Of a DNA stretch of 64,000 bases, positions 1-64,000 are shown piece after piece. The DNA lies in assembly GCA_039096225.1 (NCBI GenBank), contig JBBPEB010000026.1, positions 310,001 through 374,000 on the forward strand, read 5' to 3'. Source of the DNA: Blastocystis sp. Blastoise. Its lineage: Eukaryota > Protista > Bigyra: Opalinata. How positions within the stretch are numbered: the first letter of the stretch is position 1; every line of letters begins with the position of its first letter. The notes under the pieces are model-generated. The model searched no databases. It had not been told where the DNA came from and worked only from the letters and a program-made list of their open reading frames with translations. A program made the position numbers and the translations under genes.

Positions 1-33
1 TTACATCTTTTCTCATTGCCAATAGTTATATAG

Positions 34-6057
<6,024 letters not shown>

Positions 6058-6689
6058 GAAGTTATTTTATTTATTTAATTATATAATTATATTTATTTTA
6101 TTTAATTATATAATTATATTTATTTTATTTAATTATATAATTATTTTATTAATTTAATTATATAATTAATTATTTATTTATTTATTTTATTTGGTTTTCC
6201 AATAAAGTTTAGTTATTCGAGTAGCATTATATTTATTATCTAGAATCCTTATATTACTATTTACTCGTTATTGTTACTTGGGATTTGTGAATCATTATAG
6301 TTTTCTTTATTTGCTCTTTTCTACTTTTATATCTATATATTTTTTTATAGATTTTTTTATTTATATTAGTTTGTTTTATCTTTTTTTTTTACGTAGTTAA
6401 AAATTAATAAAAAAATATATGGGTATTGTTATTTCTTCAACTTTTTTTTTATTTAAAGCCGTTTACTTATTTGCAATTATAATAAAAAGACTCCTATCAT
6501 TATCAAGGATACTATTGTTATCTCTACATCAAGGCACTGCACATAATAAACCATATATTACTTTAAAAAATATATATTAAAAATATATTTTTTTTTATTT
6601 AAAAAAAAATAGATATTTTAAATATTGCCATAATAATATACTTTTATAAAAGCTTGTAATTACGTACCACAGTTCAGAGTATAAATAGA

Positions 6690-7090
6690 AATGTCCAATA
6701 CAATTTAACTAGAGATTTGTTAACTCAAATAAGAAAAATGAAATCATGCAGTTTCCTCTATTTATCAGACATAGAAATCTAATTGAATGTCTTAGAAAAA
6801 AGTTTATCCATTGAAAATATCTCTAGATCTGTTGCTTTGAATAAAAAGCCAAAAGATCGAGATTCATGACAAACATAGCATTGATCTTTTAGACTTCAAG
6901 CTTAAGATATGATATGATTGGATAGATATCCAAGATAGACCAATAGTTCTCTTAGATCCAACTACCAATAGAATCATGTCTTTTAAGTTGATGACGGAGT
7001 ATACATCATTAAACTGATGGATAGAGGCATGAAAAAAGGTGGGAAAAAGAAAACCTTTTTTTAACCTTAAAAATCTCCAAACCACCAATT
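6690..7090 (+). pseudogene. Possible decayed coding remnant
   Basis: Complex sequence with no microsatellite; reads as protein-like stretches (NVQYNLTRDLLTQIRKMKS..., YDWIDIQDRPIVLLDPTTNRIMSFK) broken by stops. No family recognised. Confidence 0.2.
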
Positions 7091-7499
7091 TTGGGAATTC
7101 ATTGGATTTTGCCTGAATATTATATTATATTCATGCTTTTTTGAGATATTTTACACAGTATTGTATTGGTTCTAAATAGAACAATAATTTAAATTTAGTC
7201 ATTTATATTCGAGTTTATTGATTAATGTGTCATAAATTATTATGTGTCAACAAACCAAATTATAAGTAATAATAATTTAAGCGAATAAAAACTAAACACG
7301 TCACTATAAAAAATATATATAAACAAAAAGAAATAATACAACCCACCAAAAATCCACCTATTATTTTTATGCTTAAAATACCCGGGAAATATTCATTTTC
7401 CCACGTTTTTTTTGTTATTCTGGGATAAATACAACAATACATTTCTTTATTATTCTACTAATTGATCTAAAGGATTTTACTAGAAATAGAACAAAATAA

Positions 7500-9998
<2,499 letters not shown>

Positions 9999-10608
9999 GA
10001 ACATGATAACCTAGCAGCAATGATTCATTTTATTGCACCGAACATAAACATGTTGACATATTTTTATATTTTTTTTTGTAATATTTCTTCTTTTATATCA
10101 TTATATCTAAGCCTATAATGCATATTTATAGTTCTATATGTTATATACTATATTCTTACCTAATTAATAAAAATGATTTGTAGATTTGTTTTTCTGAAAA
10201 GGATTTCTTGTTTCTATTCTTGTCTATATATAGTAGTTTATATATTATTTATGTTTGCTTACATAAAAACGATACTATTAAGTTAAAATGGAGATAGATC
10301 GGCGTTTTGTTTTGTTTAAATACAGCCACAAACATAATAAGCTTTCTAACTTTAAAATTCGAAATGGTTTGCACAAATATCGTGCTTAATAAGAGTTATT
10401 TGGTAGTAAATATGATAAACACATAAACCAGTCAAATTCACCTTTTTTTGTTGAAAAAAATACTTTTTTCTACCAAAAAACCACAAAAAAAAAAAAAAAA
10501 AAAAAGCCCACTTTTCTTCATGTCTCTACTGATGGAATTACAGTCTCAATTTTTGGAATACAATATTTTACATATTTATTTTGTTTTAAAAATAGAAAAT
10601 AAAACGAA

Positions 10609-11979
10609 ATGAAGAATTTTTTTGTTCTTGTTATTGTAATTGCTTTATGTGTAGCTGCCCATCCTCATGGATTGAAAGAACCTCGTAAGGATTTCTCTTA
10701 TGAAAAACAATATCAACGTTTTACAACTCCTTACTCTTCTGAGCGTAGATCAAATTCTCCTATGATTTATGTTGTTGATTTTGGTGCTGATCCAACTGGT
10801 ATGAAAGACTCATCTGAAGCTTTCCAAGCTGCTATTGATGAAGCTATGAAACGTGGTTATGGTACTATGGCTGATGGTATTCATGATTGTGGTGGTGTCT
10901 CTATTGACTTAGAAGGAGGTCTTTATCTTTTTGATAAACCTGTTTATTTCCCTCAATTCCATGGTAACTGGAAAATGACTCGTGGTACTGTTCGTGCTTC
11001 TGATAATTTCCCTTTAGATAAACATATCATTATTGTTGGTGAGAATGAATGTGGAAATAAACAAGGTTCTTGTAATCAACATATAGATTTCTCATTTATG
11101 ACTTTTGAATCTAATCATCATTCTGCTGGTGGTCTTCAAATCTTTAGAACTATGGGTGGTAATGTAGGTCCTAATATTATGTTCCATGGATATCTTACTT
11201 CTGGTTTAGATCTTGAAGGTGGTCATGAAGTTATGGTACATCAAGGATGGTTTGGTGAAAATTGGTATGAAGGTGGTAGTCACAATATTACGGATCCTCT
11301 TGGTGTTGGTGTATTAGTTAATGGTAATGATCACTTTTTAAATGATGTTATTTTCTTCTGGTCTGGAACTGCTGTTGTTATTAATGGTGGTGCTACTATG
11401 ATGAGAGGTGTACATTCTTGGAGTGAAAATATTGCTTTTATTATTAATGCTGAAGCTACTCGTCTTGAGAATTGTTATATAGATTTTAATACTATGATTA
11501 TTAATAGTTTTGCTCATAATCTTATTACTGATATGTTTTTCTATCATGGTAAAATTATTTTACAACCTATTGGTACTCAAAATATTAATGGCTTAGTGAT
11601 ATCAAGATCTATATTTGATGGTCCAGGTATAGATACTATTAATTTAGATCTTTCTAAAGGTTCTTTTGGTACTATAAGAGATTGTTATATTACAGATACT
11701 CTTGCTTCTCATACTGGTTATAATGTTCGTCAAACTCAATTAAAGAAATCAATTCATTTTGAAAATACAAAACATGTTGAATATGATTTTAGTAAACACC
11801 TTGTGTTTGGTCAAATTCGTGATGCTAGTTATTCTGTTATACTTGAAAATAATGTATTTACTAGATATACTATGAGACCTATTGAAAATGGTAGTAAAGT
11901 TATAGTTGAATTTGAAGATGCTGTTTCTGGTACTGTAAACTTTGTTGTTGATGAAAGTGAATATACACATCAATATTAA
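10609..11979 (+). CDS. Secreted pectin-lyase-fold (Pectate_lyase_3 / QRT3-like polygalacturonase-like) protein, intronless
   Basis: Signal peptide MKNFFVLVIVIALCVAA. Motifs VVDFGADPTGMKDSSEAFQAAI, GGVSIDLEGGLY, GGHE and GNDHFLNDV resemble plant QRT3. Confidence 0.8.
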   Translation: MKNFFVLVIVIALCVAAHPHGLKEPRKDFSYEKQYQRFTTPYSSERRSNSPMIYVVDFGADPTGMKDSSEAFQAAIDEAMKRGYGTMADGIHDCGGVSIDLEGGLYLFDKPVYFPQFHGNWKMTRGTVRASDNFPLDKHIIIVGENECGNKQGSCNQHIDFSFMTFESNHHSAGGLQIFRTMGGNVGPNIMFHGYLTSGLDLEGGHEVMVHQGWFGENWYEGGSHNITDPLGVGVLVNGNDHFLNDVIFFWSGTAVVINGGATMMRGVHSWSENIAFIINAEATRLENCYIDFNTMIINSFAHNLITDMFFYHGKIILQPIGTQNINGLVISRSIFDGPGIDTINLDLSKGSFGTIRDCYITDTLASHTGYNVRQTQLKKSIHFENTKHVEYDFSKHLVFGQIRDASYSVILENNVFTRYTMRPIENGSKVIVEFEDAVSGTVNFVVDESEYTHQY

Positions 11980-12154
11980 TATTATTTTAAATAGTTGATT
12001 ATTTTTTTGTTTTGTTTTTTATTATTCACTATTGTTAGAATATATTTTAAAATTAAAATACTTTTTATAAAAAATAGTTTTATTTAAATAACAAAATAAA
12101 ATATGATTGGGGTTTAAAAGAATTGTGTTTAGGAGATATATATAAATAACATAT

Positions 12155-13481
12155 TTAATGAAGTGGAGGAATACCTATATATTTATTTATATATTTATTT
12201 ATATATTTATATATATTTATATATATATTTATTTATATATTTATTTATATATTTATTTATATATTTATTTATATATTTATTTATATTTTTATATATATAT
12301 TTATATATATACCTTTAGCAGCAAGAACACGATAACGATCTTTTAATTGGATATTTGTACGGTTAATGAGGATTCTTCCGTACTGAGGATCTTGTTTAAT
12401 ATCAATCCATTTCGATGGATTCCCGCGGTAATGAAGTTCTCCCGCTAATAAGGCTTGGTCTTCTATATATATATATATATATATATATATGGTTAAATAT
12501 ATGATTCTATATATACCTTGAATTGTCCATGGATTTCTTGTTTGAGAATTAGCCGGTTGAATAAATCCTGGCTCTATATACATAGTTATATATAGTTATA
12601 TATATAGTTATATATAATTATATATATACGTATAATATCAACAGGACGGGGAAGAGAATTAGGAACAGTAGTAGGAAGAGACTCTATATATATATTAATA
12701 GTATTATTACAAAAATAAATATATATAAATAATAATAAAAATAGCAATAATTATAATAATATATATAATAATATATATACGTCTAAATAATATTTCTTCC
12801 ATAAGTTTCATCATATAATAATCACCAGAAAGAGGAATAGAAGAAGAAGAAGAAGACATCTATATATATATAATAGTAATAATATATATTAAAGAAGAAA
12901 ATATTTAAATAGAATACAAATATACATCTTTCTTCAAATTATTTAGTGCTATTTGAATATTATTATTCGTTTGGCGGCAAATAAATGTGATTTGATCCCT
13001 CCAATTGGCGCCATAACTAGCTTCCATTACACTATTTGGACACTATATATATATAATACATATAATATATATATATAATATTAATATAAAATATATATAA
13101 TATATATAATATTAATATAAAATATATAAAATATTATATAAATATATAAAATATTTAACATATTTAACATAAAATATATTATATATATAACATATAATAT
13201 AGTATATAATAATATTTACTTCTTTAAGGTATTTTTCACGAATATCTTTTCGATCAATAGAAACACCATCTAATAATAATCCTTCGTCATTCCCGCGGTT
13301 ATTCGAAGATATTTGAGGGAGGGAAAATAATTTTTGATTTGAAGAAAGTGGAGAATTGCTATATATATATATTATTATATATTATTATATATTATTATAT
13401 ATTATTATTATTATTATTATTATTAATAATATATATATATATACGAATGGATTACATTTGATGATACTGGATTTAAATCTA

Positions 13482-13515
<34 letters not shown>

Positions 13516-14159
13516 GTTATTTATATACCCTTTTCTTCATCATTATTTATGTCAGATAATCGCGGTTTTTTGTTATCTAATGTTTCTTCTTCTGAATATT
13601 TTCGTTTTGTAGAAGTAGTTTCTATATATATATTATTATTTCTATTATATAAATACTATGTATATATTGATTATATATATATTATTATATATATATATAT
13701 ATATATACCATGTTTAGAGTGTCCACCACTGATAAACTGTTTAAATCGATTTAATAATGACGGTCTCCCCGTGGGAATTACTTCTTTTGGTTTTGAATTA
13801 TTACCATCAGGTAGAGAATCATTAAACATTTCGTTTAAAATTTGTTCTTTTTTCATGGGAGAAGGTGCATTTTGACTGGGTTGAATAGTATTTCCCACGG
13901 GAGATGGTTTAAGAAGAGAACTATATAATTGAACTTGTTTTTCACCACAAACTAATTGACATCTCTCTCTATATTTCTATATATATAATTATATATATAA
14001 TTATATATATTTCTATATATTATATTATATATATTTCTATATATTATATTATATTATATATATATATATATAATTATATATATAATTATATACTTCTATT
14101 TTAACAATAGTAGCTCCAAGTTTATTTATATATCGTTTAATCTCCTCAACAGACATAGA

Positions 14160-14236
<77 letters not shown>

Positions 14237-14358
14237 TGTATTTTTTCTTCATCTAAAGATACAGATATAGTTTCACATTCTATATATATATATATAGTTA
14301 TATATATATATAATTATATATATACTTGTAGTTGATTCTTTTTTTGTATCCTATATAT

Positions 14359-14397
<39 letters not shown>

Positions 14398-16540
14398 ATT
14401 ATCAATTTGTGATTTCCCGCGGAAAGTTTTCAATTTATAAAAACTATCCGGATTCTTCCCTTGAGAAATATCAATACAACGGTTCACGTGATGCTCACGT
14501 GTCATAACAGAAAAAGAACTTAAGTCTTTTGAGCATATAGGACAAATTGATGTAGTATTATTGCTATTATTAGTATTACTATTATTCCCGTGGTTATCTT
14601 GTGAATCAATACATTGGTTAACATGAATTAATTTTTCTTGTTGTGACATTCCTTCCAAATTCTTTGAGCAGATACAACATACTTCTATAAATATATATAT
14701 ATATAAAGTATATAATAATATCTATATTATTTATATATTGATATATATACCATTGTCTTCAGAAAGAATACTGAGATTAATCGCGGGAATTTGTGTATCT
14801 GGAGTCTGATGAGGAGATAACGTAGATAATGATAATAATCCTGAATTGGCAGCTCTGGGTATGTTATTTGAGGGAGTATTTGAAGGAATATTCGCGGGAA
14901 TACTTGAAGGAATACTTGAAGAAATATTTGAAGGAATATTTGAAGAAATATTTGAAGGAATATTCGCGGGAATACTTGAAGGAATACTTGAAGGAATATT
15001 TGAAGGAATATTTGAAGGAATACTTGAAGGAATAGAAGTGTTTGGAAGAGTAGAAGAAGAAGAAGGAATAAAAGGAATTGGAGAGTTTTTCGTCAAATAA
15101 TTTCCTTGTGAATAATCAGTTGTGCTTGATACATTTTGTTTATTGACTATACCTCCAAAAGGAGTTTTATTATTTTTATTATTATTATTATTATTATTAT
15201 TTGGATAATAATAATTACTATTATTTATGTTATTATTATAATTATTCATATTATTATTATTATTATTGTTATTATTTTGATAATTATTCATATTATTATA
15301 AATATTAATACCGTTTGTATTATTATTATTTGTGTTATTCTTATTTGCCGTAGTGATATTACTATGAATATTCTTATAATTATTACTATTATTCTTATTA
15401 TTATTACTAACATTATCATCATTTTTAAATAAATTATTAAGTCGCTCCTGTAATTGTTGTGCAGCAATAACTGGATCTTCATACAATTCGGGGGATTTCC
15501 CGTGGGAATCAGGCTGTTTAGAAGAGGATTTAGGAAGAGAAGAAGAAGCTAACGATGAAGTAGTAGTAGAATAATTGTTATTACTTATATTATTATTACT
15601 TATATTATTATTACTTATATTATTATTATTACTAATATTATTATTACTAATATTATTATTATTACCAATATTATTATTACTTATATTATTATTATTCATA
15701 TTATTATTACCTATATTATTATTATGATTATTATTATTACCTATATTATTATTCATATTATTATTATTCATGACCTTATTATTATTAGTTAGAGCTGTGT
15801 TTATAGATAGGGAAGATATTCCGCGTGTGGATGGAGTTATTCCTTGTCGAGGAGGTGATTGTAAAGTAGATGGATTTGTAGGTTGTGTATATAAAGACAC
15901 TCGTTTTGATTTATTCACTAAGGGAGTACCAGATAAACTACATCGAACTTTTGAAGGACTAACTATAAGAATATAATAATAAATAATAGTTTTATATTAT
16001 ATATTAAAATTGTTAAAGATATTTAAAAGTTAAAATAACTTACATAATGAGTTTTCTTGAACAAATGTACTTGGATTATTATTTTTTACATTATTTTCAA
16101 AAGATGAAAACAGCATCACTGTAGATCCAACAGTTATCATATCATGAATAGAAATAGGATTTGGTTTTAACTTAGCTAAACGAACACCATTGACTAATGT
16201 TCCATTTGTACTACCAATATCACTCAATAAAACTATTGGAGGATTCTTTGAATCATCGATAGTTATTCTAGCATGTTCAGAACTTGCTTCTTTATCTTTA
16301 TGTAAACCAATATCATCTACAATTGATTGAATCAACATAAATATATATTTTATATATACCTGTTGACTTGAATCTTCCGATATTACAATATAATTTTGGT
16401 TTTGAAAGTCTTACTGTTTTCTTCTTTCCTTTATAAGGTCCTTCAAGAAAAACAAAGACGAGTACATAGTCGCTTCTATAATATATTGATAAATAAATAA
16501 TAAAGAGTTCATAAAGAGCTTACTTTACTTCTGTTGACAT
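12155..16540 (-). CDS. Multi-exon protein: FHA domain, Asn/Ser-rich linker, two UBZ4-type zinc fingers, C-terminal telobox (TRF-like) Myb domain
   Basis: All GT-AG junctions splice in frame from ATG 16540 to TAA 12155. FHA: IGR...SSEHARI...[11 protein letters not shown]4: CCICSKNL...HVNQC and CPICSKDL...[10 protein letters not shown]. Myb: [13 protein letters not shown]...W...[11 protein letters not shown]. Confidence 0.8.
14870..15035 (-). repeat. Coding 12-bp tandem repeat ([12 protein letters not shown])
   Basis: About 13 units of TGAAGGAATA(C/T)T on the + strand inside the large exon. Confidence 0.9.
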
Positions 16541-16622
16541 TTTAAAACAATTTACAAAAAATAACTAGAAAGAATAATAAAAAATATTTGAAAATATATA
16601 TTTTTAAAATTTTGTCTTTTAT

Positions 16623-16844
16623 ATGATACGGAATAATCCTACAAAAATAGATTTAACTGATGAGGACATAGATGTATATTTATGGTTGTCTTAATTTTGT
16701 TTTATATATGCTTGATAGAGATTAGATTCCATTTTACCTCCTTTAGAATCAACAGTAGATGACGTCAAACGGACACCAGAAGAGGAGAAAAAGCGTAGAG
16801 AGGATATTATTGGTTTAACAAAACAGCGAATGAATAATAAATGA
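16623..16844 (+). CDS. CDC26: APC/C subunit CDC26 (APC12), about 58 aa, one intron at 16674-16718
   Basis: N-terminus MIRNNPTKIDLTDEDID matches the CDC26 signature MLRRxPTxxxLxxxDI; ends ...RREDIIGL. Absent from the ORF track. Confidence 0.7.
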
Positions 16845-17187
16845 AGAATTATATTTTTAAGTGTATAAATTTGTTTAGTTTATCCTTTTATTGTAAATAT
16901 CTGATTTATTTGTCTATATTCTGATTATTTATTAAAAAATAAAAGAATAAAGGCCTTGTTGAATTATGAATTGGTTAAGAACAATGGCTTGTAACTATTT
17001 TGTGTGTGTGAAAAAATAAAAAATATTGTGATTGTTAAATAACAAACGAAATAAATATAATTAAAAAGCCCACGAAAATTAATCAATACACAAAAAATTA
17101 AAAAAATAAAATAGGTAGAAATAGGTTATAAATAGTTGAAAATATTGATTTATAAAAATATATAGAATAAAAATATTTAAAAAGAAA

Positions 17188-18448
<1,261 letters not shown>

Positions 18449-19305
18449 ATTATGAAATTAAGTGAACAAATCTATATATTTCATTAGTTTATTGACAAAT
18501 ACAAATAATTTAATACAGAATGTATTTGAAATACTAAATACTATAAATAAAGTGAACAAAGATGTCTAGTTCTCAACTCGTTCACCTACTTTATATTTTA
18601 TAAGAGAATTCAAGAGTTCTGCTCTATGTCGTCTTTTGCCTACTCTTTTGATTTCTCTATAATTCTTAAAATATTCATGATTATTACATTTTTTTAAAAC
18701 AAAAAAATTTTGCTGTTTCTTTGCTGAAAACAAAGAAAAGTCAAAGAAATACACCCATTTTCTTTTCAGAAAACAAGAAATTTCTGGAAATAATAATCAT
18801 GAAAATAATTGTATTTTAGTACATTGTTTTCATTATTTTCATGAATTGTCAATTCCTCGATACACTAGAGATCCTTCTGTTTGGTTTTCATTTGATATAT
18901 AGAAAGCCAAAGAGATTCTTTTATCATTCACGGGGAATTCTTGTTTATGCGCTTTATTTATTTTTTTTCTCATGGAACTCAAGAATAACATCGAAGAAAT
19001 TCTCTTCTTCTTGTTGGATATAGATGTAGAATTCGATGAGTTTTAAGGGAAATGACGAGAAACCAAGGGAAATTTAATACTCTTGCCCAAAATGATGGGT
19101 ATATTCACGATTATAATTATAAAAAAAAATATTTTCAGAACTATTCAGAGGGTCTGAACCATTAACAAAGTTCCAAAAGAAAAAGAAACTACATTATTTT
19201 CATTTTTTTTACGTGTGTTATACCATCCCTCATTGAATAATATATTAGAACGTATGTTATTCTTGTACTTCATACTCTAATTTATAGAAATATAAGTTTA
19301 GAAAT

Positions 19306-20273
19306 ATGTATAAGTTTATAAGAAAATGCAAACCATTGTTTACTTCGTAAATTATTTTAATCAGTTTATTACATAATGTGTTTTCATTAGAATTGATCGG
19401 CTTACAAATAATAAGAATCATTTCTTATTAGATAAAGTCATCTGTAAAGTTCGTAGTCCATTCTTTTCATTCTTCCCTCAAGGCTGGTATTTCTTTATTT
19501 TAATTTATCCTTATTCTACGAGCACACTTTTCTAATACTTTTTAGGGGAGATCTAGATCTTGTTTACTCATTGAAGAAACAATTAATTGCTCTAGGTCAA
19601 GAAACAGAAAAGGGAATATTACCTCCTCAAATTAAAGTAAGTAAAAAATATGAATTAGAATGCTATAGTATCAATATATTCTATTATCAATATTTATATA
19701 TATTTAATATATATATTTTATAGATGCATCTTAGTACCCCAGAAATACTTGTATCAAAAGAATGCGTTATACAAGATGGTAGTTTTGATACTCCATGTCG
19801 TTATGCAGACCATCTTCCAAGAGAATCTTTAACTGCTTATATTCGAATAGTTACACCTATAGAATGGGGAAAACGTAAACCTGAGTCTATTCCTACTATT
19901 CTATTATTACCAGGTATATAGGATATTTACTATTATTATTATGTTAATATTTATTATTATGTTTATATGTTTATATTTATATTATTTATGTGTTTATATG
20001 TTTATATTTATATTATTGGTGTTATTATTAGGTTTATGTTGTTGATTATATTCTTAAATCTATTATAATAATAATAATTATTATTATATTTTTTATTATG
20101 AAATTATTATAATAATCGTTAACATACTTCTTGCCATTGTAATCATTGCTTATATTAATGTATATATATATATAGGAACAGGAGAAGTCGGCTTTAAGCG
20201 TCGAATGAGTGTAGTTGCTCAGCCTATGGCCAGATTAGGGTATCGTACTATTGTATATATATATATATATATA

Positions 20274-20316
<43 letters not shown>

Positions 20317-21428
20317 GTATTGAAGAAATATTCTTATTCACATTAATTTTAATTTTATTTTTTATTTCTTTTCCATTCTTATATTATTATAAAAATATTT
20401 TTATCATGTTTACTAATAATATTATTATAAAATTATTTATCATGTTTACTAATAATATCATTAATAAATTATTTTCTATAGATGTTAGAAGGTCCTTATT
20501 ACGGTTTACGGCGACCAAAAGATCAGTACGGATGTCATTTACGTCACGTGAGCGATCTTCCTCTTTTAGGATGTGCTACTATTGAAGAAGTATATATATA
20601 TTTATATAGTAAGAATAATAGTATTATTTTAATTATTTAAAATATATTCATTTTTTAATTTAATAATAATAATAATAATATATTATTATTATTATATATA
20701 TATATAGGCTCGTTCTCTTGTTCGTTGGATAAAAGAAACGACAAAAGGACCTGTAGCTGTTGCAGGTATATATATATATATTATACTTATAATTATGATT
20801 ATGATTATGATTATGATTATTTATATAATTATAATTATAATACTTATTATTATTCTCTATTAGGTATGTCGATGGGTGGTTTACATTCATCGATGACGGC
20901 ATCTACGTCACCCTATCCCCTCGGTGTCATCTCTTTATTAGGACCCCCGTCAGCTGTACCTGTATTCACAACTGTATATATATATATATAATCACATTCT
21001 ATATTCTTACTTTAAAATATGAAGATTTCGTGATTTTTATATTTATTTATCTATTTATATTTACTCTATTCATATAGGGTGTTATGTCATCATTAATCCC
21101 GTGGGAAAAACTTCAAATTGATGCCAAATATATAGATATCGAAAATCGAATAAAAGAATCTTCCTATGGTCCAATTGTATATATATATTCTGTTTATTAT
21201 ATTTATTATAGTTATTATAGTTATTATAGTTATTATAGTTATTTATTCTATATATTCTATATATTCTATATATTCTATATAGCCTGATGATATTGATAGT
21301 ACTCAACAATTAATGACAAAGTTCCTTTCTGTTACGGACGTTGAGAATTTCCCTTGTCCCATGTGCCCAGATGGAGTCCTTTTTGTATATATATATATAG
21401 TGATTTTTATTTATATTTGAATTGTTTA

Positions 21429-21465
<37 letters not shown>

Positions 21466-22030
21466 TAATAATATATAATAATATATAATATATATATGTA
21501 GATTGTAGCAAAGAATGATGCCTATATACCTTTTCAATTAATTGAGTCTAGAATGAAATATATATGCGAAAAATGGGAAGGAGCTCATGTATATATATAT
21601 ATATTATTTATAATAAATTTTTTTTTAAATTTTTTTCTATTCTCTTTTTTTTTATATTATAAATTATGTGTATATATCCTTTATTCATATATTTATATTT
21701 TGTAATATTTTGTAATATTCTTTTATATACCTAATATATGTCTTATATATATATATACACCTATAATATACATATAATATACATATAACATACCTATAAT
21801 ATACATATAATATACCTATAATATACATATAACATATATATAATATCCCTATACCATACCTATAACTATACCTATATATCCCTCTATTTATATAGATACG
21901 TTGGGTGAATGGAGGTCATGCGTCTACATATCTATTTCAAATGAATGAATTTACAAATAGTATTCAAGAAATCATGGGAATTATGAAGAAAAAAGAAGAT
22001 GAAGAATCCATTGATAATGCAGAATTCTAA
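19306..22030 (+). CDS. ABHD18: Alpha/beta hydrolase, ABHD18 (DUF2048)-like, multi-exon
   Basis: FFPQGWG, LPGTGE.GF.RR, LEGPYYGLRRP, VSDL, nucleophile GMSMGG, DAYIP and GGH motifs across spliced exons. Confidence 0.85.
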
Positions 22031-22976
22031 TCATTCTTTATATGAAATCTATATAAATTTCTACAGTTATAAAAATATTGTATTTTCTTCTATTTATATG
22101 TCATTTATTATTCATTTATTTTTTTCAAATTTATATATATATAAATATTTTATAATTATTATTGCCGCCATTATATAAATTTATATTTGTCTCCTTTTCT
22201 CTTATTATTAATGAATCTATTTTTCTTTCTACTAAGAATATTATACCAAATAATATATTATTATTATATATATTTCATAATATTCTTATTTAATATCAAA
22301 TATTTTTACTTTTTATTATCAATCTGTTGATTCTATAATTATAAATATGTTTCTGTATTTATGCCTTTTGAATTCTTTTTTCACTTTTTTAATAATTTCT
22401 CTACATAATCTCTAATTGAAAAACCATAATATTCTATTATTATCTGTTTTGTTCACTTGTTTTTAAATATAGAGACTACACATTTGAAAATGTTCATTTT
22501 TATCTTCTATCCACTGAAAAAATCTATCTTATGGTCAGAGACACCACAGAGAATTTATACCCTCAATCTTATATTCTTTTCGTGTATTGCACACTCTGAA
22601 TCTCAATAACATTGCCTCTTACTGACTATATTAACGACTCTTTTAAATCTATATTACATAGAAAACCCTATACATATCACAAAACAAAATAACAACAAAA
22701 TAACAACAATGAAAATCATCTTTAAAAAAGCAATTCTCATTTCCCAAGATTCTTTTTTATTTCCAGTGCAAGAAAGATTCTTTTTCCATATTATTTCATT
22801 TTTCCTTTCTTTTTTTTAACAAACATTTAGATTATTTTTTTTTTCTTCTTCTACTCTTTTATATTCTATATTATAGTCTCATAAACTGTTTACGTGTATG
22901 TATCTCTCTGTTTTTATATATAAATACGTTTTTTATTCTCATTTTTATTTTTTTTCTAGTTCGTGTTTCTGAGAAA

Positions 22977-24728
22977 ATGAATAATTCAGGTGAAACAATA
23001 TCAGATAATTGTGAAAAACAGCTCAACCGACTCGAAAACCAATTCCAAGAACATATAAACTCAATTAAACCTTTGATTCAAGATCAAATTCATCAATCCT
23101 TATTCACATCTTCTGAATTTGAGCAGAAATATAGTATTATTCTATCAAATGCAAAAATATCCATAGAACAAATTTTTCAACAATTAACAACACAAATTTC
23201 TACATTAAGTGTTTCTCAATACTCCGAAAACACTGTTGCAGACTCAGTGGAAAATCAATATATTGTTTTTTCATTTAGAGACTCAAAAGATTTCAACATT
23301 CCACTTCAATATCTTCTAAATAATCCTTACACTCTATTATCTAAAGAATACAAGAATCGCAATGAGATTTCAGTGAGTCAGTCAATTCCTATTGGTCGTG
23401 AAAGCACTTATTTTCAATATATATATCAATATATAACCACAAAATCTTTAGATTTATCTAAATTCTCTGCAACACAAAAATATTGGTTATATGAAGAATT
23501 TAATTATTTTAATATTGAAAAACCATTATGTTTATCTGAATATACCTTAAATTGGTTGAAAACTGAATTATGGACTACATCTTCTTCTCTTTTTCTTCAG
23601 ATGAATCATATAGTATATACAGTCAATCGAAAACAATTAACATTATCTGGTGCTATACTTCCATTTTTTAATCAAAATCCCGTGAATATTCCTTATGATC
23701 CTGTTCAAAATATATGGACTGTAAATTGTCCTTTTGAAGAAATTAATTTAGTCTTATTTTATATAAATAATAAAACTATATATTTACAACCAAATGATTT
23801 AAAATATGATCGTATTCGTTCTATTATTCATACTTTCTCTTCTTATAATATACATTGTACTTCTATTTGGAATCAAATGAAAGGATATTTCTTATTTAAA
23901 AGTAGTTCCATTCTTCCTCTTGAATATTCTTCATTTATTTCTACTTCTGTAGGTATTGAAAAAGATTGGAAACTATTATATAGGTAAGAATATTTTTTGT
24001 TTATTTTGTTTGTGGTTATTTATGTTTATATTTATTATTATATTTATATATATTATTATGTTTATAATCTATTATATATATACATATATAATTATCAATT
24101 TATAATAAATACTATATAAATAATAATATAATAATAATAATATATAGAGCAATACAAGATGGATTTCACTCTCGTGATTTTCATGATTCTGTTGATAATA
24201 AAGGAGAATGTATTATATTTATAGAATGTAGAGATTATGAACAAAGATATATATTTGGAGGTTATACAAAGAAAGGATGGGGACAACCTTATGATATGGA
24301 AAAAAAAAGTATATATATATATATTATTATTTTTTATTATTTTTTGTATAAAAAACAATATTCAGTCACTATATATTTTTATTTGTTATCATAAATATAT
24401 ATATATATATATAGATATTGGTTATAAAATTGATGATGATGCCTTTTTATTTACTATTCAAAATCCTTTTTTTATTCCTCCCTCTCTTTTTCCCGCCAAA
24501 AAGAATGGATATACTATTTATGATGATCCTTCTTGGGGACCTTGTTTTTATAGTGGATTTTATATTTCTGATGAATGTAATGAAAATTCTGAAAGTCAAA
24601 TTTCAGCTTTAGAAAGCACATTTCAGCTACATCCAACATTAGGAAATTCATTATTTGTAAATACAAATAAAAAATCAAAATCAAATCATTTTATTGTATA
24701 TAATGTTGAAGTCTTTGGAAGAATATAA
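22977..24728 (+). CDS. BTB-like plus TLDc-domain protein, 3 exons
   Basis: TLDc motifs WKLLYRAIQDGF...FH..VDNKG, IFGGYT, AFLFT, GPCF and VEVF. The N-terminal part has a KCTD-type BTB-like segment (IGRESTYFQYIYQYI...EEFNYFNI). Confidence 0.8.
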
Positions 24729-25658
24729 TATATATATATTATTATAATTATTCATATTTTCTTTTACACTTTTCCTCTTTTCTTATTCATGGATATATAC
24801 AGTAGTTTCTCTTTTCTCTTTTCTCGTTGACTTTTTTTTTGCTTCATATAAAAATGTACTTTTAGAATGCTTTTTCTTTTTTCTATATTAATTTCTTTCT
24901 TTATTCATCATTCTTTACTATATCGTTTATTACATGTATTCTTTATATTATTCTGTTTAACAATTAACGTTGTTCATAGTTCCTTATGTTATTGATTCTG
25001 TTAACTATTCATATTTTATTAAATATATATTTACTAATTCTATATATTCATCGTATCACCTGCTTCTATACGATGATAGAGCATAATTTGTTTTGATTTT
25101 ATTGATTTTACAAGAAATATTCGTTATATACAGGATAACACAAAAGTAACACAAAATTATCAGTGAAACAGCATAGTTTACTATCATTTATTTATGATAC
25201 TAAGAAAGAAAAGAGAAAATGATTTCATTTACAATAGTGTCATTAAAAAATCAAGTATTTAGTTCTTTAATAGCTTCATAACCATTTTCAAAGCAAAAAT
25301 ATTCCATAATACATAACAAATACGTAGAAATATCTACTATAAGAAAATATAAATAATAAAAATGGGGATTTTCATAATATAACTATATATTCAATAATAA
25401 TCCTGAAACAGAAGAAAATGAAAAAGAAATAAAAAAAAAATGAAACATTGACAGATCGTTGGCTCATTTCTAGAATACTGATTTCATTGGTATTTCTTGA
25501 AATATTTCTCTCATTCGATTCGTTGAACGAATTATTGTCCAATCAAAGAAGACTTTATGTCTCTGTCATCCAAAATTGTGTAAATTAAAGAAAATGAATA
25601 ATCTCTTTTTTAATAAAAAGAAAGTCATTTTATTCTTTGAATATATACTATATACGAT

Positions 25659-26770
25659 ATGAGTTATCAATTATTTATTGATACTAACACTGCTCAACAA
25701 GGTAAAGCTTTAGCTTGTCTTACTTGTGCTGCAATTGCTGGGGTTACTGTTGATTTAGTCGCTGAAACCGATTTAGGTATTTTCTCTATTTTTATGTATT
25801 GCAAATTTAATTTAATTTTGATGCGATTCTTATATCTAGAAAAGAATTTACCTGTTCTTAAGTCTGCTGATGGTGTTGAAGTATCTGGATTTGTTGAAAT
25901 TTCCAAAACTTTAATTAAAGATATCCTTCCCTCTAGTGAAAAATGGACTGCTTGGATTCTTGTATGTTTTTTTTTATAAACATTTTATTTATATATGCTA
26001 TTTTTAAGATGTATATATTATAATATCATTCTATGTATAGGAAAATGAACCAAAGTTTATTGCTCTTTGGACTCAAATGAGTTCTGGCTTAAAGGATGTT
26101 ACTGATAAATCTTCTGATGAAATCAAAGAAATCTTCTCCAATGTCAATAAATGTATATTCATTTTTTTTAAAATAATATATATATATATGAATAGGTATT
26201 GAAGAACTTACTGCTGCTCTCGGTTCAAATACTTTTATTAATGGTATATTTTTATTTATATTATTTATATATTATATATTATTTATTATATATTATTTAT
26301 TATATATTATTTATTATATATTATTTATTTATTATTTAATTATTATTCATTATATATATATAACTATAGGTGAATCAATTTCTCTTGATGATGTTCTTAT
26401 TTGTAGTTTAATATATGCTTCTATTGCTAAGAAAAACTTCTTCCCTTGTCCCGCTTCTATTGCCCGCCAATTTATTTCCTTTATGAAATATGTTAAGAAG
26501 TGGTATATATATAGAACTATTTTATTATTTTTTTTATTATAATTTTTTTTTATAATTATTATTTGTATATACAAATCTATTTTATATTTATATATATATT
26601 TATAGTGCAGCTGTAGTTGTTTTAGAAGGAGAAGCCCCTAAAGGTCAACAATCTTATTTTACTATTGCTATTACTCAACTTCAAGCTGTATATATATATA
26701 TTAATTCTTTTATTTATCTAAGACTAAACTGGTAATAATCATAATCATAATCATAATCATAATCATAATC

Positions 26771-26803
<33 letters not shown>

Positions 26804-28379
26804 TATAGTTTATTAAATCTAAGATGGCTCCTAAAAAGGAAGTTCCTAAAGCTGCCGCCAAAGAAAAGGAGGGAAATGCTTCTTTTAAAACTGCTGCTGT
26901 AGAAATAGCAACTGAACGTCTTTCTAGACCTGTTGATAATTCTATTAAATTACCTAAAGAAGGAGAAAAGAATATATTAATTACTTCTGCGTTACCTTAT
27001 GTTAATAATGTTCCTCATCTTGGTAATTTGATTGGTTGCGTTCTTAGTGCTGATGTATTTGCTAGATATTGTAGAGAACGTAAAGTAAATTGCATATATA
27101 TTTGTGGTACTGATGAATATGGTACTGCTACTGAAACTAAAGCTCAAGTATATATATATATATATATTCATTATAGTATTATTTATATTATTTTTTTTTA
27201 TTATTTTTTTTATTATTTTATTATTTTATTGTATAGTATTAAAACGCTTTTTTTTTTCATTATCTATATAGATAATTTCTTTTATATATAGTATTTTTTA
27301 AATAGTATACTATATTATATTATTAATTAATTTACTACATATATATGTATAGCAAGAGAATTTGACTCCTCGTCAGATTTGTACGAAGTACCATAAGTTA
27401 CATCGTGAGATTTATAAATGGTTTGATATATCTTTTGATTATTTAGGTCGTACTTCTACTGAAAACCCTAGAGAAGATAAAGAATGGCCTCAAGTATATT
27501 ATTATATATATACTGTTTATTTTTTATTTATTTGTTTTTATATTATTATATCAATTATAATATTAATATTTATAATAGGTATAATAATAATCATAATAAT
27601 CATAATAATATTATATCACTTTATAGACTCAAATAGCTCAAGATATCTTTAAGAAATTATATGATAATAATAAATTAGTTGAACAATCTACAGAACAAGT
27701 ATATTGTGAACAATGTGGTCGTTTCTTAGCTGATCGTTTTATTGAAGGTACTTGTCCTGTATGTGGTTATGATAAAGCAGGTGGTGACCAATGTGATAAA
27801 TGTGGTAATTTATTGAATGCTGTCGATCTTATTAATCCTATTTGTAAAGTAGGAGGAAAAGAACATAAAGTACAAAAAAGATCAACTACTCATTTATTCT
27901 TAAATTTACCTGAATTAGAAGATAGATTAAGAGAATGGGTCAATACTACTAGTGTTGTATATATATTATGATAATGTTTATTATTATAATGTTTATTATG
28001 ATAATGTTTACTATTATTATGTAAATTATTATTGTTATGTTTATATTTATTATAATTATAATTATGTTTATATTTATTATTATGATAATGTTTATTATTA
28101 TTATGTAAATTATTATTATTATGTTTATATTTATTATAATTATGTTTATATTTATTTTTATTATTATTATTAATTTATTTATTATAATTAATATTATGTT
28201 TATTATTATGTCTATATATATAGGAAGGTGAATGGACTGATAATGCTACTTTTATTACCAACAGTTGGTTATCGAATGGTCTTAAACCTCGTTGTATTAC
28301 TAGAGACCTCAAATGGGGTACTCCCGTTCCTCTTAAGGGATATGAAGATAAGGTATATATATATATATATATATTATCA

Positions 28380-28433
<54 letters not shown>

Positions 28434-29864
28434 GGTCTTCTATGTATGGTTTGATGCTCCTATTGGTTATATTTCTATTACTGCTAATTATACTAAAGAC
28501 TGGAAACAATGGTGGCAAAATCCTAAGAATGTTGAATTATATCAATTTATGGGTAAAGATAATATTCCGTTCCATACCGTTATATTCCCTTGTACTTTAA
28601 TGGGAACAGAAGAGAATTGGACTTTATTAAAGCACGTGTCTTGTACTGAATATCTTAATTATGAAAATGGTAAATTTAGTAAGAGTAAAGGAACAGGTGT
28701 ATTTGGAGACCAAGCTAAAGATACTAAGATACCTTCTGAAGTATATATTTATAATTATTTTTATTATATTTAGTATTATTATTTTTTGTTTTTATTTTTA
28801 TTATGTTTTATTTACTATAGTATTATGTTTTATATTTATATTTTTATTATATTTATTACTATTATTTATTTATTATATATATATATATATATATATAGGT
28901 ATGGAGATATTATTTATTATGTAATCGTCCAGAACAGAGTGATAGTCAATTCTTATGGGATGATTTAGCAGAGAAGAATAATAATGAATTATTAAAGAAT
29001 TTAGGTAATTTTATTAATAGAGGAATGACCTTTATATATAATAAGATGAATAAGAGTATACCTGCTCAAGGAGAATTAAAAGAACGTGAACAAACACTTA
29101 TTGATAATATTAATAAGACACTTAAGGAGTATATATATATATTTATATATTTATTATTATGATTTGTTTTTTTTTATTTTTTATTATTTTTATAAAAATT
29201 TTAATGAATTTATATATTAAATATATAGTTATAATTATAATATGTCTAAGACTCTTATTAAAGCTGGTTTAAAGAGTGCTATGGAAATATCTAGATTAGG
29301 TAATCAATACTTACAAGATGCTGAGCCTTGGACTCTCTTTAAGAGTGATCGTACTTATTGTAATACTATTATGAATCTATGTGCTAATCTTGTATATCTT
29401 ATTGCCAATATATTTGAACCTTTTATGCCTGCTTTCGCTGATAAGGTATGCTCTATTATTATTATTATATATTATTATTCTTTATAATAAACAATATTTT
29501 TTAAATATATTTCATAAAACATATATATTTAATAATATACTCTATTATAGGTATGTTACCAATTAAATTATCCTCATGGTGATATTCCTGATTCTTTTGA
29601 ATTCATTTTACCTGCTGATCACGTTATTAATCCTATTCTTCCTCTTTTCAAAAAGATTGAACCTGAAGAAGTATTTTTTTTTATTAAATATTTTTATTTT
29701 TATTTTATTATTATTATTTTTTTAAATATTTTTTTTATTATCATTATTTTAATATATTTATTTTATTTTTTTTATTTTATATAAGATATTATGATTATAT
29801 TCTAATTACATATTTCTTTTTATAGATTGCTGCTTATCGTGCTAGATTTGCTGGTCAAAATTAA
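25659..29864 (+). CDS. MARS1: Cytosolic methionyl-tRNA synthetase with N-terminal GST-like domain
   Basis: [16 protein letters not shown] (HIGH motif), CGTDEYG, zinc knuckle [45 protein letters not shown]. Confidence 0.97.
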
Positions 29865-30233
29865 TTTTAATACTTTTTTATTCCTTCTTTTTCTTAAATT
29901 TAGATACTCTATATACAACATATTTGAAATTATTTGATAATAATCTATTCATTTTCTTTACTTATGTTGTTTTGTTCACATGTTTTAAATATATTTTTTT
30001 TTCTTTTATATATCTTTCGAAATCATATCTTTTGCTTACAGGATTGTCATATGTATTCTAAGAATGATCTAAATTGAAAATGTTCAGTTTATATACGAAA
30101 AGAATAATATTATTATATTTTTCGAACTTCTTTTTTTCCAAAGCAAAAACTTCCAGGAGCATTTTAATATCCATAATTATTCATTTATTTTTCTGTTTAT
30201 AAAACGAAATAATATTGAGACTAAAAAAAAGAA

Positions 30234-30839
30234 ATGGAAGAAGCTAATAAAGAACGATATGAATCACTGAAAGAAGTATGCTTAGAAAGAAGATCTGTCA
30301 GAAAGTATTTGAATAAAGATATACCTGAAGGTGTTCTTGAAGATATTCTTACTACCACTCAAGTATACATTTATTATTTAATACTTTATTTTATTAATTA
30401 TGAACATTTATTTTCAATTGTTTTAAATGTATTTCTTTATTTAGTCTGCAGCCACATCTTTGAATTGTCAACCTTATAAGATTTTAGTTATTCGTTCTAA
30501 AGAAGACAAAGAACGACTTGGTAAAACAATGTCTTTAAATAATCCTGATTTTGTAAATAGTTCTTCTGCGACTGTTCTCTTCTTAGCTGACTGCAAACCT
30601 TGGAAACTTTCAAAACAACTTATTGAATTAGAAACTGCTGCAGGACATTCTGAAAAAGGAGCTAAATTACATGCATTTGCTGCTTCTTGGGGTGTAAGTG
30701 CAGTTCCTCTTTTTGGTACTTTATTAGATTGGATTATGAGTTTTATTGGCTTATTTACTGTTATGATGAGAAGACCTTCCGCTTTAGTATATATATAATA
30801 ATAATATTATGTATATTATTATTATTATGCTTATTATGC

Positions 30840-30935
<96 letters not shown>

Positions 30936-31434
30936 GGCTTATGGTTATTCTAATACTTCATTTGTTATTCAACAATTTGTTCTTTTATGTCAAGCTGCAG
31001 GTCTTGGTATATATATATATATATAATAATAATCATAATCATAATCATAATCATAATCATAATCATAATAAATATATATATAGGTAACATTATTTTAGGT
31101 GGATATGATAATTATAGAATTCGCAGAGCTTTTAATATTTCTTCAAGATATAATGTTTGTGCTGCTGTATGTGTTGGCTATGAAGATAAAACTGAAGTAT
31201 TTAAACCTTCTGTACGTTATAAGCCAGGTATATATATAGATATAGAGATAGTTTACTTCAATATATTCTATATGCTTATGTTTATATATATTATATACTC
31301 AATATTTATGAATAATAATAATTATATATAAATGTATAGAACAAGTAATATTTGAAAGTCGTTTCGGATTACCATTTAAAACTCCATTACCTGCTTTAGA
31401 AGTAAAACAAACATGGATCAAAAAAATGGAATAA
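30234..31434 (+). CDS. Nitroreductase-family flavoprotein, multi-exon
   Basis: RRSVRKY...IP, spliced SAATSLNCQPY (APS..N.QP motif), AAGLG...GGYD and C-terminal VGY...R. Confidence 0.85.
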
Positions 31435-31710
31435 ATGAATATATATATATTGAATAATATAAATTTATATCTTTTTACTTTTAGAATACTATCAATTGAA
31501 AATATATATATATATATATATTCATAAATTCGTTGTTATATCATCTTTGTTGTATCTTCTATTCTTATTTCATATATAATAATATATAAACTTATTATCA
31601 TAAACAATTAAATACAATAGTAATATAAAACAAGAATCAAATTCATAAAAAAAAATATCTACATATATATATTAAACAAGAGAAAGAATATAGTTGTTTC
31701 ATAATACACT

Positions 31711-31862
31711 TTATTCATCTTTTTTTACTTTCTTATTAATATGTTCTAATTGTTTTTCATACCCAGCAGATTGTTCAACACGATCATGCACAATTCTCTT
31801 CATCATTTCTGTATCTAAACATATACTATCTTCTATTGTATCTATATATAATAATAATAATA

Positions 31863-31895
<33 letters not shown>

Positions 31896-33590
31896 ATAAA
31901 TAACAAAATAACAAAATAATAATATAAATATATATATATACATCCAAGAGGAATCAATTCTTTGAAAATAGTTTCAGCATCATTAAATATATCTGAATGG
32001 ATCTTAAATTCATTTGTATTTTCCAAATATAACTTATATATATGATTATCTTGAGTAAAAACATAAAATAAACTTGTTTTTTCAGTTTCATTTTTTGTAT
32101 CATATACTGGATATACATGAGCAATAATCGCGGGGAATTCATAAGAATCAATATATTCAAAAGTATCCATATTTATTATAAATAATTTTTTACCCCTATA
32201 TATATATAGATTTGTATTAAAAAATATACTGAATAAGTTACATATATATATAAATGAAACATATTATTAATATATATATATATAATCAATTATTTATATA
32301 CATATTACAATAAGTAATAATAAATTGATTTTGACATGTACAAATCTCTTGAATAATTGGATGTTCATAAATAAGTTCTTCTTCTTTTGGCTCATGCTTA
32401 CGATTGTGTTCCTTTGTTTTAACGGTTTCTAACGACTATAAAGGATATTTATAATGTTATATGAATAGAATATATAGTACAGAGGAGATATATATTTATA
32501 TATTTATTTATTTTTCTAAAATTTCATCAATCAAATAATATATTGAATACAGTACATAGATATACTATTTTATTAATAATAATAAAGAATAATTATAGTA
32601 TATATACTTCAGTATCATCTAAAGTAATAGCATGAATAATTCTTCCATTATCAATATTCCACATAAATACTGTTCCATCACCACCACCAGAGAGGATGAC
32701 ATTATCACGTGGAGTGTCACACAAACATTTTATATACGTAATTCTTATTAATGAAACCAATTTTAATTATTATGAATAGTATATATACTAACGCGAATGA
32801 TCAATACTTATTATAAATAGATTATTATATATATATATGAATAGATATTAGTCTATTTATATATAACAGATATCAATAATTATATGTGATTATCATAATT
32901 TATTAATATAAAAAAATATATAAATATAAATATATAGGATATATAGTATGGCCAGAACATAAACTATGAATAATATAAGATTGAGGAAATTGATTTACAA
33001 AGATCTTTTCATCACGATCACTTGATACTAAATAACCATTTTTAGACATCTATATATTATTATATAGTACATAAATAATATCATTTTTTATATATTCATA
33101 TATTGTGAATAGTAATAATTATATATTTAAAAAAAATAAATCACTTTAAAACATACAATACAAGTAATGATGGATGCAGTATGACCAAAAAGAAACTTCA
33201 TAGGTGTTAATTCTGGAAAAGGCATGCCAATTAAATATCCATTCTTATCAGCAATAACTGCATATTCTTTCTTTTCATGAGTAATCATACATATAGCATT
33301 TGGCTTCTTAGAACAAGTTACGTTCTTAATAAAGGAACCATCAGCAATATTATGAAGAGATATATTCTTATCAGATGTTACAAGGAGAATTTCATTATTA
33401 TTTGAAGAAACACAACCACATAAGATTTCATTGTCCTTCTCAATCTTAACCTTTGTTTCTAAAGTACTATAAAAATGTATTTTTATCGGACTTCATGATC
33501 AATAATAGTATATGCTTACATCTTATCAAAAATAATGCAGAATCTATTAATTAATAGGATTAAATAAACTTCATTCTTAATAACCTTCAT
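31711..33590 (-). CDS. TRM82: tRNA m7G46 methyltransferase non-catalytic WD40 subunit (Trm82/WDR4)
   Basis: ADKNG, LFGHTASIIT, SDRDEKI..QFP..Y.I, GHT and LSGGGDGT. A continuous frame needs an AT-AC intron at 32738-32942. Confidence 0.85.
32738..32942 (-). other. U12-type (minor spliceosome) AT-AC intron
   Basis: 5' end ATATCCTA; 3' end TTTCATTAAT-AAGAATTAC with a U12-like branch site about 10 nt from the AC. Splicing restores GHTMYIKCL. Confidence 0.8.
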
Positions 33591-34233
33591 TTTTTATACA
33601 ATAGATACTTAAAAAATAATAAATCAGTCTCTAGATAAACCAAAAAAAGGGAAGAAAAAGAATTATTGACTTTTGTTAAGTGAATACTCAAAACAACGGG
33701 GAAAAGTAAATATATAGTGGCATTTTCATTATAAACAACTAATTTTTATTTTATTTTTATTATTCTTAGATTTTCAGTAATTGATGCATTTCATATATAG
33801 TTTCATTATCAAGATCTTTTAAAAATACTTGAGTTATCATTTTTAATATAATGCTAACAATTTATCTAGTGAATAACATAATAATTCTTCTTTAAATATG
33901 TTTACTTAATATCTAGAGTCATTTCGATTATGTTTTATGCTATTTACACTAACTACGAAATCTTTTTGAAACAAAAGAAACTGGAATAAATATAAATTTC
34001 ACTGATTTACCAATTATTTTAGTTTTTCTTCAATAGCATCTCATTTCTTTTTATAACAAAATGATAACTCTGTTCATAATAAATAGTAATCATTTAAAAA
34101 ATGCAAATATTTTCTTTGAGATTCATTTTTGTTTTATTCCCGTGAATATTTTACATTGTTGTTTCAATTGATTACGTCATTTCATTAACGAATTCAGCCA
34201 TTAGAATGAATCCAAGTTGATATTCTATCAGCA

Positions 34234-34860
34234 TTATCGAAAATAACATGAATTCATGATTATTTGAATAATTTCTATGGAATTATGAAAATAACCAGGA
34301 TTAATAAGGAATGATGTAATTGTGTTGAACTTATGTCGTCGTTGATTTAATAAGATCGTTTTGACAAAACACGTCTTTCTTATTTTCTTTAACAAAGAAA
34401 AGGTTAATTTATAGGATAGCCATTTCATGTATTTGAGATTCTGGTATATACTTCGTTATTCGATTATTGGCTAGCAAATACTTCTGGTCTTGAAAATGTC
34501 AAATGAATCTATTGTTTATAATCCATCATCATTATTGTGTGATGTATTATTTGATATGGATCGGAAATCATAATCAGGAATGATTCAGAATAGATATTAC
34601 TTGTATAATAGCTTCATTCGTTATATTTGAGCATTATTCCATGTTCTATTATTTATTAGATCTGTATATTTCATGCATTCTAATCCTCATTGTATTATGA
34701 ATATATTATGGAAAGAGGTTTCAAGATAATGTACAAATATCAAACGGAAATCATCGTCACTACTGGAATTCAACACTAATTTGTCGGTATTCATTCAGTT
34801 CGTCGACGTTAAATTCGATTCTACAAGTATTCTGGCTTTTCAAATCATCTTAATGTATTT
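34234..34860 (-). pseudogene. Possible decayed ORF
   Basis: One minus frame reads protein-like for about 190 codons (MNTDKLVLNSSSDDDFRLIF... into ORF 34234-34428) with several internal stops. No family recognised. Confidence 0.2.
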
Positions 34861-35528
34861 TGTTGATTTCTTTATATATAGTTTCTTTTATTTTTGCTAT
34901 TTTCATATTCTAAATGATTCCTAAAATAATATATAGAACATATTACACATAAAAATCTACAATTTATTCGTGGATTCTCACATTCTAGTTTTTTAGAAGA
35001 TAATTTCATTATTAAACCTATTCTTCAAGATAAGATAATACTATCTAATATCAAATAAGTTATAATCAATAAATATAATACATTAAAATTTTGATTACTC
35101 AAATGGATGATAGTTCATTGAATATATTTTTATTTACTGGCTTTCTTGATACTCTGGGATTCATTGAGACTCCTTTCCTTTATCAGTTTCATCAATATTA
35201 CTGATTGATATTATTAATTTTGACCACAAATAACATATATAGATATATTATGCATAAATCAGTAATTTTAGATCTATTGATTATCTTGTTAGCTAACTAT
35301 AGATCTTTATTCAATAGAAAAGAAAATGAAAAAGAAAATGATGAATAACTACGGAAACTTTTATTTTTCAAGGAACTAATTGATTATTTTCATGATTCAT
35401 CTAACTGGAAGTCAAGTAATTCAATTTTTCTATAAAAATTATAAATTCATTTCAAAAAAACATCATCACTGAACAACATTTCAACAATCAATTTTGTTTT
35501 GTTTAGGAATTCATATTCTTATATCAAG

Positions 35529-36399
35529 ATGTTTTTTCTAACATTCTTAATTAGTCCTTCAACGATATTAACTGCGTTTAGTATTTATTCATAAATTTGT
35601 GTTTTCTTATCCATGTAGCCATTTTCTCTTTTTGTCTTCTTTTTTATGCTTTATGGCCAAAAAAGGGTCAGACCGTTGTTGAAAAGTTTGTACAAATTGT
35701 TTATGGAATAGCTAAACGATCTTTTTTTAAAGAAGTCAGTATACCTAATAAGAACCGTATTCCACTTGACGAACCTGTATTACTTGTTTGTGCTCCACAT
35801 TCAAATCAATTTGTTGATGCTATTATTTTATCTCACTGTCTTAATAGAAAAGTATATTTATTATATAAGGCTGCTAAAGTTTATAATTTTAATAATATGT
35901 TTATTATTTTTAACTATCTATTTATATAGGTTCATTTCATGATGGCTGCATCTTCCTTGAAAATACCTGTTATTGGAAAATTCTCTCAATTGATGAATGC
36001 TGTTATTACCGTAGAACGTCCTGATGATCATGCTACTGTTATTAAAGGAAAAGTTACTATTGAAGGAACAAAGGTTACCGTATGTTTTTTTTTATGTTTA
36101 TTTATTTTTTATGCTTTATTTTTTATTTTTTTTAATTTTTTATTTATTTAATGTTTTATTTATTTATTTTTTTAATGTTTTATTTATTATAGGGTATTGA
36201 TACTGAATTCACAAAGATTTTTGAACCTAAAACACAAATTCTTGTATATAATTTTTGTTTTGATTTTATAATATATATATATATATATATATAGATTAAT
36301 AAGAAGAAAGGTTTTGTTATTGAAGTAAATAGTGATACAGAACTCACTTTATCTTCGGATTTCCCCATGGTTATTTCTACTCCTACAGAAGCTAAAGTA

Positions 36400-36495
<96 letters not shown>

Positions 36496-36622
36496 GTGTA
36501 TTCCTCATTTGAATCAGAAGGATCTCTATAATAATTGTTGGAATGCGTTTAATGATAATGCCTGTTTAAGTATATTCCCCGAAGGAGGATCACATGATCG
36601 ATCTACTGTATATATATATATA

Positions 36623-36664
<42 letters not shown>

Positions 36665-38070
36665 GTTCTTACCTTTTAAATCTGGTGCTGCTCAATTAGC
36701 TTTGGGGTTTACTGCTACTGTATATATATCTATAATAATAATTATAATAATAATAATTATTATTATTATAGTATCCTGAAAAACGTGTGAATATTATTCC
36801 CGTGGGAATGAATTATTATCAAGGTCATAAATTCCGAAGAGCTTGTGCTTTCATTGATATCGGTGAACCCATTCGTTATTCTGTAGATCAAGTATTAGCC
36901 TATAAGAAAGGGGGAGATGAACGTAAACATGTAGTAAATGATTTAATGGATAAGATTAGTCAGGCGTTATATAACGTTACAACTACTGCAGATGATTGGG
37001 AGACACTGGAACGTGTGAACGTCGTCAGACGTCTAATGACCAATCAAAACGTTCATTTAAATACTGAGGAGAAAACGAAAGTTACTCGACATTTAATTGA
37101 AGGATATAAAAAATTTAAAGATGAAGATGATATACAGAAATTAGTGATTCGAATTGATGATTATAAATTCATGTTAAGTTATTTAGGTCTTACTGATGCT
37201 TATGTATAAGTTTTATTTATTATACTAATTATATTTAACATATATTTATTATATTTTATTACATTTATTATATTTATATAGTTAGTTCGTCAGTCAAAAG
37301 AGACCTCTCGTTCTCATTCATTAAATAAATTCTTTTATCACTTTTTCTTAGCTATTTATTATATTGTTTTATGTTTCCCAGGTATATATATATATATAGT
37401 ATTCTATAATTATTTATTATAATTATAATCATAATTATAATCATAATTATAATACTACTACTACTCTCCTATAGGAATGATATTAGGTTGGCCTGTTATG
37501 CTATGGTCCAAGATCTATAGTATTTTAATGCAAAGCAAGGCTCTTAAGAAATCGTCAGTGAAAATCGAAGCTACAGATGTTGTTGCTAGTAATAAATTAG
37601 TAGGTGCATTTCAAGTGTGTTTATTCTTATTATTTGCTGAACCTTATATAATTGAATATATATTAAATAATTATTTTGGATATACTTTGGGTATAAATGA
37701 TTATTTTAAAATTATGTCTATTATTCCATGGTTATTATACTTTGGTATTACTCGTTCTGCTGGTATATATTATTATGTTTATATTTATTATTATTTAATT
37801 TATTTTATTATTATATTTATTATTATTATTATATTTATTATTATTATTATTATTATTATATTTATTATTATATATATATATAGATGATATGTTACACCAT
37901 ATTAGTAGTGCTCGTTTCTTATTAAAGAGAATTATTACTAAACATGATGATCGTATTATTCAACGACGTGAAGATTTACGCGCAGAAATCGATAAAATTG
38001 TCGAAACACGTGGCCCTCAATTATTTGGAAGTGAAGACGAATTCCAAAAGAAGAGAGTTTTAGTTAATGG

Positions 38071-38108
<38 letters not shown>

Positions 38109-38211
38109 ATCTTTATTATCTATAGGATATACAAGTATAACCCGTGTAAAGTCATATATACAATTTAGTCCATCAACGTTTGCTGAATTAGATGAAGAAA
38201 TGGACTTATAA
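35529..38211 (+). CDS. Glycerol-3-phosphate O-acyltransferase, Sct1/Gpt2-like, multi-exon
   Basis: APHSNQFVD (HxxxxD), VERPDD, IFPEGGSHDR and IIPVGMNY..HKFR, with multiple hydrophobic segments. Confidence 0.9.
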
Positions 38212-38945
38212 ACATATATGTGTATATATTCTATCTGTATTTACATTATTTATATATACTATTCTATAACTAGAATAATAGATAAAGAAAAACACATATT
38301 TTCAATTTTTATTTTATTTCTTTTTCTTTGTGATTTCTTTATAATCTGATATACTATATATAAAAATTATAATTATTATCATTTTTCTTATTTGTTTGGT
38401 CTTCTTATTTTAATTTATTTTTACATATTTTAATTATTCATAATGTTTCGTTTAACACTTATAAAATATTAATATAATAGTTGCTATTTCAATATATATA
38501 TATTTAATAAAGTCATGTACTGTTGTATATATATGTATCACAAATAAAATACATTATCAATAAATGACAATTATTTCCATAATATTTATATTATGTTCTT
38601 TATATATATAAATAAATATTGATTTGGCATCAATATTAACAAAGAAATATGCTTTAAAATTTAAAGTTTTTTATATCAACGACAAACAACTGAAAATTAA
38701 TTGTTAAAAACCATTAATAATTTTCTTTAAATATAAAGACAATACCAAATAAAAACATAAAAATAAAATTAAACAGATTAAAACAAATATTCGAAATTTG
38801 AAAAACAGATAAAAACAAATAGAGAAAGAAATAATAGTAAAAGTAATTTATTTACGAGAAAATAAATACATATATAAAAATAGAATATTCATTAACATAT
38901 AATATATTATAGAAAAATAAGAAAAGATAACATATTATATAGCAA

Positions 38946-40876
38946 TTAATATTTTAAAGATATCTTTCCATTTTTAATATTGTTATTTTTTATATGATAA
39001 TACTGATAAGAATAAGGAGTAAATCCGATAGATATATAATATTCATAATATTCAAATATATTTAAACTACGAAATAATGTTTGTACATCTGGTATCTTTA
39101 TATTATTATATGTATTTAGAGAAGTATTATTTTCAGTTTCTAATTCTGACCTATATTGATCCATAGTATTATCATGAGTTAAATAAGTATGTTCATAACT
39201 ATTTGTACCACATTCTATATTATTAACAATACATAAACCAACATCTTCACCTGCATAATAAGAAACTATTTTATATCTTAAGAATATTTTTGACATACGA
39301 GGTCTTAAGAACATAATCACTCCGATATGATCAACTTTATAGTCATTATATCTTTTAATAGGTAAAACATATCCTAGAAAATAATAAGGATATATATATC
39401 CTCTGTGACCTATCATGATATCTTTAGAGGATAATAAGGATAATGTATCATTAATAGCATGGGTATCATCTAAATAAAAATCATCATCATTTATCATCAC
39501 ATATTCAGTATCAAATATAGAAGGCAAAAACGTCTTTCCGTGGTATTTTGAATTCCAATTAGAACACCATATGTAATATATAGGAATGATACTATTGAGA
39601 AATATAGATTTAGGATATTCTATGAAATGAAGATTTTGAAGAATTACGATATTTGTAGGCTTTATTGTCTGCTTTTCTATCGTTTCTATTATACCTATCG
39701 AACGAATTCGCTTATATATTGGCATTAAAAATGTTATTGTATTCGTTCTATTATCATCTTTATAATGGCATTCAAATAATCTTGGAATATTATTATTATT
39801 ATTATTTATCTTATTATTATTATTATTATTTATCTTATTATTATTATTCATCTTATTATTATTATTCATTTTATTATTATTATTATTATTATTATATATT
39901 TCAAATGATTCATATATCATCTTATGATTATCTATTATAAAGAAATATGGAATATAATCCATTATATTTATCATATTACGAGTAATTGTTGTAGAACTTA
40001 TTATCTTACGAATTAAATTCTGTTTTACTAATAAACATGTACTGATTTCTATATTATTATTCATTCTATTATTATTATCATTATTATCATTATTATTATT
40101 AATATTTGAAATACAAGAAAATAAATTTAAACGATTATATTCAAATCCAAATATTATTCTTGTTAACCATTCATTATTCAATTTAGATTTTATATTCATA
40201 TTCATATTCAATTTATCTTCATCAATATATAATATATAATCAGAAGGATAAAATATTGATATAAAAAAGGACATAACATCTGTTGAATCATAATTTTGAT
40301 ATATACAATAAGGAAATGAAATAGAAGAACAAGGATTCGATTCATAAGGAATATATTTTGAATTATTATTATTATTATTATCATCATAATTATTTTGTAT
40401 AATAAATATTTGTTGACGATTCACATAAGAAGAATCTATTCTTGATAATTCTAATGTCTCATTCGTTATCTTACTTGTTTTTATCACAATAATCAGAGTT
40501 GGAGGAACTTTAACTGTTTCTGCCATAGATACTACGTTGGAATTAACTTTCTCTTTTAGAGATGAGTCGATATTTTCAACTTTATTGAATCCTAGATTAC
40601 TAGAAACATTTTGGAATTTTGGCAATTTATTAACGACTCGTATCATAGGATCCATCGATACATAAAACGTTAGACAGTACTCAATGATGCATATAGGTAA
40701 TATAAAAATGCTAAATGATGTGAGGATACTATATAAAGGTAAAAATTAAAGAATAAAACAGTATATAAAAAGGAGAACCAAGAAAGATGTATTCAGAAAC
40801 TTACAATTTTATAAAAGATTCGCCTATATATATAAACATTAAATAAAAAAATAGTAAATGACATACAATGAGCCAT
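38946..40876 (-). CDS. Type II membrane GT-A-fold (GT2-like) glycosyltransferase
   Basis: A 10-nt first coding exon and a 19-nt micro-exon (40805-40823) splice in frame to give MAHCESFIKFILTSFSIFILPICIIEYC (signal anchor). The C-terminal domain has ITFLMPIYKR, INDDD (DxD) and GEDV. Confidence 0.7.
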
Positions 40877-41120
40877 TCTTTATTAATAATCAATAGTTAG
40901 AAAAGCAATTATTTTATAAAAATAATTTCTATGAAAAATAACCACATGAGATCTCATTTTTCTCTGGTGGTTCTCCATATGATTCAATCATCTGCTAGTG
41001 TCACTACCGAATATATTTTTCAGAAGAACATCTTTTAGAATATATTCATTCTAAAAGAAAAGTGATTTTTTTGGTTCACATAGTTCCTAGTCTAGCATAG
41101 ATAGAATTGAGAAATATCGA

Positions 41121-41193
41121 TCCCATGTAGTCTAGCCGGTTAGGATAGCGGGTTTTCACCTCGCCGACCCGGGTTCGAGTCCCGGCATGGGAA
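41121..41193 (+). tRNA. tRNA-Glu, anticodon TTC
   Basis: Acceptor stem TCCCATG/CATGGGA, anticodon arm GCGGG-TTTTCAC-CTCGC, T-loop GGTTCGAGTCC, followed by a T run (Pol III terminator). Confidence 0.97.
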
Positions 41194-41361
41194 TATTTTT
41201 ATGATTTTAAATTATTAGTAGAATTTTGAATGTATAATGCAGTAAAGAATTTTTTTAACAAAACCAAGGCAGATTATATTTATTTTCAATTTTATTTTTA
41301 TAAAAACATGTATGGATATCAAGAAAACCAATGATTGAAATAGTATAAAACATATATAAAA

Positions 41362-41935
41362 TTATTCTTCGTCTTCTTCTTCGAGTTTCTTGGCGAATGC
41401 CTCCAAACGAGCGTCTTCTTCTTCTTCAGACATTTTCACTTTATAATTAGTAACTCCATCCCAGAAACTATATATAATAATATACAGGTATTATTATTTG
41501 ATTTGAATGAAATATAGATAGTGATTAATAAATTAGTTGTATATTTTAATAAATAAACTATTTAAATATAATATATATATAAGAATATACTAAGCTTTAA
41601 GTTGTCTACCTGCAAAGAATCTACCATTCATCACTTTAACACACTTTATATATATAGTTATTATATTTTATAATTATAAAATAGTTTTATAGAATATATA
41701 ATAGTAATTATTTAAATATAATAATAATAATAATAATATATATATATATACTTCTTCAGCTTGTAATGGAGATTTGAATTTAACGACAACAATGCCGTTA
41801 GGATTCGTTTCAAAAACAGTGATTTTCACAACGTCTCCACATGCTGAGCATCCTTCCATCATATCACTCTCTAATTCATCCACAAAATGAGGTCCTATAT
41901 ATATATTATTATTATACTTATTATACTTATTATAC

Positions 41936-41966
<31 letters not shown>

Positions 41967-42048
41967 CTTTATTATTATTATTATACTTTATACTAATATA
42001 ATTGAACTATATCTTTTATAAAATAATAATAATCAATAGATATAATAT

Positions 42049-42085
<37 letters not shown>

Positions 42086-42974
42086 TAGTTGTATCTTTAA
42101 GGTCAAATACATTTTCAAGGACTACAATTCTAAGTCCTTTTTCATCTTCTAAGCCACTTTCAGCCCAGCTTAATTGCTGAGTCTGCTGAATCTTACGAAT
42201 CTTTCTCGCTTTCTCAGTTGTAATATCATCATTTATACGCTTTGTTCTATATAGAAAACAATAGTATATAATATGATAATAATAACAATAATAATAACAA
42301 TATAATAGTATATAATATAATATAACACACAAATCAATCATTAAAACTAATTCTATATATATATATCTACCCTTCTTTCTTTTCAAAAACAGCTTGGGAC
42401 ACTGATATATTTTCTTTATCGCTATAGATATAAACAACATAATAAAAAACAATAATAAATTTCTATTTTTAAAAATAAACAAATATATACGTATAACGTA
42501 AAGGATAGTCATCCATCATTTTTATAGCTAGAGCAACTGATTCTTCTCTTAAATAACAAATAGAAGCGTCACCTTTCAATTCACCTTTATCATTTCGATA
42601 CAATTTTATCTATTGAAACCATGAATTATAACTTAATCTATCAATAAATACTCTTGGTTCACCATTCTCATTCAGCTGAATTATACCATATTTACTAAAT
42701 ACTTCGTTTAATATATCCTCATTGACATCTTTAGGTAAATTTGTAATATAAATCCAAGAATTAGATTTAGGTTTCTTCCAACCATTCTTTGATTTATGCT
42801 TCGATTTTACTACTTCGACACTTAATTTAGAATCATTTTCCTTCTTCTCGTCAACTACTACATACATACATACAAATTGATTCCATATTTGTTTATAGAA
42901 TAAGTACCTTTTTCCTGAGTTTTTCCAGATTCCTTCTCATCAGCTACAGACTTCAAATCTTCTTTTTCACTCAT
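41362..42974 (-). CDS. HTATSF1: Splicing factor TAT-SF1/Cus2 (RRM plus UHM)
   Basis: WIYITNLPKD..FSKYGII...PRIKLY..G.LKGDA.ICY...SV.LAI; VVLENVF; G.V.KI.VF..NP.GIVVVKF; MNGRFFAGRQL...WDG.T.Y. The downstream junctions were traced in frame. Confidence 0.92.
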
Positions 42975-43322
42975 CGATAGATAATTGAATTGTGAATTAA
43001 AAATATACACAAATAATTGAATAACTAGGAAAAACAAATTCGTTTTTCCAGTATTCTTCACTAAATTCCCAGGAGTATTCATTTTTACAATAAAAAAAAT
43101 ATTTACATATTTTGTTCGTGTTATTCTATAAATTAAACTTTCAATTTGAAAAGTTTAATTTGTTTATTAACTCAAGGTGTTTAGATCAGTAAAAGTATAT
43201 GACTTTTTATCAATTTTGATTTTATGAATTAGCTTTTATATCCTAATACTTGGCTTAATCTACATAAAACTACATTTTCAATATTCAAAAACTATTTTTC
43301 TACAAATTGTTCTATTTCAAAA

Positions 43323-46131
<2,809 letters not shown>

Positions 46132-46831
46132 ATCTATATATATATAGTATACTTTTCGTTTTCAATTGTCATTTCTTTCTGTTTGTGTTTATTATTATAT
46201 ACTAACAAAAATAGTTTGTTAAAATTATATTTATTTTATTATAGAAAACAATTATATAGCTATTAATATATTAACTAAACTAGAATATATTTATTGTTCA
46301 TGTAGAATCATAGAATAGAATATCCATTTTTTTCATGTAAAAAGTATATAAATAATTATAAAAAATAGTTAATATATAGAATAAAAATATATATATATAT
46401 GTATATAAAAGAAATAGTATTCCATTATTCACAATATTATTTCACAAAAAACGTTACATAACAAGATAAACAATGAAACTATCAACGAAAGACAGCTGTA
46501 TCTTTTTGTTATAAACACTAATAAAAGATGACGGAAAACAATGAATAATCAAATATACATAGTTATATATATAAATATATATAAAACATAGTATATTAAT
46601 ATAAATTTGATTGAACAGAAGTAAAATAAAAAGTATATATAGATAATAATAATAATATAAAAGTACAAACATTCCTCTTTTTCTATATATATTGAAAAAT
46701 TAGTAATAATTATTATTATGATTAAATATTGCTAATAGAATAATAATAATAGACTATATATATACGAAATTATGAAAACTAAAAAATATAGAGGAATAAT
46801 TCTTCCTAAATATGTATATATAGCAATTCAT

Positions 46832-47100
46832 TTAATTATCTGATTTGACTTCTTCTGTTTCTTGAGGGATAGAATCTACAATAACCGCGGGAGTTGAAGG
46901 AGAAATAGTAGAAGTAGGAATAACCGAGATAGACTGATTTTCATTTTCAGTTACATCTGAAATCGGATGAGTGGGAGAATTTTTTTCAACATCAATAACC
47001 GTGGATATATCTTCTTTCTTATTGTTATTTTTATCTACTTTTTCTATATATATAAGTTTTATATTTATAGAATTAAATAAAAAATAAATATTTTTTACGA

Positions 47101-47159
<59 letters not shown>

Positions 47160-47266
47160 CCTTTATCTTGTTCTTTGGGTTCTAATGTTTTTGCACCAGG
47201 AAGACATAATGAGATAGATGCTATAATAGCTATAGCCAAACCTATATATATATATTATTATTATAG

Positions 47267-47319
<53 letters not shown>

Positions 47320-47838
47320 ATATATATACCAAAGCAACCACCAGAAAGAAAGCATATGACAGGGGATGCATCATAAACGTATCCTTCAACGGTAGGAACA
47401 AGAATTGTAGCAACTTGGCCTGCAAGAACACCTGTATATATAGTACTAGTAATATGCTAGTAATAATAGTTATATACCAATAGATAAAACTCCACCTTGA
47501 TTATCTTTAGGACCATGAATCTATATATATAAGAATATATTAATTATATATATATATATATAAGAATATACTAATAATATATATATAAGAATATATTAAT
47601 TATATATATATAAGAATATATTAATTATATATATATAAATATACAGAGAGAAGAGAAGGAGAGATAGGGGCCATGAAAGAGAAACCAATAAACATAAAAG
47701 TACAAGAAATATAAGAAAACCATAAGATTTGAATATATGCCATTAATATAAAACCTATTACTATATATATAATGAATATAATAATTAATAGTATAAAGAG
47801 TATAATAATGAGTAATTCATAAAAAAAAGTTATAAAAA

Positions 47839-47904
<66 letters not shown>

Positions 47905-49437
47905 TCAAACATCCAGCAAAAACAGCAATCCACACTATATATAGAAATAATATTATTTATATAAACAAAATAAATTATAAAAATAGTAATATATCTATGT
48001 ATATATACAGAAAGGTATATGTAATTTGTTATGGAAAAGAGGGAACAAATAAACTTGAACAATAATCGTGAATACTCCAGTAACAGCAAAGATTAGACTA
48101 TTAAATAATAATAATAACAATAATAATAATAATAATAATAATAATAATTCAATAAATACTAATAATAATAATAATATATACCTATAATCAAGAGAAGAGC
48201 CTCCTAATTCTTCCATAATAAATTGACCATACCTATATATATATAATAATAATAATAAATATATATATAATAATAAATAGAATACATTGTAGAGAATAAA
48301 CAGCAAATTGAATCATTAAAGAAACGGAATAGCATTCCAAGCCACTATATAACATAATTCATAATAATAATTCTTAATATATAAATAGATACAATTCCCA
48401 TATCAAAATGAATTTTTTCTTTCTTTTCTCCTTTGCCTATAAAAAAAGAATAAATATATATATTTATAGCACATAATATATCAATACTTCTGTCTTGAAT
48501 GTCTTTCAATTCTTTATCACATTGTTCAATTTGTTTCTTTTCTTCTTCTTCAGTATTTTTCTTTGATTTTACTTGTCGAATTAATCTCTTTTTCTCTTTT
48601 TTCACTCTATTACGATCAATAACATCTTTATTTGTTTCTTTTAAGGAAATAACAGCACATATATTCACGATTAATGCACATCCTGAAGCAACATAACTAT
48701 ATATGTATTTATAGTGTGTTTTGAATATATATATATATATATATATATATTGGCATTGAATATAACAATATAAATATTTTTCATATACATTATATATGTA
48801 ATATATAATATATTATATATATATATAAAACATATATAATAACTATTATATATATAAATACTAAGGGAATCTCATATTAACAGCAGATAGCAGCCCTCCT
48901 AAGAAAGGTCCTATAACGAAAGAGGTAGCGACAAGAGCTGTAGTATGACCTAAATACTTCGAACGTTCATCAGCAGGAATAATATCTGCAATATAAGCTT
49001 GACCGATTGTTTGAGAACCACCTAAAAGACCAGTATAAGCTCTAGTTACAATAAACAAAGCAAGATTTGGAGATAAAGCTTGTAGTAAAGGACCTATAAT
49101 ATATATATATTCAATAACTTTGAAACAAAAACAAAAAAATATATATACCTGTCCATGAACCAAACAGAGATAATATCAAATAAGGTCGTCTACCAAACTT
49201 GTCAGATAAAGCACCTAATGCAACAGCACCTAAATCACAGTGAATAACCAAAATAAAGAGTGATTCCTTACTGATAGCTTGTGTCAACGCATAGATACTT
49301 GCTGTGTATCCTAACTCAGTTGCTGATCCACCAAGGTCTTTAATAATATAAGGAAGAGTAGGGATAACAAAAGAGAACCCAATGGAATCAATGAAAACAG
49401 TTAAGTAAACAATAATTAGTTGTCCTGGGAATTTCAT
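46832..49437 (-). CDS. MFS transporter, DHA1/TetA-like; tandem copy 1
   Basis: TVFIDSIGFSFVIPTLP, GALSDKFGRRP, QAYIAD..P..ERS and GPFLGG. Confidence 0.9.
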
Positions 49438-49608
49438 TTTCTTCACAGTTCAATTTATGATAAAAGCTAAATATCAATGAAAGCGATTTCAGCTCAAAAA
49501 TAAAATAATGCTAATGAACGGAGTCAAGACTGTTGTTTTTCTGGTCACATGTATTGTCTACATGAATCCAGCCGTAAATATCATATTTATTATATATTCT
49601 TTAACAAT

Positions 49609-49616
49609 TACCCCCT
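49609..49616. promoter_or_regulatory. TACCCCCT motif upstream of MFS copy 1
   Basis: The same 8-mer occurs at 52795-52802 and 56789-56796, and inverted at 52992-52999, upstream of the other two paralogs. Confidence 0.5.
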
Positions 49617-50141
49617 ATGCATTACAAGAAATCGTTAAAATAATTTCAGTTGGCTATTCAAGAGCAATCTGAAAGTAACTGAAAATAAAACACAAATAGA
49701 ATTCCAGGAAAATACAGCAGAATGATTGGCTGATTGATTTGCAACCACAAATTAAGACGCAGATGATTCAAAACACATGTGTAGAATTCTGGGAAAAAAA
49801 TGATATAAAAAATACTTTTGTTTGTAAGGATTTATGTGTATATTTATATGTTTTATTCTATTTTAAATACTTATAGAGTATTGGTATTTAAATATTAAAT
49901 TAGCAAACACAACAATATAATTATGAATAATTACATTCAAAAAACACAAAAGTGAAAAAAGAAACATCTATATATATTTAGATGCATAAAAAAGGAAATA
50001 AAAAACAATTAAGAATTATGTTACGTAAAACAAATAAGAACAAAGATATAATAATACATAAACAAATGATACATAATACTAAATATCCATTACAACTCAT
50101 TAGTATTGTATATATATCTATAAAATATATTCCTAAAATAT

Positions 50142-50551
50142 TTATTGATTTGTTTCTGTAGATGATGACACAACGGGAGAAATAGCATTCGTGTTAGGAG
50201 AGGGAGTATCCACAACAGTTACTACAGGAATAGCTTGAACTTCATTTTCAGTAGCTGTTTTAGAAGGAGAAGTAGCAATAGCTTTTTCAGCGTCAGAAGT
50301 ATCTATTGTTTTTTCATCTTTATCTTTATATTCTATAGGATATAGAATTAGATAGAATTAGGTAATAGTAAATAAAGTATGAATAATTTAAAAGGATAGA
50401 ATATATATATTATATATATACCATCAGCAAAAACAGGTTTTTCAATATCTTTTCCGCCAGGAATACAAAGAGTAATAGCAGCTTGTAAAGCAATCAAAAT
50501 ACCTATATAAATATAGAATAGTTAATTAAGTTACAGAATAGATTAAAATAA

Positions 50552-50630
<79 letters not shown>

Positions 50631-51137
50631 ATATACCGAATGCAGCGCCACTGACAAAGCAAGCTACAGGAGATGCAGAATATATATATCCTTCGACAGT
50701 AGGGACAATAATCATAGCAATTTGACCAGCTAAAACACCTATATATATATATTATAAAATAATATATATGTATGTATATATATATACCTAAAGAGAGAAC
50801 TCCACCTTGATTATCTTTAGGGCCATGAATCTATATAATATTATTCAGATAGAGAATGAAAATAATAATAATAAAATGAATAATAATAATAATAATAATA
50901 TCATTATATATATACGGAGAGAAGAGAAGGAGAAATAGGACAAAGAAAAGAGAATCCGATAAACATGACAGAAGCAGATATATACGAGCACCATAATACA
51001 TGTATATAGGCCATCATGAAATAACCAGCAGCTATATATATATATATATATTAATAATTATTATGATATATTATATATTATTATTATATATACCATTAAT
51101 GAGTCCACCAATAATAGAAATACCCACTATATATATA

Positions 51138-51175
<38 letters not shown>

Positions 51176-51480
51176 CTATAAGATAAATGACATTTATTAT
51201 GAAGTAAGGGGAAGAGTAATAATTGAGTTAATAAAGTGAATACACCTGTTGTACCAAAGATTAAACTATATATAATAAGTAAAAGTATAAGTATAATATA
51301 TACCTATAATCAACAGAAGTACCCCCTAATTTTTCCATAATAAATTGACCATACCTATTTATATATAAATAATAATATATATAAATATAAATATATATAT
51401 ACATAGAAGAGAAAATGCAACAAGCAGAATCATTTAAGAATCTTTGAATAATACCTGTCCACTATATATATATATTAATG

Positions 51481-51532
<52 letters not shown>

Positions 51533-51680
51533 TCCGAGATCCATCTTAACTTTTTGTTTCTTTTCATTCTTAGCTATATATACATAATAATCGAATTAAT
51601 ATATATATATATATACAACTAGTAGTAAGATTCTTTAATTTATTATTAATTTCATTAAGACGTTCACCTTCAGCATCAGC

Positions 51681-51756
<76 letters not shown>

Positions 51757-52588
51757 GTAAAAAAAAAACATAAATAAAACAAACAGCATACATAAACCAG
51801 TTTTCTTAAGAATTTGTTTTCTTTCTTTAGTTAATTGTTTCTTTAAAATAACGTTTTGATTTGTTTCTTTTAATATAAATATGACAAGAATTAAAACTAC
51901 AAAAGCACATATAGAGGCAGCATAACTATATATATATATTAAAATAAATACATTTATAAAATATGAAAAAAATATATTATAAAAATAACATACTAAGGGA
52001 AACGAAGAGAAATAGCAGTAAGAACTCCACCAAGAAGAGGTCCAATAACGAAAGAAACAGCAACAATAGCAGTAGATTGAGTTAAATACTTAGAACGTTC
52101 TTCAGGTGCAATACTATCAGCAATATATGCTTGACCAATAGTTTGAGAACCACCAAGAATACCAGTAAATGCACGACTTACAATGAATAAAGGAAGATTT
52201 GGAGAAAAGGCTTGAAATAAAGGACCTATATAATAATGAAAACAATAAATACATAAGTAAAAAGTATTGCATATAAATAAATTGTTCCTATATATACCAA
52301 GGAAAGAACCAATAAGAGAAAGAACAAAATAAGGTTTACGACCTCCTTTATCAGATAATGAGCCCATACCCACAGCACCTACAGAGATAATTATGTTTTT
52401 AAATAGATATTAAATCATATACTGATAGCTTGTGTCAATGCATAAATACTAGCAGTATATCCAACCTCTGTAGCACTACCTCCTAATTCACTAATAATAT
52501 AGGGAAGTGTTGGGAGAACAAAAGAAAAGCCAATAGCATCAATGAAGACAGTCAAATAGACAAGAATAAGTTGTTTAGGGAAAGCCAT
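50142..52588 (-). CDS. MFS transporter, DHA1/TetA-like; tandem copy 2
   Basis: MAFPKQLILVYLTVFIDA, GSLSDKGGRKP, QAYIAD and GPLLGG; exon layout matches copy 1. Confidence 0.9.
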
Positions 52589-53778
52589 TGTTCAAAAATT
52601 AAGAAAATGAATAAAAAATAATAATTAATTTTCTATATTATCAATCATGGGCAATTTTTAAAAGTAAACACTTTTTCGGCTCTTTTAGAATAAAAATCAT
52701 TATTAGCCATACAAAGTGTGTTTCTGTGGATGACGCATCTCAAATGAATATTGTTTTCTGGTTTTCATCAAAATCATAAGAATAAACGAATATTTACCCC
52801 CTTAAATAATGTTTAACATCTTTTTTCAGTCAAAGACTTAAAAATAGACAAGAATAGGTATCAATCTTGAAAAGAATATTCACGGGGAATCAAAGTTTTT
52901 AACTCTAAATCAAAAATTAATCTTGATTTTTTTATCCATTTTTCTATAAAATCGTCATTAAAAAATCAGAAAAATTCAGCAGAGAAGTTGTAGGGGGTAT
53001 ATTACCACATATCTGAGGATAATGATTGGCTTTTGACAATCTTTATTTTCATATAAATGGATATTCATCATTACCTCCAAAAAAATATTCGTGGTTAACC
53101 CAAGAATTCTCTTGAAAATCCAAAAAGAAAAATGTGGTGATAAAAATGTGTATATAATTTTTTTTAATTTATCCAGGTATAAAATTATATATTTCTAATC
53201 TGTTTTTTGGGATGTACACGAAAAGCTGAAAATGCTGATATGCATAATTTTTTTGAGTTATGGTCTCAACAAGATTATTTGAATTGATGATTTTTTTAAA
53301 TGTATTTTTTGTTATCAGGCTATAGTGAACATATGCTTCTTATCAGAAAACAACAAGAACAAAGAGGGAATAAGAAGATTGATCGTTGATTCTTTTTTTT
53401 TACTAGTTGATGTTTTGTTTAGAGAAAATGAATATGTGTATTGGATATTTGATTCGTTGTTTATAGCTTTGAGTCACTTTTCTAGCCTTTTTATCACAAA
53501 AATTGACTAATTATATTTTTTTCATATCTTTTAAGTTTCATCCAGGATCTTTGAGGATCAACAAAACTATGTTTACAAAAAAAAGTAGTTAATCATAATA
53601 TAATAATAAAAATAGTATATATTTGTAGAAAAAATAGTTCTATTCGATAACAAAAAATAAATAATAAGACAAAAACATTAAAAAAAAGATTAAAAACTAA
53701 AAATCATATTGATATTTAGTATGTCAAAATAAACAAAAGTTGGTGAGTATATAATATGAAAATAATACTATGTATAAC

Positions 53779-54134
53779 CTAATTATTATTGGGTGTAATA
53801 TTTTCAATAATAATTCCTTCTACTGGTGTAGCTACAGGAGTAGGTAGAGAAATTGTTTCTGTAAGTGAACCCATAGCAGATGTAGAATGACTATCATTTA
53901 AAGTATTATTTGATTTCTTTTCAGAGAATTCAGAGAGTTTTTCAATATCACTGTTAATACTAGTATTCTGTTTTACTATTTATTAAGATAATACAATAAG
54001 TATGAGTATTTTATTATATATATACATTGTGACTGAATAGGTTTTTCAATTGTTTTTCCACCAGGAAGACAATAGGTAACAGCAGCTTCTAAGGCTATCA
54101 CTAAACCTATATAGGTTTATTATTATTATTATGA

Positions 54135-54205
<71 letters not shown>

Positions 54206-54859
54206 AGATACCGAATGCAGCGCCACTAACAAAGCAAGCTACAGGCGATACTTCATATACATATCCTTCGACAGTAGGGACAATAATCATAGCAATCTGA
54301 CCAGCAATAACACCTAGAGAAATGATAATGATAATAATATATATATATTTTTGTAGATTTATATAGTAATATTTTACATATATATACCTAAAGAGAGAAC
54401 TCCACCTTGATTATCTTTAGGGCCATGTAACTTTAAAATATATATTTTAAATATAATTATCATTAATATTATATACTAATAATAATACTACATTCAATAT
54501 ATATTATTAAATAAATAAATATACAGATAAAAGTGAAGGTGCAATTGGACATATAAGAGAGAAACCAATATACATAATAGAAGAAGATATATAAGAAGAC
54601 CATAATATATGTATATAGGCCATCATGAAATAACCAATAGCTAGAATAACAATGAATATATATATAATAATATATATTGATTAAACAAAAAATAAAATAA
54701 ATAGCAAAGAATTACATATCTATTATATATATTTACCATTGAAAAGTCCACCCAATATAGATATACTTACTAAAAAAAATATGAATATGAATAATAAAAT
54801 AACAAAAAAAATAATCATAAAAATAGATAATCATAAAAATAGATAATCATAATAATTTG

Positions 54860-54940
<81 letters not shown>

Positions 54941-56183
54941 CATATATATATATACAATAAGACCAATGACATCTTTTATGAAGGAATGGATGAACCCATA
55001 ATTGAGTGATTAGTGTAAATATACCAGTGACAGCAAAGATAAGACTATAAGTATATAGAATAGTTGAGTATATTAATAATATAGTCAATATATATATATA
55101 CGCATAATCAACAGATGAGCCTCCTAATCTTTCCATAATAAATTGACCATACCTATATATGTATATATATATATATATATAATAAACATTAGACTATAAT
55201 TCCATAAAGAGGAATGTATATACATAACCTAACAAATTAATAAAAAACAAAACTATTATTATTATATATATACATTGATGAGAAAATACAAGTAGCACTA
55301 TCATTTAAGAATCTTTGAATAACAGAAAATACCTATAGAATATAAAGAATAGAATAGATTTAATTTATATATATATACTATTCCTAGATCGATTTTAATT
55401 TTTTCTTGTTTTGTATTTTTTTCTATATAAATAATATATACTAATAAACATTAATAATATAATCATACTAATTTCTATCATTTCTTTTATTCTAGAATCA
55501 ATCTCTTCAAGACGTTTTCCTTCTTCTTCAGCTATAGAAATAGTATTATAGTATTATTAAACACTATCTCTGCTAATAATAATAATAATTTATATATAAT
55601 AGTATACAATACTAATAATAAGTATATATATATATATATATACTGTAAGCAGTTTTCTTTGTAATAGTTTTTCGTTCTTTCTTTAAATTCTTCTTTTCAA
55701 TAACTGTTTCATTTGTTTCCTTTAATAAGAATATACAAGCAACATAAACAAGAAAAGCAATTATAGCTGCACAATAACTATATATATATGATTATTAATA
55801 TAAAAAATAATTATTAATATTAAAAAAAATAATTATTAATATTAAAAAAAAATAATTATTAATTAAAAAATAATTATTAATTAAAAAATAATTATTAATA
55901 TAAAAAATAATAATAATAATAATAATATATACTAAGGGAATCTGAGTTCAATTCCAGATAATAATCCTCCAACGAGCGGCCCTACCGTGAAAGACAAAGC
56001 GACAATAGCTGAGCATTGACCTAAATATGTAGAACGTTCTTCGGGAGGTGTAATATCAGCAATATAAGCCTGAGCAACCGTTTGAGAACCACCTAAAAGA
56101 CCAGTATAAGCACGTGTTATAAAGAAAAGCACAAGGTTCGGAGAAAGAGCTTGCAATATTGGACCTATATAGAAATCACAATA

Positions 56184-56223
<40 letters not shown>

Positions 56224-56573
56224 AAACATATATCATAACAAATATTCAAAGTATATCTATCTTATATACCGCTAAATGAACCAAAGAGAGATAAGAATAT
56301 ATAAGTTTTACGTCCAAAACGATCCGATAAAGCTCCCATGACTACATTACCTATACATAAAATCACACTAATTCTATTCATTCTTTTATATATTAATGTA
56401 TATATACTTATGGCCTGTGTGATGGCATAGATACTAGTTAGATATCCAAGTTCAGTAGATGTACCGCCTAATTCTTTCACAATGAATGGAAGAGTAGGAC
56501 AGACAAAAGAGAATCCAACTGCATCAATAAACACAGTAAGATACACTAAGATAAGTTGTTTAGGAAATTTCAT
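53779..56573 (-). CDS. MFS transporter, DHA1/TetA-like; tandem copy 3
   Basis: MKFPKQLILVYLTVFIDA, GALSDRFGRK, QAYIAD and GPLVGG; exon layout matches copies 1 and 2. Confidence 0.9.
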
Positions 56574-57529
56574 TTTCTTTTCGTTAAGGAAATGTGAAAA
56601 AAATAAAAAAAATAATTAACAAATTTTGGTATTCATTTTCTTAACAATAACTGATATTGATGAAGACAAAAAGTCAGTATTTGTAACCAATGAATATTAT
56701 GACACACATGAAATAAATTAATGGAAACAAATATAATATATAAAAATCCAGGCCTAAATAGAGTTTATATTAAGAAAAAAAGAGTATATACCCCCTATCA
56801 TCAATTTGATTGGTTAGATTTTACTTGGTGTATAGATATAGGCTTATTTTACTTTTATGTGTTTATACATGAATGGCTTTATTATTTTCTTAATTTGAAA
56901 TAGAATAAAGATATTTTTATTTTTAATAGAACCTATAGTTATTTTTTTTAATATTGACATAACAAAATAAATACACAGATGATATAAACTATGTTTATAA
57001 TTGAATACGCAAAAATTGATAGGATTTTGGTTTTATCAAGAGGCTGAAGAATATATCTTTCATTAGTTTGAGATAGCTGGAATGCATCAGGTGATAATAA
57101 TCTGTAAATTACTTTGTTATTTTTTAAGAAACTTGATGAGTTTCAAAGCATACATAATTAGATAATCTAGTTGAATAGAAGAGTCATTATAACTCTTTTC
57201 TATTAGTTCATATCAATATATCATGTATTTTTGAATATACAAACAAGCATATTATCACACAAGGATCGATATCAATGAAATTAGCATTGTTTTCTGTGCC
57301 ATTCCATGTTGTAAAGCATTTTTAATGTAAAAGAAGGACAGAATTTCATAAAGAAGATCTATTTCATTACAAGAGTAGTAAATAATATATACTTTTTATA
57401 TTTAGTATATCTTATTATATACGCAATGCATAATTAATTAAAATAAATAAAAGAAAAAGAAGAGTGTGAAGGAGAAAAATAATAAAAACAACACAGAAAT
57501 TTCAAATACTGTTGTTTTTTATATTCATT

Positions 57530-59904
<2,375 letters not shown>

Positions 59905-60191
59905 CTATATATGTATATATATAAGCAATTTGATTTCATTACTCCTCTTTGTCCTTTTATTTTAACTTTTAATAATTATTTTTATTGATTTAGTTTTTTA
60001 ATATCTATGTAGTTCATTCAAAAAATCTTAATTCTATCTTTTGTACAACTACATAACAAATAAACAAAATAAATGCATGATAATAATAAAGCGCATGAAT
60101 TCTTTTATTTGAAATAGACAGAAAGAAATAGCATACGAATAACAATAATGATAATAAAAACAATAATAATCGTAATAAAATAATAAAAAAA

Positions 60192-61619
60192 TTATTCAGG
60201 ATATTTTAAACAAGGTAATTTTATTACCTTTTTAAATGTAAAAGTACCAAACATGGTGAACATAAAGCCAAATAATTGAATAAGAGAATTCCAAGTAATT
60301 GCTTCTCCAAATTGTAAATTACCAGAAGGAACAGCGTATGAATAATAAATAATAATATTTACAATCCAAATACATAATGTACGTACTGATTCTAATATAG
60401 TACGATAAACAGCAGAATAATATCCAGTAACCATCATGGCAAATAAATTATATCCAAGAATTACAAAAACATAGCATATGACTAATGTTAATATAAGATT
60501 ATTATTTCCTATCATAATAAATGTATCGATTGTATCTTCATGGAATAACTTTGCAACTAAATGATTATCAGTAGGAGTATAATAAATACCAACAAGAATA
60601 AAAGCACCTACTATTCCTCCCCATAAACCTTCAAATCCAACAATAATAGTGGCAGGAGCTTTAACATTTCTTAATAGATGCTCTTCTATAATAAGTTGTG
60701 TTGCTTGGACTAATTGAGAGAATAATATTAATACAATAGCAAAAACAGTTTCTGAAGTATTTCCTGACACAAGACTTGAGCTATTACTATCTCCAAAATT
60801 AATCAAAGACGCACAAGCAACAATAACTAAACCAATTACAACACTAGCTATAGATATCCATTCATAAGCAGCATATCTCTTTTTCAAAAAGATAATTGAA
60901 ATTAAAGCAGAAAATATAATCATAGAACCACGTAACATCTGCCAAATAGAAGCAGAAATCCAAAATAAACCTAAATTCAACAGACATGTAGCAACTAGAT
61001 CACATAATGCAGGAACAATAATCATAAAATATTGCTAAATATATATAATAATTAAATTAGAAGAAATTGAGGAGAAGGAGGCATAAAAATAATGATAATA
61101 ATAAATAATTATTGATATTTAGACTTGAAGAGATTGAAGAGAAGAAGAAAAAGAAACAATAATAATAATCAATAATATTTTATATTAAGATTAAAAGAGA
61201 TTGAGAAGAAGAAGAAGGTATAAAAATAATGATAATAATAATGATTAAATATATACAGTCCAACTAGTTTTTTTTGTTCCAGAATCTGTTGTAACAATAG
61301 AAGAGGATGATGAATTTGTAGAAGAAGGTTGAGGTATTTGAACAGTACTTGAATGAGGACTAATCTTCTTATGAATACCTTTTCTAAAGATAATCTGATA
61401 GATTTTTTGAAATGCAAAAATAATAAAACATAGTAGCATGCCACAAAACATCAATTCCGTTAAGAACCAAGGTTTGTTAAAGAAGTGATCTTCAGGATTC
61501 CCTTCTGCATCAATTCCAGTTGAGTTAACCGACGTCAAAAATTTTTGTATAGTCACAGTACCTGTTCCAAAGATAAGCATACATGGTATCGAAGAATATT
61601 GAGCAAATGGATCAGCCAT
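60192..61619 (-). CDS. SLC35F6: SLC35F6-like DMT/nucleotide-sugar transporter, 2 exons
   Basis: HFFNKPWF.T..MF.GM..C, PALCDL.AT.L...GL..ISASIWQMLRG and VGFEG.WG, SAVYRTILESVRT..IW. Confidence 0.85.
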
Positions 61620-62374
61620 TACCGAAACAAGAATGATAAACAACCAATAATAAGTATATTTCTCTGAATAAGCAGAAGATCATTATCCAAAAAAACGGCA
61701 TTTCATAAATATCGTATTAACAAAATGGACGTGTTCATATTTTTTTTAAACAAACTTTCTATATATGCTGAAATTATCATTTTTATATATTTTGTTCATA
61801 ACAATTCATATCCTAAATATAATAATGTTATATATGATCGGTACACGTAGTATGAATACAACTTCATACCAAAGAAACTGTATCATACATTTCTCAAAGT
61901 ATTTAATATGAATACTCTGTGCATTGTATATCTCAGCGAATCTGTACAATCCAAATAAAACATATATTTTAAAAAACACGACATATTAAACTTCAATTAT
62001 GACCAATTCTTTTTTTATCATCGGATTTTGTGTTCTCATTGTTTTTGACTATTTCTAAAGAGTACTCTTATTCATATGAATAAAAAGAAATTATAAAGAA
62101 GAAAGAAAAATGGAAGTCGACACCATTTCATTGCATAGTACTTCATTTATTTCAGTTGATTCCATCTAGTTCCATAAATAATGAACTTTCACACAATAAA
62201 ATGATATTCAATAGAATAAATCATAAAGATATAAGTGTTTTAAGATGAAAAAAGAATACCTCATAATCGCGGGAAAATAGGAGAAACTTGGAGATCCTTT
62301 GATTTCCATGTTTTTGAGATAGAAATGAGGAATTTTTGTATTTACTTTTTAATTACAAGTGTTCATATACAGAA

Positions 62375-63100
62375 ATGTTATCAGTATTGGCTAGAAACGT
62401 TGTCAGAACAAGCAAGAGAATTGTTGCTTCTGGAAGTTCATTTAGATTTTATTCTTATGAAGATTCGATCACAGGAAGACCCGATAAATATGAACATTAT
62501 AATAATATGGAGATCGATGATCTGAATAAATATGATCGTTTTAATTACAATCAGCCAATTGTTATTTCTGATGGACGTCATAACGATCAAGCACATCTTC
62601 TTTGGACTCCTACTTTAGGAAAACTCAAAATTTCTGGAATAGCCTATCATAACCCTACTGCTGATTTTTTAATTCACACCTTACGTTCTCATAAGAACTC
62701 TGAGAATAATATCGTTATTCAAAATCCTTTTGCTGATCCTTCTACTGTTGTTAAAGATAATGATACACCAGAAGATTGTGTTGGAGGAGTATTTTTTTAT
62801 TTTGTTATTATTCTATTTTATTATATGTTTAACTTATTTTATTATATTTTATTATTTTTATTATACGTTTAACTTATTTTATTATTTTTATTATAAGTTT
62901 AACTTATTCTATTTTATTATTTTTATTATAAGTTTAACTTATTTTATTATATAGATACGTCAGTATTTGAGTAAGTCTCCTATTTTATATGTACAAGATT
63001 GTACAATGAATTCTTTTTTAAAAGACGAAATAGATCTTCGTATATATACTGAAGACCCTGTAACTGCATTTGTTATGAAAAATATGACGGTATAGAGATA

Positions 63101-63177
<77 letters not shown>

Positions 63178-63334
63178 GATCCGAAGTCCTTTATTTCCTA
63201 AGCATATAACTCCTTCTATTTCTATATATATCGCTACAGGATATTCGAAACCATGTATATATACACGTATGAATGAAAATAAAGCAAGTATTGTTGTAGG
63301 AGGAAATGTCAATTATTCTACTATTTTAGATGTA

Positions 63335-63399
<65 letters not shown>

Positions 63400-64000
63400 A
63401 TTTTTATTAGTATTTCTTTTTGTATAAATATTTTTATAATCTTATGTATATAAGTATATCGTTTTATATTCATTTCTATATTATGTGAATATTTATTTAA
63501 AATTACATATCTTTATACTAAACCAATTATTCTTATTTACATCTATATATATATATATATATATATAATTATTTATATAGACTATTGCAGATATGTGTAA
63601 TGAAGTCTATACTTATGGTACAATCACAGAATTACCGAAAGAAGCGACGGCCAACCAACCCGAGAAAGTCGTTCCCCCTATCGCTAAAATATCTGCCTTT
63701 GACCGTCATATTAAAAAGATTGATAATCAATTTGAAGGTAGTGAAAAACTGTTAAGTAAATACGTTTTACGAAGTGATATTATTCGTAGTCCAGACGGAG
63801 TAGCATGTGCCGTTGTCGGCATGAACAGAGAAATGAGAGAAAAAGCATATGAGAAAAAAGCATTGTAAGTATTTTATTAGGGTTTTTTCTAATATTTTAT
63901 ATTTATTTATTATATTATGTTTATTATTATTTTATTTTTTTTTATTATGCTTTATTATTGTTTTATTATATTTATTATGTCTATTATTATTTTATAGATT
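62375..64000 (+). CDS. Mitochondrion-targeted PEPCK(ATP)-fold-like protein, likely non-catalytic; runs past the window end
   Basis: Arg/Ser-rich presequence MLSVLARNVVRTSKRIVASG. YLSKSPILYVQD...LRIYTEDPVTAFVMKNMTIR resembles the PEPCK N-domain. Confidence 0.55.

Follow-up and report, generated by a model that had tools for sequence, protein, structure and literature searches.

Here, we describe a gene of Blastocystis sp. Rus-B ("Blastoise", tortoise gut; PMC10690189) in which an FHA domain, two CCHC zinc fingers and a C-terminal Myb-like repeat share one open frame. The gene lies on the minus strand (16540..12155) of the 64-kb stretch of DNA that was analysed, hereafter the window, at 322155-326540 of contig 17, where 18 exons join into a single frame of 3054 nt, i.e., 1017 codons and TAA, with no internal stops. 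All 17 introns are bounded by GT and AG, measure 43-177 nt and have uniform ends across the gene (GTATATAT...ATATATATAG), and GC content separates exons (0.23-0.41) from introns (0.01-0.19). The computed gene model thereby bears out the continuous spliced frame proposed in the first-pass annotation. A divergent CDC26 gene (PF10471, E 4e-4 over 19 residues) adjoins the gene and therefore fixes its 5' limit; the other flank is a convergent pectate-lyase-like gene. The features of the locus are:

16541..16622, no strand: 82-bp gap before the divergent CDC26 gene (ATG at 16623, plus strand)
12155..16540, minus strand: whole gene model of 18 exons and 17 introns, from phases, GT-AG ends, GC contrast and intron ends; TAA at 12157-12155
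16126..16475, minus strand: FHA domain in exons 2 and 3 with intron 2 inside, from PF00498 and motifs (GR in exon 2, SxxH and NG in exon 3)
14751..15962, minus strand: exon 4 linker of 404 codons, Asn/Ser/Pro-rich and of low complexity, with no Pfam family
14602..14682, minus strand: zinc finger 1, C-x2-C-x14-H-x3-C, helix end HVNQCID, from spacing and AF2
14455..14553, minus strand: zinc finger 2, CPIC...HVNRCID, spaced as finger 1, with a Pro-Ile beta-loop, from alignment, language-model, shape and co-fold lines
13560..13607, minus strand: putative bipartite nuclear localisation signal (KRK...KKPR) in exon 10, a basic cluster read from the translation
12926..13042, minus strand: C-terminal half of a possible CUE/UBA-like ubiquitin-binding helix bundle in exon 13, PF02845 below cut-off
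12314..12535, minus strand: single Myb/SANT-like repeat with intron 16 inside, its first Trp at the end of exon 16 and its other helices in exon 17
12329..12361, minus strand: telobox-like recognition helix, departing from LKDKWR by Arg for Lys and Tyr for Trp
12420..15508, no strand: eleven copies of CRYGGGAA/TTCCCRYG in exons 4, 5, 9, 12 and 17, facing either way and falling in each of the three codon phases

From its sequence, the locus is best read as a single nuclear gene encoding a predicted protein of about 1017 residues, mostly disordered and without a recognisable catalytic domain. Profile, database and fold searches were run with single exons, so that domains split by introns (the FHA start, the first Trp of the Myb-like repeat and the possible CUE bundle) were covered in part. 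For exon 13 the PF02845 CUE match amounts to 14 bits (cut-off 21.1; E 0.041) at profile positions 17-38 alone, and the first half of such a bundle would span the exon 12/13 junction. A dictyostelid origin was considered and dropped, as Dicty_CAR is absent, the telomeres are TTAGGG and the source is Blastocystis, which agrees with the stramenopile setting assumed in the first-pass annotation. RNA-seq of Rus-B is deposited under BioProject PRJNA1041441 (PMC10690189).

FHA domain and tandem zinc fingers

The FHA assignment is solid on both profile and motif grounds. Exon 3 by itself matches PF00498 over residues 5-63 (E 5.8e-11, 43.1 bits against a curated cut-off of 20.7), in agreement with the N-terminal FHA domain annotated at first pass. 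Gly-Arg, Ser-x-x-His and Asn-Gly are the phosphothreonine contacts of FHA domains, and residues of this type are present as NIGR in exon 2 and as SSEH and STNGT in exon 3. None of the exons matches the Pfam model of the PNK type (PF17913, FHA_2). Against 1.84 billion representative proteins the FHA exon returned generic matches only, mostly bacterial multi-FHA proteins, and against metagenome contigs it returned environmental, FHA-only matches of about 40% identity, a level like that of the bacterial proteins.

The two zinc fingers are identical in spacing and share 13 residues. UBZ4 fingers are compact beta-beta-alpha modules with CCHC zinc ligands (PMC4267625); these ligands are present twice in the protein, and AF2 places a CxxC segment followed by a helix in each finger (pLDDT about 82 and 70), with DSSP strands reduced to isolated residues. 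Several weak, concordant lines suggest that both fingers are UBZ-like. The genome encodes a Pol kappa whose C-terminal finger aligns with them at 36% identity, and the clusters nearest in language-model features carry PF18439 zf_UBZ, at 0.91 (171 shared features) and 0.87. A shape search returned SNM1 twice, Pol kappa twice and a ZUFSP-type protease, with TM 0.36-0.46 for SNM1 and Pol kappa, and among PDB sequences finger 2 picked out the Pol kappa UBZ (623-648) at E 1.7. Queried with the fingers or with a two-finger profile, the sequences of the PDB gave chance-level matches only, and with the finger exon Foldseek found no match in the PDB and VIA-align no Z above 3.1. The MOZ CCHC finger superposed on the model with a non-significant Z of 2.5 (rmsd 2.3 Å, 33 residues). 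The finger exon shares no words with database proteins (own-genome records masked) and matches none of the Pfam UBZ models.

Ubiquitin binding by the fingers may be proposed from co-folding, which lends it weak support. Finger 2 with Zn and the genome's own ubiquitin reached ipSAE 0.48, against 0.00 for the best control, an outcome graded "weak support"; the co-fold mark was reached by 51 of 78 solved complexes and 2 of 108 mismatches, and scores of 0.60 or below by only 5 of the 78. At least 94% of the predicted contacts agree between runs, and partner pLDDT is at least 81. RAD18 and WRNIP1 contact ubiquitin through a beta-loop Pro-Val and helix Asp37 (PMC4370504), whereas finger 2 has Pro-Ile and finger 1 Cys-Ile at the loop and both have Asn for the Asp. 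Of the two UBZ4-type fingers originally annotated, the doubled CCHC spacing and the quoted letters of the second finger were found exactly as given, but a Pfam UBZ match and the ubiquitin-contacting Asp were not.

Myb-like repeat and telomeric DNA

The assignment of the C-terminal repeat to the Myb family is more weakly supported than that of the FHA domain. Myb_DNA-bind_6 (PF13921) matches exon 17 at E 0.12, and a PF00249 scan that recovered 57 Myb repeats in the genome did not include it. An HMM built from the genome's own Myb repeats scores exon 17 at 7.5 bits, a value reached by 4 of 2000 shuffles, and its nearest ESM clusters (0.83) are all Myb. The C-terminal Myb domain of the first-pass annotation hence stands on the Myb-only clusters and the shuffles but falls below the Pfam threshold; the helix letters quoted with it recur exactly in the translation. 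A phmmer search of the PDB with exon 17, a 49-residue query of low power, retrieved no TRF, TRFL or Taz1 chain and two chance matches to Aureochrome1, and the AF2 model of exon 17 alone was unusable (pLDDT 54). Intron 16 is open in frame, and reading through it gave no better Pfam result. The Myb exon had no relative among metagenome contigs.

The telobox motif LKDKWR(T/N) opens helix 3 (PMC4924339, PMC10887745). At 12346-12326 the protein has LKDRYRV, with Arg for Lys and Tyr for Trp but Lys-Asp and the last Arg unchanged; this Tyr is the third Myb aromatic. Exon 17 carries a net charge of +4, and the N-terminal arm is weakly basic.

TTAGGG arrays stand at contig ends of the Rus-B genome, in line with reported TTAGGG telomeres (PMC8287931), and a telobox-type Myb would therefore have a natural target. 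Within the window TTAGGG is not enriched (9 observed against 18 expected), so that promoter telo-boxes are not evident there. A second telobox-like Myb gene, joined to an FYRN chromatin-type domain, lies on contig 14 of the same genome; the idea that the present gene holds the only telobox Myb was dropped on its account, and the FHA-finger-Myb protein thus need not be the telomere binder. Telomere specificity of the protein, suggested by the LKDRYR helix and by it alone, is plausible, and the "self-targeting telomere repair scaffold" is put forward as a hypothesis. As stated in the first annotation, no TRFH domain was detected in the exons, nor was one found in the genome, by a profile search whose control was silent too and which is accordingly weak evidence.

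A further conjecture, which we consider unlikely, is that in Blastocystis, where no TRFH-type shelterin protein was detected, the protein serves at telomeres by binding duplex TTAGGG, its phosphothreonine and ubiquitin readers being part of the same chain. If true, one polypeptide would do the job of mammalian TRF2 together with recruited SLX4- or MDC1/RNF8-type adaptors. We know of no description of telomere proteins from Blastocystis, a very common gut eukaryote.

A predicted adaptor, its alternatives and known systems

We tentatively read the protein as a DNA-tethered adaptor for phospho- and ubiquitin marks, a reading to which we give nearly even weight. The C-terminal single Myb repeat would tether the protein to duplex DNA, with TTAGGG repeats as the likeliest target of a telobox-type recognition helix. 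The two CCHC UBZ-type fingers, possibly with the CUE-like bundle, would recognise ubiquitin attached to chromatin or to repair proteins, and the N-terminal FHA domain would capture a partner bearing phosphothreonine. Among the reader modules of DNA-damage signalling, FHA and UBZ are the two principal ones. The net effect would be to bring phospho- and ubiquitin-dependent signalling of DNA damage or replication stress to the bound DNA.

The protein could instead be a sequence-specific regulator of transcription or chromatin, its telobox Myb binding dispersed promoter or gene-body sites like plant TRB and PcMYB1, and its FHA domain and fingers serving as regulated protein contacts. FHA domains are found in transcription factors, as is textbook knowledge. 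Plant telobox-type Mybs work as transcription factors (PMC4924339), and the FYRN partner of the genome's other telobox-like Myb would also suit a regulator. However, the depletion of TTAGGG in the window and the resemblance of the fingers to the UBZ type of repair proteins speak against this role, which we regard as somewhat improbable though worth keeping in view.

Two further alternatives each have a slim probability. In one, the Myb-like repeat contacts histones as a module of the SANT type, and the protein reads modified chromatin (phosphorylation, ubiquitin, histone tails) without sequence specificity. The weak Myb HMM scores, the replaced third Trp and the lack of a strongly basic arm ahead of the first Trp would fit such a module, but the positive net charge of exon 17 and the telobox Lys, Asp and Arg positions retained in LKDRYR would not. 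In the other, two genes have been merged, an FHA-finger gene that ends just past exon 13 and a small Myb gene that starts from the ATG of exon 14 (12859). Exon 14 does open exactly with ATG, and retention of intron 13 would bring a stop after 6 codons. Against this, the gap from stop to ATG would be only about 45 nt, compared with median intergenic lengths of 645-719 bp in tortoise Blastocystis isolates (PMC10690189); intron 13, at 12925-12860, matches the other 16 in its ends (GTATAT...ATATATATAG) and its low GC, and the cluster of a rare exonic motif spans both halves.

The adaptor that we prefer shares its overall module layout with APLF, in which an N-terminal FHA domain is followed by a long disordered stretch, by tandem zinc fingers for a damage-induced modification and by a C-terminal module that contacts chromatin, with no enzyme domain. 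The modules themselves differ. The fingers of APLF are C2H2 PBZ fingers reading poly(ADP-ribose), whereas those of the Blastocystis protein are CCHC; its FHA domain is of the PNK type, for which the Blastocystis domain has no PF17913 match; and APLF ends in an acidic histone-binding tail instead of a Myb-like repeat.

SLX4 (FANCP) resembles the Blastocystis protein in its tandem CCHC fingers, which in SLX4 bind ubiquitin; in mammals it acts at telomeres, which it reaches via TRF2. It has, however, MLR, BTB, SAP and an SLX1-binding CCD, none of which was found in the Blastocystis gene, and it lacks the FHA domain and Myb-like repeat of the Blastocystis protein. An SLX4-like scaffold for structure-specific nucleases with an acquired telomere-binding domain is hardly credible, since, despite the tandem fingers (for the role of the SLX4 UBZ see PMC4370504), the Slx4 CCD (PF09494) is absent from the exons and the genome, GIY-YIG/SLX1 was not found in the genome (control positive in 12 of 14 genomes), no exon matches BTB or SAP, and SLX4 itself has no FHA domain. 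The SLX4-type likeness drawn at first pass is unsupported; as an alignment partner for the fingers, the Pol kappa finger of this genome does equally well.

With TRF1/TRF2 and plant TRB/TRFL the protein has in common a C-terminal single Myb-like repeat, an LKD(K/R)-aromatic-R helix and a host with TTAGGG telomeres. It differs from them in that no TRFH domain was detected, Tyr stands in for the third Trp, solved domains of the TRF type gave no significant match, and the Myb-like repeat is joined to FHA and UBZ-like modules. The TRFH dimerisation domain is confined to vertebrate and fungal TRFs. The UBZ4 fingers of Pol kappa, RAD18, WRNIP1 and SNM1A share with the Blastocystis fingers the CCHC ligands, the predicted knuckle followed by a helix and, in finger 2, the Pro-Ile beta-loop, and the ending H-V-N-x-C resembles the H-I-D-E-C with which the Pol kappa finger of this genome closes. 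Unlike them, the Blastocystis fingers have Asn for the ubiquitin-contacting Asp and, in finger 1, Cys for the loop Pro; their binding of ubiquitin is a weak prediction.

Single-exon searches with the FHA, finger and Myb exons and exon 4, of low power owing to length filters and masked own-genome records, retrieved no orthologue; exon 4 gave low-complexity noise only and no homologue of 222-705 aa. In agreement with the unrecognised architecture claimed in the first annotation, the combination of FHA, fingers and Myb was found in no described protein, and the gene would represent a new domain architecture of known modules, of moderate interest. Provided that the gene model is right and the modules bind as predicted, a telobox-type domain would be fused directly to FHA and UBZ, for which we know of no earlier case. 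Such a protein would give the telomere or chromatin biology of Blastocystis a concrete candidate; if the Myb is not telomeric, it would be a lineage-specific adaptor made from ordinary modules.

The GC-rich exonic motif CRYGGGAA/TTCCCRYG is hugely over-represented across the genome, and COPB2-like and acyl-CoA-synthetase-like genes contain clusters of it too, so that its interpretation as the mark of a repair regulon was dropped.

Gene model and FHA domain

The FHA gene can be spliced from 18 exons, with every intron GT-AG, and its exon total of 3054 nt gives 1017 codons with 0 internal stops, followed by a TAA at 12157-12155. This predicted model bears out the single continuous spliced frame proposed in the first-pass annotation. 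A random codon at the DNA composition of the gene is a stop in about 9% of cases, so its open exons of 89, 91, 96 and 404 codons are far beyond chance. Confidence in the model is lowest for the tiny exons 6, 7 and 11, without which the frame is not kept. The GC content is 23-41% in exons and 1-19% in introns, and the signature GTA(T/A)A...(TA)n TAG is common to 16 of the 17 introns, which mostly begin with GTATATAT and finish with ATATATATATAG, with (TA)n between. At 43-177 nt they differ strongly from the introns of human Blastocystis subtypes, which are uniformly 30 nt long (PMC10690189). The 5' limit of the gene is set by a divergent gene, the two start codons lying only 82 bp apart, and the 3' limit by an intronless gene that runs towards it and ends at 11979.

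The FHA gene and its neighbours (window coordinates)
16540..12155, minus strand: FHA gene, 18 exons
16623-16691, plus strand, ATG at 16623: first exon of the CDC26 (APC subunit) gene; its first 19 residues match PF10471 (E 4e-4)
10609-11979, convergent with the FHA gene: intronless gene for a secreted pectate-lyase-superfamily protein (precomputed Pfam PF12708)

Domain, homology and fold searches were run on single exons; exons were concatenated solely for counting stops, length and motif positions. The N-terminal FHA domain is confirmed, as exon 3 alone matches PF00498 (E 5.8e-11, 43 bits against a Pfam cut-off of 20.7) and the phosphothreonine-contact residues are complete, exon 2 supplying Gly-Arg and exon 3 both Ser-x-x-His and Asn-Gly. 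The PNK/aprataxin FHA subtype PF17913 did not match. Compared with 1.84 billion representatives (HMMER), the FHA exon retrieved nothing nearer than generic FHA domains at 35-46% identity, and the ten long matches inspected proved to be multi-FHA transporters of bacterial type and proteins like them.

CCHC fingers and Myb-like repeat

Exon 5 encodes two fingers of identical spacing (C-x2-C-x14-H-x3-C), which have 13 residues in common and share the C-terminal motif H-V-N-x-C-I-D. No Pfam model matches them, and PDB sequence searches did not rise above chance, their best pertinent match being the first UBZ of Pol kappa (E 1.7). The terminal finger of the organism's own Pol kappa served as in-genome reference; in alignment with both fingers it has Cys, Ile, Cys, Lys, Leu, His and Cys positions in common. 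A 774-codon open frame, for the most part rich in Asn, Ser, Thr and Pro, precedes this finger in the Pol kappa gene.

In-genome reference finger
L128:4542-4631 (a stretch on contig C2 of the window's own assembly, G000), plus strand: Pol kappa (IMS-family) gene, single CCHC UBZ-type finger CPIC...H-I-D-E-C directly before the stop

Of the language-model clusters, those nearest to the fingers carry PF18439 zf_UBZ; they score 0.91, on 171 features in common, and 0.87. When the AF2 model, whose pLDDT is about 82 in finger 1 and 70 in finger 2, was searched by shape, ten family sets came back, SNM1 and Pol kappa each appearing twice among them alongside a ZUFSP-type protease, at low TM-scores of 0.36-0.46. 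Co-folding of finger 2 and zinc with the organism's own ubiquitin (stretch L120, 1495-1722) scored 0.48 against 0.00 for the best control, a result classed as 'weak support', with at least 94% of contacts agreeing between runs and a partner pLDDT of at least 81; of 78 solved complexes, 51 attained the mark, as did 2 of 108 mismatches, but scores of 0.60 or lower occurred in only 5 of the 78. Four independent weak lines thus agree, and weakly suggest that the fingers are UBZ-like. In the RAD18/WRNIP1-type finger, Asp37 of WRNIP1 contacts ubiquitin (PMC4370504); both fingers of exon 5, in contrast, carry Asn at this position, and a beta-loop Pro with an aliphatic residue after it occurs in finger 2 only. 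Of the two UBZ4-type fingers claimed at first reading, the paired CCHC pattern and a tentative UBZ affinity stand. Exon 13 (12926-13042, minus strand) has a sub-threshold CUE match (E 0.041) spanning the last two helices, which, if real, would be a third ubiquitin-binding element of the same protein.

The Myb pattern occupies the last ~57 residues before a short tail. Of its three aromatic positions, the first is a Trp at the exon 16 end, the next a Trp within exon 17 and the third a Tyr. PF13921 scores only E 0.12 on exon 17 alone, and a genome-wide PF00249 scan detected 57 repeats without this one. Against an HMM built from 20 own-genome Myb repeats, exon 17 reaches 7.5 bits, a score attained by 4 of 2000 shuffles, and W...RT..Q.K.R falls in helices 2 and 3 of the alignment. 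Its nearest language-model clusters are Myb families throughout (0.83, a lead only at that level). In published accounts the telobox, LKDKWR(T/N), opens helix 3 (PMC4924339, PMC10887745). Helix 3 of the FHA-gene repeat reads LKDRYR, in which Lys-Asp and the last Arg are unchanged. These positions probably correspond to the DNA-contacting residues of human TRF1. No solved telomeric Myb domain was matched by exon 17, a 49-residue query needing two gaps and hence of little power. The annotated telobox Myb is retained as a Myb-like repeat with a telobox-like helix, for which a telomeric target is plausible. No paralogue of exon 17 was found in the genome. The FHA gene is not the sole telobox-like Myb gene, as contig 14 holds another.

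Second telobox-like single-Myb gene
L147, G000:C14:174600-176600 (contig 14), minus strand: Myb exon PF00249 (E 2.7e-7), helix 3 in the following exon (...AVREKWRNM), FYRN domain downstream (E 2.7e-16)

Proposed role and alternatives

The FHA-gene protein could be an adaptor without catalytic activity, a general reading to which we give slightly less than an even chance. The Myb repeat would anchor it on DNA, the exon 5 fingers would read ubiquitin and the FHA domain phosphothreonine, the modules being separated by long Asn/Ser/Pro-rich linkers; a KRK...KKPR cluster in exon 10 is compatible with import into the nucleus. Among known proteins APLF is nearest in layout, joining FHA and tandem fingers that read a modification to a C-terminal contact with chromatin, but differs in finger type and C-terminal module. 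Contig ends carry TTAGGG arrays in telomeric orientation, which agrees with the template, CCCTAA, predicted for the telomerase RNA of Blastocystis (PMC8287931). Telomere specificity, as in the self-targeting scaffold first proposed, is the most attractive reading: telomeres are TTAGGG, and this repeat is not enriched in the window (9 observed against 18 expected). Since it hangs on one helix, a strict telomere duplex binder is improbable, clearly more so than the general adaptor.

One alternative is a non-telomeric transcription or chromatin regulator. Less probably, the repeat could be a SANT-type reader of histones, against which speaks the basic net charge of exon 17, with 9 Lys/Arg to 5 Asp/Glu. 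With similarly low probability, two genes might have been merged in the model at intron 13. An SLX4-like scaffold is disfavoured: nuclease, BTB, SAP and other enzyme domains are without Pfam match in all FHA-gene exons, GIY-YIG/SLX1 was not found in the genome (control positive in 12 of 14 genomes), and neither was the Slx4 CCD, on which control genomes were silent as well. The earlier observation that no nuclease or TRFH domain is visible holds, and TRFH was not found in the genome either, though control genomes were also silent.

No description of an FHA-UBZ-Myb chain was found in the papers searched, and length-filtered, exon-only queries with own-genome records masked found no database protein of this architecture. 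We rate it a new architecture from ordinary modules, a variant of known ones, because these same query settings crippled the orthologue searches.

Exonic 8-mer and pectate-lyase-like neighbour

CRYGGGAA/TTCCCRYG occurs at 22 window sites (7398-62275) against 1.2 expected. Half of them (11/22) lie in FHA-gene exons (12420-15508), and their GC-rich codons are conspicuous in a coding sequence of 29% GC. Since the motif sits within coding exons in either orientation and all three codon phases, it points to constraint at the DNA level. Genome-wide, the palindrome TTCCCGCGGGAA has 113 sites (control 0), one inside the contig 14 Myb gene (C14:175406), and ATTCCCGCG has 1140 (control 1). Clusters occur in the FHA gene, a COPB2-like gene, a Rad17/RFC-like gene and Pol kappa, unrelated genes included. 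The motif presumably resembles an E2F site.

With 22% GC and Asn-rich proteins the window could be taken for dictyostelid DNA, but it is not. Its assembly comprises 34 contigs (33.34 Mb), in line with the Russian tortoise strain Rus-B ('also Blastoise') at 33.3 Mb, 33 scaffolds and 23.1% GC (PMC10690189). The pectate-lyase-like neighbour has a 79%-identical relative annotated in Blastocystis sp. Blastoise, and contig 14 of the same assembly encodes this relative at 100% identity. At least six matching loci lie on contigs 1, 3, 6, 10 and 14 and in the window; compared with this paralogue, two match over the whole length, at 100% and 80% identity, a third has 43% and three more match in part. 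This fits the expansion of plant-fibre enzymes in tortoise Blastocystis isolates (PMC10690189).
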